Shown one piece after another: positions 1-64,000 of a DNA stretch of 64,000 nt. The stretch is from contig JAIORK010000036.1 of the NCBI GenBank assembly GCA_021108215.1, forward strand, positions 22,948 through 86,947, in the 5' to 3' direction. Source of the DNA: a bacterium. Lineage in GTDB: Bacteria > Oederibacteriota > JAAXVQ01 > JAUVAV01. The translations under genes were made by a program, and so were the position numbers. Position 1 is the first letter of the stretch. Each line of letters opens with the position of its first letter. Below the pieces are notes generated by a model. That model did not search any database and was not told where the DNA came from. It saw nothing but the letters and a program-made list of their open reading frames with translations.

Positions 1-7
1 ATCACTG

Positions 8-2194
8 ATGAAGTATTCTTTTTGGATTGGACCCGTTTTATTCTGCCTCATGCTCATCACGACGCTGCCGCAAACTGTTAGGGCGGTTCCCCAGGACGGT
101 ATGCGACGTTTTGCGGTGGTGGTCGGGGCCAATGACGGCGGTGAATCCCGCGTTCGTCTGCGCTATGCTGTATCCGATGCCCGGACCGTGATGAAACTTT
201 TTCAAAAAATCGGCGGCGTGTTTCCGCTTGATTGCCGGTTTTTGGTTGAACCCAACCGGGAGACCTTGCTCGCTTCCCTTCAATCACTTCAACGCAAGGT
301 TCGCAAAATTCACGGCCGGACCGGAAAAACCGAGATGATTTTTTACTACTCCGGGCATTCGGATGAAGAGTCCGTACTGCTGGGCGGCGAGAAAGTCTAT
401 TATACTGAAATCAAACATGCCATCGAAGCGGTGAATGCTGATGTACGCATTGCCATTTTGGACTCCTGCTCTTCCGGGGCATTCACCCGGATCAAGGGCG
501 GCAAGACCCGTCCGCCATTTTTGCTGGATGATGCCAACGACATGAAGGGTTCCGCATTTTTAACCTCGAGTTCCTCGGACGAGGTTTCCCAGGAATCGGA
601 CCGGCTGCGCAGCTCATTTTTTACTCATTATCTGGTTTCCGGCATGCGTGGTGCCGCGGATATGAGCCAGGATGGCAAGGTCACACTCAACGAAGCTTAT
701 CAGTATGCCTATCACGAAACCCTGATGAATACCGAAAAAACCATGAGCGGTCCGCAGCATCCCAATTATAACATTCAGATGACCGGCACGGGTGACGTCA
801 TCATGACGGATATCCGTCAGAGTTCGGCGATCATGGTGTTTGACAAAAGTATCCAGGGTCGTATCTTTATACGCGACCACGAAGACCGGTTGGTCCTGGA
901 AATGCGCAAATCCGACGGCAAGTCCATGCAGATCGGTCTCGAAGAAGGCGATTACACAATCAGCTACGAAATAAACCGTGCCTTGTATGCGGCCTCGGTC
1001 CATTTGACCCTTGGTCAGGAATTACACGTCGCAAAGGCGCAGTTTGAAAAAGTGATGCGTGAATCAACCGTGGCACGGGGTAACCCGGCAAAAGCGAAAA
1101 CCGCTTATAAAGACCCGGTGCTCTTTCATGCCGGGGATGCTCAAGTAGTCCCCTGGGATTTTATGTTGATGGCTGAACCGAAAGTCTATAAAAATATTTT
1201 GCATCACAATGCGATCGGACTTTTGGGTGTTTCGAGCGGCAAGGTTGACGGTATTTCCCTGGCTGTGGGGCCGAATATTATTCTTGAAAATAGCCGCGGC
1301 GCTCAAATCTCGGCAATCGGCAATGATACCGGTTGGGATATGCAGGGTGCCCAAATTGGCGGCATTTATAATTTTTTAGGTAAAAGATTGCATGGGGTCC
1401 AGGCAGCCGGGATTTTCAACCAACTGGGCGGTGATCTTCATGGCGTCCAGACAGCCGGTATCTTTAGTATTTGCCGGGGCAATGTCCGGGGTTTTCAAAG
1501 TAGCGGCGTTTATAATATGATTGAGGGCCGTGCCAATGCCGGGCAATTTGCCGGGATTTTCAACCTGACCCACGGCCCCTGCCGGGGAATTCAAGCGGCC
1601 GGGATGGTAAATATTGCAACTACTGAGATGGAAGGCGCTCAACTGTCCGGCGGGATCAATATTGTTCATGGAAAATCCCGGGGCGTTCAAATCGGCATTG
1701 TAAATATTGCAGATGAGCAAAACGGAGTCCCTATCGGTTTGGTCAATCTTGCAAAAAACGGCGGTGTGGGACTGACCACCTGGTGGGATAATCAGAGTGG
1801 TTTTAATCTCGGCGCTAAATTCAGAGCAGGACATTTCTATTCAATCATTGCCGGTAATAAAAAATCTGCGATGGATGATTCGGAAAATGCTTGGGGTGGC
1901 GGTTTTTATTATGGAGTTCAGATTCCTATCACACAAAAATATTATGTAGCAGCGGATACAGGCTTTGTTTTTATAAATCATCGCCCAACTGATACCTTCA
2001 CTGATGATGACTTGCAGATGGCCCAACTCCGGGTAATGGCAGGTGCAACCTTTTACCGGCGCCTTTCAGTATTTGGCGGAGTGGGTAGTGCCTATATTTA
2101 TCGCGCAGAAATTGGCTGGGAAAAAGAAGTATCGGAAAGCATTAAAAAAGATATGCGCCCCCTCTATCTGGCCGGTGCTACACTGCACTTTTAG
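8..2194 (+). CDS. Secreted caspase-family (peptidase C14, orthocaspase-like) protein with tandem ~20-aa Gly/Gln repeats and a C-terminal beta-barrel-like tail
   Basis: N-terminal signal peptide (MKYSFWIGPVLFCLMLITTLPQTVRA). His/Cys dyad context typical of caspase fold (YYSGHSDEE ... ILDSCSSGAF). Middle region has ~10 tandem ~20-aa repeats (G.Q.AGI.N...LHGVQ). C-terminus ends LYLAGATLHF with a terminal Phe, consistent with an outer-membrane beta-barrel signature. Confidence 0.6.
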   Translation: MKYSFWIGPVLFCLMLITTLPQTVRAVPQDGMRRFAVVVGANDGGESRVRLRYAVSDARTVMKLFQKIGGVFPLDCRFLVEPNRETLLASLQSLQRKVRKIHGRTGKTEMIFYYSGHSDEESVLLGGEKVYYTEIKHAIEAVNADVRIAILDSCSSGAFTRIKGGKTRPPFLLDDANDMKGSAFLTSSSSDEVSQESDRLRSSFFTHYLVSGMRGAADMSQDGKVTLNEAYQYAYHETLMNTEKTMSGPQHPNYNIQMTGTGDVIMTDIRQSSAIMVFDKSIQGRIFIRDHEDRLVLEMRKSDGKSMQIGLEEGDYTISYEINRALYAASVHLTLGQELHVAKAQFEKVMRESTVARGNPAKAKTAYKDPVLFHAGDAQVVPWDFMLMAEPKVYKNILHHNAIGLLGVSSGKVDGISLAVGPNIILENSRGAQISAIGNDTGWDMQGAQIGGIYNFLGKRLHGVQAAGIFNQLGGDLHGVQTAGIFSICRGNVRGFQSSGVYNMIEGRANAGQFAGIFNLTHGPCRGIQAAGMVNIATTEMEGAQLSGGINIVHGKSRGVQIGIVNIADEQNGVPIGLVNLAKNGGVGLTTWWDNQSGFNLGAKFRAGHFYSIIAGNKKSAMDDSENAWGGGFYYGVQIPITQKYYVAADTGFVFINHRPTDTFTDDDLQMAQLRVMAGATFYRRLSVFGGVGSAYIYRAEIGWEKEVSESIKKDMRPLYLAGATLHF

Positions 2195-2235
2195 GAAAGT
2201 TATATCAGTGACGATGTGTGATTGTCATAGCATGG

Positions 2236-2778
2236 CTATTTCTTAAATAACATTGTTATACTAAATGCAATATTGGGAGGTGTCTCTGTTTTGAATCCCA
2301 ATGCCTGTGCCACCTGTATGGTTTTTTCAAAATCATGTGCGGAAACATGGATTTTGGGCTCTGTAATCAGCAGCCGTCCCCCTGGCTTCAAGTTGCCAAA
2401 AATTTGCTTAAGAAATTCCTGTATATCCGGCACTTCATGCGCCACCCAGAATACATTGGCAAAATCGACTGCTACAGTAATATCGAGACTGTCCTGTCGG
2501 CACTGATGCAATACAATCCGGTCCGCCACCCCAAATTTTTTCGCGCGCTTTTGGGTCATGGACAGCATGGCTGCCTGCATATCCACTGCATGCACATGTC
2601 CCCGGCCCTGTAGGAGCCTGGCCAGCCGCAGGGTGGTAAATCCACCCCCGCAGCCGATATCCAGGACTTCCATGCCCGGTTTGATATAAGGACTGTAAAT
2701 TTTCTCTATATTGTGGATCAGATTGCGCACCGGATTGTCAAAAGTCCAGACAAACCACCAGGGACACACATGCGGCAT
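2236..2778 (-). CDS. Class I SAM-dependent methyltransferase
   Basis: Motif I VLDIGCGGGFTTLRLA and acidic motif II (HAVDM); 180 aa Rossmann-like MTase. Confidence 0.75.
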   Translation of the reverse strand: MPHVCPWWFVWTFDNPVRNLIHNIEKIYSPYIKPGMEVLDIGCGGGFTTLRLARLLQGRGHVHAVDMQAAMLSMTQKRAKKFGVADRIVLHQCRQDSLDITVAVDFANVFWVAHEVPDIQEFLKQIFGNLKPGGRLLITEPKIHVSAHDFEKTIQVAQALGFKTETPPNIAFSITMLFKK

Positions 2779-2878
2779 AAGATTTTCCTTTCAAATCATT
2801 TTTCCGGCCGGGTGTCCAACACCATACCGAGCAACATGCATCGGCTTCCCAAAGCCGCGATATGTTGTTGCCTGCACC

Positions 2879-3139
2879 TCACGACTTTCTTTTACACGTC
2901 GACCCGCCGAACAACGTATACAAGGGACAAAACCCTATAAAACTTGTCATTACAAAGACAACCGCAAACACCATGAGCACAATTCCCAGTGTCCCCTTTA
3001 AAACACCGCCGATAAACAAGCCGGTAATGACCAAAGCAATCACAATACGCAAAATACGATCAAGACTTCCCATATTCAATTTCATACCACACCTCCCGGA
3101 CTGCCTTAATGCTTGGGTAATTTTACAATGCTCTGCCAA
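2879..3139 (-). CDS. Small inner-membrane protein, DUF2892/YgaP-like
   Basis: 86 aa with two TM helices and a GFCPLYTLFGGSTC motif typical of DUF2892; immediately downstream of the MTase on the same strand. Confidence 0.45.
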   Translation of the reverse strand: MAEHCKITQALRQSGRCGMKLNMGSLDRILRIVIALVITGLFIGGVLKGTLGIVLMVFAVVFVMTSFIGFCPLYTLFGGSTCKRKS

Positions 3140-3367
3140 GAGATTCCAGCAATAAATGCTTGTAACCCTTTATGACCGCTGTATCTGTATAATCCTTACA
3201 TGTGCCCTGATTTTTTTTTCAAAATTTAATTCCCCCTCGGCTCACGTCCATTATGTTCGCACCGGCATAACAACTCGATTTATTGCGGATGATGTTTGAT
3301 TTTTAATCTTGTCTCATCCGGGTAAAAAATGCGACAATAAAATATTCGATTTTATTGGAGTGTTTCC

Positions 3368-4213
3368 ATGTTAAAACGTTTTTTTCTTATTTCATTGATA
3401 GCTTTATTTTTGCTGCCGGCGCTTGTCCAGGCCAAAAACCTGGTCCGGATTGGTGAAAACGCGATTGTTACAGTCGAACTGGAGTTACAAGATGTGGTTG
3501 TCATCAATGGCGATGCCGAAATTTCCGGCCGCGTACTGGGCAACGTGATTGTCATTGGCGGCGACATTGTGCTCAATCCCTCAGCGTATGTCAGCGGCGA
3601 TGTGGTCTGTCTGGGCGGCATCCTCAAGAGCAGCACCGCAGCGATCATCAAAGGCTCCAAAGTGGAAATCGGCGGGAAAATCAGCTGGAAATCACTCCCT
3701 TATTTTTCTATCGCAAAGCTTATGTTCCTTAGCTTCTTATATAAAATCTCTACCGCCGTTATCCTGGTACTGCTGTGTGTATTTTTTGTACTGATGTGGC
3801 CCAATCAAATCCGCTATGCCGCGCAAGAGGCTTCCCACGATCTGGTCAAATCCATTCTGGTGGGGATTTTTGCAGTCGCGTTGCTGGTTCCCCTGGGGAT
3901 CGGATTTGCCATTACCTTATTCGGACTCCCCATCGCCTTTGCCATTTTGGTTTTTCTCCTGATTGCCAGCTGGTTTGGCATTGCCAGTATGGCCTATCTG
4001 GTCGGCACAAAAATCTCCAACCGTTTCTCGCCTTTGGTCGCGGTTATTTTTGGCCTGCTCATTCTTAAATTTGTTCATTTCGTCCCCTTCATCGGCTTCA
4101 TCCTTTACTTCATTGCCATTTTGCCCGGTCTGGGCGCGATTCTCCTGACGCGGTTCGGCACCAACCGGCCCTGGATGGGATCCAAAAACGAAAAATCCTC
4201 TAAAAAAAAATAG
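3368..4213 (+). CDS. Bactofilin-like (polymer-forming beta-helical) domain protein with signal peptide and C-terminal 4-TM membrane domain
   Basis: Signal peptide (LLPALVQA). Repetitive G.V.GDVV/GNVIVIGGDIVL pattern resembling the bactofilin beta-helix. C-terminal half is strongly hydrophobic with multiple TM segments. Confidence 0.5.
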   Translation: MLKRFFLISLIALFLLPALVQAKNLVRIGENAIVTVELELQDVVVINGDAEISGRVLGNVIVIGGDIVLNPSAYVSGDVVCLGGILKSSTAAIIKGSKVEIGGKISWKSLPYFSIAKLMFLSFLYKISTAVILVLLCVFFVLMWPNQIRYAAQEASHDLVKSILVGIFAVALLVPLGIGFAITLFGLPIAFAILVFLLIASWFGIASMAYLVGTKISNRFSPLVAVIFGLLILKFVHFVPFIGFILYFIAILPGLGAILLTRFGTNRPWMGSKNEKSSKKK

Positions 4214-4379
4214 GTCCATCACGGCTGTCATTTGCATATCAAAATCCCGGCATGGTTCCTAGACTGTCCCTTGCACAAATTTATTTTAATAACCGGCATT
4301 TCAAGTAACAAATTCTCCACCTCCCGGTGTTTCACCAATAGAAGCAACAATCACCATTTTAAATATAGGAGGCACTATC

Positions 4380-5162
4380 ATGAGAAAAAAACTATCTATT
4401 CTGGCATGGGTCATTCCCCTATTCCTGGCTATGCAGATTCAGGCTGAGACCATGCCAACCGCAGTGGGCACACCAAGTCCTGCAGCAGAACAATCCGTCA
4501 TTCCTGAAACAACACCCACACCTGAGCCCCAACCGGTTGTTTCCAAGCCGGCAATGCTGACTGAGAAAGAAACCGCCATGATTGAAAATCCAGAATCATC
4601 CTACAAAATCAACAGCCTGTTTGAAGGCCGCATCACCTCAAACGGCGGATACGGTACTGCGGGTTATAAACCCACCCGTATCGACGGAGAGACCGGACAC
4701 ATGATCGGCGGCCGGGGTGGCTGGATCATTAACCATTCACTCATGATCGGCGGTGCGGGCTATAACCTGGCCGATTCCCAGATCCAGCGTGAGTTTGACG
4801 GTGAGATGAAGAAGCTCCATTTTGGTTACGGCGGTATTGAGTTGGGGTACACTTTTTTCTCGGATCAGTTGATCCATCTTGTGGTGCACACTTTGTTTGC
4901 CGGTGGCGGTATCGGCACCCTGGACAAAGTTTATGCTGATGAAGACGAAGACGGTAATAAAAAACATACTTGGGAAGGTCCGGTAGATACGGTCTTTGTG
5001 GTCGAACCCATGATCTATGCCGAGCTAAATGTAACCGAATGGTTCCGGGTCTGCCTGGGCGGCGGTTACCGGCATGTAGAAGGCTGTGAGCTCAAGGGCG
5101 TGAGCAATCAAGACCTGAGCGGTGCTTCCGCCGAACTACTCTTCAAATTCGGATATTTTTAA
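4380..5162 (+). CDS. Secreted probable outer-membrane beta-barrel protein with Pro/Thr-rich linker
   Basis: Signal peptide (FLAMQIQA), PT-rich linker, Gly/aromatic-rich alternating pattern, C-terminal FKFGYF with terminal Phe (outer-membrane protein signature). Confidence 0.45.
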   Translation: MRKKLSILAWVIPLFLAMQIQAETMPTAVGTPSPAAEQSVIPETTPTPEPQPVVSKPAMLTEKETAMIENPESSYKINSLFEGRITSNGGYGTAGYKPTRIDGETGHMIGGRGGWIINHSLMIGGAGYNLADSQIQREFDGEMKKLHFGYGGIELGYTFFSDQLIHLVVHTLFAGGGIGTLDKVYADEDEDGNKKHTWEGPVDTVFVVEPMIYAELNVTEWFRVCLGGGYRHVEGCELKGVSNQDLSGASAELLFKFGYF

Positions 5163-5770
5163 TCGTAAAAATCCACAGGCTTACCCGGCATTCGCCGGGC
5201 AAGCTGCCCATTGTATTCGCGCCGGCACGATAAAAAAACAACAACAAGGCCAGGCAGGACATATCCCCGGCTTGGCCTTGTTATATTTCCAGTAAATAGG
5301 CCACCCGCAAGCCGGCACGATAAACATCCGCCCAATGGGATTGCTGTTTGGCTTCAGGTTAATGAAAATCCTGCCAACGGATATTCCGGTGTTTCACATA
5401 ATCATCCCAGACGATCCGCTTGTGCTGAAGTCCGGCTGCCTGAAAAAACATTTCCAATGCAGGTATGGTGAGCAGCGTAAGCATACTTAAGGATTTCCCT
5501 TTGGAATCTTTCGCGCTTTCCTGCAGACAATAATCCCGTTTCTGCGTTTGGGAGCATTATAGCACCAACCCAAACTTTTCTCTGCGTCTGTAAAATGATT
5601 TTTTCATCAGTCTTTCGCCGGCATTCTTTTTTCCGTCCCCGCGTTACCTGTATTCGGCATTTCTATAAAAATGCATTAATGGGTTGATTTTTCTTTGAAA
5701 TATGGTAAAACGTCTATTCTCACGATCTTATTTATCCAAGACACATTCTCAATAGCTGGAGGGCACAAAC

Positions 5771-7702
5771 ATGACAGAACCAACTGTAGAAAAACTTGAA
5801 TTCAAAACTGAGGTCAGCCAACTGCTTGATCTTGTGGTCCATTCCCTTTACTCGCACAAGGATATTTTTCTGCGCGAGCTCATTTCCAATGCCTCGGATG
5901 CGATTGACAAACTCCGTTATCAGGCTGTAACCCAGAGTGATCTTACGGGTGATGATGCTGACTGGAAAATAAAAATCAGCCTGGACAAAGAAAACAACAC
6001 ACTCACCCTTTCCGACAACGGCATCGGCATGAATCATGATGATCTGGTCAATAATCTCGGTACCATTGCCAAATCCGGCACCAAAGAGTTTTTGGCCACC
6101 TTACAGCAAAGCAAGGATAATGTTAATCTCATCGGTCAATTCGGCGTAGGCTTTTATGCCTCCTTCATGGTCGCTGACAAGGTCGAGGTGGTTTCCAAGC
6201 CACCCCAGGACCCGGCGCACCGCTGGGTCTCGGACGGCAAACAGGGCTTTGAGATCACGCCGGATGACAAATCCAAGCGCGGCACGGATATTATCCTTCA
6301 TCTCAATGAAGAAAACCGGACCTATCTGGAAGAATATGAAATCCGCTCTCTGGTTAAAAAATACTCTGATTTTGTCGAGTTCCCGATTTTAATGGATGTG
6401 GAACGTGAGGAAACCCCGCAAGATGCCGAGGGCAAACCGATCGAGAATGCCAAACCAGAGAAAAAAATCATCACCGAGACGCTCAACTCTATGAAAGCAA
6501 TCTGGGCCAAACAAAAAAAAGATGTCACCCCGGAAGAATATCATGAATTTTACCGGCATGTTTCCCATGATTTCACCGATCCTCTAGAAACCATTCATTA
6601 TCACGCTGAGGGAACCATTGAATTCAAAGCCCTCATTTATATTCCCAGTCAGGCACCTTTTGATCTTTTTATGCGCGATTCCCAAAAGGGCATCCAATTA
6701 TATATCAACCGGATTTTTATCATGAGTGATGCCAAAAAACTTATTCCAGCATACCTGCGCTTTCTCAGAGGGGTTGTGGATACCAGTGATCTGCCGCTGA
6801 ATGTCTCGCGCGAAATGATTCAGCAGGATGCCCAGTTGGAAAAAATCAGTAAAAATATTGTCAAGAAAACCCTGGCTACACTCAAAACCATGAAGGATAA
6901 GGATTTTGATAAATATCTGAAATTTTACAAAACCTTCGGCACGGCATTAAAAGAAGGCTTGCACTATGATCATGATAACCGGGAAGCCATTGCCGAACTG
7001 CTGCTTTTTGAGAGCACCAAAACCGAGCCGGGTCAGCTGCGTTCCCTTGATCAGTATTGTTCGGATATGCCGTCTGAACAAACCGCCATCTATTATCATA
7101 CTGCCGAGGACCGGGCATTGGCACTCGCTTCGCCCTATCTGGAAACTTTCCAATCCAAAAATTGGGAAGTCCTGCTCATGTTGGAAGCCATTGATGAAAT
7201 TGTTCTGCCTGATCTTTTTGAATACAAGAAAAAACCGGTCAAACCGATCAATCGCGGGGATGTTGATTTAAGCAGCGAAGAAAAAGAAAAAGCCGAGGCA
7301 GCTCAAAAAAAAGCCAATGAAACCTATAAAGATCTACTCGCTTATATACAGAAAAAACTTGAAAATAATATCAAAGAAGTCCGTTTTTCAAAATTACTCA
7401 AAGACAGCCCGGCCTGCCTGGCATTGGATGATGCCGGCATGACCCGCCAAATGCAGGAACTCTTTAAAGCCATGGGCAAAGAGTCGCCTGAACAAAAAAA
7501 CATTCTGGAACTCAATCCCAATCATAAGGTTGTAGAAACCATGAACACGCTTTTCCAGGAAAACCAAGCCTCAGAAAAATTATCCGACTATGTCTCTTTG
7601 ATCTACGATCAGTCGCTGCTTACCGCCGGGTTCAAGGTCAAAGATCCCCTGGCATTTTCAAAAAGGCTGACACAATTGATGGTGGGACCAACCGCTTCCT
7701 AA
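5771..7702 (+). CDS. htpG: Molecular chaperone HtpG (Hsp90)
   Basis: N-terminal HATPase motif LRELISNASDAIDKLRY, GxGxG (GQFGVGFYS), 643 aa; canonical Hsp90 architecture. Confidence 0.95.
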   Translation: MTEPTVEKLEFKTEVSQLLDLVVHSLYSHKDIFLRELISNASDAIDKLRYQAVTQSDLTGDDADWKIKISLDKENNTLTLSDNGIGMNHDDLVNNLGTIAKSGTKEFLATLQQSKDNVNLIGQFGVGFYASFMVADKVEVVSKPPQDPAHRWVSDGKQGFEITPDDKSKRGTDIILHLNEENRTYLEEYEIRSLVKKYSDFVEFPILMDVEREETPQDAEGKPIENAKPEKKIITETLNSMKAIWAKQKKDVTPEEYHEFYRHVSHDFTDPLETIHYHAEGTIEFKALIYIPSQAPFDLFMRDSQKGIQLYINRIFIMSDAKKLIPAYLRFLRGVVDTSDLPLNVSREMIQQDAQLEKISKNIVKKTLATLKTMKDKDFDKYLKFYKTFGTALKEGLHYDHDNREAIAELLLFESTKTEPGQLRSLDQYCSDMPSEQTAIYYHTAEDRALALASPYLETFQSKNWEVLLMLEAIDEIVLPDLFEYKKKPVKPINRGDVDLSSEEKEKAEAAQKKANETYKDLLAYIQKKLENNIKEVRFSKLLKDSPACLALDDAGMTRQMQELFKAMGKESPEQKNILELNPNHKVVETMNTLFQENQASEKLSDYVSLIYDQSLLTAGFKVKDPLAFSKRLTQLMVGPTAS

Positions 7703-7705
7703 AAA

Positions 7706-7739
7706 ATCGCTTGGGCGGGATTTCCCCGCCCAAGCGATC
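7706..7739. terminator. Hairpin immediately after htpG stop (ATCGCTTGGGCGGG-ATTTC-CCCGCCCAAGCGAT)
   Basis: Perfect 14-bp stem inverted repeat 4 nt after the htpG stop, A-run upstream; lies between convergent htpG and SDR genes. Confidence 0.4.
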
Positions 7740-7864
7740 ACCTTGCCAAAACATCCTGTTCAACATGTAAAGAAATCCCCGCACTCTTGCCCGGCGGACT
7801 TGCCCAGCTTGCCCTGCGTATGCGGGGGCGAATGCCGGGTGCCGGGTCAAAACAAATGACCCTA

Positions 7865-8563
7865 CTAAAATTTCTGTTCCTCAGCCCCGTACCAGGTTTT
7901 GCCGGTCTCGCCAAACGGTTTAGCCAGTAATTCCAGAATCCGAACAGCGCCGTCAACCGGCTCGCCGGGCGCATTGGAACCACCCATATCAGTTTTAAGC
8001 CATCCCGGGTCCAGACTGTTGACCGCCACTTTACCCTGGAGTGCAGTGGCCCACATCATGGTCAATCCGTTCAAAGCGTATTTACTCAAACGATAGCTAA
8101 TCATATCTTTTTCCGTCTGCACCGCTTTTTTGGTTCCGGCACCGGACGAAACATTAATAATCCGGGGTTCCTGACCTTTTTCCAGCCAAGGCAGCAATGT
8201 CCTTATCATCTGCTGAGGACTGTACAAGTTGGTCCACATGGTTTTCTCCATGATTTCCAGGGTATCTTCCTTCGGATGAAGCGTATAGGTCATCACACCG
8301 GCATTATTAATCAGCACATCCAGGCTTCCCCAGTTTTCTTCGACCCAGCTTGCCGCTGCCTGGGCAGCATCAGGATTGCACACGTCGAGGACCAATCCCT
8401 GAAAATCCCCTTTCTCTTCGAGCAAAGCAGCGGTGACTGCCATGCGCTCCTTATCGCGCGAGATCCCCAAAAGGCGGACACCCTTTTCCAATAATAACTT
8501 CGCCGTCTCCCGCCCGATACCACGCGAAACACCGGTTAAAATAATTTTTTTATTTTTGAGCAT
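7865..8563 (-). CDS. Short-chain dehydrogenase/reductase (SDR) family oxidoreductase
   Basis: TGxxxGxG cofactor motif (LTGVSRGIGRE), NNAG, catalytic YxxxK (YRLSKYAL). Confidence 0.85.
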   Translation of the reverse strand: MLKNKKIILTGVSRGIGRETAKLLLEKGVRLLGISRDKERMAVTAALLEEKGDFQGLVLDVCNPDAAQAAASWVEENWGSLDVLINNAGVMTYTLHPKEDTLEIMEKTMWTNLYSPQQMIRTLLPWLEKGQEPRIINVSSGAGTKKAVQTEKDMISYRLSKYALNGLTMMWATALQGKVAVNSLDPGWLKTDMGGSNAPGEPVDGAVRILELLAKPFGETGKTWYGAEEQKF

Positions 8564-8606
8564 AATACCGCCTCACAAAAAAAACATATACTATTTTAAT
8601 GATTAT

Positions 8607-9167
8607 TCAACTCCAAACGATGTTCCATCTCCATTCCTGAGGATTGCCCTCATCAAGACTAACCCGAATATTTTTCAGCCCTAAAATATCTCCCATGCCA
8701 AAAAGATAACCAGTCATATACACGCGCATGTTGGCGTCATAGCCCGGAAAATCACGCAGAACAAAGACCGCCGTGTTTTTTCCCTCACTCTCGATTGAAG
8801 CCTCACCTTCCCGATAAAAACTATGCCATAATTGCGCCACCCGCTTGAAAATAAATTGCGGCGTAGGAATCCGAATAAAAATTTGATAAAACCGGGGCAA
8901 CCCTTCCTTGGCCATTATTTTTCCTGTCTCCCAGAGTGCTTTTTGCAGGTTCCCGGGAAAAAGGACTTTACAGCCTTCATATAAAAATGTTCCCTCATAT
9001 GCCAGTTCCGTCTCAATCCAGGAAATCGCCAGTGTCGTGGATTCCCATATTTTCAATGCTTCCGGCGAAAGATTTTTTTCGAGCTGTTTTATTGCCTCCG
9101 GCCCTTTGTCTTCAATCAATTTTTTAAGTATAATTAATCCGGTTCCTTTAATTTTTGTCATCGTCAT
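8607..9167 (-). CDS. Hypothetical protein (186 aa)
   Basis: Intact ORF with plausible codon usage; no family recognised from sequence. Confidence 0.35.
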   Translation of the reverse strand: MTMTKIKGTGLIILKKLIEDKGPEAIKQLEKNLSPEALKIWESTTLAISWIETELAYEGTFLYEGCKVLFPGNLQKALWETGKIMAKEGLPRFYQIFIRIPTPQFIFKRVAQLWHSFYREGEASIESEGKNTAVFVLRDFPGYDANMRVYMTGYLFGMGDILGLKNIRVSLDEGNPQEWRWNIVWS

Positions 9168-9306
9168 CTCCTGAGTGTGGGGGCCTGCCGCTTCATTTCA
9201 ACCGGTACTGAAGCAGACATTAGAACTATTCCCTGATAAATTCTGTATAATTTAAGTTTATGAGGGATAAAAGTGCTTTGTCAAGCGCCATATCCCCTCC
9301 CCGGCT

Positions 9307-9513
9307 TCAGACCTTTTGAGTCCGGTTATTTCTCATGATACCGGCGATGGAAAAAATGACTAAAACAATTGCAAGTACTGTCCCCGGGGTGATCACCTCC
9401 CCCAGAATAATCCATCCTAAAAAAACTGCGATGACTGGATTAACATAGGTATTGGTGGTAACCAGCTTGTATTTAAAAATGCCCGACCAATATCTTGATA
9501 CCAATACCTGCAA
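9307..9513 (-). pseudogene. Remnant of C-terminal EamA/DMT-family transporter segment
   Basis: 68-aa ORF NPVIAVFLGWIILGEVITPGTVLAIVLVIFSI resembles the last two TM helices of EamA-domain transporters. No upstream continuation; overlaps the mntP start region. Confidence 0.3.
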
Positions 9514-10030
9514 GAATCAACCCTCCCAATATTTCCATGCGTTTCCCCAAAGCCAAACCAAACCGGCAACCAATTTCCAATCCCACCACAGTCATCCCTG
9601 CCGCAACCAAACCAATCAATCCGGCCGGCCAAAAAATGGGTGTCTCAAGTACTGAAAACCCAATTCCAACAACCAAAGCATCAATGCTGGTTGCAATAGC
9701 CAAAGTTAATAAAATCCAACCCTTGGTTGGATCGCCAGATTTCCGCTTTCTATCCGCACCTTGCATACTATCCCAAATCATATGCAACCCCACCAGCAAC
9801 AGCAATATACAAGCAATCCAATGAGATATATCCCTGAAATATCCTACAAATACAGACGCAGCCTTCCAACCGATCACCGACATAGTAAACTGAAAAAATC
9901 CGAACGCCCCTGCCATTCTCATGGTTTGTGTTAAGTTCGGCCGGCATAATTTCACACCCGTGGCGATAGCTACTGCAAAGGCATCCATGCCTAAACCCAC
10001 AGCTACACCTAAAAGCATCCAAAATGACAT
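9473..10030 (-). CDS. mntP: Manganese efflux pump MntP
   Basis: 185 aa, two DUF204 repeats with GMDAFAVAIATG and SIDALVVGIGFS motifs, six TM helices; length and motifs typical of MntP. Confidence 0.85.
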   Translation of the reverse strand: MSFWMLLGVAVGLGMDAFAVAIATGVKLCRPNLTQTMRMAGAFGFFQFTMSVIGWKAASVFVGYFRDISHWIACILLLLVGLHMIWDSMQGADRKRKSGDPTKGWILLTLAIATSIDALVVGIGFSVLETPIFWPAGLIGLVAAGMTVVGLEIGCRFGLALGKRMEILGGLILAGIGIKILVGHF

Positions 10031-10068
10031 ATGATATCCCTCTTTGATGAAAATCCGTGTAACATTTC

Positions 10069-10098
10069 AAAAAAAAACGGCCCCCTTTAAGGGGGCCG
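10069..10098 (-). terminator. Rho-independent terminator downstream of the csp gene
   Basis: Perfect palindrome CGGCCCCCTTTAAAGGGGGCCG followed on the minus strand by a T-run (AAAAAAAAA on the plus strand). Confidence 0.6.
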
Positions 10099-10135
10099 TT
10101 TCAATCATTGGCAAAATTGAATATACTTGTTAAAG

Positions 10136-10345
10136 TTAGCCGATTTTGCGAACGTTGGCTGCCTGGGCGCCTTTCGGTCCCTGGACAATGTCGAATTCAA
10201 CTTCGTCGCCTTCGTTCAGGTTACGGAAGCCGTCACCCTGGATGGCTGAAAAATGTACAAATACATCTTCACCGCCATCGTTCTGTTCCAAAAAACCATA
10301 ACCTTTTGTTCCATTAAACCATTTTGTCTTACCTTGAACTGACAT
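10136..10345 (-). CDS. cspA: Cold-shock protein, CspA family
   Basis: [12 protein letters not shown] and [11 protein letters not shown] motifs. Start reassigned to the internal ATG ([11 protein letters not shown]) preceded by GGAGG; the listed ORF carries a 16-aa spurious extension. Confidence 0.85.
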
Positions 10346-10530
10346 GAATCTTGTTCCTCCAAAATTTTCAATACCCATTTTTTGCCTTAGCAAAGAAGGG
10401 GGTTCACCTTACCATTGCGTGGTAAACCTGTCAAATAAATTATCGGTTATTATAAATAAATAATAAAGCGCTTTTTTATTCCCACTGACGCCCTGGTCAA
10501 ATTTACAATCCATTCCTATTTAATGCTACT

Positions 10531-10676
10531 GATTTTAATCGTCCCCTTCACGTTCCCTTGCACAATAACACGCGCCATATAGACACCGGGCACAACATCT
10601 TGGCAGTCCCAGACCAGACTTTGACCCGGACCCTCCGGCAACTCTTCCTGCAGTATTGCCACACGCTAACAGAAAT
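10531..10676 (-). pseudogene. Orphan 3' fragment of a T9SS C-terminal-domain gene (paralogous to the end of 14267..16906)
   Basis: About 88% nucleotide identity over ~140 bp with 14281..14420. Encodes ...LPEGPGQSLVWDCQDVVPGVYMARVIVQGNVKGTIK* behind an in-frame stop, with no upstream body; sits directly after the metE stop. Confidence 0.5.
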
Positions 10677-12977
10677 TTATCCGCTTATCTTGATTTGCCC
10701 TCTCAGCTCTTTGGCTGCTGCAACCATGTTGTGCAAGGCATCGTTGACTTCAGGCCAATTTCTGGTCTTCACTCCGCAATCAGGATTAATCCACAATTGT
10801 TCAACCGCCATAACTGCCATTGCTTTTTTCATCCTATTGATAATTGCTTCCTTTTCCGGAACAAGCGGTGAATGGATATCATAAACTCCCGGACCGATAT
10901 CATTGGGATACTTAAATTCACCAAAGGCCGTCAAAAGCACCATATCCGACCGCGAGGCCTCAATCGATATAACATCTGCGTCCATTGCGGCAATGGCATC
11001 CAAAATATCCTCAAAGTCCCCATAACACATGTGCGTATGAATCTGCGTTTCATTCTTAACCCCCGCTGATGCCAATCGAAAACAATCCACTCCCCATTTC
11101 AGATATGCGGGCCATTCGGTTTTTTTCAGCGGCAACCCTTCCCGCAAAGCCGGTTCATCAATCTGTATCACATGAATACCCGCTCGTTCCAAATCAGCTA
11201 CCTCATCCCGAATCGCCAAGGCGATTTGTTGACAGGTATCCTTCCTCGGCTGATCATCACGTACAAAAGACCATTGCAAAATAGTAACCGGTCCGGTAAG
11301 CATGCCTTTCATTGGTTTTTTCGTTAAAGATTGTGCAAAAGAACTCCACGCTACGGTCATCGGTTCTTTTCTTTCCACATCTCCATAAATAATCGGCGGT
11401 TTGACACAGCGAGACCCATAGCTCTGTACCCATCCGTTTTTAGTAAAGACAAAACCATCCAGATGTTCACCAAAATATTCAACCATATCCGTACGTTCAA
11501 ATTCTCCATGCACCAATACATCCAGGCCTATCTCTTCCTGAAATGCGATACACTTTCTTGTTTCTTCCTTTAAAAACTGTTGGTACGCTTCCTGATTCAA
11601 TTTCCCTGATTTTAAATCCCGTCTTTTCAAACGAACCGATTGCGTCTGCGGAAAAGATCCGATCGTTGTTGTCGGCAACAAAGGCAGCCGGAATTTTTCC
11701 TGCTGCATCTTTTTCCGTTCATTAAACGGAGCATTTCTGGCCAGCATCCGGGCAGTAACTTTGCGACCCCGTTCTTTAATCCGTAATTGATTGACTTTTT
11801 CCGATTTTCGTCTGAATTGAACAGCTGCCTGTCTTTTGGTTAATTCATCAGCTATTACACTCTTTCCTTGAGTGCCCACTTTTCCTAAAAGGACTATTTC
11901 ATCCATTTTTTCTTTTGCAAAACACAGCCAGGATTTAATCTCCTCATCAAGCTCGGTTTCTTCTTCCAGGCCAAACGGAACATGCAATAACGAACATGAA
12001 GAACTAATGATTACATTATTTTCACCCAGCTTGGTTATCGCTTTTTCAATCATTGGAATAAAAATCCCCAGATCGCTGCGCCAGATATTCCTCCCATTAA
12101 TCACACCCAGAGACAATTGTTGATCCGGTCTGATGATTTCCAAAACCTGATCAAGTTGTTCCGGCGCTCTAACAAGATCAACATGTAAACCATCGATTGG
12201 ACAATTGACAATGTCATTTAAATAATTTGTGATACCGCCAAAGTATGTGGTTAATTGTATTTTCCATCTTGAATCTACTGATGATAATTGTTTATAGGTT
12301 TTATGAACAGCTGCAGCAACGTCTTCTGCCCGGTCCAAAACCAAACAGGGTTCATCCATCTGAATCCAATCCGCCCCGGCTTCCGCCAATTTATCCAATA
12401 TAGCTTCATAAACCGGCAAAAGTAATGGCAATAATGTTAATACTGATGCCGCGCCATCAACCATTCTTCCCGACAAAAGATAAGAAACCGGCCCAAGCAA
12501 AACAGGCCGGGTATGAATCCCCATTGCCTTGGCCTCTTCAAATTCCCGAACCGCTTTCAATGCATAAAGTTTAAATTCCTGGTTTTCTTTAAATTCAGGA
12601 ACAAGATAGTGATAGTTGGTATCAAACCATTTGGTCATTTCCATGGCGGGAATATTCTGATTGTCGTTTTTTTTACCGCGTGCCATTGCAAAATATAAAT
12701 CAAGATCAATATCACCGTCATTCCAATTGTAGCGTTCGGGCACGGCACCTACCATACAAGTCGTATCAAGAACCTGATCATAAAACGAAAAATCATTGGA
12801 AGGAATAATTCCCAATTGATGTTCCTGCATTAGCCGCCAGTGAGCGACTCTTAATGCTGAAGCAACCTCAAGTAATTCTTCCTTATTTATTTCCCCCCTC
12901 CAATATTTTTCCAGAGCTTTTTTAAGCTCGCGTTTTTTTCCCATTCTGGGAAATCCTAAAACTGCAGTTTTGGCCAT
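10677..12977 (-). CDS. metE: 5-methyltetrahydropteroyltriglutamate--homocysteine S-methyltransferase (cobalamin-independent methionine synthase)
   Basis: N-terminus MAKTAVLGFPRMGKKRELKKALEKYW and C-terminal Zn-binding region are typical of MetE; ~766 aa after start reassignment to the ATG preceded by AGGGGG (the listed ORF has a 38-aa extension). Confidence 0.93.
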   Translation of the reverse strand: MAKTAVLGFPRMGKKRELKKALEKYWRGEINKEELLEVASALRVAHWRLMQEHQLGIIPSNDFSFYDQVLDTTCMVGAVPERYNWNDGDIDLDLYFAMARGKKNDNQNIPAMEMTKWFDTNYHYLVPEFKENQEFKLYALKAVREFEEAKAMGIHTRPVLLGPVSYLLSGRMVDGAASVLTLLPLLLPVYEAILDKLAEAGADWIQMDEPCLVLDRAEDVAAAVHKTYKQLSSVDSRWKIQLTTYFGGITNYLNDIVNCPIDGLHVDLVRAPEQLDQVLEIIRPDQQLSLGVINGRNIWRSDLGIFIPMIEKAITKLGENNVIISSSCSLLHVPFGLEEETELDEEIKSWLCFAKEKMDEIVLLGKVGTQGKSVIADELTKRQAAVQFRRKSEKVNQLRIKERGRKVTARMLARNAPFNERKKMQQEKFRLPLLPTTTIGSFPQTQSVRLKRRDLKSGKLNQEAYQQFLKEETRKCIAFQEEIGLDVLVHGEFERTDMVEYFGEHLDGFVFTKNGWVQSYGSRCVKPPIIYGDVERKEPMTVAWSSFAQSLTKKPMKGMLTGPVTILQWSFVRDDQPRKDTCQQIALAIRDEVADLERAGIHVIQIDEPALREGLPLKKTEWPAYLKWGVDCFRLASAGVKNETQIHTHMCYGDFEDILDAIAAMDADVISIEASRSDMVLLTAFGEFKYPNDIGPGVYDIHSPLVPEKEAIINRMKKAMAVMAVEQLWINPDCGVKTRNWPEVNDALHNMVAAAKELRGQIKISG

Positions 12978-13059
12978 CCTCGGGCCCCCTTTCAAAATAA
13001 AAAACCCTGACCTGTCATGCACGGGGCATAAAACAGACCAGGGGATCATTGAAAGTCCT

Positions 13060-13265
13060 GCCTTCCGATGATGCTTTCCCGGCTGCTTCACCCCAATCCA
13101 CGAGGGTCAAACAAGTTTTTTGTCTTAAGCAGGTCTTCTGGCTTCCGGATCGTTCTACTAACCCAACCTTCCCATCCGTATTGAATAGTGGTCATTTGGG
13201 TGTTCGTCACCGGTTACAGCGGCGGGACCGCGACGGACTTGCACCGTCTTCCCTTTTCATCCTCT
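13060..13265 (-). promoter_or_regulatory. Cobalamin (AdoCbl) riboswitch in the metE leader
   Basis: Minus-strand sequence GGGAAGACGGTGCAAGTCCGTCGCGGTCCCGCCGCTGTAACC...GCCAGAAGACCTGC matches the conserved cobalamin riboswitch core (GGTG.AA.TCC, CCCGCCGCTGTAA, B12-box GCCAGAAGACCTGC). Followed by a hairpin/U-tract before the metE RBS. Confidence 0.8.
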
Positions 13266-13382
13266 CGCGAGGAACATAAGACTTTTTTTATTAGATAGAT
13301 TTTATCGTTATAAAATTGAAAGTCAATCCTTAACTTACCGTTCCACATTTTTTTCGCGTTTTTTAGTGTGTCATGGAGCTGG

Positions 13383-14222
13383 TCAATCTTTGAGCGCTTT
13401 CAGAATATTTCTAAATCTCGTTGCGCTGATGGGATGGTATGCCAGAATATCACCTTGATACAGTATCCCAAACGTCCCAAACGGCACCGGACTTTGCTGT
13501 GCTGCTCTGCTGTCATTTAAATCCACAATCTTGAGTGTCAGCTTAAATTCATTTTTCGCAACCTCCGCCATTTCCTGCACATTGGTCACCGTATAAGGAC
13601 ATTGATCAGCTCTGAAAAGAATGAGTCCCTTTTTCCATTTTTCCGGGATGGTTTTTAATTGCACTGCAAAGCAAGGTGGCGGTGTCCGTGTCTGTGTGGA
13701 AAATGTCTTTGCCATCAATAAAAAATCGGGCTCTGACCGGTCCACAACCGCATACTTTCTTTTTAGAAATATCCGTTCATCCGCCATAAAAGAACCCTTA
13801 CGCACCACCACGGCAACACCCGCCAATTTTTGTTTCTTTGCATCCGCTTCACACTGTTCAATCAGCTTGGAGGCATATCCGTGCCCTTTAAATTCTTTTT
13901 TAAATCCCACAAACAAACAGTGAATCACCATATACTTATCCGCCCGGATGGACCGCCAGCAAGTTTTACCCGGCATATATTCAATCATTCCCTGTGTTCC
14001 GGTTTTTTCAGAATGAAGCATAAATACTCTCAAACCGTGTTTCAACTGTTCTAAAACCCACCCGGTTTTTTCCTGATACCCGGGCCGTTTTGGATTTTTA
14101 TACCCACAAAAGGCAAACGTCTGATAATTTTCCGGTGTCACTTGTATCATTTTCAACGCATCCATGACAGCCTCCCTTGGCAGTATTAATGTTGCGCACA
14201 TCATAACACAATCACGTGACAA
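13383..14222 (-). CDS. GNAT family N-acetyltransferase
   Basis: Acetyl-CoA binding motif A (HCLFVGFKKEFKGHGYASKLIE) in the N-terminal half, extra C-terminal domain; start codon uncertain (several in-frame ATGs). Confidence 0.6.
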   Translation of the reverse strand: MSRDCVMMCATLILPREAVMDALKMIQVTPENYQTFAFCGYKNPKRPGYQEKTGWVLEQLKHGLRVFMLHSEKTGTQGMIEYMPGKTCWRSIRADKYMVIHCLFVGFKKEFKGHGYASKLIEQCEADAKKQKLAGVAVVVRKGSFMADERIFLKRKYAVVDRSEPDFLLMAKTFSTQTRTPPPCFAVQLKTIPEKWKKGLILFRADQCPYTVTNVQEMAEVAKNEFKLTLKIVDLNDSRAAQQSPVPFGTFGILYQGDILAYHPISATRFRNILKALKD

Positions 14223-14266
14223 CCCTGTGTCAGGTTTGGGATATACGCCGACTGTTTTTATGCAAT

Positions 14267-16906
14267 TTATTTAACAATGCTAACTTTGATAGTCCCCTTC
14301 ACGCTCCCTTGCACAATAACACGCGCCATATAGACACCGGGCGCAACATCTTTGCAGTCCCAGTCCAGGCTTTGGCCCGGACCCTCCGGTAAATTTTCCT
14401 GCAGTACCGCCACGCGCTCACCGATCAAATTATAGAGCATAATCTCAACCTGGGCAGCTTGCTCCAAATGGAGCACAAAGCGCATCTCTGATTTGGCTGG
14501 ATTGGGAAATGCCAACGCCGGCCGGCCGCCCAGGTCGACATTGAGCAAAGGATTGTCCGGTGTCACGGTTGCGGTTGGCGTTACGGTCAAAGTGGGTGAG
14601 ACGGTTTGGGTCAATGTAATAGTTCCGGTCAGGGTAATGGTGGGTGTCACGGTTGCGGTAAAAGTGATGGTCCGGGTAGGTGTCGCGGTTGCGGTCGGCG
14701 GTCCAATCACAACCACATCCGTTGCAAACGAGGATGTATTGTTACTGCTGTCCGTGGCCAAAGCGGAAACCGTCTCTCCGCCAACCAGACCGGACGGCGT
14801 GAGGCTCCAGTTGCCCGAGCCATCGGCCGTGGTCCTGCCGACCAGGGAAATGCTCCCTCCCGGATTTCCGCCCGCTTCAGCCAGGAAAACCTCGATGTAA
14901 TCATTATTCCCCGCGGTTCCGGAAATCAGGGTGCTGGAGGCAGCCGTAATCACAGGCGGTATTTTATCCGTATTGCCGCCCGCGGACAACAGAATCGCAT
15001 CATGGCCTATCGCTGTGATGGTATTGGCAAACAAACCGTTTTGAATTGCATTGGAATTTAAAATACTAATTCCATAATTCATGCCGGTAAAAATATTTCC
15101 CGAACCGGTATGCTGAATACCAAAAAAATTGCCCTGCCCGTTCGAAATACGGACACCGGTACCCATGGTCAATCCAGTGGCCGTGCCGTCTGGCATGCAA
15201 TTAAGCCAGTTCTGGCATATGGTATTGTTGTCCGCTCCGTCATACAGTTCAAATCCGTAGTTTAAACAGTAAATATAGTTGCGGTCTTCAGGCAGCAGTC
15301 CGCCAATCACGTTATCGATCGCGACGCGAAGCTGGAAACCGTTAAAATTCTCGATTACGCTGCTACGGTCAAGACTCAACCCGATATCATTTCCCAGTAT
15401 ATAATTGCCAACCGCAAGTTCCAGAAAAACCGCATTCAAACTATTGCCGGAAATGATATTGCGGTAGATGGGATCCGGACCGCCGATATAATTGTTGGTG
15501 GCATTCGCGTAATATAAGCGGAGGCCGTGATAATTGGGAATCGCGGCATTTCCGGCCAGATTAAGGCCGATAATGTTTCCGATCACAGTATTTCCCTGGC
15601 AGTCGTAAATGAGCACACCCGCGTTTCCCGTACCACTGCTGCCTGAAATCAAATTGCCCCGCATCTGGCCGGCTGACAAATTGGGTCCGCCGACCAGATT
15701 ATTATCACCGGTTATCCATACCCCGCACTGGTCGCTGATGGCTGCCGCGTCACCGGCCCAGTTGGTGCCGATCAAATTGCCGCTTACCGTATTGCCCGAT
15801 CCTTGCAGCCGGATATTGTATTGGCTGCCGGATATCAGATTGCGTTCCTTATATGCTGCATTCAAATGACCGCCGATCGCGAAAGAAAACCCATACAGAT
15901 CAAGACCGTAACTGGAATTATTGGTAATCTGGTTGTTCTGGATAATATAATGATGCGAGGTTGTGGCAGTGTTATAAATGCCGCGGTCATTGGCCGCAAT
16001 GGTATTGCCATAACCGTCTACAGGCAAACCGATCCAGTTGTTATTGGAATAATTGCCGATACCAATCCCGGCAAAGGAGTGGCCCAAAGGTGTGGCCATA
16101 TCACTGCCCAGACCGATCACATTGCCGCAGACACTGTTGCCCGAGGTTGCCGCATAGGTGAAACGCAGACCCGAGTTGCTGTTGCCGGATATCAGGTTGC
16201 CCTCATTGGCATACCAGCTCCCACCGATCATATTATTTTCACATTGATCACCAAACTCCACGCCAACTAAATTAGGCCGGGCCAAAAGCCCGGAGCTGTC
16301 GGTCCCAATATAATTATTCTGGATTTTCATACTGCTGCAGTGACCAACATATATGCCATAATGGGTATTACTGGATATAATGTTGCGGTCACTGATATTG
16401 GGTGTGCCGATCACTGCATTCGTACTGCCCAAAATGTAAAGACCGTCGCGATTTGGCCGGCTTACATCTGTCCAGTCAAGACCGATCCTGCATCCGGTAA
16501 TTGAAATATTGTCGGCATTAACGGAGCGGATTGCCTGATACGCATCCACCAACGCTACATTTCTGAATTGCGTATTATCACTGGTTATGGCAATCAAAAA
16601 CATATACGTATTACTCTCCTGCGCCGGATAGTACCCGATCACCACGTCATTACTCTCCCCATCAATAATTAATTCATTATTAATCCATATTGCGCTGAAA
16701 ACCGTGATGGAATTGGAATTGCCGCTGGCGCCCGGCCCAAAGGTAATGGTATCACCTGCCGTGGCATCCAGAACCGCCTGGCGCAACGTCCCCGCACCGC
16801 TGTCCTCGCGGCTGGTGACTTGAATGGTAGCAGCTTGCGCAAGTGTCGCCATACCGCATAAAATAATAACTGCAATATACCTGACCCCTAAATATCTTTT
16901 CACCAT
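14267..16906 (-). CDS. Secreted right-handed parallel beta-helix repeat protein with Thr-rich linker and T9SS (Por) C-terminal sorting domain
   Basis: Signal peptide (GMATLAQA). Dozens of N.I.GN/NxIxxN beta-helix rungs. TATATPTRTITFTATVTPTITLTGTITL linker. C-terminal FPNPAKSEMRFVL...YNLIGERVAVL...GVYMARV matches the Por secretion tail (T9SS CTD) pattern. Confidence 0.7.
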   Translation of the reverse strand: MVKRYLGVRYIAVIILCGMATLAQAATIQVTSREDSGAGTLRQAVLDATAGDTITFGPGASGNSNSITVFSAIWINNELIIDGESNDVVIGYYPAQESNTYMFLIAITSDNTQFRNVALVDAYQAIRSVNADNISITGCRIGLDWTDVSRPNRDGLYILGSTNAVIGTPNISDRNIISSNTHYGIYVGHCSSMKIQNNYIGTDSSGLLARPNLVGVEFGDQCENNMIGGSWYANEGNLISGNSNSGLRFTYAATSGNSVCGNVIGLGSDMATPLGHSFAGIGIGNYSNNNWIGLPVDGYGNTIAANDRGIYNTATTSHHYIIQNNQITNNSSYGLDLYGFSFAIGGHLNAAYKERNLISGSQYNIRLQGSGNTVSGNLIGTNWAGDAAAISDQCGVWITGDNNLVGGPNLSAGQMRGNLISGSSGTGNAGVLIYDCQGNTVIGNIIGLNLAGNAAIPNYHGLRLYYANATNNYIGGPDPIYRNIISGNSLNAVFLELAVGNYILGNDIGLSLDRSSVIENFNGFQLRVAIDNVIGGLLPEDRNYIYCLNYGFELYDGADNNTICQNWLNCMPDGTATGLTMGTGVRISNGQGNFFGIQHTGSGNIFTGMNYGISILNSNAIQNGLFANTITAIGHDAILLSAGGNTDKIPPVITAASSTLISGTAGNNDYIEVFLAEAGGNPGGSISLVGRTTADGSGNWSLTPSGLVGGETVSALATDSSNNTSSFATDVVVIGPPTATATPTRTITFTATVTPTITLTGTITLTQTVSPTLTVTPTATVTPDNPLLNVDLGGRPALAFPNPAKSEMRFVLHLEQAAQVEIMLYNLIGERVAVLQENLPEGPGQSLDWDCKDVAPGVYMARVIVQGSVKGTIKVSIVK

Positions 16907-17246
16907 GTCAAACCCCCATCTTCGTGATATTGCCTTCCCAATAAAGTAATAACACAGGTTTTTAAAACAAACTATAAAAACAAGGAAAAAGTCACAAAAT
17001 CAAATCAGGTGACGGACCATTACGGTTCCAGCGCTTGTGCAGCCAGGCGTTTCATCTGCTTGACAATTGCGGCCAGACCATTGGCCCGGGAGAGAGAGGT
17101 TGGTGCTTAATCCAATTTGTCTATAAAGATGAAAAAAAGGCAAAATGCCATTTGACATATCTCCAAATAAAGCTTATGTTTCTTATAGATTTCAGCCGGA
17201 TAGGGTTGGGATCAGTTAGGTTCATTTTATAGGAGGAACGTATTTC

Positions 17247-17450
17247 ATGGTACAAGGTAAAGTAAAGTGGTTTAATGATGCAAAAGGATTCGGTTTCTTG
17301 GAGCGCGAAGGCGGCAGTGATGTATTTGTTCATTTCTCAGCTCTCAAAGGCGACGGATTCAAAAGTTTGGCTGAAGGTGAAGCAGTAGAATTTGATGTCG
17401 TTGACGGTCCCAAAGGCCCTCAGGCATCCAATGTTTCCAAACTTGGCTAA
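17247..17450 (+). CDS. cspA: Cold-shock protein CspA family
   Basis: 67 aa, [12 protein letters not shown] and VFVHFSAL motifs; long 5' UTR typical of csp genes; RBS AGGAGG upstream. Confidence 0.9.
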
Positions 17451-17487
17451 GCAACCCATCCGACAACTCGTTGTATAGGTTTTAATT

Positions 17488-17523
17488 AAAAACCCCCGTA
17501 CCTTTTGGTGCGGGGGTTTTTAA
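17488..17523 (+). terminator. Rho-independent terminator of cspA
   Basis: AAAAACCCCCGTACC-TTTTGG-TGCGGGGGTTTTT hairpin plus T-run 38 nt after the stop. Confidence 0.7.
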
Positions 17524-17597
17524 TTTGGGGTAGCGCTACCCTACTGCTCCCCATTAACAAAAGAAGAGTAGTATAAAAGCTCTTTATTTTCCTACTA

Positions 17598-18320
17598 CTA
17601 ATAGCACTCATAGTACGGTGGCTTTTTGGGTGTTGGATATATTTTAGCCGAATAGTGTATGTTTTTTATCTTGTCACGAAATTTGTTTTGCAAAATAATA
17701 TTATTTCTAATTGCTGAAATATACTTATCCAGCGCTATTACTAAATCAACCTTTAAGGCATTAATTGATATCGGCAACCAATATCCAGCATAGTTATTCA
17801 AATGCGTTATTTCTCCGGCAGAATGAACTTGCACTATTTGGAAGTGTTTAACATCAAGCCTTTTTTCAAATATTATTTTGCCATCATTATCTGCTATTTG
17901 GAAATTGTGGCTGTAACTATTTCGTTCACCGTCTTCATCAGAAAATACCAACCACTTTAATATCGCTTTTTTACTTTCGAGATCTATTAATAGATTTTGT
18001 GGATGAAATCTATGACACAATCCATGTCGATACATGTAATAAAACCATTTAACTTCCTGGTCTTTGTAAATACTTGTGTCAAAATAATTACGAATAAATC
18101 CTAACTCAACATCCTCACCATCTTTCCCGAAGGGTCTTTGACCATGAAGATATTCACTCAATTCCAGCACATAACTAAAAAACATCAATGGAATAGTAAA
18201 CTCTCCTATCCCTGCTTTTAGAAGAGCACCCATTTCTAAGAGGATCGAGTTTTTATAATCTTTATCCAAATATTCGATTATCTGGTCACTGCTAACATTT
18301 TTAAATAATTTCCAAGACAT
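17598..18320 (-). CDS. Hypothetical protein (240 aa), second gene of the uncharacterised two-gene island operon
   Basis: Intact AT-rich ORF 32 nt downstream of the 777-aa gene on the same strand; no recognisable catalytic motifs. Confidence 0.5.
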   Translation of the reverse strand: MSWKLFKNVSSDQIIEYLDKDYKNSILLEMGALLKAGIGEFTIPLMFFSYVLELSEYLHGQRPFGKDGEDVELGFIRNYFDTSIYKDQEVKWFYYMYRHGLCHRFHPQNLLIDLESKKAILKWLVFSDEDGERNSYSHNFQIADNDGKIIFEKRLDVKHFQIVQVHSAGEITHLNNYAGYWLPISINALKVDLVIALDKYISAIRNNIILQNKFRDKIKNIHYSAKIYPTPKKPPYYECY

Positions 18321-18352
18321 ACCTCATCTCCATTTTAGACCACTTATTGATT

Positions 18353-20686
18353 TTATTTAATCGGATGTTTAGAAAGAATTTGTCGTGCTAATTCTTCTCC
18401 GTCATTTGGGCCTGGAAATCCACCTCTTTCCCGTAATCGTTCTTCAAGTTGTTTTTGTCTAAGTAAAATATGTTTTTGTACATTTTTCCATTGTTCTTCT
18501 GTGAAAACCTTCGGTTTTGTTTTAATTTCTTCGTCAACCTTGTTTGCCATATGTGTATTGTTTTTTGCACGCATTACTAATTGAATAGCATAAAAATGTG
18601 CATATATATCACCAATTGCGTAATCATCAGGATTTTTAGAAATTTCGCAATATGATTCCAGGATTGAGCGTATATTTGAAATACATAAGAGTAATACATC
18701 TTGCCACCACTCTCGGGTATAAAATAAAAGGCCTATGTACACCATAGAATCACATGCAATATCAGTCCATTCTTTAAATATGCTCTTCTTTCTATCAAAA
18801 GCAACCCAGTAAAATGACAAAATCCACGTGAATTTATCAACTAATTCTTTCACATCATTTTGGTTAGATCGTAGTGGATTATCTAATATCTGACACACAA
18901 CTTTAGCAATATGCTTAATTAGCTCATTAATCTCCCAAATAAGAAAACTATCTCCAAACTCATTTTTTTCTGCAACATTGCGCAAGTGCCGTGCAATGAT
19001 GTCTGTCATGTCTATTAATTCGTAATATGGATTTGTCGCATCTCGTTCAGGATCTACTTTCGGAAATATAGTTGCAGCCATAGCGAATAAATTCCCGAGT
19101 GAAGTTTGTTCGACAAGACTATATGCCTTTGTAAACGGATGATTCATTGATAGTCTTCCTTGAAGAGTTTCACTAATTATTGCAAAGGGCGCTAAATTTC
19201 CAAGTTTTTGAAAAACTTGGCCAAGTACTTCTTTGAAGTAATAATCTTTATTCCGAAGCATATGGTCAAGGATGATAAAATACTGTTTAATAACTTCTTC
19301 TGCTAATACAGGATTGCGGTTAATATAGAAGTACTGAGCAATTTCTGATATTCCATTTATAACTGGCAAGTGAATGTCTGAGTCATCAACATCCTTCGGA
19401 GTACATTTAATAATTCCAGAAAGCATGCCGCTCGTCTGAAACGGCACCTCATCAAGCCCTTTTGTTTGGGCAATCCTCACGCATGACAACATGTAGTTAA
19501 TTGGTTTCATAGACAATGGTGCAGTGTTCGGCCGGTATTTTCTTGCTCCTAAATTTGCTGTGTGGATAGTAATTTTCTTGTATGCTTCAGAAACACTTAA
19601 AGCTGCGGATTCATCATTTTGTGATATAGCAATACGGCTAATTTCATTTAACATTTCATAGGAACAGCCTGTAACTGCTTCTACATCAGATTGGGAAGTT
19701 AACAGCAATGTATCTGGGCAGGGCAAAATTAGTAAATTTAGCTTTCTTGCAGATAAATAATACATAGTCAAATGAGCAATCGCATACACAGCCGATTTCG
19801 TTAATAGTTTCTCATTTCGAGAAATAGCTTTTACTGCGATCTCAGATAAATCATTAATCCAACTATTGATAGTTTGGGGATAGCCGAACACTTGAGGATA
19901 ATAAATCGTTTCTATATCCTCAATTACCACTCCCTGCTTTTTTTCTTCCGGGAGTAATTTATAATGAAGTCTTGCTGATCGATTAACTGTCTTTTTTATA
20001 CGATCAATTGTTCTCATTGCTTGCTTGAGAGCAAGATTTGTTGAATAAGTTGGATCTAACAGCTTGCATATATGACGATGATACAAGCGTAGCAGATCAA
20101 GACTAAATCCCAGAGTTAATATAGCAACAGCTAATTTCAAGTTTTCTGAAACTCCAGCGAATCCACCCGCAGAAAAAGCAAAGCACGCTATACACAATAT
20201 CGCAAGAGCTACAAACGATGCATTTGTAATTAAGTCTCTCCGATAAAGACGGACAATTGAAGATGACCAAGCTTCTGCTGCACGTTGTATTGGTATAATT
20301 GATAGGGTTAATACAAGTGCCAGAATTGTTCCGTACGTGGCACCAAGTTGAATGAGCATTTTATCTATTGATTGCGTTGTGTTTAATGCTGTTCGCAAAG
20401 GCGGATAACCCAGAATAAATGATGCTATTATAAGGCCAATAATACCTATCATAATCTTGCTTGTTTTCAAAAGCAACCCACGACTAAACGAAGTAATATA
20501 AAACCATAAACGAACAACTTTTATTGTCAAATACGTTTTTATTCGCGTTATTATAGTTTTCAATCCATCACGTAGCGACATAATCATTCGTTTGAAATAT
20601 TTCACTAGTTTTGGCCACCATAGTATTACGTTTGTTGACCATAAATTGCGAATTTTAAAGTATGATTTGTTTTTATTTTGGTTCAT
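18353..20686 (-). CDS. Hypothetical large polytopic membrane protein (777 aa; N-terminal ~4-5 TM helices plus ~550-aa alpha-helical soluble domain)
   Basis: Hydrophobic segments (IGIIGLIIASFILGY, YGTILALVLTLSIIPI, FVALAILCIACFAFSAGGF, LAVAILTLGFSL) followed by a long helical domain. No P-loop, nuclease or protease motifs recognised. AT-rich codon usage distinct from the backbone. Confidence 0.55.
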   Translation of the reverse strand: MNQNKNKSYFKIRNLWSTNVILWWPKLVKYFKRMIMSLRDGLKTIITRIKTYLTIKVVRLWFYITSFSRGLLLKTSKIMIGIIGLIIASFILGYPPLRTALNTTQSIDKMLIQLGATYGTILALVLTLSIIPIQRAAEAWSSSIVRLYRRDLITNASFVALAILCIACFAFSAGGFAGVSENLKLAVAILTLGFSLDLLRLYHRHICKLLDPTYSTNLALKQAMRTIDRIKKTVNRSARLHYKLLPEEKKQGVVIEDIETIYYPQVFGYPQTINSWINDLSEIAVKAISRNEKLLTKSAVYAIAHLTMYYLSARKLNLLILPCPDTLLLTSQSDVEAVTGCSYEMLNEISRIAISQNDESAALSVSEAYKKITIHTANLGARKYRPNTAPLSMKPINYMLSCVRIAQTKGLDEVPFQTSGMLSGIIKCTPKDVDDSDIHLPVINGISEIAQYFYINRNPVLAEEVIKQYFIILDHMLRNKDYYFKEVLGQVFQKLGNLAPFAIISETLQGRLSMNHPFTKAYSLVEQTSLGNLFAMAATIFPKVDPERDATNPYYELIDMTDIIARHLRNVAEKNEFGDSFLIWEINELIKHIAKVVCQILDNPLRSNQNDVKELVDKFTWILSFYWVAFDRKKSIFKEWTDIACDSMVYIGLLFYTREWWQDVLLLCISNIRSILESYCEISKNPDDYAIGDIYAHFYAIQLVMRAKNNTHMANKVDEEIKTKPKVFTEEQWKNVQKHILLRQKQLEERLRERGGFPGPNDGEELARQILSKHPIK

Positions 20687-20788
20687 ATAATCCTCTGAAT
20701 CTATTTTCCTGTCAGCGAAATATAGGGCATTATCGTCAACTTTTAGCGGAATAGCAATTCAAAATATATTACACCGTAAATAGCACCG

Positions 20789-20983
20789 TTATTTTATACA
20801 TGACTGTTTCTTTATGGCTTTTACTACCAAATCACTGATTTCTTGCATTATCTCTGGATCGTATTGGATAAAATCAAGTCTACCGCTGCTTTTATCTTGG
20901 TTTTCTTTTACTACTTCTCGATCCATACGTTCAGTTATGATTTGGAAGACCTTTATATCACCCCGTGCCGCTTGTTTGATCAT
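20789..20983 (-). CDS. Small hypothetical protein (64 aa from ATG; open frame continues ~45 codons upstream without an ATG)
   Basis: In-frame upstream region (back to a TGA at ~21120) encodes a GNPCGAKCGVSHW Cys-rich motif but has no canonical start; possibly a degraded gene or a non-AUG start. Confidence 0.25.
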   Translation of the reverse strand: MIKQAARGDIKVFQIITERMDREVVKENQDKSSGRLDFIQYDPEIMQEISDLVVKAIKKQSCIK

Positions 20984-21119
20984 GGCGCCTGCAACCTTTT
21001 CCTGGCTGATACTGCCAGTCTCAAACTGTTCCTTGATAACAACATTCCAGTGACTGACTCCACACTTGGCACCGCAGGGATTTCCGCTTTGTCCCTTTCT
21101 TCTAATTAATTCTTTATAA

Positions 21120-21147
21120 ACAAAAAAGAGCCTCCCTTTCGGGAGGC
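21120..21147 (-). terminator. Terminator hairpin after the XRE regulator gene
   Basis: AAGAGCCTCCC-TTTC-GGGAGGCTCTT perfect stem followed on the minus strand by TTTTTTG. Confidence 0.5.
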
Positions 21148-21149
21148 TC

Positions 21150-21359
21150 TTAAAGATTCATTAGGTCCTTTAATTTAATCCCCAGCCCATGAGCTATCTT
21201 AGCTAGAGTGGTGAATTGCGGGTCCACAAGACCTTTTTCGATCTTACTTAGGTTGCCTTTGGACATGCCGTTTTCATAAGCTAGGTGTTCCAGGGTAATC
21301 CCCTTCTCCTTCCTTAGCTTATGTATCCTCATGCCCAGTTTTTCGGTTAATTGGCTCAT
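21150..21359 (-). CDS. XRE-family helix-turn-helix transcriptional regulator (Cro/CI-like)
   Basis: 69 aa with HTH (ITLEHLAYENGMSKGNLSKIEKG). Confidence 0.7.
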   Translation of the reverse strand: MSQLTEKLGMRIHKLRKEKGITLEHLAYENGMSKGNLSKIEKGLVDPQFTTLAKIAHGLGIKLKDLMNL

Positions 21360-21647
21360 AATGGAGTTGATTTTACAATATTTTAGGTTTATAGTAGTTT
21401 CTTATAAGAAACTTTTGGAGGTTAAATATGCAAATCTTAAAATCTACAATTCCTTATGTCATTGAATTTTCACCGGATGACATCAATTATTTACATTTGG
21501 CCTGTCATTATTATAAAGATTTACTGAAAAATAATAAGGACATGAAAAAAATCAAACGACGGGATAGACTTAAGCATCTAAACCAAATGATAACGCTCAT
21601 TGATTTGATGATGTGAGGATTATCAAAAAAATATTTTTATATTTGTT

Positions 21648-22214
21648 CTATTTACTCTGCATTGCTAATAGCTCCGCCTTTTTTCCCTCCATCGGGGCTG
21701 AAATATGTATTCGTGATTTTTCTTTTTTACGCTTCTGGCCTCCCTGGTTTAATTTCGAGAGGTTTTCAGATATAAATCTATCAATATTCTCTTTAGCTTC
21801 CACATGAAAGCGAGCCACTCCGTTTTTAATATCCACATCTTTACCAGCCATGTGTATCAATTGATCAAGATACATTTTTACTTTAAATGCATGATATTTA
21901 ATCAAATCAACAATTTTTACCGAAGGCTGGCGAAAACCAATTTCCAAGTGAAGCCCAAGGACGCTTGCATAATTCAATAGATCACCAACAGCGATATCTT
22001 TGTCATAAGAGGATTCGATTTTGGATATTTTCCCCTGGGAACAACCAACTTTTTTCGCCAGTTTGGTCTGCGTGAGTTGGTGTTTGCAACGCAACATGAG
22101 CAGGAATTTGGAAATCATCCGGTTTTCGATTTCATACGCTACGCTTTTCTTGAATTCCTCATCCGTTGAAAGCCCTTCCATCATTTTCATAACATTTTCA
22201 TATTTTTTCGCCAT
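21648..22214 (-). CDS. HigA-like antitoxin / XRE-family HTH protein
   Basis: HTH (LTQTKLAKKVGCSQGKISKIES) in a 188-aa protein; start overlaps the stop of the upstream toxin-like gene (toxin-first HigBA arrangement). Confidence 0.6.
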   Translation of the reverse strand: MAKKYENVMKMMEGLSTDEEFKKSVAYEIENRMISKFLLMLRCKHQLTQTKLAKKVGCSQGKISKIESSYDKDIAVGDLLNYASVLGLHLEIGFRQPSVKIVDLIKYHAFKVKMYLDQLIHMAGKDVDIKNGVARFHVEAKENIDRFISENLSKLNQGGQKRKKEKSRIHISAPMEGKKAELLAMQSK

Positions 22215-22585
22215 TATTGTCCCCCCTGTTTCATACCCTTTACCTTTTTCTTGTATTCCTCAATATCCCTACTCTGGGACCTCTTATCCCCTATTCCTAA
22301 AAGCACAACCCTCTTTTCCTTTACGTCGGAATAGATATAAAGCCGTGTTTCCTGGAGCTTCTTTCTTATTCCTCCACATCTTTGGTCAATCGCTTTGATG
22401 CCCATGGGTTCCGGATAGACAAACCCCACCTGGACCAACGAAGGCGACCCACACTCACACAAAGTCCTAAAATACGTGTCCAGGTTGTTCAAAACGCACT
22501 TTAATTCATCTTTGTGCTTTTTTTGATAGTGCTTGTGGTCCCTCTCGAAGGATTGCGTCGGTTGGAGATGCCATGGTTCCATCAT
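22214..22585 (-). CDS. RelE/HigB-like type II toxin (addiction-module killer family)
   Basis: C-terminal RLYIYSDVKEKRVVLLGIGDKRSQSRDIE resembles the HigB/RelE-like killer signature (...Y..vvLL.ggdKs.Q..DI); 123 aa, coupled to the downstream XRE antitoxin. Confidence 0.5.
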   Translation of the reverse strand: MMEPWHLQPTQSFERDHKHYQKKHKDELKCVLNNLDTYFRTLCECGSPSLVQVGFVYPEPMGIKAIDQRCGGIRKKLQETRLYIYSDVKEKRVVLLGIGDKRSQSRDIEEYKKKVKGMKQGGQ

Positions 22586-23034
22586 CGGCTCAATCCGTAG
22601 GTATTGGTATAATTATTCCATATTGGAATATTATCTCTTTTGGTTATATTTGTCAACGCTTCCATAAAACGTTTCCCTCGAATAAGTATCTTGCGTACCC
22701 TTTATTCGTTAGACAATTTTTTCGAGAGTTTCATGCATTTATTACTATTTTTTTTATTCTTTTTACGGATTGATATTGAGGTTGTATTAAGGACTCCTAC
22801 AAGGAATATCATGGTTTTTGGATAAGATGGCTGAAATGAGATAAGGGAAATTGGCTGCTGTGCTCACAGAGTTCTCTTCGCATGAGATTCCCCGTTTGGT
22901 ATCTAAGAAAAACAGAAAAAACCAATCTTCACTACTCGGGAATCGGTTACTACGGTCGCAACATCATGTTGCTCCCTGCGTAACCCCGCCTCGACAGCTA
23001 GCCAAAGACATCTCGTTTTTCATCCCAAAAAACT

Positions 23035-23403
23035 CTATTTTCCTGCTTCCTTTTTATCCAAACCCCTCACCAGTCCGTTGATCATTTTGCAAATTTCATT
23101 AAGATTTTCGTTCAAGTCTAGACAGTTATCTGAATTTATTAATTGTTTGCGTTTACATACTTCAATAATCGGTATACATTCCTGAGCAGATCCTCTAGCA
23201 ATCCAAAAGAACTGTTTGCGTTCTTTTGGATGCCATCTACCGTTTCCTTCTGCCAAATTAGCCGATATGGATAGCGCTGCCCGATTGAGCTGATCAATAA
23301 GGTAATAGTTGCCTTTCGGAAATGTGTCGGTAAGTTTAGATGTCTTTTCTGCAACATCGACCGCTTTTTGGTAAACTTCCAATTTCTCAAACATGAAAGA
23401 CAT
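23035..23403 (-). CDS. Four-helix-bundle protein (23S rRNA intervening-sequence protein family)
   Basis: LEVYQKAVDVAEKTSKLTDTFPKGNYYLIDQLNRAALSISANLAEGNGR matches the family signature (vYq.a..l......FPk.e...l..Ql.RAa.Si..NiAEG.gR). Confidence 0.7.
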   Translation of the reverse strand: MSFMFEKLEVYQKAVDVAEKTSKLTDTFPKGNYYLIDQLNRAALSISANLAEGNGRWHPKERKQFFWIARGSAQECIPIIEVCKRKQLINSDNCLDLNENLNEICKMINGLVRGLDKKEAGK

Positions 23404-23602
23404 AGTTCAAACCTCCTATTTGGGTCCTTTATGGTATTAGACTGAAAATAGGAAGATTTCATGCTGGGAAAATGAAAAAAATACAAAAAAAATTGTGAAC
23501 AGCAGATCAGCTGAGCAGCAGACCGCCCTGAATCACATGTGATTCAGGACTCCACCAGAAATAGAAAACCCTGCACCTTATTGGTGCAGGATTTTCTATT
23601 TC

Positions 23603-23677
23603 TGGTAGCGCTACGGGGAATCGAACCCCGGCTTGATGACTGAGAATCATCCGTCCTAGCCGCTAGACGATAGCGCC
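23603..23677 (-). tRNA. tRNA-Glu (anticodon CUC)
   Basis: Minus strand GGCGCTATCGTCTAGCGGCTAGGACGGATGATTCTCAGTCATCAAGCCGGGGTTCGATTCCCCGTAGCGCTACCA folds as a cloverleaf. Anticodon stem GATGA/TCATC, loop TTCTCAG (CTC), T-loop TTCGATT, encoded CCA. Confidence 0.8.
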
Positions 23678-24133
23678 ATGAGCGAAGCGAATAGCTCTGC
23701 TGTTCTGCTGCTCTGATTTCAATAAATATGTACAAGCCAATTCCAACAACTTAAAAATATGATCAGCGGACCAGCCGATAGCAGACCGCTGGTTCGCTTT
23801 TTCCTGCTGTTCTGCTGCTCTGATGCTCACCTGCTCTGCAATTTCGCTTTTTCGAAATTGCGAACCCCGGCTTGATGACTGAGAATCATCCGTCCTAGCC
23901 GCTAGACGATAGCGCCATGAGCGAAGCGAATAGCTCTGCTGTTCTGCTGCTCTGATTTCAATAAATATGTACAAGCCAATTCCAACAACTTAAAAATATG
24001 ATCAGCGGACCAGCCGATAGCAGACCGCTGGTTCGCTTTTTCCTGCTGTTCTGCTGCTCTGATGCTCACCTGCTCTGCAATTTCGCTTTTTCGAAATTGC
24101 GAACCCCGGCTTGATGACTGAGAATCATCCGTC
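23622..24133. repeat. Tandem direct repeat, 239-bp unit x ~2.1, each unit starting with the 5' ~55 nt of tRNA-Glu (truncated tRNA copies)
   Basis: Units start at 23622, 23861 and 24100 with CGAACCCCGGCTTGATGACTGAGAATCATCCGTC... and are near-identical through ...CAATTTCGCTTTTTCGAAATTG. Copies 2 and 3 lack the tRNA 3' acceptor/T-arm strand. Confidence 0.85.
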
Positions 24134-24151
24134 GTCTTGCGCAGCAAGACA

Positions 24152-24235
24152 GCTCTGCTGTTCTGCTGTTCTGCTGTTCTGCTGTTCTGCTGTTCTGCTG
24201 TTCTGCTGTTCCGCTGTTCTGATGCTCTGCTGTTC
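24152..24235. repeat. Octanucleotide microsatellite (CTGTTCTG)n, ~10 units with minor variants
   Basis: CTGCTGTTCTGCTGTTCTGCTGTTCTG... directly read in sequence between the tandem repeats and tRNA-Gln. Confidence 0.8.
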
Positions 24236-24277
24236 TGATGTTCTGCTGCTCTGCCACTCTTTCTCACTACGAAAGAG

Positions 24278-24353
24278 TGGCTGCCGATCCTGGGCTCGAA
24301 CCAGGGACCCCCTGCTCCAGAGGCAGGTGCTCTACCAATTGAGCTAATCGGCA
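24278..24353 (-). tRNA. tRNA-Gln (anticodon CUG)
   Basis: Minus strand TGCCGATTAGCTCAATTGGTAGAGCACCTGCCTCTGGAGCAGGGGGTCCCTGGTTCGAGCCCAGGATCGGCAGCCA. Anticodon stem CCTGC/GCAGG, loop CTCTGGA (CTG), T-loop TTCGAGC, discriminator G plus CCA. Confidence 0.8.
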
Positions 24354-24449
24354 ACAATTCTTCACCGCGGAGACGCTGAGCACACAGAGTAAACCAAAAA
24401 TAAATCTAAACGACTTCAAATCTCTCTGCGTTCTCTGCAATAAAAAAAT

Positions 24450-25919
24450 TTAAATATCGATCCCCGCCGTTTTCAAACCTATTTCCAAACGGCTGATCGT
24501 TTTTTCCTTACCCAAAATTTCCATCACTTCAAAAATACCGGGTGATTGCATACGTCCCGTCAGGCTAACCCGCAAAGGATGCGCTAAAATCCCGAATTTC
24601 ACCTGCTTTTCTTCAATAAAACCCTTGAGGGATTCTTCCAATCCTGAAACGGAAAAGGATTCTACCATTTTCAATTTTTCGTGTAAAGCCTTAAATAAAA
24701 CCTGATTTTCCTTCATACTCGCTAATTTTTCCCGCGCTTTTTCATCTATTTTTTCCAAATCCGGCTCCTGAAAAAAATAATCCACCTGACCGGGCAGCTC
24801 CGTAAGCAGTTTAAATTTTTCCCGCACCAATTTGACGCAGGCTGTGGCATAGGTTGTATCGTCTTTATCAGATAAAACCCCGGTATTTCGTAAAACACTC
24901 AGCGCACGTTTAATGTAAACAGCTTCATCAATACTGCGCATATACTGCCCGTTCATCCAGGTCAATTTATCCGGATCAAAGACCGCAGGATTTTTACTGA
25001 CTTTTTTCAAAGAAAATTTTTCTTCCAGTGCTTGTTTGGAAAATAGTGTGGTTTTGTCATCAAATGCCCAGCCCAAGAGCGCTAAATAATTAATCATGGT
25101 TTCCGGCAGGTAACCCTCTTTGGCATACGCACCAATTGAAGTGGCGCCGTGCCGTTTGGACAACCGCGTCTTATCCGGACCCAGAATCATGGGAACATGC
25201 GCAAATTTCGGAAGCGGTTCATTGAGCGCCTTGTACACCGCAATCTGACGGGGTGTATTGGAAAGATGATCGTCACCGCGGATCACATGCGTAATTTTCA
25301 TGGTCACATCATCCACTACAACAGCAAAATTATAGGTCGGCAGACCATTGGTCCTAAACAGGACAAAATCATCCAGTACTTTATTTTCAAAAACAACTTT
25401 TTCCCGAACAGCATCCCCGATAATCGTCTCGCCCTCGGTCGGCATTTTCATGCGAATGGTATGCGGTTCTCCGGCAGCAACACGGGCTTTGGCCTCTGTT
25501 GACGGGATGTGACGACAAGCTCCGTTGTATTTGGGATCTTCATTTTTTTCCAATGCTTGCTTGCGCATACTGTCCAGGCTTTCTGCTGAACAAAAACAAT
25601 AATAGGCATCTCCCGAGTCAAGCAGCTGATTCACTTTCTCCCGATAGATATCCAACCGCTCTGTCTGACGGTAGGGTCCAAAATCACCGCCCACACCCGG
25701 CCCTTCATCCCAATTGAGGCCGAGCCATTTCATATCTTCAAGGATCATCTGCACAGATTCCTCGGTGCTGCGCTCAACATCGGTATCTTCCAGGCGAAGC
25801 ACAAAGGTCCCCCCCTGACGGCGTGCATAGAGATAATTAAAGAGTGCGGTGCGTGCGCCGCCAATATGCAGATGACCGGTCGGCGAGGGTGCAAAGCGGA
25901 CGCGAATGGTTCCAGACAT
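24450..25919 (-). CDS. gltX: Glutamate--tRNA ligase (GluRS)
   Basis: HIGH motif (PSPTGHLHIGGART) and KMSKS-type RLSKRHGA. Start reassigned to the second ATG (MSGTIRV...) because GGAGGT lies between the two ATGs. Confidence 0.93.
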   Translation of the reverse strand: MSGTIRVRFAPSPTGHLHIGGARTALFNYLYARRQGGTFVLRLEDTDVERSTEESVQMILEDMKWLGLNWDEGPGVGGDFGPYRQTERLDIYREKVNQLLDSGDAYYCFCSAESLDSMRKQALEKNEDPKYNGACRHIPSTEAKARVAAGEPHTIRMKMPTEGETIIGDAVREKVVFENKVLDDFVLFRTNGLPTYNFAVVVDDVTMKITHVIRGDDHLSNTPRQIAVYKALNEPLPKFAHVPMILGPDKTRLSKRHGATSIGAYAKEGYLPETMINYLALLGWAFDDKTTLFSKQALEEKFSLKKVSKNPAVFDPDKLTWMNGQYMRSIDEAVYIKRALSVLRNTGVLSDKDDTTYATACVKLVREKFKLLTELPGQVDYFFQEPDLEKIDEKAREKLASMKENQVLFKALHEKLKMVESFSVSGLEESLKGFIEEKQVKFGILAHPLRVSLTGRMQSPGIFEVMEILGKEKTISRLEIGLKTAGIDI

Positions 25920-26139
25920 AGTACCTCCAGGCATTTTTGTGCAACAAAAATGCAGAGCATTTGAGAGAAGAAAACAGAAAACAGTTCAACACACTCAAAT
26001 GTGGTCTATTCTCAACTTTCTATTGCTCTGCGTACGTTTTATAATAACAAAACCCGAAAAAAGGTTTCCAGTTTCACCCTTTCTCGGGTTTTCAATGTCA
26101 CTTTTGAATAATATCCGTTGCCATACAAAAAAATCTATG

Positions 26140-26520
26140 TCAACGCTTCTTGGCAGGGTCGTACTTGGTCTCCGGCTCAAATTTTTCAAATCCCATATCA
26201 CAATTGCCCTTAAAAATAACGCCCTCGGCAATGGCCAGACGGGGAGTATGAATATCACCCTGGAGCTGACCGGCCGGCATGATTTCCAAGCGCTTGGCAG
26301 CCGAAACATTGCCGGTTATTTTTCCGGAAAGTAAAACCGTCTTGGCGGTAATATTTCCCTTGATCAAACCTTTCTCGCCCACAATGACGCCCTCTTCGCT
26401 GCTGACATTTCCCTCAACCTTGCCGTCAATGCGAACTGTACCTTTGGCATTAATCTGCCCTTTAAACTCTGAACCGGCGCCCAAAATAGTATCAACGCCT
26501 CTGCTTTTTTCTTCTGCCAT
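26140..26520 (-). CDS. Bactofilin (polymer-forming cytoskeletal protein)
   Basis: 126 aa with repetitive G.V.G.V beta-helix pattern (GTVRIDGKVEGNVSSEEGVIVGEKGLIKGNITAKTVLLSGKITGNVSA). Confidence 0.75.
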   Translation of the reverse strand: MAEEKSRGVDTILGAGSEFKGQINAKGTVRIDGKVEGNVSSEEGVIVGEKGLIKGNITAKTVLLSGKITGNVSAAKRLEIMPAGQLQGDIHTPRLAIAEGVIFKGNCDMGFEKFEPETKYDPAKKR

Positions 26521-26541
26521 GTCGTTTATCTCCGATAGGTA

Positions 26542-27444
26542 TTATTGTTTTATATATTTTAGGGGATCAACCGGAATGCCATTGACGCGAATTTCATAGT
26601 GAAGATGAGCTGCCGTAGAACGGCCGGTATTTCCGACAAATCCAATCACCTGGCCGCGCCGGACACGCTGCCCGATATTCACCAATTGGCGCTGAAGATG
26701 CGCATAACGGGTGGAAAAACCATATCCATGATCAACCACGATCAGTTTACCATAGCCGCCTTCCCATCCCACATACGTTACCACACCGTCAGCCGGCGCT
26801 TTGATCGAGGTTCCTGCCTCATTGGCAATATCCAGACCGTGGTGCATGGTCGTACCTTCAAAAAACGGTGAATTGCGCATTCCGAAACGGGAGGTGATCC
26901 AGCCCCGAATCGGCCAGTCTGTGGGTTTTGAAGCCAGCAAGGACCGCTGGGTCGCTATATATTTTTTTAATTCCTGATAACTTTGCATTCTTTCACGCGC
27001 ATTTTGTTTAAGAAATGTAAGGGATTTTGCAAATTCATTGGGCGTCAGGGTTGATTTGCTGTTCAAGGCCTTCATAAGATTAACCTGGTCCACCGGTGAA
27101 GGCCCCCCCTCGCCGGTATATTTAAGCAGATTTTTTTTATTCTTCATTTTTAACATAGCGCGTAATTCATCTTCGATTTTAACCACACGCTGAAAAGCTT
27201 CATGTGTACTGGCCAATTCCTGTATAAAATAAGCATTTTTTTCAACCAATTGGATATTGGCCCGGCGTGTCAATTCATAACCCACATGGCGGGTCATGAT
27301 GAAAGAAGAGACGCCTACCGTGGTCAGCCCCAAAAACCCAACCAGCAAGAGAATTGCCGTTGATATTTTAAACGAAAATATTTTCCGCTCATCATGGGGG
27401 ATCAACATCAGTGTTACAAAGTTGTCTTTTTTCTTTTTTGCCAT
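26542..27444 (-). CDS. M23 family metallopeptidase (membrane-anchored, coiled-coil)
   Basis: N-terminal TM, coiled-coil region, C-terminal LytM domain with HHGLDIA...GNTGRSTAAHLHYEIRVNG zinc ligand motifs (HxxxD, HxH). Confidence 0.85.
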   Translation of the reverse strand: MAKKKKDNFVTLMLIPHDERKIFSFKISTAILLLVGFLGLTTVGVSSFIMTRHVGYELTRRANIQLVEKNAYFIQELASTHEAFQRVVKIEDELRAMLKMKNKKNLLKYTGEGGPSPVDQVNLMKALNSKSTLTPNEFAKSLTFLKQNARERMQSYQELKKYIATQRSLLASKPTDWPIRGWITSRFGMRNSPFFEGTTMHHGLDIANEAGTSIKAPADGVVTYVGWEGGYGKLIVVDHGYGFSTRYAHLQRQLVNIGQRVRRGQVIGFVGNTGRSTAAHLHYEIRVNGIPVDPLKYIKQ

Positions 27445-27563
27445 AAGTAGTCACCTATTATAGTAACGGTCGTTAGCGCTAATCTTTAATATACCAATTT
27501 TAAAAAAAGCTGTCAATTATTTTGTTAGGATTGAGGTCTCTTACAAAATACACGAAAAAACGG

Positions 27564-28433
27564 TCATCCCAGCAAAGCTAAAATTCTATCTAAATCTTCG
27601 AGCGAATAATACTCAATCTCAATTTTGCCTTTTTGACCACTCCGCGGCATCACCTTGACTTGGGTGCCTAATTTCCGTCTTAATTCTTCTTCCAACTGGC
27701 GCGTATGCGGGTCCTTGACATCACCACGTCCCACCCGTTTATGCTTCACCGCCTTTTCAGGGCGTATTCCCTGCGCAAGACGCTCCGCCTCGCGAACCGA
27801 GAGACTATCCCGAACAATTTTCTCAGCCAACCGTTCCAACATACTCTCGTCAGTTATTGTCAATAAAGCGCGGGCATGTCCTTCGCTGATGCGGCTTTTC
27901 TTAACCAGTTCCTGAACAGACTGGGGAAGTTTGAGCAGGCGCAGGGTGTTGGCAACTGAAGACCGGTCTTTACCGACCCGCTTGGCCATGTCTTCCTGAG
28001 TAAGACTGAATTTTGTCATCAACTGATGATAAGCCAGTGCCGCTTCAATGGCGTTCAGATTCGAACGCTGAATATTTTCTATCAGGGCAATTTCCAGGCA
28101 TTCGGTATCATCAACCTCGCGGACAATCACCGGAATTTGCGACAGCCCGGCCAGCTTGGCCGCGCGGAAGCGACGTTCTCCCGCCACCAGCTCAAACTTC
28201 CCATCCTGCCGGGGACGAACCATGACAGGCTGAACAATGCCCTTTTCCTTGATCGAAGCGGACAACTCATCGAGTTCCTTGGGATCAAATTCCAGCCGGG
28301 GTTGAAATGGATTGGGAAAAATATTCTCGATCGTGATCTCAGCCGGCATGGCATACGTAGAAGGCGCGTTTTCAATATTCCCTTGCATGGGAATCAGTGC
28401 TTCCAAACCTTTTCCGAGTGCTTGTCTACTCAT
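27564..28433 (-). CDS. parB: Chromosome partitioning protein ParB/Spo0J
   Basis: ParB box GERRFRAAKLAGL, HTH region and N-terminal KGLEALI motif; downstream of parA. Confidence 0.9.
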   Translation of the reverse strand: MSRQALGKGLEALIPMQGNIENAPSTYAMPAEITIENIFPNPFQPRLEFDPKELDELSASIKEKGIVQPVMVRPRQDGKFELVAGERRFRAAKLAGLSQIPVIVREVDDTECLEIALIENIQRSNLNAIEAALAYHQLMTKFSLTQEDMAKRVGKDRSSVANTLRLLKLPQSVQELVKKSRISEGHARALLTITDESMLERLAEKIVRDSLSVREAERLAQGIRPEKAVKHKRVGRGDVKDPHTRQLEEELRRKLGTQVKVMPRSGQKGKIEIEYYSLEDLDRILALLG

Positions 28434-28572
28434 CGCGAAATGCCCCTTTACGCTAAATTTGATGATCCTGCTGTGAAAGTGCAGCCCGAAATCATATCCG
28501 AAAAACAGTCATCCATCAAGTAAATATCGCATGAAAAATCACATGCCCTGCCCGCCAGAAGAGGTTGTCTCC

Positions 28573-29403
28573 TTAACCCTGAAGACTGGTTTGTGTGGTG
28601 TTGGAATTGTCGGCACTGACCGCGACTGATTCCGTCGTCGGCTGATTGCGCGCGATGATCTCCTCCGCCAGTTGGATATAGGCAACCGATCCACTACACT
28701 TGCTGTCGTACTGCATGATCGGTTTACCAAAACTGGGTGCTTCGGAAAGTTTAACATTGCGCGGAATAATCGTGTCGTAGACTTTATTTTGAAAACGCTT
28801 TTTAATCTCCTGCATAACCTGGACCGTTAAATTAGTCCTTAAGTCACACATGGTCAGGACCACACCCTCGATCCGCAAATCCGGATTCAGCCCGTTTTTC
28901 ACCAAAATGATGGTACGCAACAACTGCCCCACACCATCCAGCGCGTAAAATTCCCCCTGAATGGGAATCAAAACGGTCTCGGCGGCAGTGAGTGTATTTA
29001 ATGTCAGCAATCCCAGGGAAGGCGGGCAATCGATAAAAATAAAATCAAATGAATCACGCAGCGGGGCAATCCCCTGGCGGAGTTTGGTTTCGCGGGCAAT
29101 CACATTGACCAGCTCAATTTCAGCACCGGACAGTTGAATATTGGCCGGTGCCAAATAAAAATTCTCCGTCTCGGTCTTGATAATAACATCAGCCATGGAT
29201 TGGTTTCCGATCAGAACATCATAAATACTTTTTTCCAGCTTTTCTTTGTCAAATCCCAATCCAACGGTCGAATTTCCCTGGGGATCAATATCAATTAACA
29301 AAACTTTCTTTCCCAAGGTTGCCAACCCGGCACATAAATTAATCGAGGTTGTGGTTTTACCCACACCGCCTTTTTGATTAACAATCGCAATAACTTTTCC
29401 CAT
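28573..29403 (-). CDS. parA: Chromosome partitioning ATPase ParA/Soj
   Basis: Deviant Walker A KGGVGKTTTSINL; 276 aa. Confidence 0.9.
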   Translation of the reverse strand: MGKVIAIVNQKGGVGKTTTSINLCAGLATLGKKVLLIDIDPQGNSTVGLGFDKEKLEKSIYDVLIGNQSMADVIIKTETENFYLAPANIQLSGAEIELVNVIARETKLRQGIAPLRDSFDFIFIDCPPSLGLLTLNTLTAAETVLIPIQGEFYALDGVGQLLRTIILVKNGLNPDLRIEGVVLTMCDLRTNLTVQVMQEIKKRFQNKVYDTIIPRNVKLSEAPSFGKPIMQYDSKCSGSVAYIQLAEEIIARNQPTTESVAVSADNSNTTQTSLQG

Positions 29404-29464
29404 TACAATCCTAATGTTCTAATTTTTTTAATATCAGCCTTCCGGATTCCCCGGCTGTAAAAGT

Positions 29465-29836
29465 TTAAAGCAGTTTGGCTATTTCCTCGCCCAATTGAAA
29501 CGGATCAAAGGGCTTGGTAAAATAACCGGCCGCGCCGACTTCCTTGCCCCGTTCAAAATCATCGTCATTGTTGCGCACGGTGAGAAAAACCACCGGAATA
29601 TCTTTTAAATCCTTGTTTTGTTTAATTCGGCGGCAGACTTCAAAACCATCCAGATCCGGCATCATCACATCCAATAAAATAAGATCAGGTCTGAATGTTT
29701 CCAAAATTTCCAATGCCTGATAACCCGAACCCGCTGGTGTGACTTCAAATGTCTTCATATCCAGGCTGCGATGAATCAGCATACTGATGTCTTCTTCATC
29801 TTCAACCACGAGAATGCGTTTAGCGGCCATGTGCAT
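29465..29836 (-). CDS. Response regulator, receiver domain only (CheY-like)
   Basis: ILVVEDEEDI, phospho-acceptor context DLILLDVMMPDLDGFEV and conserved K (YFTKPF); 123 aa. Confidence 0.85.
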   Translation of the reverse strand: MHMAAKRILVVEDEEDISMLIHRSLDMKTFEVTPAGSGYQALEILETFRPDLILLDVMMPDLDGFEVCRRIKQNKDLKDIPVVFLTVRNNDDDFERGKEVGAAGYFTKPFDPFQLGEEIAKLL

Positions 29837-30072
29837 GAACTCCTGAAATTATCGTGCAAACGTAAAGTATAGCATAATTTGAATTTTCGCAAGCAGCAAT
29901 TTTAATAAAAGCACCCCGGCTATAACATCGCAGCTTCATCACCGGACCCGCACAACCCCCTGCCCATTCCGGGCAGGGGGTTGTGCGGGAATACTTCAAA
30001 AAATAATGATTTTTTTAGCATGATTTCACTTAAAAATGAGTCAAACCCTAAAAAAGCCAAAGGAGTCTTCCC

Positions 30073-31629
30073 ATGTATTCACAGGTCTATAGCAGCGCCC
30101 TCTGGGGCATCTCAGCCAAACCCGTCCGGGTGGAAATCGATGTCAGCCGCGGATTACCGGGATTTTGTATTGTCGGTCTCCCGGATACCGCAGTCAAGGA
30201 AAGCCGCGACCGCGTTGTCGCCGCCTTGAAAAATTCGCAGCTTGATTTACCGCCGCGCCGTATCACGGTCAACTTAGCCCCGGCGCATCTCCGTAAAGAA
30301 GGTCCGGCATACGATCTCCCGATTGCTTTGGCCTTGTTGGGTGCCTTGGGACAAATCCCGCTGCCGGCGCTGGAAGAACACCTCATCTTCGGTGAACTCT
30401 CCTTGGACGGCCGGGTCTGTCCGGTGCGCGGTGCGCTCTCGCTTATTTCCGCAACGCAGTCAGCCCGCTTGTCGAAGGTCATGCTTCCCCGGGGCAATGC
30501 CCCGGAAGCCGGTGTCCTTGAACATCTTACTATTTTCCCCATGGATACACTGCTGGATGCGGTTGACTATCTTTCCGGAAGAACCACCCCTACACCCTTC
30601 ACGGTCAATACCGCGCAACTTTTCCAGAACGCCAATCAGTACACCGTGGATTTTTCAGAAGTCCGCAGCCAGGCGCATGCCAAACGCGCTTTGGAGGTCG
30701 CAGCGTGCGGGGGACACAACGTACTGATGATCGGTCCCCCTGGCAGCGGCAAGACTATGCTCACCCAGCGCCTGCCTACCATCCTGCCGGAACTGACGCT
30801 TCCGGAGGCACTGGAAACCACCCGCATTTATAGTATTAGCGGTCTGCTCTCTCACGAGCATACCCTGATGACTTCACGCCCCTTTCGTTCCCCCCATCAT
30901 ACTGTCAGCGATGTCGCCTTAATCGGCGGCGGCACTTTCCCGCGACCGGGCGAGGTTTCATTGGCACACAATGGTGTTCTGTTCTTAGATGAGCTCTCGG
31001 AGTTCTCAAAAAATGCCCTGGAAGTACTCCGGCAGCCGCTGGAAAACCAGGAAGTCACCATCTCCCGTACTGCGGCGGCAATTACCTATCCTGCCCGCTT
31101 CATGTTGATCGCGGCCATGAATCCCTGTCCCTGCGGTTTTTTCACAGACCCGGCCAAAGAGTGTCTTTGCACACCGACACAGATTCAGCGCTATCTCGGA
31201 AAAATTTCCGGACCTCTGCTTGACCGTTTTGATATCCATCTTGAAGTCCCGGCAGTTAAATACCAAGAGCTTGCCGGTACACAGGATCCCGAACCTTCTC
31301 AGATAATTCGCGAACGGGTTGTACAGGGACGAAAAAACCAGAAACAACGTTTCCAGGAACTGCCCGGACTTTATTTGAATTCCCAACTCAGTCCCCGCCT
31401 GATGCGGCACTATTGCCGTCTGGGAAGCGAGAGCCATGCCCTGCTCAAAAACGCCATTGAGCACCTCAATCTCTCCGCCCGTGCCTATCACCGGGTCATC
31501 AAGGTGGCGCGTACCATTGCCGATCTGGAGGGGTCCGCCGATATTTTGCCGGAGTATGTGGGTGAGGCTATCCAGTACCGGACATTGGACAAACGCTATT
31601 GGGGGCAGATGCATACCGCAATGCGCTAA
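30073..31629 (+). CDS. comM: YifB/ComM family Mg-chelatase-like AAA+ ATPase
   Basis: N-terminal Lon-like/ChlI domain (RVEIDVSRGLPGFCIVGLPDTAVKESRDRV), Walker A GPPGSGKT and C-terminal Mg-chelatase domain; 518 aa. Confidence 0.9.
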   Translation: MYSQVYSSALWGISAKPVRVEIDVSRGLPGFCIVGLPDTAVKESRDRVVAALKNSQLDLPPRRITVNLAPAHLRKEGPAYDLPIALALLGALGQIPLPALEEHLIFGELSLDGRVCPVRGALSLISATQSARLSKVMLPRGNAPEAGVLEHLTIFPMDTLLDAVDYLSGRTTPTPFTVNTAQLFQNANQYTVDFSEVRSQAHAKRALEVAACGGHNVLMIGPPGSGKTMLTQRLPTILPELTLPEALETTRIYSISGLLSHEHTLMTSRPFRSPHHTVSDVALIGGGTFPRPGEVSLAHNGVLFLDELSEFSKNALEVLRQPLENQEVTISRTAAAITYPARFMLIAAMNPCPCGFFTDPAKECLCTPTQIQRYLGKISGPLLDRFDIHLEVPAVKYQELAGTQDPEPSQIIRERVVQGRKNQKQRFQELPGLYLNSQLSPRLMRHYCRLGSESHALLKNAIEHLNLSARAYHRVIKVARTIADLEGSADILPEYVGEAIQYRTLDKRYWGQMHTAMR

Positions 31630-31680
31630 AAAAAGCATTTTATTGACACTCGCAGCACACTCCTCTATATTAAAAGGACT

Positions 31681-33984
31681 TTGTTCTTTGCCGGGAGGCT
31701 TTACGTGAATGCTTTGACTGCCCAAACATCTTCGGATACCAAAATTATAAAAATCTGTGACCGCCTCAATGAAATCCTGATCGCTCTGGTGATTCTGCTT
31801 ATTCCAACTTTTTTCATTATTTTAACCCGTGACCAATTCGAACTGCCTAAACTGACTATTTTCCGCATCCTAACCTGCTTTATGCTGGGAACCTGGGGTG
31901 TCCGGATCGTGGCCGCCAGAAAGATCCATTTCCGCAAAACACCACTCGATATTCCCATCCTGGTCTGGGCTGCTCTGCAAATCGTCACCACCTTTATTTC
32001 CGTCTCCGGATATGTATCTTACCGCGGAGAGTACGAAAATTTCCGCGGTTTAATCACCGTCCTCAATTATGCTGTTTTATACTTTGTGGCTGTCAATTTT
32101 ATCCGGACCCGCGAACAAATCAACCGCATGCTTTTCATCATTTTGTTTACCGGCCTATTGGTGACCGCTTACGGAATTGCGCAATTTTTCGGTATGGATT
32201 TTATTGCCTGGAATCCGACTTCCGTCGCGCCGGGCCGCTACTTTGCCTCTCTGGGAAACCCCAATTTTCTGGCAGCCTACCTGGCCATGATCATGCCATT
32301 AATCGTCATTTTCTTTATTGAAAGCACTTCGCGTTTTCGCCGAATCCTGCTGTTTGTAAGCTTCATTGTTATGTTCACGGCCTTGATGGGGACATGGAGT
32401 CGCGGCGGTTTTTTAGGTCTGCTGGGTGCTTTAGATGTGATCATTCTTTTTGGCGTGGTACGAGCGTTCCGTGCCCTCCAGACGCAATCCGCCAACCGGC
32501 AAGCCAACATCGGTACGCTCATCAAAGAATGGATTGATGCGCACAAAATGCTGAGTATGACAATGGCTGCCGCCCTCATCCTTCTGATAAGTATTTCAGC
32601 CACTTTTGGCCGGGCGCATATGCTGCGCATGGCCGATACCGTTATCCATATCAAAGATGCCGTGACCGTCTCGCGGCTGCATATCTGGGGGCCGGCGCTG
32701 GGTATGATTAAGGAAAATCCAATTTTGGGAAGCGGGCTGGATACCTTCAAAACCGTCTTTCCACGCTATGCCACACCTAAATTTGCTGCGATCGATGGTG
32801 CCAATGTTTCTTCCCGTACAGCTCACAATGAAATTCTACAAGTACTTGCAACCCAGGGATTTGTTGGATTGCTTATCGTCACCTGGCTAACGGTGATGCT
32901 CCTGATCAATTGGTGGAAAGCCTATCAGCGAAGCCGGGAACGTTGGCAAGACCGCCTTGTTTTAGTCGGCATGGCAGCAAGCTGGACAGCCTATTCCATC
33001 CAAAATCTTTTCTCTTTCGGGGTGGTGGCCATTGATTCACTCTATTGGCTGATGATTGCCGTTATTATTCTGCTCGGTGAGTCACCAAAAAAGCAGACCG
33101 CACTGGCACCTTCTCAAATTCCGGAAGAAAATCCCAACACTTTTTTTTCGCGCTTGGCACCCTTGCGTGTTGTGGTCATTCTGGCCATGCTGGGACTGGC
33201 CGGTTTCGGCTCCTGGCAAGTTCTCAAAACCGCATTGGCTGACTATGCCTACAATCTGGGGACCATCTATCGCTTGCGCAGTATGTGGGACCATTGTATT
33301 GTCGCCTTCACCCGCGCACATACCCTTTCTCCCACGGAAGTCAAATATGCCGTCTATCAAGGCCTGGCCTATGAAGAGAAAGCCAAACATGTTGCGCCCG
33401 GGCAGCAACTCCCGCTCATTCTCAAGGCTCTGGAAGCCTATCACCGGGGCGCAAAGATGAACCCCACCAATGCCTACTACTTAGGCAATCTGGGGCGTGC
33501 TTATGCTTTTGCCTCCAACGTGGAACCGACGAATCAAACTTATTCCGATAACTCAATTCGATATTTAAACGAGGCGATTGTTTACGCCCCGGTCACAGTG
33601 CTGTTTTATCAAAACCTTGGGATGACATACTTTGGCCGGCGAAATTATGATGACTTTGTAAAAATTGTTGATAAGCTGGCGGTCTTTAATACGGTCGAAG
33701 CTTCCAAACTGGTTTTCTCTGCAGGTAACCAACTCTACAACATAAATGATTTGGGAGGATGCAAAACGTATTATGGAAAAGCGCTGGAAATCAATCCGGA
33801 CTATGTTGAGGCGCACTTTAATCTGGGGGTAACCCTGGCAAGAATGGGCAGCGAAAAAGAAGCCATCGCACACTGGCAACAGGCATTGGTATTAAAACCC
33901 TCTTTTAGCCCTGCCAAGCAAATGCTGGAGCGGTATCAATCCGATCCTCAAACCATGCCCGGCCGGGTCATCATGAATAAATAA
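31681..33984 (+). CDS. O-antigen ligase (Wzy_C)-like polytopic membrane protein fused to C-terminal TPR repeats
   Basis: About 10 TM helices with a large periplasmic loop and an O-antigen-ligase-type motif region (TWSRGGFLGLLGA...H), followed by TPR-like repeats (AYYLGNLGRAY, AHFNLGVTLARMG); exact start uncertain. Confidence 0.6.
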   Translation: MFFAGRLYVNALTAQTSSDTKIIKICDRLNEILIALVILLIPTFFIILTRDQFELPKLTIFRILTCFMLGTWGVRIVAARKIHFRKTPLDIPILVWAALQIVTTFISVSGYVSYRGEYENFRGLITVLNYAVLYFVAVNFIRTREQINRMLFIILFTGLLVTAYGIAQFFGMDFIAWNPTSVAPGRYFASLGNPNFLAAYLAMIMPLIVIFFIESTSRFRRILLFVSFIVMFTALMGTWSRGGFLGLLGALDVIILFGVVRAFRALQTQSANRQANIGTLIKEWIDAHKMLSMTMAAALILLISISATFGRAHMLRMADTVIHIKDAVTVSRLHIWGPALGMIKENPILGSGLDTFKTVFPRYATPKFAAIDGANVSSRTAHNEILQVLATQGFVGLLIVTWLTVMLLINWWKAYQRSRERWQDRLVLVGMAASWTAYSIQNLFSFGVVAIDSLYWLMIAVIILLGESPKKQTALAPSQIPEENPNTFFSRLAPLRVVVILAMLGLAGFGSWQVLKTALADYAYNLGTIYRLRSMWDHCIVAFTRAHTLSPTEVKYAVYQGLAYEEKAKHVAPGQQLPLILKALEAYHRGAKMNPTNAYYLGNLGRAYAFASNVEPTNQTYSDNSIRYLNEAIVYAPVTVLFYQNLGMTYFGRRNYDDFVKIVDKLAVFNTVEASKLVFSAGNQLYNINDLGGCKTYYGKALEINPDYVEAHFNLGVTLARMGSEKEAIAHWQQALVLKPSFSPAKQMLERYQSDPQTMPGRVIMNK

Positions 33985-34054
33985 TAAGGGGTTCGTCGCA
34001 GGGAACGGTTTGAAACCGTTCCCTACAAAATTTACGATACGATGATTTTATTTT

Positions 34055-37000
34055 TTATTTCCCGCGATGAATTCCCTGAATTTTAATCCGGCTGCTATCG
34101 ATCAATCCTGTCAAGGCTTCCAGCAGCGACAATGTAACGGTCACTCCAAAACGTTCCGGCAAAGACTCGATAACCTCACCATGATGCGTGGTTTGCAAAT
34201 GGAGTACCACCGGCACCGGCCCGCTATGTTTCAATAAAATGGATTTCAAAGACTCCAATTGGTCGATCCCGGTGGTCACGGTAATGAGCAAACGGAGTTT
34301 TTTAGTAAGCTGAGAATACGCATGACTCAACGGCACAATATCCGTGGCCACTACCTTACTTTCATCCCCGCTGCGATCAAGCTTGCCCACCACAAACAGC
34401 ATCGCATCCTTGACTAAATAGGTTTTATGCCTCCCCAAAAGATCCGGCCAGACAATCACCTCTACCATCCCTTCACCATCATCCAATGAAAAACGGAGCA
34501 TCGCCTCCTTGCGCTTGGTCATGCTGTGCCGAATCCCGACCACCACACCACCCACCACCAGGGACTGCCCCTCGTTCAATCTGTCAACCTTCAACGTGGT
34601 GGTAGTACGAAATGTCTCCAGCAGTTTTTGAAACTCCTCCAGCGGATGACCGGAAAGATAAAATCCTAAAACCTCTTTTTCATTGGCAAGCCGTTCTTTT
34701 TCCGTCTCAGCCGGAATATTTTTAATCTCCATGGAAATCGTATCATCCAGATGCTCAAACATATTAACCTGTCCCTGGTCTTTTTCCACCTGCCACTTTT
34801 GCGCAGAAGACAACATCTGCGGCATGTTCTGCAAAAGTATGTTACGGGCCTGTTGTGTAAAATCAAAAGCACCGGCTTTGATAAGACTTTCAATCGCCCG
34901 TGCATTCACTGTCTTCACATCCACCCGGTTACAGAAATCCTCAAAAGAAGTAAAAGAATCATTGGCTTCCTGCTCTAAGTGGACCACCTGGGCCGCACCG
35001 GTCCCGACATTTTTTATTGCAGCCAATCCGAAGCGAATGGCATCTTTTTCCACGGCAAATCTGTCCCGGCTTGCATTGACATCCGGCGGCAGGATGGCAA
35101 TCTCCATGCTGCGGCATTCCATCAAGTATTGGGAAACCTTATCCGTGCTCCCCATTTCATTGGAAAGCAACGCAGACATATAGGCCAGAGGAAAATTTGC
35201 TTTTAAATAAGCGGTCTGATATGCCAGAAGCGCATAGGCAAGACTGTGTGATTTATTAAAACCATATTCTCCAAAACGCGCCATATAATCAAAAATTTCC
35301 TCCGCCACCTCCGGTGCGATTTTTTTTGCATGGGCGCCGCTTACAAACCGGTCCCGCTGCTGTTCAATGATTTCCGGATTTTTCTTCCCCATGGCGCGAC
35401 GGAGCAGATCGGATTGTCCGTAGGTAAAACCGCCGATTACCACCGCAATTTGCATCACCTGTTCCTGGTAAACAATGGTTCCATATGTTTCCTTGAGAAT
35501 GGGTTCCAATAGAGGATGGGTATACCGAATCGGCACCCGGCCTTGTTTGCGCATAATATACTCATCAATAATCGCCATGGGACCCGGCCGGTAGAGGGCA
35601 ATCAGCGCACAAATTTCTTCTAAAGAACGCGGTTTTAATCGTTTCAAAAGATCGCGCATCCCGGATGATTCAAGCTGGAAAACACCGGCAGTCCGCCCGG
35701 CACTGAGCAACTCAAAAGTTTTTTCATCTTCCAAAGGAATTTGTTTTATGTCTAATTTTTCATTTGTCTGCCAATACACTTCTTCGAGTGTATCTTCAAT
35801 AATTGTAAGCGTTCGCAACCCTAAAAAATCCATTTTCAACAACCCCAGACGTTCCAATGATTCCATGGCATACTGGGTTGTCAAGGTCGCGTCATCGGTT
35901 GTCCCGTCTTTTATGCTGCCGCGGCCGGCTTTGGTCCGGCAAAGCGGGACCAAGTCCATCAGCGGATCACGCGAAATCACAACGCCGGCCGCGTGGGTGG
36001 ACGCATGCCGCACCTGTCCCTCCAACGCACGTGCCACATCCAGTAATTTCCGGATAGGTTCATCGCCTTGGTATTTTTCACGCAACTCCGGTACCTGCTC
36101 CATGGCACGATCAATGGTTATATCCGGAACTTGCGGAATCAACTTGGCAATACGGTCAACCTTGTCATAGGGAAGGTTCAAAACACGTCCCACATCCCGC
36201 ACCGCAGCCCGGGCAGCCATGGTGCCAAACGTAATGATCTGAGCCACGTTTTCCTGGCCATATTTTTGAGTAACATATCGAATAACGTTTTCCCGTCCGG
36301 TATCGGAAAAATCAACATCAATGTCCGGCATGGAGATTCGCTCCGGATTTAAAAACCTTTCGAAAATAAGCCCATATTTCATGGGATCAATATCAGTGAT
36401 GCCGAGAAGATAGGCTGTCAAAGAGCCTGCTACAGATCCCCTGCCGGGACCTACCGGAATCCCCTGCGTACGTGCATAACTGATAAAATCCCAGACAATA
36501 AGGAAATAAGCGGCATATCCCATTTTCCGGATAACCCCCAGCTCATAGTCCAGTCGTTCATGAACCGCCGGTACAGGGTCCCCAAAACAACGCTGCAATC
36601 CTGCTTGACACAAATGCCCTAAATAAGCATCCAGCGTTCCTGTCTTCTCCTCCTCCGTTTCCTGCGGGAGTTGAGCAATAACGTCGGCCGGGACAGGATA
36701 GTTCGGAAGCTGTATCCTGCCTGTCGGCATTTCCAAATTGCAATGATTGGCAATTTCAGTTGTATGATGGGCCGCTTCAGGTATCTCGTGAAACAAGGAT
36801 TCCATCTCATCGCCGGATTTTAAATAAAATTCCTGAGTGGACATACGCATCCGGTTTTCATCCGTCAAATTTGTCCCGGTCTGCAAACAAAGCAATGCCT
36901 CCTGCGCCAGAGCATCCTCGCGCCGAAGATAGTGAACATCATTGGTTGCCACCAAAGGAATACCCACTTCGCGGGAAAGATCAATCAAACCGCGATTCAC

Positions 37001-37573
37001 CGCCCCTTGCACCGGAAGATTCTGATCCATGATTTCGAGATAAAAATTACCCTTCCCAAACAATTGCTGATAGTCTTCCGCCAATTGCCGGGCCAACGGC
37101 ATCTCGCCTTTTTGAAGACTCATTGGAATCTCACCATGCAGGCAGGCACTTAAACCGATCAGTCCCTCACTATGCTTGGCCAAAACTTCCTTGTCAATCC
37201 GCGGCCGGTAATAAAATCCCTGCAAAAACCCAATACTGGTTAATGCCACCAAATTTCGATACCCGGTAAAGTTTTTTGCCAGCAAGGTAAGATGGTAGGC
37301 TGCGTCTTTCATGCCATGATTGCTTTTTTTGTCCAGCCTGGAACCGCTGGCAATATAGGCTTCCATTCCGATGATGGGTTTAACACCATGCTTGAGGCAG
37401 GTATGATAAAACTCAATGGCACCATACATAACGCCGTGATCTGTCATGGCCAGAGCCGGCATGCGCAGCTCACGGGCACGTTTCACCAACGAATCAAGAC
37501 GGCAGGCACCGTCCAGCAGGGAATACTCGGTATGAACATGCAGGTGGACAAAATTTTTAAACGGCATCAGCAT
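34055..37573 (-). CDS. dnaE: DNA polymerase III alpha subunit
   Basis: N-terminal PHP domain (FVHLHVHTEYSLLDGA), polymerase core and C-terminal OB fold; 1172 aa. Confidence 0.95.
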   Translation of the reverse strand: MLMPFKNFVHLHVHTEYSLLDGACRLDSLVKRARELRMPALAMTDHGVMYGAIEFYHTCLKHGVKPIIGMEAYIASGSRLDKKSNHGMKDAAYHLTLLAKNFTGYRNLVALTSIGFLQGFYYRPRIDKEVLAKHSEGLIGLSACLHGEIPMSLQKGEMPLARQLAEDYQQLFGKGNFYLEIMDQNLPVQGAVNRGLIDLSREVGIPLVATNDVHYLRREDALAQEALLCLQTGTNLTDENRMRMSTQEFYLKSGDEMESLFHEIPEAAHHTTEIANHCNLEMPTGRIQLPNYPVPADVIAQLPQETEEEKTGTLDAYLGHLCQAGLQRCFGDPVPAVHERLDYELGVIRKMGYAAYFLIVWDFISYARTQGIPVGPGRGSVAGSLTAYLLGITDIDPMKYGLIFERFLNPERISMPDIDVDFSDTGRENVIRYVTQKYGQENVAQIITFGTMAARAAVRDVGRVLNLPYDKVDRIAKLIPQVPDITIDRAMEQVPELREKYQGDEPIRKLLDVARALEGQVRHASTHAAGVVISRDPLMDLVPLCRTKAGRGSIKDGTTDDATLTTQYAMESLERLGLLKMDFLGLRTLTIIEDTLEEVYWQTNEKLDIKQIPLEDEKTFELLSAGRTAGVFQLESSGMRDLLKRLKPRSLEEICALIALYRPGPMAIIDEYIMRKQGRVPIRYTHPLLEPILKETYGTIVYQEQVMQIAVVIGGFTYGQSDLLRRAMGKKNPEIIEQQRDRFVSGAHAKKIAPEVAEEIFDYMARFGEYGFNKSHSLAYALLAYQTAYLKANFPLAYMSALLSNEMGSTDKVSQYLMECRSMEIAILPPDVNASRDRFAVEKDAIRFGLAAIKNVGTGAAQVVHLEQEANDSFTSFEDFCNRVDVKTVNARAIESLIKAGAFDFTQQARNILLQNMPQMLSSAQKWQVEKDQGQVNMFEHLDDTISMEIKNIPAETEKERLANEKEVLGFYLSGHPLEEFQKLLETFRTTTTLKVDRLNEGQSLVVGGVVVGIRHSMTKRKEAMLRFSLDDGEGMVEVIVWPDLLGRHKTYLVKDAMLFVVGKLDRSGDESKVVATDIVPLSHAYSQLTKKLRLLITVTTGIDQLESLKSILLKHSGPVPVVLHLQTTHHGEVIESLPERFGVTVTLSLLEALTGLIDSSRIKIQGIHRGK

Positions 37574-37584
37574 AACTCATTGAT

Positions 37585-38025
37585 TTATTTTCCCATCACC
37601 TGGATCACCACACACCGGTTCCGGCTGCGGGTATCATGATCAATCAAGACCACTTGCTGCCAGGTTCCCAACATCATTTCCCGGCCCAGTACCGGAATGG
37701 TAAGTGACGGCCCAATCAGGGCGGCCCGGATATGCGATCCACCGTTACCATCCCCCCAGGTCTGATTATGCTCCCAGTTTTTTTGAAATGGAATCAAAGA
37801 CTCCAATACCTGCGGAATATCTTTAAGCAGACCGGGTTCATATTCAATTGTTGTGATTGAGGCGGTCGCACCCGGAGTAAACACAGTGGCGTGACCTTCC
37901 GCAACACCGCTTTTCCGGACAAGATCACGTACCGCTTCGGTCACATCAATAATATGATCTTTGCCGCGGGTCGGTACTGTGATTTCCTTGGTCATCACTT
38001 TCCAGTCAGTATCCGTCTTGGGCAT
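37585..38025 (-). CDS. yjbQ: YjbQ family protein (UPF0047; secondary thiamine-phosphate synthase-like)
   Basis: ITVPTRGKDHIIDVT ... IDHDTRSRNR characteristic of YjbQ family; ~135 aa from the likely start MTKEI. Confidence 0.7.
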   Translation of the reverse strand: MPKTDTDWKVMTKEITVPTRGKDHIIDVTEAVRDLVRKSGVAEGHATVFTPGATASITTIEYEPGLLKDIPQVLESLIPFQKNWEHNQTWGDGNGGSHIRAALIGPSLTIPVLGREMMLGTWQQVVLIDHDTRSRNRCVVIQVMGK

Positions 38026-38062
38026 TTTAAAACCTCATCACTATTTTAATTTCAGAACAGCA

Positions 38063-38130
38063 GAGCAGCTGATCAGCAGACCGCAGGTTCACTTTTTTGC
38101 TGTTCTGCTGTTCTACTGCTCACCTGCTCT
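38063..38130. repeat. Copy of dispersed ~85-bp CTGCTGTTCTGCTG-core repeat (also at 23771..23857 and 24010..24096)
   Basis: CAGCAGACCGCAGGTTCACTTTTTTGCTGTTCTGCTGTTCTACTGCTCACCTGCTCTAC closely matches ...CAGACCGCTGGTTCGCTTTTTCCTGCTGTTCTGCTGCTCTGATGCTCACCTGCTCTGC in the tRNA-Glu repeat units. Confidence 0.5.
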
Positions 38131-38180
38131 ACGATTGAATGGGAATAATTGTTTTTGGACAATTATTCCCATTCAATCGT
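38131..38180 (-). terminator. Perfect 22-bp-stem hairpin overlapping the guaA stop codon
   Basis: ACGATTGAATGGGAATAATTGT-TTTTGG-ACAATTATTCCCATTCAATCGT; one arm encodes the last residues TIEWE* of GuaA. Confidence 0.5.
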
Positions 38181-39710
38181 TGCAGGCGGCTTGGAGGAGA
38201 TGTCCAGCACCACTCGGTTGACACCTTTGACCTCATTGATGATCCGGTTGGAAATTTTACCCAGAACCTCCTGGGGCAGATATGCCCAGTCCGCTGTCAT
38301 GGCATCCACACTGGTCACCGTACGAATGGCAACGACATTTTCATAGGTCCGCTCATCCCCCATAACCCCGACCGACTTAACCGGCAATAAAACAGCAAAT
38401 GCCTGCCAGAGATTGCGATAATTGCCGCTGGTTTTTATTTCCTCAATCAAAATCGCATCCGCTTTGCGCAAAACCTCCAGACGTTCACGCGTCACCTCTC
38501 CGATAATCCTAATTGCCAAACCGGGCCCGGGGAAAGGATGACGCCAAACCATGTCCTCCGGCAATCCCATTTCCAATCCCACACGCCGCACCTCATCTTT
38601 AAACAACTCACGCAGCGGTTCAACCAGCTCAAAACGCATGTCATCGGGAAGTCCGCCGACATTGTGATGAGATTTAATGGTGGCGGAAGGACCTTTGACC
38701 GAGACGCTCTCGATCACATCCGGATAGATCGTCCCCTGGGCCAAAAATTCAAAATGCCCCAATGCTTTGGATTCCTTATCAAATACCTCAATAAACTTTT
38801 TTCCGATACGTTTTCTTTTCTCTTCGGGATCTGTGATGCCCGAAAGATCATCTAAAAAATCGTCTGTGGCATCCACCAGATCAAAACGGATATCATAATT
38901 TTTTTTAAAAATACTCAAAACCAGTTCCGCTTCACCTGTCCGGAGAACCCCATTGTCAATCAACATACACGTCAATTGGTCCCCGATTGCTTTATGCAGC
39001 AAAACCGCAGCTACCGCGGAATCAACCCCGCCGGACAAACCGCAAAGTACTTTACCCTTGCCAACTTGTTTACGAATTCGCGCCACGGTCTCCTCTACAA
39101 ACGAGGCCGGTGTCCAGGTCCCGGAACAGCCGCAAACCGTATACAAATAATTTTTTAGAATGGTCATGCCCTCGCTGGTATGCTCAACCTCAGGATGAAA
39201 CTGAATACCAAAAATCCTTCGCCGGGCATCGGCGATCCCCGCCATCGGCGCATTATCTGTTCCGGCCACAATCTCAAACCCTTGCGGCAAAGCTGCCAGA
39301 CGGTCACCGTGGCTCATCCATACCTGGGTGGTTTCCTGAACACCGGCAAACAGGTCACAACCTGCGGAGATCTGTAACTTGGCAAATCCATATTCCCGGT
39401 CCTGTGATGGTTCCACTTTCCCACCCAACAGGTGACTGATTAATTGCATCCCGTAACAGATCCCCAAAATGGGCAGCCCCAATTCAAATAGTCCGCGATC
39501 CACCAGCGGCGCCCCCTCGGCATAAACTGAGGAAGGTCCCCCTGATAAAATAATACCTTTGGGATGCATATCTTTTACCTTCTCCAATGGAATATTATAG
39601 GGGTGAATTTCGCAATAAATATTTAATTCCCGGATACGCCGTGCAATCAGTTGGGTATATTGAGATCCAAAATCCAAAACAAGAATAAATTCTTCATGTG
39701 CAGTGGTCAC
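38163..39710 (-). CDS. guaA: GMP synthase (glutamine-hydrolysing)
   Basis: N-terminal GATase ([10 protein letters not shown]), PP-loop SGGVDSAV, C-terminal dimerisation domain; 515 aa. Confidence 0.95.
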
Positions 39711-39901
39711 GTGCCTTCTCCTTCACTATTTAAGATGACCCGATGAATACCTCCCGTATTCACTGGACACAATGCAACGGGCGAATACATGGATTCGCCC
39801 CTACAATGCACAATACGATCGCCTGATAAAACCAATAAGGGCGACCCTTTGGGTCGCCCTTATATGCTGCTACAGTCCAACCGACCGACCCGATAAAACA
39901 A

Positions 39902-41389
<1,488 letters not shown>

Positions 41390-41720
41390 TCATCCCGGCT
41401 GCATTAAACCGCTACTGCGGGAACAATTGAATTTGTGATGTTATCAGATGGGTTCAAAAAAGTCAAGTAGCAGAAAAACACTATTTTCAAAAGATTTTCA
41501 ACAGCCACAAGAAGGTGTTTCCTTAGAAAAACGCGGTTTTTATCTATCTTCCGATTGAAATCTTCATCTGAAGTCTGGCAGTATATCTGTTTTTTTCCTT
41601 TGGAGGCGAAATAACCGGATGTGATTACGCCTTACTTTTTAGCAAACAATTTACGATTGATCTGATATGGCGTTTCGTATGAATCAACCAAAGCTACTGC
41701 CAGGCCAATTTCATATTCAC

Positions 41721-41782
41721 ACAAAAAAAGAGGGACAAAGCATCTTGTCCGGCGCATGCCGGATGCTTTGTCCCCTTTTTTT
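41721..41782. terminator. Bidirectional hairpin terminator downstream of groEL
   Basis: AGGGACAAAGCATC...GATGCTTTGTCCCCT with inner palindrome CCGGCGCATGCCGG, flanked by A-run and T-run. Confidence 0.55.
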
Positions 41783-41872
41783 ATAGTACGGATTGAAACC
41801 GCACTTATATCTATTTATTATTTATTGATTATTTTCAACTGCTTAGAAACAAAGGATCGAACTCCTTTGTTT

Positions 41873-43549
<1,677 letters not shown>

Positions 43550-43576
43550 TTAATTTTCAGTCGTGCGTCACTGTAA

Positions 43577-43867
43577 TCAGCCTTCCAAAATTCCGTAAAT
43601 ATCATCCTCGTTCATAATCATATACTCTGCATCATCCAGCTTTACTTCATTGCCGGCATACTTGCCATACAGGACTTTGTCCCCGGTTTTAACATTCATC
43701 GCAACTTTCTGGCCCTTGTCATCCGTCTTACCCGGTCCAACAGCGATGACCTCTCCGACCAAAGGTTTTTCCTTGGCTGTATCAGGAATAATGATCCCCC
43801 CACGCTTCTCCTCTTTTTCTTCATTCGGCTTCACAAGGACACGGTCACCCAGTGGTTTGAATTTCAT
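43577..43867 (-). CDS. groS: Co-chaperonin GroES
   Basis: MKFKPLGDRVLVKP ... GEVIAVGPG; start reassigned to the second ATG (RBS GGGGGA inside the listed extension). Confidence 0.95.
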   Translation of the reverse strand: MKFKPLGDRVLVKPNEEKEEKRGGIIIPDTAKEKPLVGEVIAVGPGKTDDKGQKVAMNVKTGDKVLYGKYAGNEVKLDDAEYMIMNEDDIYGILEG

Positions 43868-43922
43868 ACGTGATTCCCCCTTCATTCATGTTGATATATT
43901 GAAAAACAGGTTTCCAATAGAA

Positions 43923-43949
43923 TTAGCAGTCTCCGCCAGAGACTGCTAA
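43923..43949. promoter_or_regulatory. CIRCE operator (HrcA binding site) upstream of groES
   Basis: TTAGCAGTC-N9-GACTGCTAA versus consensus TTAGCACTC-N9-GAGTGCTAA, ~55 nt upstream of the groES start. Confidence 0.8.
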
Positions 43950-44239
43950 TTCCGAGAGACAACTATACGCATTCTTAAAAAATTGTCAATTTTTTTTTCG
44001 GATTTTTGTACATTCTTATCTAAATTAAAAAAACGGCAGCTAACCGGATCGTCTTAAATCCGAAATAATTTGCCTGCCTTTTCAGCAAATTTTGAGAAGT
44101 CGAGCTGAAATAGAGCAGGCATCCGACACCCGGCATTCGCCGGGCAAGTCCGCCGGACACGGTACGCAGGGCGAAAAAATATTTCTTAACCGAGTTTAAC
44201 TGTCTTTGGCTGGATTCTGGTTATTCACACGATTTATTT

Positions 44240-44989
44240 TTAGGCAGGCATATGCGTCTTTAAAAAATCAACAATCCACTGGGCAACTTGCTCAAATTCA
44301 TTGTCCAATGTCAATACGTGAAAGGAATTTTTCAGACGGTGCATCTCCTTGATTTCCGAACCAACATGCTCGATAAAATAATCCAAACACCGGGGCGAAA
44401 TGGTATGATCAATTTCCGACTGAATACCCAACACCGGCATTTTTAAGCTTGGCAGATCTTTTTGTGCCATTTTTCCCAAGTACAACATATCTTCTACATT
44501 TTTCAGATGAAAACGCGGGTAACTTTTTTCCTGATACCGCGTCCCTTTCACATCATTCCCAATGGACTTTTTCCAGGGCATGATATATTTAAGAATTGGT
44601 AAAAAAAACGTACGCCAATCATCCAGAAACAAAGCCGGTGCCAAAGCGACAAAGACAGGTACCGGCCGGTTGGCCGCTATCTGGATACCCAATGCACCGC
44701 CCATGGAAAAACCGATAATTGCAGGATTTTTATATTTTTCAGCCAACTGATCATAGGCGGCAAATGAGGCCTTACGCCAATCTGCATGAGAATGCGCGGC
44801 CATATCCTCCGGCGTGGTGCCGTGCCCGGGCAAAAGCGGCATCGAAACCGTAAAACCCGCATCTGCCAAAATTCCGCCCATCGGCCGCAGTGCCTGCGTG
44901 GTGCTGGTAAATCCATGAAGAAACAAGACCGCCTGAGGGCCGCGTTCCAGTAAAACAGATTCACCGCCGAGATATTCGGATGACGTCAT
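44240..44989 (-). CDS. Alpha/beta hydrolase (esterase/lysophospholipase-like)
   Basis: Nucleophile elbow GFSMGG, HG oxyanion motif (LHGFT), C-terminal His; 249 aa. Confidence 0.75.
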   Translation of the reverse strand: MTSSEYLGGESVLLERGPQAVLFLHGFTSTTQALRPMGGILADAGFTVSMPLLPGHGTTPEDMAAHSHADWRKASFAAYDQLAEKYKNPAIIGFSMGGALGIQIAANRPVPVFVALAPALFLDDWRTFFLPILKYIMPWKKSIGNDVKGTRYQEKSYPRFHLKNVEDMLYLGKMAQKDLPSLKMPVLGIQSEIDHTISPRCLDYFIEHVGSEIKEMHRLKNSFHVLTLDNEFEQVAQWIVDFLKTHMPA

Positions 44990-44991
44990 GG

Positions 44992-45885
44992 CTATTTATC
45001 CTTTTTCTTAATTGTCCGGATAAGTTCCATCAATGTATTCATACTGGTTTTGCTAAACGCCCCACGGTCATAATAGGCCAACTGCCGGTTTTGCGCATCC
45101 TGGATACGCATCCCCGCAAAATCATCAAATTCATAGCGCCGCACCACCTGGCTGGCAGTCGTGAAAATTAATTTTTTAAAATCCTCTTTCACTGCCGCCG
45201 GCACATCAAATGACTTGAAGGGTTCCGCGTCCGGTAAAAAATGGAGTGTCAGTATGAACAAACCGTCACCTGGTTTGTCTTTTTTATCAAAGATTCCCTG
45301 TACACCGGAAATACTAAAAAGCCGCTCGCTGATAAAACTCATCTGAAACTTCAGCCTTACACGCTCGGCAATTTGTGCCGCTAAAAAATCCGGCACAGAA
45401 TAATCTTTAAGCTTGTGAATACCCCGGCTGTTTTTCGGCACCGGCGCTTGCGCGGAAACCTCGATAAGCAATCTTTGAAAATAATCACTACGGGAAATAT
45501 CGTCCATAATCAGGCGCCGAATATCTTTGATATACCGGACAAAAGACACCTCGACACCCGTATCCGCATCACGCAAAGAGATCACAAAAAAATCAAAAAC
45601 AAATTCAGAAGAGAGTGTGACCCGGGAGGTGGTCAGCATGACATTTTCAATCTTGTTTAAAGCCTGGTCGGAAAAAGTCAGGTCAGAGAGCAGCGTGTCC
45701 GGCATGACAATCAAAGCACCCACGGTTTTGTTCCGGGTCGCTACCGTGACATCCACACCGTACTCTTTCTCGCAGATTTGTTTGATCGTCTCTTCTACCG
45801 AACCCGTAGGGTAGGAGGCACGGCATCCGGCCATCACCGGAATCACCAAACCAAGTAAAATGACAAGCTTCGAAATACGCTTCAA
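44992..45885 (-). CDS. Hypothetical lipoprotein
   Basis: Lipobox-type signal (LVIPVMAGC); 4-nt overlap with the ftsH stop, so co-transcribed. Confidence 0.4.
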   Translation of the reverse strand: MKRISKLVILLGLVIPVMAGCRASYPTGSVEETIKQICEKEYGVDVTVATRNKTVGALIVMPDTLLSDLTFSDQALNKIENVMLTTSRVTLSSEFVFDFFVISLRDADTGVEVSFVRYIKDIRRLIMDDISRSDYFQRLLIEVSAQAPVPKNSRGIHKLKDYSVPDFLAAQIAERVRLKFQMSFISERLFSISGVQGIFDKKDKPGDGLFILTLHFLPDAEPFKSFDVPAAVKEDFKKLIFTTASQVVRRYEFDDFAGMRIQDAQNRQLAYYDRGAFSKTSMNTLMELIRTIKKKDK

Positions 45886-47609
45886 TTTTTTTGTTTCCCG
45901 GTTTTCGCCTTTTTAGCGGCCGCGGTCTTTGCAGCACTCTTTCCGCCACCCTTGGAACCTGATTTATCCGCAACTGTAACTGCCGTGGTTTCCAAAAATT
46001 CTTTGACAGAATGTTTCAGTCCATACTGATCAAAAATTGCATCAATTTCGTCGTAATCCAGTTCTTCGCGCTCTAACAATTCTCTAACAAAGTGATCTAC
46101 AATCTTCCAATTTTTCTTAAGTACCCGAACCGTATCATCATAACATTCCTTCATAATTTTCTCAGTCTCTGCATTCAGCCGTTCCTTGAGTGACTCAGAA
46201 ATCTGTGCCTCAGGCAAAATGGCAAAGTCACCCAAAAAGCCATTGCTGCCCATACCCACCCGCCAGACCATACTATGCGCCATGCCCATGGCATGCTGGA
46301 AATCGCTGGAAACACCGGTAGACGTAACACCAAAGCGGAGTTTCTCCGATACATACCCTGCCAAAGAAACCTTAATATTTGCCATGAGGGTATTCCGATC
46401 CATGGTATACAGCTCTTCGCGCGGCGAATGATGCACCACACCCAGAGCGCCGCCACGGGATATAATTGAGGCCTTGAACACATCATCTGTGGGATGCAGC
46501 AAATACAGGGTTACCAGATGCCCGGACTCGTGATAAGCCACCATCTCCCGCTCATGCGGAGTCATGGTTTTGCGGTGTTCAATCCCAAGTTCAATCCGTT
46601 CAATCGCCTTGGTCATATCCGCATACTCAACTTGGTCACCTCCGCGGCGCATGGCGATCAGGGCGGATTCCTTAATAACATTTTCAATTTCCGCCGGACT
46701 CTTGCCCACGGATTTACGGGCCAGACGGCCTATGTCCAAATCCGGATCATGCTGGATCTTGGACATATAAAATTTAAATAATTCTTCGCGCTCAACCAAA
46801 TTGGGTTTATCAATATAGAGCTTGCGATCAAAACGACCGGGACGCATAAGCGCCTGATCCAGCACATCTTCACTTGCATTGGTCGCGCCAATCACAATAA
46901 CGTTCTCGCGCTTGGATCCCAAGCCGTCCATCTCCACTAAGAGTTGGTTCTGCGTACTGTTGGTCTCCTCGCCGCCGCCAAATTTTGTAAAAGTTCTGCC
47001 GCGCCCAATTACCTCAATTTCATCGATAAAAACAATACACGTTCCTTCCGCATAGGCCAGCTGGCGCGCCTGTTTAAAAAGTTTCCGTACACGCGATGCA
47101 CCCACACCCACAAACACCTCGGTAAATTCGGAACCTGCCACAGACAGAAACGGCACCTTGGCCTCAGTTGCGATTGCCTTGGCCAGCATGGTCTTGCCGC
47201 AGCCCGGCGGACCGACCATCACCACGCCGCGCAGAATTTTGCCGCCAATGGCTTTGAGTTTTGCCCGGTCCGAGATGAGCTGTACAACTTCCCAGGCTTC
47301 CCGTTTGGCCTGCTCCAACCCGATAATATCGGCAAATGTAATATTTACATAGGATGATTTGACTTTCTGTTTTTTCATCTGGGAAAAACCGCCGCGGAAT
47401 ACGGTCATATACAGATATACAAAAATCACCGCATTAAGTGCTGCCATTAAAAGCTGAAGCGGCAGGGTGGCCAGAGTCAAATTCAAATAAAACGATTCCA
47501 ACGACGCCAGTCCGATCACGGTAAAAACCAGCAAAAGGATGACCGCTGTGATGATCAACATCCGCACCCAGTAATTCATCAACCATACTTTAACTCTACG
47601 GTACCACAT
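45882..47609 (-). CDS. ftsH: ATP-dependent zinc metalloprotease FtsH (short form lacking large periplasmic domain)
   Basis: AAA+ Walker A GPPGCGKT, second region of homology, M41 zinc motif HESGH; 575 aa with two closely spaced N-terminal TM helices. Confidence 0.88.
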
Positions 47610-47725
47610 AAAAATTAACTCCCTTTTTTAGACCCTCTGAAACTTCGGGGTAAAAATAGCATCACGCCCTGCTCACGGCTGCGTAAATAACTGCTTCATC
47701 TGTCATGCTCCGGAAACGAACTGGA

Positions 47726-48004
47726 TTATCCTTCAACCTTATGGGTCAGGACAACAATCTTGATCGCGCTTTTCCGTTCCCCGTCCAATTCGAGATGCAT
47801 GAATTCCGGACGAAAGGTCAATTCAATTTTATCATCCGTAAGGTAAGACCGGGAAATGGTAATCGCTTTTACTGCCTGATTCACACTTTGAGGACCCATC
47901 GCAACAACTTCAATATCCTTGCCTTCGCGGATATTATTAGCAATCGCACCAGCTACAGTGGCAGGGTTGCTTTTCCCGGCAACTTTGAGAGTGAGCATTG
48001 GCAT
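47726..48004 (-). CDS. spoVS: SpoVS family protein
   Basis: 92 aa MPMLTLKVAGKSNPATVAGAIANNIREGKDIEVVAMGPQSVNQAVKAITISR closely matches the SpoVS family. Confidence 0.75.
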   Translation of the reverse strand: MPMLTLKVAGKSNPATVAGAIANNIREGKDIEVVAMGPQSVNQAVKAITISRSYLTDDKIELTFRPEFMHLELDGERKSAIKIVVLTHKVEG

Positions 48005-48194
48005 AGTCGTAAGTCTCCTTTTGCGACGTTATTGAACCGGGACCTAACCGGCGCAACCCTAAATAGGGGCTGATTATTATTTTTAAAGTATAGCATATTC
48101 ATGCCTGTATTTCAATTTGACTTCTTTTATTGACGCTGGACTTTTCTGCCCGGAAAACCGGTGCCTGGCACCAAATCCCCGAAGCTTTTATGAA

Positions 48195-48740
48195 TTACTT
48201 TTCTATTTGTACTATATATGGTGGGTCAAGTTTTAAGAGTGCATATGTTTTACGAAGAGTTTTTTCTCCTCCAGATCGAATCAGATATTCACCTCGCGTC
48301 GGGATTGTGTCCTTTCTCCAAGATCCATTTTTATAAAGCCATTCCACCTTGATTCCTTTCAGTTCTTGCAAAACAGGATGTATCACCTCAACAACTTTAA
48401 ACGCTGTTGCCCGTTTTTTTTTGCCAAAAGGGTGAGGGATTTCTACTGTTGATGGGATTGATTGCCATTCCTGATCATCAACACTCTTGTATTGAGTTGC
48501 CTTTGCTTGGACACCTCCGGGATCTTTTGCTTCCGGACTATCTGAACAGAAAGCATAGATGGGTTGGGGTTGTGGATTCGCATTAATGTAGTTAATCCAC
48601 TGTCTAATAAATTCTTCTTTTCTATCTTGAAACGACCATAGCGTCCATTCGTTTGCTTCAATTTCCTTTTCTTTACGCCGAAGAATGTCCTCACGGGTTT
48701 CTCCAGCGTGAACTCCTAAACAGTGCCAAAATCCTAGCAT
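48195..48740 (-). CDS. Hypothetical protein (181 aa), third gene of a TA-like operon
   Basis: Start overlaps the upstream toxin gene by 7 nt; AT-rich; no recognisable motifs. Confidence 0.4.
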   Translation of the reverse strand: MLGFWHCLGVHAGETREDILRRKEKEIEANEWTLWSFQDRKEEFIRQWINYINANPQPQPIYAFCSDSPEAKDPGGVQAKATQYKSVDDQEWQSIPSTVEIPHPFGKKKRATAFKVVEVIHPVLQELKGIKVEWLYKNGSWRKDTIPTRGEYLIRSGGEKTLRKTYALLKLDPPYIVQIEK

Positions 48741-49099
48741 ATTTTCCCAATCCTCCCCCGATCCTCTTTCTCCTTATCCCCTTTAAAATAAATTTCTATC
48801 AACGCCACTTTATTTTCCGCCGCATAATACGCATAGATCACCCTGATCCCGGAATTCGCGCCCCTGCCTTTCAGAGCCTTGCAGGCGAATTTGCGGGCTT
48901 TGTAGATTTTCGGATTTTCAATGCCTAAATCAGGAATGGATACGATGCCCTGGTTATCCTTATCCAGCTTATGATAGAGCTGAAGCTGAACTTTGATAAA
49001 TACATCCAAATCATCTTCCGGGGTTTTGAATCGTTTCCTCAGCTTTTTTAAATCCTTCTCAAATTCCGGCCAGCGTCTGACCTCACTGAATATTTTCAT
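48734..49099 (-). CDS. RelE/ParE-superfamily toxin (phage Gp49-like / HigB-like)
   Basis: C-terminal GANSGIRVIYAYYAAENKVALIEIYFKGDKEKEDRG pattern (G.yRviY......i.ll..f.K...k) typical of Gp49/RelE-type toxins; overlaps the upstream antitoxin stop by 17 nt. Confidence 0.55.
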   Translation of the reverse strand: MKIFSEVRRWPEFEKDLKKLRKRFKTPEDDLDVFIKVQLQLYHKLDKDNQGIVSIPDLGIENPKIYKARKFACKALKGRGANSGIRVIYAYYAAENKVALIEIYFKGDKEKEDRGRIGKIC

Positions 49100-49901
49100 C
49101 GCTTCGTCTCACTGAATAGGGTGCTGTCCGGTAAAACACGGATTCATATTCAATATTTTTACCCTCCTCGGAGGTCATCCAGGGAACATCAGCATGTGAA
49201 TAATCTTCCATTTGCCTGGCATTCTTATCCGACAGCCGGGCCAAAACATCGTCAATTACTTCCTTTTCATTCGCTGAAAGAACACTTAAATCCGGTTCCT
49301 TTAGCGGCAAATATTTTGTTTGCGGATAGTCAAAGTATTGGCTTTTCACTTTCTCGATTTCATTATTCTTGATCATGTTATCCACAATCACTTTAAATTC
49401 CCGCGGTGTAGGGCCGTGATGATTCTTAATATACGTGGCCCCGATAAGCTGTTCCTCAAACCTTTCATAATAATCGAAGTCCATAAAATACAGGAGTTTA
49501 TAGATAACGCTTTCCCCGATATTGGGTTTTGATCCCACTTTGCCCAGTATATACAATAAAATCTGCTTGAATTTTTTCAGATTCTTCTGCGGCACGTTTA
49601 TGCGAATACCGGGTTTGGTCTCTTTTTCTTCTTTAGTCATTTCCAAAATCACCTGCGGCTCTTTGGAAATATCCATAAGGCTCTCCACCGAGACCCCGAA
49701 TATTTGGGAAATTTTCTTCAACTCTTTTATTGAGACAGCTCTGGTGCCGTTTTCCATTTGAGAAATCGTGGGACGCACCACTTTCAGTAAGTTCGCCAAT
49801 GCCTGCTGACTCATTTCCTGAGATTCCCTCAACAATTTGACATGTTTGCCTATTTTTTTATCAAATTCGCCCACGGTGAACACCCCCTTTTCTATACTCA
49901 C
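49083..49901 (-). CDS. Antitoxin-like protein: N-terminal XRE HTH fused to Panacea (DUF4065/SocA-like) domain
   Basis: HTH (MSQQALANLLKVVRPTISQMENG) then IYKLLYFMDFDYYERFEEQLIGATYIKNHHGPTP, matching the Panacea-domain core (KLLYF.D......G.p......A...GPv). Confidence 0.55.
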   Translation of the reverse strand: MSIEKGVFTVGEFDKKIGKHVKLLRESQEMSQQALANLLKVVRPTISQMENGTRAVSIKELKKISQIFGVSVESLMDISKEPQVILEMTKEEKETKPGIRINVPQKNLKKFKQILLYILGKVGSKPNIGESVIYKLLYFMDFDYYERFEEQLIGATYIKNHHGPTPREFKVIVDNMIKNNEIEKVKSQYFDYPQTKYLPLKEPDLSVLSANEKEVIDDVLARLSDKNARQMEDYSHADVPWMTSEEGKNIEYESVFYRTAPYSVRRSDENIQ

Positions 49902-50184
49902 TCTACGTCATGTAATTATTCCTGTCAACGCAAAGTTAGCATTTATTACTTTTGTCCCTGGGCTATTTATTAGAGGATGGCTTCATCTTGGTCATGCTAT
50001 CTGGTCAATCCTGAAAAAGTCAAAAATAAAAAAAAGTGGCTGGCACCACTTTCATTTTCTTCAAGACCCTCGGCATACTACTTTTTCACAGTGCATCCTG
50101 TTTGAGCTTCCCGAAGGGGGCGAGTTATGCACCAGAAAAAGTAGTATGCCGAGGGTCTCCTAAAAAAGAACCGACACCTTGGCT

Positions 50185-51066
50185 CTATTTCTTATGAATC
50201 GCATGGGCCAGTGCATAGACTTCCGGCCGGGGAAGGTTTTTCTGCCGGGCGACACGCGCAATGGCCTGGTTCAGGGTCAATCCGTCTGCCTGCAAACGAT
50301 CCAATTGTTCCTGAATGGATTCTGAGACCACGGACTCCTCAGGATCATGATTGCCGTCAATCACCAAAGTATATTCACCCCGGGTGATTTGGGCTGCATT
50401 TTCAATCAGTTGCGAAATCGTGCCGCTGATATAGTCTTCATGGATCTTCGTCATCTCGCGGCATAACACCGCCGGCCGGTCTCCCAAAATATCAAGAATA
50501 TCCTTTAAAATTTTGTCTAATTTATGCGGCGAGAGAAAAAAAACCAGAGTTTCACTGCGCTGCCTGAGGGTCTCCAAAAAACGGCATCGCGGTCCGGTCT
50601 TGGCATCTAAAAATCCAAAAAATGAGAAGCAATCATTTGGAAACCCGGCACCTACCAGCGCAGTTAACACTGCGGACGGACCGGGTAAAATCTCGGTCCG
50701 CACACCATGTTCGCGGGCCGTCTGTACCAAATAAGCGCCCGGATCGGAGATCCCCGGCATGCCCGCATCGGAAACCAGCGCGATGGTTTTACCTGAACGC
50801 AGGCGGGCAAGAATTTCCGGCGCTTTTCTCTTTTCGGTTTCCTTATAATAACTCGTCAGCGGGGTATGAATATCATAGTAGGATAAAAGCTTGCGGGTAT
50901 GGCGGGTATCCTCGGCAAGTATCAGATCCGCCTCTTTGAGCAGGCGCAAACCGCGCAACGTCATGTCTTCCAGATTACCAATCGGGGTACCGATGAGATA
51001 GAGTGTTCCCGCGCGTTCATCCTGACCGGACGGATGAAACAATTGCGAATTCGGCGTTTTTGCCAT
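50185..51066 (-). CDS. rsmI: 16S rRNA (cytidine1402-2'-O)-methyltransferase
   Basis: Tetrapyrrole-methylase fold N-terminus GTLYLIGTPIGNLEDMTLRGLRLLKEADLILAEDTR; 293 aa. Confidence 0.88.
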   Translation of the reverse strand: MAKTPNSQLFHPSGQDERAGTLYLIGTPIGNLEDMTLRGLRLLKEADLILAEDTRHTRKLLSYYDIHTPLTSYYKETEKRKAPEILARLRSGKTIALVSDAGMPGISDPGAYLVQTAREHGVRTEILPGPSAVLTALVGAGFPNDCFSFFGFLDAKTGPRCRFLETLRQRSETLVFFLSPHKLDKILKDILDILGDRPAVLCREMTKIHEDYISGTISQLIENAAQITRGEYTLVIDGNHDPEESVVSESIQEQLDRLQADGLTLNQAIARVARQKNLPRPEVYALAHAIHKK

Positions 51067-51081
51067 AGCGGCTTTCCTTAA

Positions 51082-51540
51082 TTATTTCCGTTTTCGGTTG
51101 AGCACCAAAATGCGCTGCGCCTCGGAAAGCAGCATCTCTAATTTTTCGAGCTCACCAGGTGCCAGTTTCCCTTCGCGAGTGATCTCCTCACAAACTTTAA
51201 GCACAAACATAAGATGCCCGCCAATTTTAGGATCCAATTTTTTTTCGGATTGTACCATAGCCTTGACACCATAAATAATTTTTGCCAAGCGGTCCCGTTC
51301 ATCCATGGTAAAGCGGCTGCTCGATTTTCGCAACTCACTCTCGAGTGTTTGCGAGGTTGCCATCACACTAATCTTGATAAACCGGGCTTTGTTAAGCTGT
51401 ACAAATCCCACAATACTGATAATTACCACTGCAAAAAAAACAGCACTCCCCACCACCCAGGCGGAAAAAGAAGACTTGCCGCGCGCCGGGACCTTCTTCT
51501 GCTGAGTCTTTTCTTTTTTGCTTCTTTGTTTCTTTCCCAT
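51082..51540 (-). CDS. Hypothetical single-pass membrane protein
   Basis: Lys-rich N-terminus, one TM (SAWVVGSAVFFAVVIISIVGF), helical C-terminus. Confidence 0.4.
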   Translation of the reverse strand: MGKKQRSKKEKTQQKKVPARGKSSFSAWVVGSAVFFAVVIISIVGFVQLNKARFIKISVMATSQTLESELRKSSSRFTMDERDRLAKIIYGVKAMVQSEKKLDPKIGGHLMFVLKVCEEITREGKLAPGELEKLEMLLSEAQRILVLNRKRK

Positions 51541-51574
51541 ACCGCTTCCTCTCTTTTAAAAAAAACGACCCGAT

Positions 51575-52876
51575 TTAGAGCCCACCGGAGCGCGGGATCG
51601 TCGCGTCCGTTAAGTCCACCCGGGGTGCGAGACGACCCGCCCGAACAGCATTTTGCATGCAGTGATAAATCCAGAGAAGTTTATTTTCATCCATCCCGAT
51701 TTTCCTTAGATGCGCGAGTGAAATACGCACATCAGCAATCTGATAAAGATAATAATCCACTTCCTTCCAGACCAACTCTGCAGACCGGGAGGTTCGATAA
51801 GGCGCTTCCACCAATAATGATTGCTCCTGAATAACTTTGGGAACATTCAAGACACGCGCCAGTTCAATAAGCTGACTTAGATAGACATCTTCCAATGGAT
51901 TGATATCATACGCCAAATCACCAAAGCGGGTGCCATACCCCAACAACCGCTTGGTTTTATTCATACTGCCAATGACCAAAGCATTATTGGCATCCGCCAA
52001 TTCGTACAATGCCAGCATCCGAACACGCGCAATTTTCTTCTTCTTTTCTCCGACCAGCCCGGATCCATTGGTAAAACTATTTTGCAGCCGCGGCCGCAGA
52101 TCGTGCATTGCCAACTGGTTTTTCAAACCACGGCTGATCAAATCAGCCCGGGCGCGTGTGGCTGCGCTTTTTTCGGTTTCAATAAAATGAACAAACCGGA
52201 CTTTTTCTCTTCCCAGCGCAGCCATCACCAACGCAGCGGTGACTGCCGAGTCCAATCCGCCGGAAATGCCCAAACATACGCTTTGTTTGCCGGAATGTTC
52301 AAATTGTTCTTTAATGAATGCTACAATCCGCTCACGGGCAACCTTGGTATCAACCCCCGGAAATTTTAGATTCCGCAAACCCACCGGAACCTCTCCGGTA
52401 AAGCTTTTGATCGCTTGGGCATGTTCCTGAAAAAAAAGATTCGAAAAATCCATTTCCACAATGCCTTCAAACGCTGAAAAATCCTGAAATCTATCCGTAC
52501 GCTGTTTGGGCCGGCGATTGGCGGTTCCGCCGCGATTATGATAGCTCTTTCGCTGCACTGGTTTTTTTTCATCCCTCTGTACCGGACGCGGTGCGCTCGC
52601 TGCTTTCTCCGGAACGGGGTTTGAACGCGGCGGACTTGCCGTGTTCTCCATCGCAGGTCTTGGATGCGGAACACTCCTTGCTTTCTCCGGTGCAGACATC
52701 GGGCGGGGCGCTTTCGACGGTTGCTTCGCCGTCAACCCCGTGTTCCCATCTTTTGGAACCAATGGTTTTTTTCGCCATTCACGATAAGGACGGCGTCTGC
52801 GTTTGGTCGCTCCGGCTGGTTTTTTCTCTCCAGACGGCGTGTTCGGTTTTCTTTCTGACTGTCCCTCTTCGAGCAT
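51575..52876 (-). CDS. nadE: NH3-dependent NAD+ synthetase with ~140-aa Pro/Arg/Lys-rich N-terminal extension
   Basis: PP-loop CLGISGGLDSAV, NKTKRLLGYGTRFGDLAYDINPLEDV (NadE signature). First ATG has a strong RBS (AGGAGAAAAC), so the low-complexity extension is probably translated. Confidence 0.8.
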   Translation of the reverse strand: MLEEGQSERKPNTPSGEKKPAGATKRRRRPYREWRKKPLVPKDGNTGLTAKQPSKAPRPMSAPEKARSVPHPRPAMENTASPPRSNPVPEKAASAPRPVQRDEKKPVQRKSYHNRGGTANRRPKQRTDRFQDFSAFEGIVEMDFSNLFFQEHAQAIKSFTGEVPVGLRNLKFPGVDTKVARERIVAFIKEQFEHSGKQSVCLGISGGLDSAVTAALVMAALGREKVRFVHFIETEKSAATRARADLISRGLKNQLAMHDLRPRLQNSFTNGSGLVGEKKKKIARVRMLALYELADANNALVIGSMNKTKRLLGYGTRFGDLAYDINPLEDVYLSQLIELARVLNVPKVIQEQSLLVEAPYRTSRSAELVWKEVDYYLYQIADVRISLAHLRKIGMDENKLLWIYHCMQNAVRAGRLAPRVDLTDATIPRSGGL

Positions 52877-52900
52877 GTTTTCTCCTAAAAAAAATATAGT

Positions 52901-53761
52901 CTAATAGCCTAAAGCTGCCAGCGAATCCAAATTTCGACGCGCGGTTTCATTTTTTTGATCAAGCTTCAGGGACAACTCCCATTCTTGCCGGGCCCGTTGG
53001 TAACGTCCCTGTTTAAAAAAAGCGGTCCCCCAATTGTTATGCGCCACGGAAAGACCGGGATCAAGACTCACTGCCTGTTCAAACGCCGCAATGGCATCAT
53101 CCAAACGTCCAACCTTGAGATAAACACTACCGAGATTATTATACACCCGCGCATCCCGGGGGTTGAGGCGCAAAACCTGCTGAAACTGCAGGATCGCTTC
53201 CGCATAGTTTCCTTGCTTGTAATAAACCAGCCCCAAAGAACGATGGGCCTCAAAATCACGCGGACGTTGCCGGGTCATTTTCTGGTATTGCGCAGCTGCT
53301 TTGTCATCTTCGCCCTGATCTGAATAAAGTTTTGCCAGTTGCGCATTGGCTTCCATGTGCCCGGGTCGTAGTTTAAGCGTTTTTTGCCAGGATTCAAATG
53401 CATCGCTGATTTTTCCCTCAGCCCGGTATTTTTCACCGCGCCGAAAATAAGTGTCTGCCAATTCTCCGGCAATGCCGGTATGCTCTAAATGTGCAGACTG
53501 TGCCTGTTCCAGGACGCGTACAGCCTCATCCGCCAATCCTTTTTTTTCCAGAACCCTGGACAACCGCATGCTGACATCCACATGCTTCGGTTCCTGTTCC
53601 AAAGCCCGGTAATAGGCGGCAATGGCTTCATCAATTTTTCCGGCAGACTCCAATTCACCGGCGTTTTTTACATGTCCGCCCAGAGAAGCACATCCCGCCA
53701 GCAGCAGCATGACAAAACCGGGAAGAAGTATTATTTGTATTTTCTTAAAAAAAGTGTTCAT
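52901..53761 (-). CDS. TPR-repeat lipoprotein
   Basis: Lipobox LLLAGCAS followed by ~7 TPR motifs (AIAAYYRALEQEP, AEAILQFQQVLRLNP, etc). Confidence 0.6.
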   Translation of the reverse strand: MNTFFKKIQIILLPGFVMLLLAGCASLGGHVKNAGELESAGKIDEAIAAYYRALEQEPKHVDVSMRLSRVLEKKGLADEAVRVLEQAQSAHLEHTGIAGELADTYFRRGEKYRAEGKISDAFESWQKTLKLRPGHMEANAQLAKLYSDQGEDDKAAAQYQKMTRQRPRDFEAHRSLGLVYYKQGNYAEAILQFQQVLRLNPRDARVYNNLGSVYLKVGRLDDAIAAFEQAVSLDPGLSVAHNNWGTAFFKQGRYQRARQEWELSLKLDQKNETARRNLDSLAALGY

Positions 53762-53846
53762 TGGTTAACAAAACCACCCTGTCCTGTTCCCCCGGCCCCA
53801 AATCCGGTGTTGGTTGCTTCTACGGTAGCAGATCGTTTTAGGCTTG

Positions 53847-54815
53847 TCAAGAAAGCGGCCCTGCCGCCATGCTGTCCAGCACAGCTAAAAATGCCGCCTC
53901 TGTCTCACAGGTATTCACCTGTCGCCGGTAAACCGACGCACCCCGCAATCCTTTCAGATACCAAGCTGTATGCTTGCGCATTTCCAGGCGCGCCGTGTGC
54001 CCGCCTTTGAGCGCCTTCAATTGTTGATAATGTCCACGAATAATCCCCACACGCTCATTCCAGCCTGGTTCCAAAAGCGTCTCGCCGGTTTGAAGATATT
54101 GATTGATGTTCTGAAAAACCCAGGGACGTCCCATGGCACCGCGCCCCACCATCACGGCGGCACAGCCGGTCTGATCAAGCATGGCCTTGGCATCCGGGCC
54201 GCTTAGTATATCACCATTGCCTATCACCGGAATGGTCACGACATTGACCACATCTTGAATATGCCGCCAATCGGCCCGCCCCTCAAACCGTTGCGCACGG
54301 GTCCGCGCGTGCACCGCAATAGCCGCTGCCCCCGCAGCTTCAACCCGCTGTGCAATCTCAATCGCGTTGATGGCGGACTGATCCCATCCTATTCGAATTT
54401 TGACAGTAACAGGTACCGGACATTTTTTGACACATGCGACCACAATGGACTGAAGCAATGCCGGTTCTTTGAGAAGTGCAGAGCCGCCGCGATGACGGAC
54501 CACTTTGGGCACCGGACAGCCGAAATTAAGATCCACCATATCTGCTCCGGCTTGCGCTAACTTAACAGAGGCTTCGGCCATGATATCGGGATCTGCACCA
54601 AATAGTTGAAATGCCAAGGGATGCTCTTCTGCCTCTGTTGCCAGCATTTTCAGGGTATTGGGCTGGTTGCGCATAATGCCGTGACAGCTGAGCATTTCCG
54701 AGTAAACCAGTGCCGCGCCATAACCACGGCACAATCTCCGAAAAGGAAGATTTCCCACACCGGCCAATGGCGCCAGGACTGCCTGCCCCTTTATTTTCAA
54801 ATTGCCTATATCCAT
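53847..54815 (-). CDS. dusB: tRNA-dihydrouridine synthase
   Basis: FMN TIM-barrel, catalytic Cys context DLNFGCPVPKVV; 322 aa. Confidence 0.88.
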   Translation of the reverse strand: MDIGNLKIKGQAVLAPLAGVGNLPFRRLCRGYGAALVYSEMLSCHGIMRNQPNTLKMLATEAEEHPLAFQLFGADPDIMAEASVKLAQAGADMVDLNFGCPVPKVVRHRGGSALLKEPALLQSIVVACVKKCPVPVTVKIRIGWDQSAINAIEIAQRVEAAGAAAIAVHARTRAQRFEGRADWRHIQDVVNVVTIPVIGNGDILSGPDAKAMLDQTGCAAVMVGRGAMGRPWVFQNINQYLQTGETLLEPGWNERVGIIRGHYQQLKALKGGHTARLEMRKHTAWYLKGLRGASVYRRQVNTCETEAAFLAVLDSMAAGPLS

Positions 54816-54852
54816 TCCTGTCCCTTACTACCAAAAGGCTGTACCCTAATAA

Positions 54853-55176
54853 TTAGTCTACCAACATTTCATTGATCACCGCTTTAATTTGCAGACGGGT
54901 TTTGGCACTTAGCTTTCCAATCTTTTTAACCAATCGGCGTTTGTCAACGGTCCGGATTTGATCAAGAACAACCCATCCTTTTTTATTCTGAAATGTCAGA
55001 CCAACTCTGGTGGGATATTTCTTTGATTGTGTGGTCATTGGCGCAATAATAACAGTTGAAATATACCGATTCATTTCATCAGGAGAAATGACAACACAGG
55101 GTCTGGTTTTCTTGATCTCATGACCCATTGCAGGATCCAGACAAATAAGATAAATATCATATTGAGTGATCACCAC
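54853..55176 (-). CDS. mazF: MazF/PemK family endoribonuclease toxin
   Basis: 107 aa; GDIYLICLDPAMGHEIKKTRPCVVISPDEMN matches the PemK/MazF core (GDI..v.fdP..G.E..K.RPalVvS). Confidence 0.75.
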   Translation of the reverse strand: MVITQYDIYLICLDPAMGHEIKKTRPCVVISPDEMNRYISTVIIAPMTTQSKKYPTRVGLTFQNKKGWVVLDQIRTVDKRRLVKKIGKLSAKTRLQIKAVINEMLVD

Positions 55177-55418
55177 TTCCAGTCACCTTTATCCAGATCA
55201 AGATAATCATCAATAAGCAGGGTATCTTGTTTATTATTGTTCATTGCCAAAAACTTTGCATCCCAGTCTTTCCGAATATCTTTTTTGACTGGTTTTAAAA
55301 CGATACGGTCACTGGTTATTTCGGCATCAACTTGCTCGCCGATATGACATTGCCGCAAAATAGCTTTTGGCAATCGAACACCTCTGGAATTTCCAATTTG
55401 TATAATATCAATCCGCAT
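55170..55418 (-). CDS. mazE: MazE/AbrB-type antitoxin (SpoVT/AbrB swapped-hairpin domain)
   Basis: IQIGNSRGVRLPKAIL motif. Start reassigned to the ATG after GGGAGGTG (the listed ORF has a 41-aa extension); overlaps the mazF start. Confidence 0.65.
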   Translation of the reverse strand: MRIDIIQIGNSRGVRLPKAILRQCHIGEQVDAEITSDRIVLKPVKKDIRKDWDAKFLAMNNNKQDTLLIDDYLDLDKGDWKW

Positions 55419-55548
55419 TGTATTCACCTCCCTTACTTCAAATGTAATTATATTGTAATTACATTTGTTTGTCAAGCATTCATGCCTATCATCGCTATAG
55501 CGCCGGCACGAAGGACGAAAATGCAAGTCGGCTATATGCATATCTGTC

Positions 55549-58500
55549 TCACCGACTGTATTTTTGCAAAATATTGCGAAACTCCATAAATCCTTTGCTT
55601 AATAAATAATTACAAAACTCTTCTGCTCTCTTTTTACTCGCTTGATGATTCTTACTGAAAACACTCTCGAGTATCGCCATAATCTCATCCTGATGAAACG
55701 CAATGAAATTTATTTCATTTTCCGCTAAAGCTACTAATATTTTAACAACTTCAGTTGGATAAGTTTCAACCATTGTTTTAAGTTGTTCCATAATTGGTGG
55801 AATTGCTTCGATATGCTTGGTTTTTTCCAGCACAAATAATAATTGATCAATCGCCCACTGCGAGTCACACTTCCCGGATCCAAACCAATGCCCAAACGCC
55901 GACATTTCATTCAAAAAGATTTCCGGACTCGTTGATAAAAAAAGCATTTTGCATCGCTTTTCCCACATTTTTTTTATGCGCTGCATTTCCATAGCTGATA
56001 AATTTTCCGTGCTCCCTAATATATCAAAACCGATCATTTGCATTGCTGTCCCTCTTAATTCATCCGGCGCTCTTTTCCAAAAATTTATAAAAATATCCGA
56101 TTCTAATTCCAGTTTTCCGCGAATATAAAACAACATCAGATGCCAAGCCAATCGCTTATCTTTTTCTTCCGCAACATCCTCAATTTCGTTGACTGCCCGA
56201 GCATACTCTGTTTTCAATATTTCAAAAACATTATCATAGGGCTGACACAACAAAATATATGCCTTCCAGGCCACAGCCCAATATTCACGTTCCCTCTCAT
56301 CTTCCGGGAATATCCGGGTCCGTGCTTTGGCTGACCATTCCGGTTTTACTTTTGCCAGCCAAGGAAACCAACGCCCGTATACCGAATGAATAGCCAAGCT
56401 GGAATCTTGCGTATGATCAAGATGTTTATCCAAAATCTTTTCAATTTCAGGCATCATTTCTTCTCTTTTATCCTCTTCAAAATCATCTGTTTGACTCTGG
56501 ATTTTATTTCTGTAAATCCACCACATATAATTCATAACTGCATGCATGGCTTTTCCGCGGGTAGAATTGATTGAACGGGAATATGGTTCCATGTCATGTG
56601 TGTTTTCATATTCACTTGTCGGATCCGAATCTTCGGTTAATGGCTCTAAAACAGTCCAAACGCTTTTCCGTAGCTTTAAGGGGATTAAATTTTTACGCAT
56701 ACCTTCAACCAGGCAGTCTGCTATCTCCCCCCTGGCTTGGCCCCTATCGTCCGCATTTTCCTCTTTTATTTCGCGTGACTGTCGCATCCACTGACCAAGT
56801 TCCAGCATAGACGCCCACTCCAGCTTTGTATTGGTATTACGGATCACTTCTTTAAATCCAAATAATATCCAAAATAAATAATTTGAAGTATATGGACTGG
56901 TAAGCCGGGTAAATTGCCGTGCCTCGACAGAATACAATTCAGGCCTGGCTTGCACCAAAGACGACAGCATTTGCGCCAATCCTTCCGCAGAAACGTCTCT
57001 GACTTCTGCTGATGGTTTCCAAGCGTTTAAAAATTCAACCAGCTTCTCAATTGGCAAGGCGGCTAACTCGTCCAGGGTTTTTGGGCTGGATTCCCATCCC
57101 CCCTCCACTACAACTCCGGTGTTTCTCTTTTTCTCCGCTACACCATATTCTTGAACTAATTTCGTATAATAAGGCTGCCATGCCGCTGGCAAAGCTTGGC
57201 CAAACCTGGCCAGACAATCCCTTTGCCAGTGCCGGCGAACTTGCTCAGCCTCATCTTTCCCGGGTTTTCTGTACCTCTTGTCAAAATCCGGCCCGTCTTC
57301 AACCCATTTTAAGATCATCGCCTGTTTATCCTGCGGTAAAAATCCAAAACCCTTTTCCAGCAGCGGTCCATATTCATCCCAGCATTCACCACTTGCAAAT
57401 AACGCCTTGTCTGATAAATATTTATCTGTCAGTTCCGGCGCTGACCCGGGACAAAGGCTTAATAAATGAAGCGCTATCCGCTTGAAAAGCATCCATGGTT
57501 TCTCGCTTGAAATTTTTACCAAAACATCAATACCTATAGTCGCATCCAATTGCGTGCCTGTCTTTAATATCAAATCGATTAGAATATTTCTAAGCTCGTA
57601 CATCTCATATTGCATTGGTTTTTCAATCTCCGGGCGCCAAAAAAAAGAATAATCATTATTATTTTCCGGTTCCTCATCCTTGGCTTGTGAATATCTCAAT
57701 GCCATATCCAACATCTCGCATAGCCATCGGAACACAGGAACACCGGTTGACTTTGCAAGTTCCGGAATAATCTTCTCCGTTATCTCTTTATACCGGGAAA
57801 TTTCTACTCTTGTTTTCGGATGCGGGCCATCCCAATAGCGCTCTGCGTTTTCTTTGCTCTTCTGCCAGCGAGGATCCGGGAGTATTACCAGCATTTTTTT
57901 CGCCAGCCCGAAAGCTTCCTCCGCTTTTCCTGCCAAAGTATAATACAGGACCAGTTCAGCCAAATGCTTGTCAAGCGGATAAAACAAATATTCATTTACC
58001 ATCCACTTGGCTGCTTTATCTATTAAACTCATAGCTATATCAATCGGCAGATTCAGCGTTGCTTTAACCAAACCATCAATAACATAGACATTTTGTGTGT
58101 CAGGGATGATTAAAATAATATCCGCAACTGCTTGGGGCGCTATTTTGGCCATCCGCACTAAATAACCGGATTCCGCCCAAAATGGAAACGTTATGGAACC
58201 ATCTTCATTTTGTAGCAGCTCCGGGGGACTTCGAAAAACTGATGTATCTTTTAGCCGTGCAAGCCATTTTGGATTAGAGCATCTTTCAAAAAAGTATTTG
58301 CGTATAAAATAGACATCAGGAATTTCTTTGTAGAGTTTTTCCGCATCCTTAGAAGTCGGATTATCTTTTTCCAGTAATTTATCCAGTTCGGCAATCAATC
58401 CCGAGCTATGATTGCGCAACGCATGTAAAATCCGCTTCAAATAAACATCCATGTCCGACAAGTTTTTTTCCAGATCACTTGGAGTCATTCGCGGAGCATC

Positions 58501-59391
58501 CAATCTATCTCGGTGCGCTATTTTTTGCAGGGTTCCAGGCTTTACAAACCACTGCAATTCATCTTCTTCTCTCTCTCCTGTTAATTCTTTTAACAACCTC
58601 TCTATTTCTTTTTTATGCGCATCATGTTCACCTTGTTTTTTTTCTATATCCAGATAAAGTCTCAACACATCCCTGATACTGCTTTCAATTTCTCTAAGCA
58701 AATGCCCCAGCAAATGCGAGCGAGTCTTTAATTCCCCTCCATTTCGTCTTATCCAGCAAATATCCCAATAAAACGCTTCTGCTCCAGGCCCGGCCAGTTC
58801 TTTTAAGTCCTCATAGACTTGTCTTTGGATGCCATCTAATTGAAAATTTTGCTGCGGTCCTAGGGGCATCTCTGCTGCTTTTTTGTCCACCTGCTCAGGC
58901 AATTTTCCCAGCTCTAATATCTTTTCCAATTTCGCAAGCGTCGCAATTGTGATATTTTTTTTCCCTTTTTCAAGAGCGGAAATATCCGGCTGCTTTAAAC
59001 CTGTGCGGCGGGCCAAATCTGCTTGTGTCCAACCCTTCTGTTCTCTGGCCTGTTTTATTTTTCTTCCAATTACCTGATTCTCTTCAGCCGGCGCACCTTT
59101 AATCCGCTTGTTTTTACCTTTTTTTTGTTCAAGCAGTTCATAAACACGCTCCCACTTGGCATAATAATCCGGCGCCTCACTGGTGCGCTTCCATTCCCGC
59201 CGGATTTTCGGCCACACTTCAGTAAATTGCTCTTTTGTGATGAAGGTAAAAATGTCTTTGGGGCGATCATTGCGTGTTAAAACACGGATAATTTTTTTCG
59301 GAAAATCAGGATGTTCAGGAATCTTAAGGATTCGCTCCGTTTCCTTCAAGGCATCTTCCGGCAAATCCCAAAAATAATCTCCGATCTTCAT
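55549..59391 (-). CDS. Giant (1280-aa) helical protein with embedded XRE-family HTH, translationally coupled to an AbiEii-like nucleotidyltransferase
   Basis: HTH at ~aa 105-165 (IGRKIKQAREQKGWTQADLARRTGLKQPDISALEKGKKNITIATLAKL). Remainder is alpha-helical/repeat-like with no Walker or nuclease motifs seen. Stop overlaps the downstream start (ATGA). Confidence 0.5.
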   Translation of the reverse strand: MKIGDYFWDLPEDALKETERILKIPEHPDFPKKIIRVLTRNDRPKDIFTFITKEQFTEVWPKIRREWKRTSEAPDYYAKWERVYELLEQKKGKNKRIKGAPAEENQVIGRKIKQAREQKGWTQADLARRTGLKQPDISALEKGKKNITIATLAKLEKILELGKLPEQVDKKAAEMPLGPQQNFQLDGIQRQVYEDLKELAGPGAEAFYWDICWIRRNGGELKTRSHLLGHLLREIESSIRDVLRLYLDIEKKQGEHDAHKKEIERLLKELTGEREEDELQWFVKPGTLQKIAHRDRLDAPRMTPSDLEKNLSDMDVYLKRILHALRNHSSGLIAELDKLLEKDNPTSKDAEKLYKEIPDVYFIRKYFFERCSNPKWLARLKDTSVFRSPPELLQNEDGSITFPFWAESGYLVRMAKIAPQAVADIILIIPDTQNVYVIDGLVKATLNLPIDIAMSLIDKAAKWMVNEYLFYPLDKHLAELVLYYTLAGKAEEAFGLAKKMLVILPDPRWQKSKENAERYWDGPHPKTRVEISRYKEITEKIIPELAKSTGVPVFRWLCEMLDMALRYSQAKDEEPENNNDYSFFWRPEIEKPMQYEMYELRNILIDLILKTGTQLDATIGIDVLVKISSEKPWMLFKRIALHLLSLCPGSAPELTDKYLSDKALFASGECWDEYGPLLEKGFGFLPQDKQAMILKWVEDGPDFDKRYRKPGKDEAEQVRRHWQRDCLARFGQALPAAWQPYYTKLVQEYGVAEKKRNTGVVVEGGWESSPKTLDELAALPIEKLVEFLNAWKPSAEVRDVSAEGLAQMLSSLVQARPELYSVEARQFTRLTSPYTSNYLFWILFGFKEVIRNTNTKLEWASMLELGQWMRQSREIKEENADDRGQARGEIADCLVEGMRKNLIPLKLRKSVWTVLEPLTEDSDPTSEYENTHDMEPYSRSINSTRGKAMHAVMNYMWWIYRNKIQSQTDDFEEDKREEMMPEIEKILDKHLDHTQDSSLAIHSVYGRWFPWLAKVKPEWSAKARTRIFPEDEREREYWAVAWKAYILLCQPYDNVFEILKTEYARAVNEIEDVAEEKDKRLAWHLMLFYIRGKLELESDIFINFWKRAPDELRGTAMQMIGFDILGSTENLSAMEMQRIKKMWEKRCKMLFLSTSPEIFLNEMSAFGHWFGSGKCDSQWAIDQLLFVLEKTKHIEAIPPIMEQLKTMVETYPTEVVKILVALAENEINFIAFHQDEIMAILESVFSKNHQASKKRAEEFCNYLLSKGFMEFRNILQKYSR

Positions 59392-60110
59392 GAGAGTTCA
59401 CCCTCCAAAAACGCGCTCAATTCATCATCTAAATGACGGATAATCATTTTTGATTTGAGTTTGCGGTCATAAATGGCATCAGCATAATCCAAATAATCTT
59501 GCTCAAACTTTTGGGTTGAAAATCTCTTGCGCCACCCTATCATCGTTCGCTGATAGGTGCGTGGAATCGTTTTTAAAAATGAATGTAATGGCTCGATCTT
59601 TTTGGACAAATAATAGAGATCAATAACATCACGCGGGACATTTCGACCAACAGCTTGCGGTTCTCCATGTCCATTCTTCTCAGGTACAATTCCGGTAATC
59701 GCGATTATTTTTTGAAAATAAATCCGATTGACATCATACACCGGTATACCCTTAATTTTCTTAATAAAATTTTCCCTGGTTAGCTGCGGAAGGACATCTT
59801 CTACGAAATCAAGTTTCAATGATTCGGAAGTTTTCTCTATAGGGATGGTATAAAAATGAACATTCATTTTCCCGGGATGAGTAATTTCATCCTTGAATTC
59901 CGGTTTGTATCCACCTTTTTTTATTTCTTCAAGAATCGAAACAATTTCCCCATAATTAAACTCAAGTGAAAAGAAATCCAGATCGCGTGAAAAACGATGT
60001 TGAAGATAAAAAATCTCCAATGCCGTCCCGCCGGCCAAAGCAAAATTCCCGGGATTTTTGGAAAATAAGTTCAAAATTTCCAGATGTAATTTTCGCAGTC
60101 TTTTATTCAC
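59388..60110 (-). CDS. Nucleotidyltransferase, AbiEii/AbiGii toxin family (DUF1814-like)
   Basis: NTase-fold motifs FALAGGTALEIFYLQHRFSRDLDFFS (hG[GS] ... [DE]xD pattern typical of AbiEii); 240 aa. Confidence 0.65.
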   Translation of the reverse strand: MNKRLRKLHLEILNLFSKNPGNFALAGGTALEIFYLQHRFSRDLDFFSLEFNYGEIVSILEEIKKGGYKPEFKDEITHPGKMNVHFYTIPIEKTSESLKLDFVEDVLPQLTRENFIKKIKGIPVYDVNRIYFQKIIAITGIVPEKNGHGEPQAVGRNVPRDVIDLYYLSKKIEPLHSFLKTIPRTYQRTMIGWRKRFSTQKFEQDYLDYADAIYDRKLKSKMIIRHLDDELSAFLEGELS

Positions 60111-60175
60111 ATCAACACCGCCAACAAAATATAGCTTATATGCTATATTGATTATAGTTTAAAAGCTATATTTTG

Positions 60176-61192
60176 TCAACTATCCATTGAAGCAAGATTG
60201 GCATAAGCCGGCAAATCCCAAGCAGAGCGCCGACCCGCTGCCAAATAGCGCGCGCCTACGGATGCTATCATGGCGGCGTTGTCTGTACACCACTCCACCG
60301 GCGGGCTAAAAAACGGGATACCCTCTTGATGTGCGGCCGCAGAAAACGCCTCCCGCAAAGACCGGTTGGCGGCAACCCCGCCGGTCAGTACCAAAGCATG
60401 TACCTCATGCTTTTGAATAACCGCCAGGGTTTTGCGTACCAAATCCTCAATAACCGTCTTTTGAAACCCGGCGGCAATCTCTGCCGCCACCAATTCTTTT
60501 CCTGCTTTACGACTGCTCTCGAGCAAATAACGAACCGCAGTTTTTATCCCGGAATAGGAAAAATCCGCAGACCCGTCTTTCATACGCGGAAGGGTGAACC
60601 GAATACCGGATTGCGGGTGATTCTTGGCTGCCGCCTCAATGGCCGGACCACCGGGATATGGCATCCCCAACAATTTGGCAACTTTATCAAATGCCTCCCC
60701 CACCGCATCATCCCGGGTACTGGCCAGCAATTCATACTCCGGAAGATCGCCCGCTGTCACCAGATAAAGATTAGTATGTCCGCCGGATGCAACCAGCCCG
60801 ACAAAGGGATAGGGTAAAGCGGGATGATTCAATTCCGAAGCAAACAGATGGCCTTCCAGATGGTTAATGCCAATAAAAGGCAGTTGACGTGCAAAAGCAG
60901 CTGCCTTGGCCCATGTCAACCCAACCAATAAAGCACCCATAAGACCGGGACCGCAGGTGGCGGCAATGCCGTCAATATCATCCCAGGATAACCCGGCCTG
61001 AGAAAATGTCTCATCAATGACCCGGGGTAGATCGCGCAGATGCTGCCGCGAGGCAAGCTCCGGAACCACCCCGCCATAAGGCGCATGCACCTTGAGCTGC
61101 GATGCCACAACAGAGGCAAGCACTTCCCGCTGCTCTGTGACCACGGCTGCTGATGTTTCATCACAAGATGATTCAATGCCGAGTATTTTCAT
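60176..61192 (-). CDS. tsaD: tRNA N6-adenosine threonylcarbamoyltransferase
   Basis: MKILGIESSCDETSAAVV, HxxGH metal site (NHLEGHLF), Kae1/YgjD fold; 338 aa. Confidence 0.93.
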   Translation of the reverse strand: MKILGIESSCDETSAAVVTEQREVLASVVASQLKVHAPYGGVVPELASRQHLRDLPRVIDETFSQAGLSWDDIDGIAATCGPGLMGALLVGLTWAKAAAFARQLPFIGINHLEGHLFASELNHPALPYPFVGLVASGGHTNLYLVTAGDLPEYELLASTRDDAVGEAFDKVAKLLGMPYPGGPAIEAAAKNHPQSGIRFTLPRMKDGSADFSYSGIKTAVRYLLESSRKAGKELVAAEIAAGFQKTVIEDLVRKTLAVIQKHEVHALVLTGGVAANRSLREAFSAAAHQEGIPFFSPPVEWCTDNAAMIASVGARYLAAGRRSAWDLPAYANLASMDS

Positions 61193-61473
61193 AAAGCTTC
61201 CGTTTGCCGCCCTTAATCAAACACCACGCCCGGATCGTTCGAACGTGGTGTGGAGATTGTGCCAAGTATTTGTTTTATTCAGACGAGAAACAAAAAAAAC
61301 CGGATGATTCACCGTAAATGCTGCTTGACGAATCGATTTGCTTTATCCAATAATACCGTTTCATCTGAATAAAACAAACACTTGGCACAATCCATTAAAT
61401 TATTTTAATCCCCGGCGTAAGCCCCGACTGAAAAAATACCGTTCTTTGGAACGCTGTCACAGCCTGTGAATTT

Positions 61474-62988
61474 TTATCTGCCATGCAGCAACAAAATATT
61501 AATCGCGTCTTTGGCGCGCTCCACCTGAAGATCTCCCTCCAGCTTGATTTTTCTGGCCGCCTTTACGCCTTTTACTTTCCTTACAATTTCCTGACGAACA
61601 CGGTTGAGAATAAAGTGAAGGTCCTCGTTGAGCTGCGCCTTATTGATCTCAATGTGTTCATCCTTAAGCCATTTCTGAAAAGCATTTTTGAGTTTTTCAT
61701 CCCTGGTTTTGGGTTTCAATTTTTTCCAGGAGCTTTCAGATACTTTAACATTTTCATGCTCTTTCTCTTCCGCCGACTCGCCTTTGGGATGCAGTTTTAA
61801 ATAATGCATGGTAAATTCCTCAAAAGCCCGTGCCTTGATGAGCGAGACCATAAACTCATTGGGCCGGTAGGGTTCAACCGTCATATCCGGTGCAATCCCA
61901 TTGCCATGGATCATCTGTCCTTTGGGAGTTAGATACCGCGCCGTGGTCATGCGCAATGCCGAACCGTCACCCAACGGTACGATGGTCTGAACCGATCCTT
62001 TGCCGAACGAATTTTCTCCCACAATAACGCCGAGATTCCAGTCTTGAATGGCGCCGGCCACGATCTCCGAAGCGGATGCCGACCCGCGGTTTACCAGGAC
62101 AGCCAAGGGAATGTCCTTAAAAGGACGCATGGTTGAGGAGAAAAAACGGATATTCTGGGATTTATGCCGGCCTTCGGTGTACACAATCAATTTCCCCTGG
62201 GGCACAAAATATTCGGCAATCTCGGCCGCCATGTTAAGCAATCCGCCGGGATTATTACGCAGATCAAGAATAAGGCCTTTCATGCCATTGTTTTCCAATG
62301 TCCGCAGCGCTTTGTTGAAATCATCGCCGGTCCGTTCCATAAACTCAGTAAGCCGAATATACCCAATTTCGCCTTCCAGCATTTCATGCCGGATTGACTG
62401 AATTTTAATCGTATCACGAATGATGGCGACATCAATCCAATCTTCTTCTCCCCGGCGGCGGACGGTCAATTCACATTTGGTGCCTTTTAAACCGCGCATT
62501 TTATGCACCGCATCCATAATCGTGATGCCTTCCGTGCTCTCATCATCAATTTTCATAATCTCATCACCCGGTTGCAGACCCGCCCGGTAGGCCGGTGTAC
62601 CGTCAATCGGGGTGACAATGGTCAACTGATTGTTGCGAACGGAAATCTCTATGCCTAGACCGCCGAAGCTCCCCTTGGTATCCTGACGCATATCTTTGTA
62701 GCTCTGCGGGTCCATAAACTGGCTGTAAGGGTCCAGCTCAGCCACCATGCCTTTGATTGCGCCGTAGACCAGATCTTTCTGGTTTATTTTTTCCACATCA
62801 ACATAATTATTTTTAATCAGGGACATGGACTGAATCAGCGGGCGCAGACTTTCATAGCTGTCTTCCGACAGGCTGATATCCTCGCTGGTAGACCGGGATG
62901 CGCCGGAAAGCCAGCCCCCGAAAAATCCAAAAAGACTGAGTGATAATACCGTTGTGGTAATCCAAAGGGTTTTCTTTAAATTCATCAT
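61474..62988 (-). CDS. ctpA: Carboxyl-terminal processing protease (S41 family) with PDZ domain
   Basis: PDZ (GGLGIEISVRNNQLTIVTPIDGTPAYRAGLQPGDEI), catalytic region NRGSASASEI and K in LRNNPGG context; N-terminal signal/TM. Confidence 0.88.
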   Translation of the reverse strand: MMNLKKTLWITTTVLSLSLFGFFGGWLSGASRSTSEDISLSEDSYESLRPLIQSMSLIKNNYVDVEKINQKDLVYGAIKGMVAELDPYSQFMDPQSYKDMRQDTKGSFGGLGIEISVRNNQLTIVTPIDGTPAYRAGLQPGDEIMKIDDESTEGITIMDAVHKMRGLKGTKCELTVRRRGEEDWIDVAIIRDTIKIQSIRHEMLEGEIGYIRLTEFMERTGDDFNKALRTLENNGMKGLILDLRNNPGGLLNMAAEIAEYFVPQGKLIVYTEGRHKSQNIRFFSSTMRPFKDIPLAVLVNRGSASASEIVAGAIQDWNLGVIVGENSFGKGSVQTIVPLGDGSALRMTTARYLTPKGQMIHGNGIAPDMTVEPYRPNEFMVSLIKARAFEEFTMHYLKLHPKGESAEEKEHENVKVSESSWKKLKPKTRDEKLKNAFQKWLKDEHIEINKAQLNEDLHFILNRVRQEIVRKVKGVKAARKIKLEGDLQVERAKDAINILLLHGR

Positions 62989-63099
62989 GTAAAACTGCCT
63001 CCTGAAAATTATCCGACTGATAAAAGAATCCGTACCGCTTAACTATCGAATTACTCAAAAAAAACCAAGGTTTTTCAACAGCGATTCAAAAAAACGCCA

Positions 63100-63945
63100 C
63101 TATTTTTCAAGCCAACTTGAGGGATTCAGCGCTTTGCCCCGTTTTCTGATTTCAAAATACAAGACTGGCCCTTTCCAGGTACCGGATTCACCAAGCGTCC
63201 CGATGGCCTGTCCTTCCTTGACCGTATCGCCTTCATTCACCAGGATTTTCCGAAGATGGGCATAGACGGTATTGTAGCCGCCGCCATGATCAAGAATAAT
63301 CATTCGTCCAAAACCTTCAAACCATTCGGCAAAAAGCACCTGACCCTGGCCAACGGAAATCACATTTTGACCGATAGACCCTTTGATGTCAATTCCTTTA
63401 TTATAGATATATGTATTAAAACGCGGATGGCGTGATTTACCAAATTTTGTGACGACTCTTCCCCGTGTCGGCCAGGATAAAGTGCTTTTTCTTTTGGCAA
63501 ACAGCTTGCCATATTGGGCAATACGCTTCTGAATCCTGGACGCCCGCTTTTTCAGCATCGTAATCAATCGGTTTAATTTTTTAGAAGCAGCATCCAATTC
63601 ACGAGCAGCTTTTTCATGCTGGCCCCGCTCCCGGCGGACACCTTTTAAGATTTTTTCCCGTGTATGCTTGTGCTGTTTTATTTTCCCCAGCGTCCGGCGC
63701 GAGGCCGTTTCCATTTCTTCACTTTTTTGTTCCTCGCGTATAAGCTGCCGGGTCCGTTCCAGCAGCATTTTCCGCTCCAGATTCAACCGCTCAACCACAT
63801 AAGCATTTTGCGCGGCAACAACATGAAAAAATTTCATACGGCTCAATGCCTGCGTCATGGTCTGGGAGGTCGCCAGCACCCGCCAGATACCGCTCTGGCG
63901 TTCCCGGTAGATCATCCGCAGCCGCGCAGCCAAAAACTGCTGCAT
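63100..63945 (-). CDS. M23 peptidase-domain protein with N-terminal coiled coil (EnvC-like); N-terminus may extend beyond the listed start toward the window edge
   Basis: C-terminal LytM domain (GIDIKGSIGQNVISVGQGQVLFAEWFEGFGRMIILDHGGGYNTVYAHL), long coiled-coil upstream; ORF begins at first ATG but the frame may continue upstream. Confidence 0.7.
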   Translation of the reverse strand: MQQFLAARLRMIYRERQSGIWRVLATSQTMTQALSRMKFFHVVAAQNAYVVERLNLERKMLLERTRQLIREEQKSEEMETASRRTLGKIKQHKHTREKILKGVRRERGQHEKAARELDAASKKLNRLITMLKKRASRIQKRIAQYGKLFAKRKSTLSWPTRGRVVTKFGKSRHPRFNTYIYNKGIDIKGSIGQNVISVGQGQVLFAEWFEGFGRMIILDHGGGYNTVYAHLRKILVNEGDTVKEGQAIGTLGESGTWKGPVLYFEIRKRGKALNPSSWLEK

Positions 63946-64000
63946 GCGCTTGATTTCCGATTCTGTTTGCGTAATCTGCGTTCGAATATCTATAACTCGG

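What the first reader, a model, noticed from the sequence alone, without database searches (positions are those of the whole stretch)
48195..49901. Three-gene TA-like operon: XRE+Panacea antitoxin, Gp49/RelE-type toxin, and an extra 181-aa unknown gene
All three ORFs overlap (17-nt and 7-nt overlaps), implying co-translation.

- The first gene fuses an XRE HTH to a Panacea (DUF4065) domain, a domain described as a promiscuous antitoxin module.
- The second is a RelE/Gp49-like toxin.
- The third protein has no recognisable family, yet is tightly coupled to the pair.

A tripartite arrangement could be a TA pair with an additional effector or sensor.
Basis: partly seen in the sequence, partly recalled or inferred. 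Interest (0 to 1): 0.6.

Follow-up and report, generated by a model that had tools for sequence, protein, structure and literature searches.

The report
Panacea toxin-antitoxin pair plus unrelated passenger gene
The first two genes are an ordinary, widespread two-gene toxin-antitoxin module of a kind already catalogued (an HTH-Panacea antitoxin with a RelE/HigB-like toxin). The third gene is a rare orphan that sits next to this pair only in this one organism, so it is not a conserved third component.

Summary
The three minus-strand ORFs and their 17-nt and 7-nt overlaps are real. Gene 1 (49874..49083, 263 aa; the 272-aa GTG start lies inside the -10 box) is HTH_3 plus SocA_Panacea by Pfam. Gene 2 (121 aa) matches no Pfam, NCBIfam or PADLOC model, including Gp49 and ParE/RelE, but its AlphaFold model matches only RelE/HigB2/YoeB/YafQ/ParE toxins.

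Gene 2 belongs to a family of more than 3,300 clusters. In 79 of 80 species genomes its homolog is directly preceded by an HTH-Panacea gene, usually overlapping by 14-20 nt. This fits the untested PanAT group T14 of Kurata et al. 2022.

Gene 3 (181 aa) belongs to a rare unannotated family of about 320 clusters. None of the 80 gene-2 loci carries it. None of 92 gene-3 loci carries gene 1 or 2, and two further contexts show no Panacea or TA-type Pfam family. Its neighbours vary, its GC3 (0.30) differs from the pair (0.48-0.53), and the junction trims both genes.

The trio occurs only in this organism, between rsmI and spoVS. The tripartite reading is not supported. Gene 3's confident model has no significant structural match; the weak hits are PUA-like (YTH/EVE/ASCH) domains.

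The parts
49900..49928 (-). Sigma-70-like promoter of the operon (TTGACA-17 nt-TAGAGT)
   Evidence: 10 of 12 matches. The -35 box and spacer are conserved upstream of the two closest homologous pairs, L011 and L012. GTAAT/ATTAC half-sites bracket the -35 box in the window and in L012; I read them as a possible operator (inference, untested).
49083..49874 (-). Gene 1: HTH-PanA antitoxin, 263 aa (XRE HTH at residues 13-64, Panacea/DUF4065 at residues 125-232). The ORF is open up to the GTG at 49901, but that codon lies inside the -10 box.
   Evidence: Pfam. NCBI MCD4813669.1 'DUF4065 domain-containing protein', 263 aa. SD AAGGGGG lies before the GTG at 49874. The start aligns with the ATG of L011. 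All 70 full-length partners of gene-2 homologs carry HTH_3 plus SocA_Panacea.
48734..49099 (-). Gene 2: RelE/ParE-fold (HigB-2-like) toxin, 121 aa, overlapping gene 1 by 17 nt
   Evidence: AF2 model pLDDT 88. The top ~50 Foldseek PDB hits are RelE, HigB2, YoeB, YafQ and ParE-type toxins or RelE-domain proteins. The family profile matches HigB-2 at E=0.015. There are 3,310 homolog clusters. No Pfam, NCBIfam or PADLOC model matches.
48195..48740 (-). Gene 3: 181-aa member of a rare unannotated family. It overlaps gene 2 by 7 nt (ATGCTAG) and has its own SD (GGGAGGA). It is probably a passenger gene co-transcribed with the pair.
48150..48178 (-). Weak hairpin (GGTGCCAGGCACC followed by GGTTTT) downstream of gene 3, possibly the end of the transcript. 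The spoVS promoter follows at 48115..48087.
   Evidence: Read directly from the sequence. It is not reported by the terminator scan, so this is weak. It shares TGGTGCCAG[C/G]CAC with the rsmI terminator at 50048..50029 (repeat D5).

Best explanation
The locus is a canonical two-gene type II toxin-antitoxin module of the PanAT class, followed by an unrelated accessory gene that became fused to its 3' end in this lineage.

Gene 1 is an HTH-PanA. Its XRE helix-turn-helix most likely binds the operon's own promoter and represses it (inferred). Its Panacea domain, or the linker, binds and neutralises the toxin (inferred from published PanAT work). Gene 2 has a RelE/ParE fold and is closest to HigB-2. 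It most likely arrests growth by ribosome-dependent mRNA cleavage when the antitoxin is lost or triggered (inferred from the fold and from conserved Lys/Arg/Tyr/His residues).

The pair is a mobile unit found in many bacterial phyla and some archaea, always as two genes.

Gene 3 is intact and conserved. It is transcribed from the TA promoter and can be translated by reinitiation or from its own SD. It has a different evolutionary history and no conserved link to any TA module, so it is a passenger and not a third subunit. My best guess for it is a standalone, very divergent PUA-like (YTH/EVE/ASCH-type) nucleic-acid-binding or small hydrolytic protein. That guess is low confidence.
For: Shown:
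- ORFs and overlaps.
- HTH_3 plus SocA_Panacea in gene 1 and in 70 of 70 full-length partners.
- RelE/ParE fold for gene 2 and a HigB-2 profile match.
- In 79 of 80 species genomes the gene-2 homolog is directly preceded by a gene-1 homolog (about 260 aa where complete), mostly with a 14-20 nt overlap. The 80th locus is cut by the contig end.
- 0 of 80 of these loci carry gene 3.
- 0 of 92 gene-3 loci carry gene 1 or gene 2. The same holds, by precomputed Pfam only, for the closest (54% identical) and the most widely seen homologs.
- Gene 3's 78 non-redundant flanking proteins share no Pfam family more than twice.
- GC3 is 0.30 for gene 3, against 0.53 and 0.48 for the pair and 0.45-0.54 for host genes.
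- Junction scar. Gene 2's tail is in the shortest class (5 residues; 3 of 64 relatives) and has Cys where 57 of 64 relatives have Tyr. That TGC codon supplies gene 3's ATG. Gene 3 lacks the N-terminal tail and the conserved Phe seen in every homolog N-terminus listed and in 14 of 15 aligned sequences.
- The trio occurs only at this one site in this one organism.

Literature:
- 343 PanAs have an N-terminal HTH (PMC8832971).
- PanT group T14 has HHpred 99.7% to HigB-2, antitoxin-then-toxin order, HTH-PanA partners and gaps of -17, -11 and -8 nt.
Against: - The 7-nt overlap and the lack of a strong separate promoter mean gene 3 is almost certainly co-expressed with the pair, which would fit a functional link.
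- Gene 3 is intact (40 of 43 consensus positions), so the junction has been kept under selection.
- PanAT loci are known to sometimes have lineage-restricted accessory third genes (PMC8832971).
- Toxicity, neutralisation and autoregulation are all untested, both for this family and for T14 (marked 'notest' in Dataset S1).
- Sequence identity of gene 2 to T14 members could not be checked.
- The catalytic-residue mapping onto RelE is anchored at only one position (R86 to R61).
Confidence: 0.75

Rival explanations
1. This is a true tripartite system. Gene 3 is an accessory sensor or effector recruited to the PanAT pair in this lineage, for example a PUA-like reader of modified nucleic acid that modulates toxin activation.
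For: - Tight 7-nt overlap and shared promoter.
- Gene 3 is intact.
- About 8 of 78 proteins flanking gene-3 homologs are R-M or defence proteins.
- Accessory third genes are described for some PanATs.
Against: - No co-occurrence anywhere else: 0 of 80 and 0 of 92 loci.
- The trio is restricted to one organism and one site.
- GC3 is discordant.
- Many gene-3 homologs sit alone between housekeeping genes.
Confidence: 0.08
2. The three genes form one small mobile islet that inserted as a unit between rsmI and spoVS. The TA pair acts as an addiction module that stabilises its cargo, gene 3.
For: - The whole 1.9-kb block, including both intergenic regions, has lower GC (0.41-0.43) than the flanks (0.46-0.51).
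- A shared motif, TGGTGCCAG[C/G]CAC followed by a T-run, flanks the block at 50048..50029 and 48173..48154.
- The flanking genes are housekeeping.
Against: - GC3 of gene 3 (0.30) differs sharply from the pair (0.48-0.53), so they did not co-evolve for long.
- No second occurrence of the trio exists, and no empty site was found for comparison.
- The flanking repeat is short and of a kind that often arises by chance (caveat).
Confidence: 0.25
3. Gene 2 is a ParE-type gyrase poison, or has some other activity on the same fold, and is not a RelE/HigB-type mRNA endonuclease.
For: - RelE and ParE share one fold, and ParE-type entries (PfiT 9w3a, ParE 5ceg/6x0a) are among the hits.
- The catalytic mapping onto RelE is weak.
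- PanT groups with a ParE_toxin domain exist (T59).
Against: - The best hits are the ribonucleases RelE, HigB2, YoeB and YafQ.
- The only sequence-level match is HigB-2.
- The family keeps invariant K67, K70, R86, Y89, K106, K109, R116 and H43, plus a near-invariant C-terminal Tyr. This pattern is typical of RelE-type active sites (from my knowledge of the RelE literature).
Confidence: 0.15
4. The toxin copy in this organism is attenuated. The junction with gene 3 shortened its tail and replaced the near-invariant C-terminal Tyr with Cys, so the module may be partly decayed.
For: - The tail is IGKIC, the shortest class (3 of 64). Tyr occupies that position in 57 of 64 relatives and Cys in 3 of 64.
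- The R116-x4-Y121 spacing resembles the R81...Y87 pair of E. coli RelE (from memory of RelE biochemistry; the RelE sequence was verified).
Against: - Cys at that position occurs in other, apparently intact family members.
- The Y121 to Y87 equivalence could not be established.
- All other invariant residues are present.
- The antitoxin is intact.
Confidence: 0.1

Closest known systems
PanAT toxin-antitoxin systems, specifically PanT group T14 (pT15) with HTH-PanA (Kurata et al. 2022, PNAS; PMC8832971, Dataset S1)
   Same: - The antitoxin has a Panacea/DUF4065 domain with an N-terminal HTH.
- The toxin is a small 'hypothetical protein' whose best remote match is HigB-2/RelE/YoeB.
- Gene order is antitoxin then toxin.
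- Small overlaps (-17, -11, -8 nt).
- It occurs in candidate phyla, Bacteroidetes and archaea.
   Different: - The family here was recovered almost entirely from uncultured lineages and is absent from 72,556 plasmids.
- This copy has a lineage-specific third gene fused to its 3' end.
HigB-2/HigA-2 of Vibrio cholerae and the wider RelE/ParE superfamily (RelBE, YefM-YoeB, DinJ-YafQ)
   Same: - The toxin fold matches (Foldseek probability ~1.0, target-normalised TM 0.55-0.73).
- The central 'KGxG..SG.R.IY...L..IY.K' strands align with HigB-2.
- The antitoxin has an HTH, as HigA does.
   Different: - No Pfam, NCBIfam or PADLOC model for RelE, ParE, HigB, Gp49 or YafQ is matched.
- The order is antitoxin first, whereas higBA is toxin first.
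- The antitoxin carries a Panacea domain in place of a simple HigA, RelB or Phd neutralising region.
Three-gene TA systems (paaR-paaA-parE, mazEFG, TAC chaperone modules, PanAT 'accessory' genes)
   Same: Three tightly packed, co-oriented genes with a TA pair at the core.
   Different: In those systems the third gene is conserved with the pair across species. Here it is not (0 of 80 and 0 of 92 loci).
PUA-like modified-base reader or hydrolase domains (YTH, EVE/THYN1, ASCH, McrB N-terminal domain), as the nearest shape for gene 3
   Same: - The order of secondary-structure elements is similar (b-a-b-a-b followed by a beta-rich half).
- The family has several conserved aromatic residues.
   Different: - No sequence-profile match to any PUA-like Pfam family in 65 members.
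- So this is a resemblance only, possibly a new fold variant.

Membership tests
PanA (Panacea-domain antitoxin) | Panacea/DUF4065 domain (PF13274) above the Pfam gathering score | tested here: met
   69.7 bits against a cutoff of 25.7, E=5.1e-19, residues 134-241 of the 272-aa ORF. 70 of 70 homologous partners also match.
PanA (Panacea-domain antitoxin) | Conserved two-gene architecture with a putative toxin within 100 nt in at least two species (criterion of Kurata et al. 2022) | tested here: met
   79 of 80 species genomes across many phyla, typically with a 14-20 nt overlap.
PanA (Panacea-domain antitoxin) | Neutralises the cognate toxin by direct complex formation | not testable with these tools
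   Needs co-expression rescue and pull-down. No complex prediction was available.
XRE-type HTH autoregulator | HTH_3 (PF01381) domain | tested here: met
   E=7.9e-13, 48.7 bits against a cutoff of 23. DNA binding and autorepression were not tested; only a conserved promoter with possible GTAAT/ATTAC half-sites was seen.
RelE/ParE toxin superfamily | RelE/ParE fold (a small beta-sheet packed against N-terminal helices) | tested here: met
   AF2 pLDDT 88. The top ~50 Foldseek PDB hits are RelE/ParE-fold toxins or RelE-domain proteins, best 1wmi at E=4e-4 with probability 1.0.
RelE/ParE toxin superfamily | Match to a curated sequence model (PF05016 ParE_toxin, PF05015 HigB, PF15738 YafQ, or NCBIfam RelE/ParE models) | tested here: not met
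   No such model at E<=1 for gene 2 or for 38 family members. There is only a marginal profile match to HigB-2 PDB chains, E=0.015.
RelE/ParE toxin superfamily | RelE-type catalytic residues (equivalents of Lys52, Lys54, Arg61, Arg81, Tyr87) | tested here: inconclusive
   hhalign anchors only R86 to R61 (E=0.1). The family has invariant K67, K70, R86, K106, K109 and R116 and a near-invariant C-terminal Tyr, which is Cys in this copy.
   No hit at E<=1 for gene 2 or its 37 relatives.
PanT group T14 (Kurata et al. 2022) | Sequence-cluster membership with T14 proteins (e.g. WP_119120439.1, WP_015641600.1) | not tested
   The sequences were not obtainable here. Only the descriptors match: best hit HigB-2, antitoxin-then-toxin order, HTH-PanA partner, overlap sizes.
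Tripartite or accessory-gene TA system | Third gene conserved next to the TA pair in several species | tested here: not met
   0 of 80 gene-2 loci have gene 3. 0 of 92 gene-3 loci have gene 1 or 2. Two further contexts show no Panacea or TA-type Pfam family. The trio occurs only in one organism.
PUA-like superfamily (YTH/EVE/ASCH) for gene 3 | Significant structural or profile similarity to a PUA-like domain | tested here: inconclusive
   [not shown]

The most novel reading that the evidence does not exclude
Gene 3 is a founding member of an undescribed, very divergent PUA-like (reader or hydrolase) family. In this lineage it has been wired into a PanAT module as a working third component. For example, it could sense modified or foreign nucleic acid and pass that signal to the Panacea antitoxin or the RelE-like toxin. 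That would be a natural example of a TA pair capturing a sensor.
Probability: 0.07. Interest if true: 0.6.

Novelty: new member of a known kind. Interest (0 to 1): 0.27.

Why it matters
- The pair adds a very large family to the PanAT class: more than 3,300 protein clusters and at least 554 species genomes, mostly uncultured phyla plus some archaea. It shows that this RelE/HigB-2-like toxin family still lacks a Pfam, NCBIfam or PADLOC model, so standard annotation calls it 'hypothetical'. A profile built from it would improve TA and defence annotation in candidate phyla.
- The supposed third component is a cautionary case. Overlapping stop and start codons in a single genome do not establish a functional module.
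- Gene 3 represents a small, conserved, unannotated family with a confident predicted structure and no significant structural match. It is a modest target for structural genomics.

Tried and rejected
- **Gene 2 as Gp49 or ParE by Pfam:** rejected; no hit for 38 members.
- **Gene 3 in curated libraries:** nothing in Pfam, NCBIfam, PADLOC or PHROGs, nor for 65 family members.
- **Gene 3 profiles against PDB sequences:** nothing.
- **Fusion partners of gene-3 domains** (P0141, P0144, P0148, P0161 and others): no Pfam or NCBIfam family. The 'RNAVAH' HEPN-like motif I noticed in P0141 is unsupported, and the fusion may be a gene-calling artefact.
- **Conserved neighbour of gene 3:** none among 78 non-redundant flanking proteins.
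- **Empty-site comparison:** no RsmI, SpoVS or FtsH homologs in the 80 gene-2 loci. Exact-SpoVS look-ups returned only the same organism.
- **Gene 3 and gene 2 in annotated plasmids and phages:** no plasmid hits, and one weak hit (34% identity) in an unannotated uncultured jumbo phage.
- **Mapping gene 2's C-terminal Arg/Tyr onto RelE R81/Y87:** hhalign aligned only the central strand.
- **Relation of gene 2 to the 123-aa ORF at 22214-22585:** not significant.
- **Rfam on the region:** only sub-threshold chance matches to the long hairpin.
- **Operator search:** the inverted-repeat scan at the promoter failed on a strand-format error and was replaced by the upstream alignment.
Full report
**Observation.** The window carries three co-oriented minus-strand ORFs at 49901..49083, 49099..48734 and 48740..48195. 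They overlap by 17 nt (ATGAAAATATTCAGTGA) and 7 nt (ATGCTAG).

The only good promoter is TTGACA-17-TAGAGT at 49928..49900. Its -10 hexamer covers the GTG at 49901, so gene 1 most likely starts at the GTG at 49874. Four things support this: an AAGGGGG Shine-Dalgarno sequence upstream, alignment with the ATG of the closest homolog, the NCBI protein MCD4813669.1 of 263 aa, and the gene call on L092.

The block lies between rsmI (51066..50185) and spoVS (48004..47726), with ftsH beyond. It sits in a local GC dip of 0.41-0.42 against roughly 0.46-0.51 in the flanks.

**Gene 1.** Pfam gives HTH_3 (E=7.9e-13) and SocA_Panacea/DUF4065 (E=5.1e-19; 69.7 bits against a cutoff of 25.7). PADLOC and NCBIfam recognise only the HTH part.

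**Gene 2.**
- No Pfam, NCBIfam or PADLOC model is matched. This includes PF05973 (Gp49) and PF05016 (ParE/RelE), for this protein and for 37 relatives.
- A profile of 38 family members matches V. cholerae HigB-2 chains at E=0.015 over the central strands.
- The AlphaFold model (pLDDT 88) retrieves almost only RelE/ParE-fold proteins from the PDB: archaeal RelE 1wmi (E=4e-4), HigB2, YoeB, YafQ, M. tuberculosis RelE and HigB1, PfiT and ParE. Probabilities are near 1.0 for the best hits and target-normalised TM is 0.55-0.73.
- 'RelE-like toxin' is therefore supported at fold level. 'Gp49 family' is not.
- The family keeps invariant H43, K67, K70, R86, Y89, K106, K109 and R116. hhalign against E. 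coli RelE (sequence verified) anchors only R86 to R61. The ribonuclease mechanism is inferred, not shown.

**The pair is a conserved mobile two-gene module.**
- Gene 2 has 3,310 homolog clusters.
They span FCPU426, Zixibacteria, Cloacimonadota, Planctomycetota, Omnitrophota, Aminicenantes, Desulfobacterota, Nitrospirota, Chloroflexota and some archaea.
- In 79 of the 80 best loci the gene-2 homolog is directly preceded, on the same strand, by a gene-1 homolog of about 260 aa where complete. The overlap is usually 14-20 nt. The one exception is cut by the contig end.
- All 70 full-length partners carry both HTH_3 and SocA_Panacea.
- Downstream neighbours vary.

**Relation to the literature.** Kurata et al. 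2022 (PMC8832971) describe Panacea antitoxins paired with dozens of toxin types, and 343 PanAs with an N-terminal HTH. Their Dataset S1 lists PanT groups with RelE/ParE/HigB-2-like HHpred hits: T14, T28, T58, T59 and T60. T14 fits best:
- HHpred 99.7% to HigB-2.
- Antitoxin-then-toxin order.
- HTH-PanA partners in Cryosericota, Saccharibacteria and Bacteroidetes.
- Gaps of -17, -11 and -8 nt.
- All entries marked 'notest'.

Ernits et al. 2023 (PMC10440598) show that Panacea can neutralise directly or act as a possible sensor domain. The pair is thus a known kind, predicted but not tested experimentally. I could not compare sequences with T14 directly.

**Gene 3 is not part of that module.**
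- With the single sequence it has 15 homolog clusters among 5.8 billion proteins. Profiles raise this to 329 representatives or 319 clusters. All named members are 'hypothetical protein' and none has a Pfam domain.
- None of the 80 gene-2 loci carries a gene-3 homolog.
- Among 92 loci with gene-3 homologs, none carries a gene-2 family member (profile search) or a gene-1 homolog.
- The closest homolog (54% identity) lies between ValRS/23S-IVP and a CcbP-like gene. The most widely seen homolog lies in a small accessory patch about 0.8 kb upstream of a DUF4160/DUF2442 pair.
- Its immediate neighbours are heterogeneous. Among 78 non-redundant flanking proteins, no Pfam family occurs more than twice. 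About 8 are R-M or defence proteins, including Mrr, MmeI-type IIG, methyltransferases, mad2, PDC-S02 and zeta toxin. Others are housekeeping genes with gaps of only -4 to +15 nt, such as MltG, TrpC and RsmA.
- The g1-g2-g3 order was found only on contigs of this same organism at this same site (L091-L093, L176-L177).

**Signs of a secondary junction.**
- GC3 is 0.30 for gene 3, against 0.53 (gene 2), 0.48 (gene 1) and 0.45-0.54 for flanking host genes. The pair's low overall GC comes from codon positions 1 and 2.
- Gene 2's tail after invariant R116 is IGKIC. This is the shortest class (3 of 64 relatives). It has Cys where 57 of 64 relatives have Tyr, and the TGC codon supplies the ATG of gene 3.
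- Gene 3 starts at MLGFWH. It lacks the N-terminal tail and the conserved Phe seen in every homolog N-terminus listed and in 14 of 15 aligned sequences.
- Both genes are trimmed to their conserved cores at the overlap.
- Gene 3 is nevertheless intact. It keeps 40 of the 43 positions that are at least 75% conserved in 65 family members, and it has its own GGGAGGA ribosome-binding site.

**What gene 3 might be.**
- The AlphaFold model is confident (pLDDT 90, pTM 0.86). Its topology is b-a-b-a-b followed by a beta-rich half.
- BFVD gives nothing, and AFDB libraries were unavailable.
- Conserved polar residues are H6, H11, E14, R22, K23, E26, T33, S36, C65, H103, R149 and E151, together with many conserved Trp and Phe residues. 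These would suit a ligand pocket or a metal site.
- My working guess is a very divergent, standalone PUA-like nucleic-acid-binding or small hydrolytic protein. This is low confidence.

**Mechanism proposed.**
1. Transcription starts at the sigma-70-like promoter.
2. HTH-PanA represses its own promoter (inferred). The promoter is conserved in the two closest homologs, with possible GTAAT/ATTAC half-sites.
3. PanA binds and neutralises the RelE-fold toxin (inferred from published PanAT work). The 17-nt overlap couples their translation, and this overlap is conserved across the family.
4. When the antitoxin is lost or triggered, the toxin most likely cleaves ribosome-bound mRNA and stops growth (inferred).
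5. Gene 3 rides on the same transcript.

**Verdict.** The TA-pair interpretation is supported at domain and fold level. The Gp49 call and the tripartite hypothesis are not supported. This is a new member of a known kind. Overall interest is low to moderate, with a small residual chance that gene 3 is a lineage-specific accessory component.

Noticed in passing
window 50055-50167 (minus-strand transcript, between the rsmI stop at 50185 and the rsmI terminator at 50053-50032): A near-perfect long hairpin with 33-nt arms and a 47-nt loop. The RNA fold is -77 kcal/mol, z=-8.6 against shuffles. Its arm sequence occurs nowhere else in the window, and it reaches no Rfam family's gathering score. It lies just upstream of the TA promoter. 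Its function is unknown; it could be a 3'-UTR structure, a MITE or REP-like element, or an insertion target.
   Followed up: partly
window 50029-50048 and 48154-48173: The motif TGGTGCCAG[C/G]CAC followed by a T-run (minus strand) occurs in the rsmI terminator and again just after gene 3, so it brackets the 1.9-kb three-gene block. It may be a duplicated target or island boundary, or it may be chance (repeat D5).
   Followed up: no
window 55170-60110, minus strand, GC 0.37-0.42: A second low-GC islet. It holds an AbiEii nucleotidyltransferase toxin (59388-60110, PF08843 at 1.9e-19), which overlaps a 1,280-aa protein whose only recognisable domain is an HTH_3 at residues 112-160 (55549-59391). 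A 123-aa MazE/AbrB-like protein follows (55170-55541). The huge HTH protein sits where an AbiEi antitoxin would be expected, which is unusual.
   Followed up: no
window 17598-22585, minus strand, GC 0.33-0.41: A third low-GC stretch. It holds 240-aa and 777-aa proteins with no Pfam family, and a 123-aa ORF (22214-22585) overlapping by 1 nt a 188-aa HTH_3 protein (21648-22214). This is a toxin-first arrangement like higBA. The 123-aa protein is not significantly related to gene 2.
   Followed up: partly
P0141 (673 aa), P0144 (342 aa), P0148 (394 aa), P0161 (340 aa): A few gene-3-family domains are called as parts of longer proteins, with 150-480 extra residues that match no Pfam or NCBIfam model. 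The N-terminal part of P0141 contains an 'RNAVAH' Rx4H motif reminiscent of HEPN. These may be real fusions or gene-calling read-throughs.
   Followed up: partly
L111, L113, L174, L175 (two of these loci are IMG/VR viral contigs) and L006, L117: Some gene-3 homologs sit next to an Mrr-type type IV restriction enzyme, an HNH_5 nuclease with DUF4238, or an MmeI-type IIG enzyme. This hints at defence-island residence for part of the family, but there is no consistent partner.
   Followed up: partly
L091 (852-nt ENA contig, coverage ~1.2x): This is a 97.5% identical copy of the gene 2/gene 3 junction from another sample of the same population. Its gene 3 is called as a 125-aa truncated protein (P0001). 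At this coverage the truncation is more likely a sequencing error than a real variant.
   Followed up: no

Follow-up and report, generated by a model that had tools for sequence, protein, structure and literature searches.

A toxin-antitoxin-like operon in which the small partner of a DUF1814 nucleotidyltransferase appears fused to a HEPN-like and DSR1/Avs7-type sensor protein

The operon described here lies in the window (the whole analysed stretch of 64,000 nucleotides of bacterial DNA) and appears, judged from its sequence, to be a two-gene, toxin-first, toxin-antitoxin-like unit with a DUF1814 nucleotidyltransferase (NTase) as the presumed toxin. By homology, the second gene product, referred to here as the giant, can be divided into four assignable units, namely a partner N-domain, a helix-turn-helix (HTH), a HEPN-like module and a DSR1/Avs7-type sensor, and it seems to consist of a complete small partner joined by a linker of ~25 aa to a complete stand-alone HEPN-like and sensor protein (Table 1). 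What is new is the joining of two complete proteins that already existed separately rather than a giant antitoxin of a new kind, and the locus is neither a canonical AbiE nor a DSR1 system.

Table 1. Features of the operon, with positions counted from the first nucleotide of the window.
Feature	Position	Strand	Remarks
NTase gene	59388-60110	(-)	AbiEii/DUF1814-family nucleotidyltransferase, 240 aa, GTG start; upstream gene; presumed toxin
Giant gene	55549-59391	(-)	1280 aa, ATG start; downstream gene of the pair
Partner N-domain, giant aa 1-100	59092..59391	(-)	YFWD...HP...LSRCD.PKE.F...WPKIR..W...WW..IYE; presumed NTase-binding, neutralising
XRE/Cro-type HTH, giant aa 108-162	58906..59070	(-)	Presumed autorepressor DNA-binding domain
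HEPN-like helical module, giant aa ~196-345	58357..58806	(-)	Candidate second effector (RNase-like)
HEAT/ARM-type alpha-solenoid, giant aa 346-1280	55552..58356	(-)	Homologous to the DSR1 sensor region (C-terminal; Avs7/Dsr1 sensor class)
Operon promoter (sigma-70)	60151..60179	(-)	TTGACA, 17 nt, TATAAT; 12/12 matches (promoter scan)
Candidate operator O1	60152..60171	(-)	ATATAGCTTTTAAACTATAA = ATATAG-N8-CTATAA; overlaps promoter spacer and -10 hexamer
Candidate operator O2	60129..60148	(-)	ATATAGCATATAAGCTATAT, perfect palindrome; between -10 hexamer and GTG start

Both open reading frames were found on the minus strand, at exactly the coordinates and with the 4-base ATGA overlap given in the initial annotation, but its placement of the NTase as the downstream gene had to be reversed because transcription runs from 60110 to 55549. 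A ribosome-binding site (GGAGGG) is located 9 nt 5' of the ATG of the giant gene. The position of the pair beside mazE and mazF in an islet between dusB and tsaD was likewise correctly described, whereas the claimed AT-richness is modest, with a GC content of 0.37-0.44 across most of positions 55000-60000, about 0.47-0.55 in the flanks and one bin (57000-57499, 0.478) above the islet range. The mazEF pair, which has its own promoter according to the promoter scan and is missing from the other fusion loci, is an independent neighbour of the operon. Given that the operon is identical in the four contigs compared (0 differences over 4562 nt) and that an identical NTase is present on 10 contigs from several samples, the locus is no assembly artefact.

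The NTase was assigned to Pfam AbiEii (PF08843, E=1.9e-19, 71 bits at a cut-off of 22.5), matches 19 PADLOC AbiEii models and carries the family signature AGGTAL...RFSRDLDFF that had been noticed initially. Its motif residues A26-G27-G28, R39-x3-D43-x-D45, S41, K99-x-D101, K134 and R160-D161-x-x-D164 are invariant or nearly so in an alignment of 22 homologues. A loss of catalytic residues, considered in the initial annotation as evidence against a functional pair, was not found: among the catalytic motifs I-IV, defined as hG[GS], R-x3-DhD, K (plus R) and +DxxD (Dy et al. 2014, PMC3985639), motifs I (A26G27G28), II (R39x3D43xD45) and IV (R160D161xxD164) as well as the motif III lysine (K134) are intact, while the motif III arginine is off the +7 spacing, and the conserved R156 and R160 come after an insertion. 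In AbiEii (T65) and MenT3 (S78), a phospho-acceptor Ser/Thr precedes the first Asp of motif II by two residues (PMC11375011; bioRxiv 2026.01.19.700257). This position is occupied by S41 (R39-F-S41-R-D43), which is invariant across the NTase subfamily.

By homology, the first ~165 residues of the giant appear to be the ordinary small protein (~165-175 aa) with which NTases of this subfamily are commonly paired. A partner with N-domain and HTH is encoded directly 3' of the NTase gene in 77 of 80 species-level genomes, always with the NTase upstream; 66 of these 77 loci show the same 4-base overlap, and 71 of the partners are 163-177 aa long. Residues 1-165 of the giant are 44-46% identical to such stand-alone partners of ~167 aa. 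The N-domain is conserved in 20 partners and found no significant match in Pfam or the PDB; its antitoxin role is presumed, from gene-neighbourhood logic only. The XRE-type HTH reported initially was recovered (Pfam HTH_3, E=2e-13), with HipB antitoxins as its top PDB sequence matches, but it is not the only domain of the giant, which comprises the four units named above.

The promoter and operator layout is conserved across loci. The operon promoter sits within the 65-nt gap past the tsaD stop codon, and a TTGACA-based layout is also present 5' of the homologous NTase genes in L001, L005, L008, L011, L023 and L026. The distance between O1 and O2 is 23 bp, and the operator pattern gave three strand-hits at two sites in the 64 kb, both at the operon promoter (against a chance expectation of 0.08; none of 100 shuffles reached three). 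The same paired palindromes, 22-23 bp apart, precede the NTase gene in L001, L005-L007 and L011, the fusion loci L023 and L026 have near-identical ones, and palindromes of the form ATATAG-N8-CTATAT are common to small-partner and fusion loci and occur only at these promoters.

Beyond the HTH, the giant was predicted to be an all-alpha, HEAT/ARM-like repeat protein (AF2, mean pLDDT 81.7; pTM 0.52). The structure prediction and domain parsing proposed in the initial annotation thus bore out its helical repeats of more than 1000 residues and revealed no AbiEi domain; the function can no longer be called unknown, given a HEPN-like module and a sensor of the DSR1/Avs7 type. The four-helix HEPN fold of the module was seen in two independent structure models, and the giant has kept the six polar or aromatic residues that are invariant in the module, namely H230, R233, E234, W281, H293 and R294. 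Neither this candidate effector nor the small partner in the first ~165 residues had been mentioned in the initial annotation.

Residues 335-1279 match positions 296-1225 of the 1227 in the PADLOC Dsr1 profile PDLC04166 (E=5.1e-46), so that the C-terminal solenoid of ~950 residues is homologous to and co-linear with DSR1 past its SIR2 part; all tested relatives of the giant also match this profile. Unlike DSR1, the giant has no SIR2 NADase (neither Pfam nor PADLOC gave a SIR2 match, and positions 1-295 of the profile are unmatched) and carries instead a HEPN-like module preceded by toxin-antitoxin partner domains, with the NTase encoded in trans. The sensor of Avs7/Dsr1-type proteins is a bilobed, sharply bent repeat solenoid; this class of sensor is reported to bind the major capsid protein of phages and to occur with a wide variety of effectors, although activation by major capsid protein has been shown only for SeAvs7 and EcDsr1 (2026 preprint, PMC12803255). 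The sensor of the giant belongs to a branch very distant from these two. The structures retrieved included no solved chain of Avs7 or Dsr1. The giant shares with these proteins the sensor class and the layout of N-terminal effector and C-terminal sensor, and differs from them in having no STAND NTPase; the published set includes a Streptomyces protein with a 'HEPN-like RNase' plus sensor, and its main text makes no mention of HTH, antitoxin or NTase partners (PMC12803255).

Residues ~190-1280 of the giant align end to end with stand-alone proteins of ~1120 aa, whose N-terminus coincides with the junction and whose family has 9,636 representatives. The stand-alone relatives P0003-P0014 are probably equivalent to the HEPN-like branch that PMC12803255 describes. 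The fusion is not peculiar to the window, a possibility raised in the initial annotation: NTase and fused giant occur together in six diverged lineages (31-64% identity) with differing genomic contexts, so that synteny is kept in five lineages besides the window. It is nevertheless rare: of the 80 genomes that encode an NTase of this subfamily, 3 have the fusion. In the NTase tree, in which only four of the six fusion lineages were placed, the NTases of the window, L020, L023 and L026 form one clade.

From these features we infer NTase toxicity, its neutralisation, DNA binding, the trigger and the coupling of sensor and NTase as follows. In the uninfected cell, the HTH would repress the operon by binding the two palindromic operators across the -10/+1 region, and the N-domain would hold the NTase inactive, either by sequestration or by induced auto-phosphorylation at S41; AbiEi and MenA induce auto-phosphorylation of their NTase toxins. 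Upon infection, the solenoid may bind a structural protein that the phage makes in abundance (by analogy, its major capsid protein), and the resulting conformational change or oligomerisation would free the NTase, whereupon tRNA 3' ends would be modified and translation would stop. This sensing event would probably also activate the HEPN-like module in cis, and the outcome would be abortive infection. We regard the chances that the operon works in this way, with the sensor gating the release of the NTase, as evenly balanced. The idea that the giant could be a sensor or scaffold regulating the NTase had been put forward initially; a domain of the phage-sensor type is borne out by its co-linearity with the DSR1 sensor, whereas sensing and regulation of the NTase can only be inferred. 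The initial observation is therefore partly confirmed and its interpretation partly supported.

It is rather unlikely, in our judgement, that the fusion serves co-regulation or addiction only, with a self-contained HEPN-like and sensor defence protein captured behind the antitoxin, tightly autorepressed by the fused HTH and protected from gene loss by the penalty of the NTase toxin, and with no allosteric link between sensing and NTase. In the same sensor family, P0178, P0233 and P0278 have solely an HTH_3 at the N-terminus and P0250 a winged HTH there, and no NTase gene lies in their vicinity, so that N-terminal DNA-binding fusions recur independently and the fusion could therefore serve autoregulation only; the conserved operators and the conserved candidate effector already present in the stand-alone proteins are in line with this. 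However, a plain HTH would be enough for regulation, whereas the fusion lineages examined, at 31-64% identity, have kept the NTase catalytic residues and a complete N-domain, and the 4-base coupling to the NTase is always kept.

A logic as in HEPN-MNT (HepT/MntA) pairs, in which the NTase would act as regulator and keep the HEPN-like RNase module in check by nucleotidylylation or in some other way, is distinctly improbable. In type VII systems, MntA AMPylates HepT. The module's nearest structural neighbours are indeed the HepT-type HEPN toxins of HEPN-MNT pairs (5yep_B, 8xdj_A, 7ae2_A), and here, too, an NTase gene lies beside (5' of) a gene encoding a HEPN fold. But the NTase belongs to DUF1814/AbiEii (PF08843) with no match to an MNT domain (PF01909/PF18765) in the Pfam search, a HEPN domain is missing from its ancestral partner (and any such module from the partner in about 95% of loci), and the module has conserved polar residues (H226/H230-x2-R233-E234, H293-R294...R301), but neither a conserved canonical Rx4-6H motif nor a conserved acceptor Tyr.

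Still less probable is a role outside defence, in which the giant would be a transcription factor with a housekeeping function, its solenoid would bind a protein of the cell itself, and the NTase would be an enzyme that modifies RNA or protein and is controlled by the giant. Several fusion loci are flanked by housekeeping genes (tsaD/dusB, prfC/DUF386, acpS/NAD(P)HX dehydratase), but the insertion site is different in every fusion lineage, and the islet in the window has a lower GC content and mazEF as neighbour. Moreover, the stand-alone relatives are found in type I R-M operons, in mobile elements and beside integrases and recombinases, and a protein with a validated role in defence has a sensor homologous to that of the giant. 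It cannot be assumed that DUF1814 systems are active in defence, since AbiE of S. agalactiae gave no protection from 32 coliphages (bioRxiv 2026.01.19.700257).

AbiE and MenAT, DUF1814 systems of type IV that are now reclassified as type VII, share with the locus the NTase family with conserved motifs I, II and IV and phospho-acceptor Ser/Thr position, a bicistronic, translationally coupled organisation, inverted repeats at the promoter that are consistent with antitoxin autoregulation and, by analogy, tRNA 3' ends as the likely target class. They differ in that the partner encoded here has ~1100 extra residues and, compared with AbiE, a new N-domain and an XRE HTH in place of AbiEi (COG5340, N-terminal winged HTH and C-terminal antitoxin domain), and in that AbiE encodes the antitoxin first. 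The view of the initial annotation that the pair is not canonical AbiE was thus upheld, and the reading of the large protein as an enlarged AbiEi antitoxin common in databases, to which the AbiEii-family NTase and the overlapping genes of a bicistronic operon might point, has a negligible probability and is effectively refuted by the lack of an AbiEi match in Pfam, NCBIfam and PADLOC, the XRE instead of a winged HTH, the reversed gene order and a rare fusion found in six lineages. A DUF1814 toxin gene upstream of the antitoxin is also known from RlegTA, SanaTA and SdenTA, whose antitoxins, however, are AbiEi-like, 136-205 aa long and not fused to a sensor; effects of SanaTA and RlegTA on phage T7 are cited in bioRxiv 2026.01.19.700257.

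The concept of an antitoxin part that senses a phage (capsid) protein while the toxin attacks tRNA 3' ends, proposed here by analogy, has a parallel in CapRel(SJ46), whose antitoxin part senses the capsid protein (bioRxiv 10.1101/2024.05.10.593582). The proteins are unrelated, and in CapRel toxin and antitoxin form one chain in which a small antitoxin domain senses, whereas the locus has a separate toxin and a dedicated sensor of ~950 aa appended to the antitoxin. A further reading, which we hold to be somewhat less likely than not, is that an antitoxin has been joined to a modular capsid-type sensor, such as pattern-recognition receptors possess, so that one binding event would fire two unrelated effectors, the NTase in trans and the HEPN-like nuclease in cis. 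If true, this would be a natural answer to the question of how phage triggers toxins of the AbiE class, and it would mean that Avs7/Dsr1 sensors can drive effectors on a separate polypeptide via an antitoxin adaptor domain. A rare natural fusion could in this way reveal how the detection of infection is connected to a toxin-antitoxin pair.

The locus is a translationally coupled, toxin-first operon of an AbiEii/DUF1814 nucleotidyltransferase (NTase), whose downstream product, a giant protein, joins the cognate partner of the NTase to a complete HEPN-like-sensor protein. Both open reading frames were found at the coordinates of the initial annotation, on the minus strand, and share the four bases ATGA as it had claimed; the ATG of the giant gene has a GGAGGG ribosome-binding site 9 nt before it. 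The gene order had to be corrected, because the genes are transcribed towards lower coordinates and the NTase gene, previously described as downstream, is thus the upstream one. Membership of the NTase in the AbiEii family was borne out by Pfam (AbiEii, E=1.9e-19) and by many PADLOC AbiEii models, and the XRE-type helix-turn-helix (HTH) proposed for the giant protein was located as a single domain at aa 108-162 (Pfam HTH_3, E=2e-13). The genomic setting also agrees with the earlier description, mazE and mazF being next on the same strand and tsaD and dusB flanking an islet with a GC content of mostly 0.37-0.44 vs about 0.47-0.55 outside. The operon is identical (0 differences in 4562 nt) in the four contigs compared (L013-L016), and the same NTase was present without change on ten contigs from several samples.

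Genes of the operon and full-length or cut fusion proteins at the compared loci
Feature	Window position	Strand	Product	Lineage or context
NTase ORF	59388-60110	-	240 aa, GTG start	
Giant ORF (window fusion)	55549-59391	-	1280 aa, ATG start	between tsaD and dusB
L001/L020 fusion			1249 aa	Ca. Goldiibacteriota, between prfC and DUF386 gene
L026 fusion			1299 aa	uncultured bacterium
L023 fusion			at least 725 aa, contig end cuts gene	Ca. Firestonebacteria
L017 fusion			1307 aa	contig begins 21 codons ahead of fusion gene
L101 fusion			1280 aa	between acpS and NAD(P)HX dehydratase gene

The mazEF pair (54853-55475, minus strand) directly follows the giant gene. With a perfect TTGACA-17-TATAAT promoter of its own (55475-55447), the pair was rejected as a component of the NTase-giant system; since none of the other fusion loci has mazEF, it is regarded as an independent neighbour. 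The 123-aa mazE frame is over-extended, its real start probably being the ATG at 55418 (82 aa, after GGAGG), which matches public gene calls, and mazE overlaps mazF (54853-55176). A second low-GC islet (GC ~0.41) lies at 48195-49901 on the same strand and contains a gene with HTH_3 and SocA_Panacea domains (PanA-type antitoxin, 49083-49901), followed by two overlapping frames of 121 aa (48734-49099) and 181 aa (48195-48740), for neither of which a Pfam family was found. This islet could be a PanA-associated toxin-antitoxin module with uncharacterised toxin(s); it adjoins the gene of a 575-aa FtsH-like protein (AAA and Peptidase_M41 domains, 45882-47609, minus strand).

The NTase belongs to a subfamily of ~236-aa proteins with 237 word-index matches, confirmed in at least 232 species-level genomes and found mostly in Omnitrophota, Elusimicrobiota, Nitrospirota, Planctomycetota and WOR-1. 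The residues defining AbiEii activity have been described by Dy et al. 2014 (PMC3985639). In an alignment of 22 members, A26-G27-G28, R39-x3-D43-x-D45, K134 and R160-D161-x-x-D164 are invariant, as is S41, which lies two residues ahead of the first catalytic Asp at the position of the phospho-acceptors T65 of AbiEii and S78 of MenT3 (PMC11375011; bioRxiv 2026.01.19.700257). The usual partner was sought through the contexts of individual homologues and then by scanning 80 genome loci with the NTase alignment, used instead of a word-index search with giant aa 1-168 that proved insensitive (only 5 partners). A same-strand homologue of giant aa 1-165 stands directly after the NTase gene in 77 of the 80 loci; two of the remaining three are cut by contig ends, and at the third (L098) no partner was detected though the contig runs on downstream. 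The identical 4-base overlap of NTase and partner genes is seen in 66 of these 77 loci, and the partner is 163-177 aa long in 71. Aligned with such small partners, giant aa 1-165 show 44-46% identity and include a strongly conserved N-terminal domain of ~100 residues (YFWD, HP, LSRCD.PKE.F, WPKIR..W, WW..IYE), after which comes the HTH. For this N-domain, sequence and profile searches revealed no PDB relative and no credible Pfam family, matches to DASH_Ask1 being spurious, and we found no published description of a toxin-first module of NTase and N-domain/HTH protein.

Between tsaD and the NTase gene, a perfect TTGACA-17-TATAAT promoter is overlapped by two ATATAG-N8-CTATA(T/A) palindromes, 23 bp apart, which cover its spacer, the -10 hexamer and the stretch up to the start codon. 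Within 64 kb the pattern occurs at two sites, each at the NTase promoter, with three strand-hits against 0.08 expected by chance. The layout of promoter and operators is conserved, as the same architecture precedes the homologous NTase gene in several loci, both with small partners and with fusions (L001, L023, L026); at L101, which diverges most among the fusion loci, the promoter palindrome is a different one of 16 bp, ACTAGCTATAGCTAGT (L101:1700-1760). Such conservation is characteristic of toxin-antitoxin-type operons under autoregulation, and the HTH of the downstream protein would be the DNA-binding repressor. L101 also encodes a second, divergently oriented 170-aa protein (L101:509-1021, minus strand) with an HTH at aa 114-165, the same position as in the small partners, and no NTase gene is visible beside it.

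The remainder of the giant protein, from aa ~190 onwards, is related to a known class of phage sensors. The PADLOC Dsr1 model PDLC04166 matches aa 335-1279 over profile positions 296-1225 of 1227 (E=5e-46), covering all of defence-associated sirtuin 1 (DSR1) but its SIR2 domain, the lack of which led us to reject DSR1 membership. The earlier proposal of a sensor-bearing, non-canonical partner therefore stands in part: this homology and the missing AbiEi domain support it at the level of sequence, and regulation of the NTase by the sensor would be a further step. While a word-index search with the whole giant protein yielded only 16 relatives and made the family look tiny, because candidates sharing the HTH saturated the search, exhaustive profile searching with aa 190-1280 brought the count to 9,636 cluster representatives, 4,930 of them at E<=1e-30. 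Stand-alone proteins make up most of the top matches, with lengths of ~1120-1150 or ~950-985 aa, and all relatives tested match the Dsr1 model. Since the longer form aligns with the giant protein from aa ~190 to its end, the fusion junction falls where a complete stand-alone protein has its N-terminus. Searches of the PDB by sequence and by profile, with the giant protein and the aa 190-1280 profile, returned nothing beyond HTH proteins. According to the main text of a 2026 preprint (PMC12803255), Avs7 and Dsr1 share a sensor domain, the sensors of SeAvs7 and EcDsr1 are triggered by the phage major capsid protein, and about 9,100 proteins join this sensor to varied N-terminal effectors, including a Streptomyces 'HEPN-like RNase' protein; that main text makes no mention of HTH, antitoxin or NTase partners.

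The module at aa ~196-345 retains H230, R233, E234, W281, H293 and R294, which are 100% conserved in the giant protein and 102 module-bearing representatives, and H226, R301, D210 and C212, which are about 90% or more conserved. Its assignment as HEPN-like is by fold only, because Pfam gave no match even at E<=10; the canonical Rx4-6H motif is absent, and RNase activity is hypothesized for this predicted HEPN-like module. Relatives are found directly after hsdR-hsdM-hsdS (P0003), within an SSB/DUF932 element next to another type I R-M system (P0005), adjoining an integrase gene (P0250) and preceding a serine recombinase gene (P0178). P0003 (1119 aa; L002:6001-9360, GCA_006214125.1) is a stand-alone protein whose gene begins at the base right after the end of hsdS and is embedded in the R-M system as PrrC-like genes are. 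At locus L100, a 967-aa 'sensor-only' form (P0008, 1696-4599) is preceded by an overlapping 221-aa frame (1059-1724) whose sequence (FVAHAVREICNRL..., ...LSELDEILEEAN) resembles the HEPN-like module; the two frames reflect either a gene that is split or a frameshift in an assembly of 4x coverage, and truncated gene calls may account for some of the ~950-985-aa forms.

Six lineages have a full-length fusion that combines N-domain, HTH, HEPN-like module and sensor and shows 31-64% identity to the giant protein, and the arrangement is conserved across these diverged lineages: wherever sequence ahead of the fusion gene is available, an AbiEii NTase gene immediately precedes it and overlaps it by 4 bases, and at L017 the 21 codons present ahead of the fusion gene are similar to the C-terminus of the NTase. 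In a neighbour-joining tree that included four fusion loci, with the NTases of L017 and L101 outside it, those of the window, L020, L023 and L026 form one clade, which suggests a single ancient fusion maintained by selection. The same clade contains the NTase of L021, whose partner has an unrelated 270-aa extension, and the NTase motifs are intact in all five. The fusion is rare among genomes with this NTase (3 of 80), and a precursor state, a separate sensor gene beside a small-partner module, was sought among 134 loci and rejected, none showing it. The L005/L021 partner (candidate division FCPU426; L005:4711-6018) has 435 aa, with N-domain, HTH and a ~270-aa C-terminal extension without a Pfam family, and its operon is flanked by lexA and a dinB-type (IMS) polymerase gene. 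This antitoxin may repeatedly acquire C-terminal domains.

By analogy with AbiE and MenAT biochemistry, we propose that the N-domain would keep the NTase inactive, possibly through induced auto-phosphorylation of S41, while the HTH would repress the operon. As for Avs7/Dsr1 and CapRel, an abundant phage protein, most plausibly the capsid protein, would bind the alpha-solenoid sensor and free the NTase; the same binding would probably switch on the HEPN-like module, resulting in translation arrest and abortive infection. The main rival holds that the fusion serves co-regulation and gene retention (addiction) without signal coupling, and it is favoured by members of the sensor family in which a plain HTH or winged HTH is fused and no NTase occurs. 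P0178, P0233 and P0278 (HTH_3) and P0250 (HVO_A0114 winged HTH), represented by loci L018 and L019, carry an N-terminal DNA-binding domain only; no NTase gene was found near these members, and integrase or recombinase genes adjoin. DNA-binding fusions to the sensor family are thus recurrent and independent. That the NTase regulates the HEPN-like module, following HEPN-MNT-like logic, is unlikely because the ancestral NTase partner has no HEPN domain. A canonical AbiE system or a fused AbiEi was rejected, the AbiEi domain being absent.

To our knowledge, the manner in which DUF1814/AbiEii toxins are released during infection is not known for AbiE or MenAT. The release of the NTase by binding of a capsid protein to the solenoid provides a concrete hypothesis on this point, evolution having joined the partner of the toxin directly to a recognisable sensor of phage proteins. 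Our study defines a toxin-first NTase module that is widespread (at least 232 species-level genomes) and in which the operator is conserved and the partner domain is new. The locus itself is built from known kinds of parts, a DUF1814 NTase toxin-antitoxin module and an Avs7/Dsr1-class sensor with its HEPN-like module, and would extend the effector-swapping picture of Avs7/Dsr1 to a toxin-antitoxin module with an effector encoded in trans. It can be considered a natural experiment in which the toxin of a toxin-antitoxin system is tied to a recognisable phage sensor.
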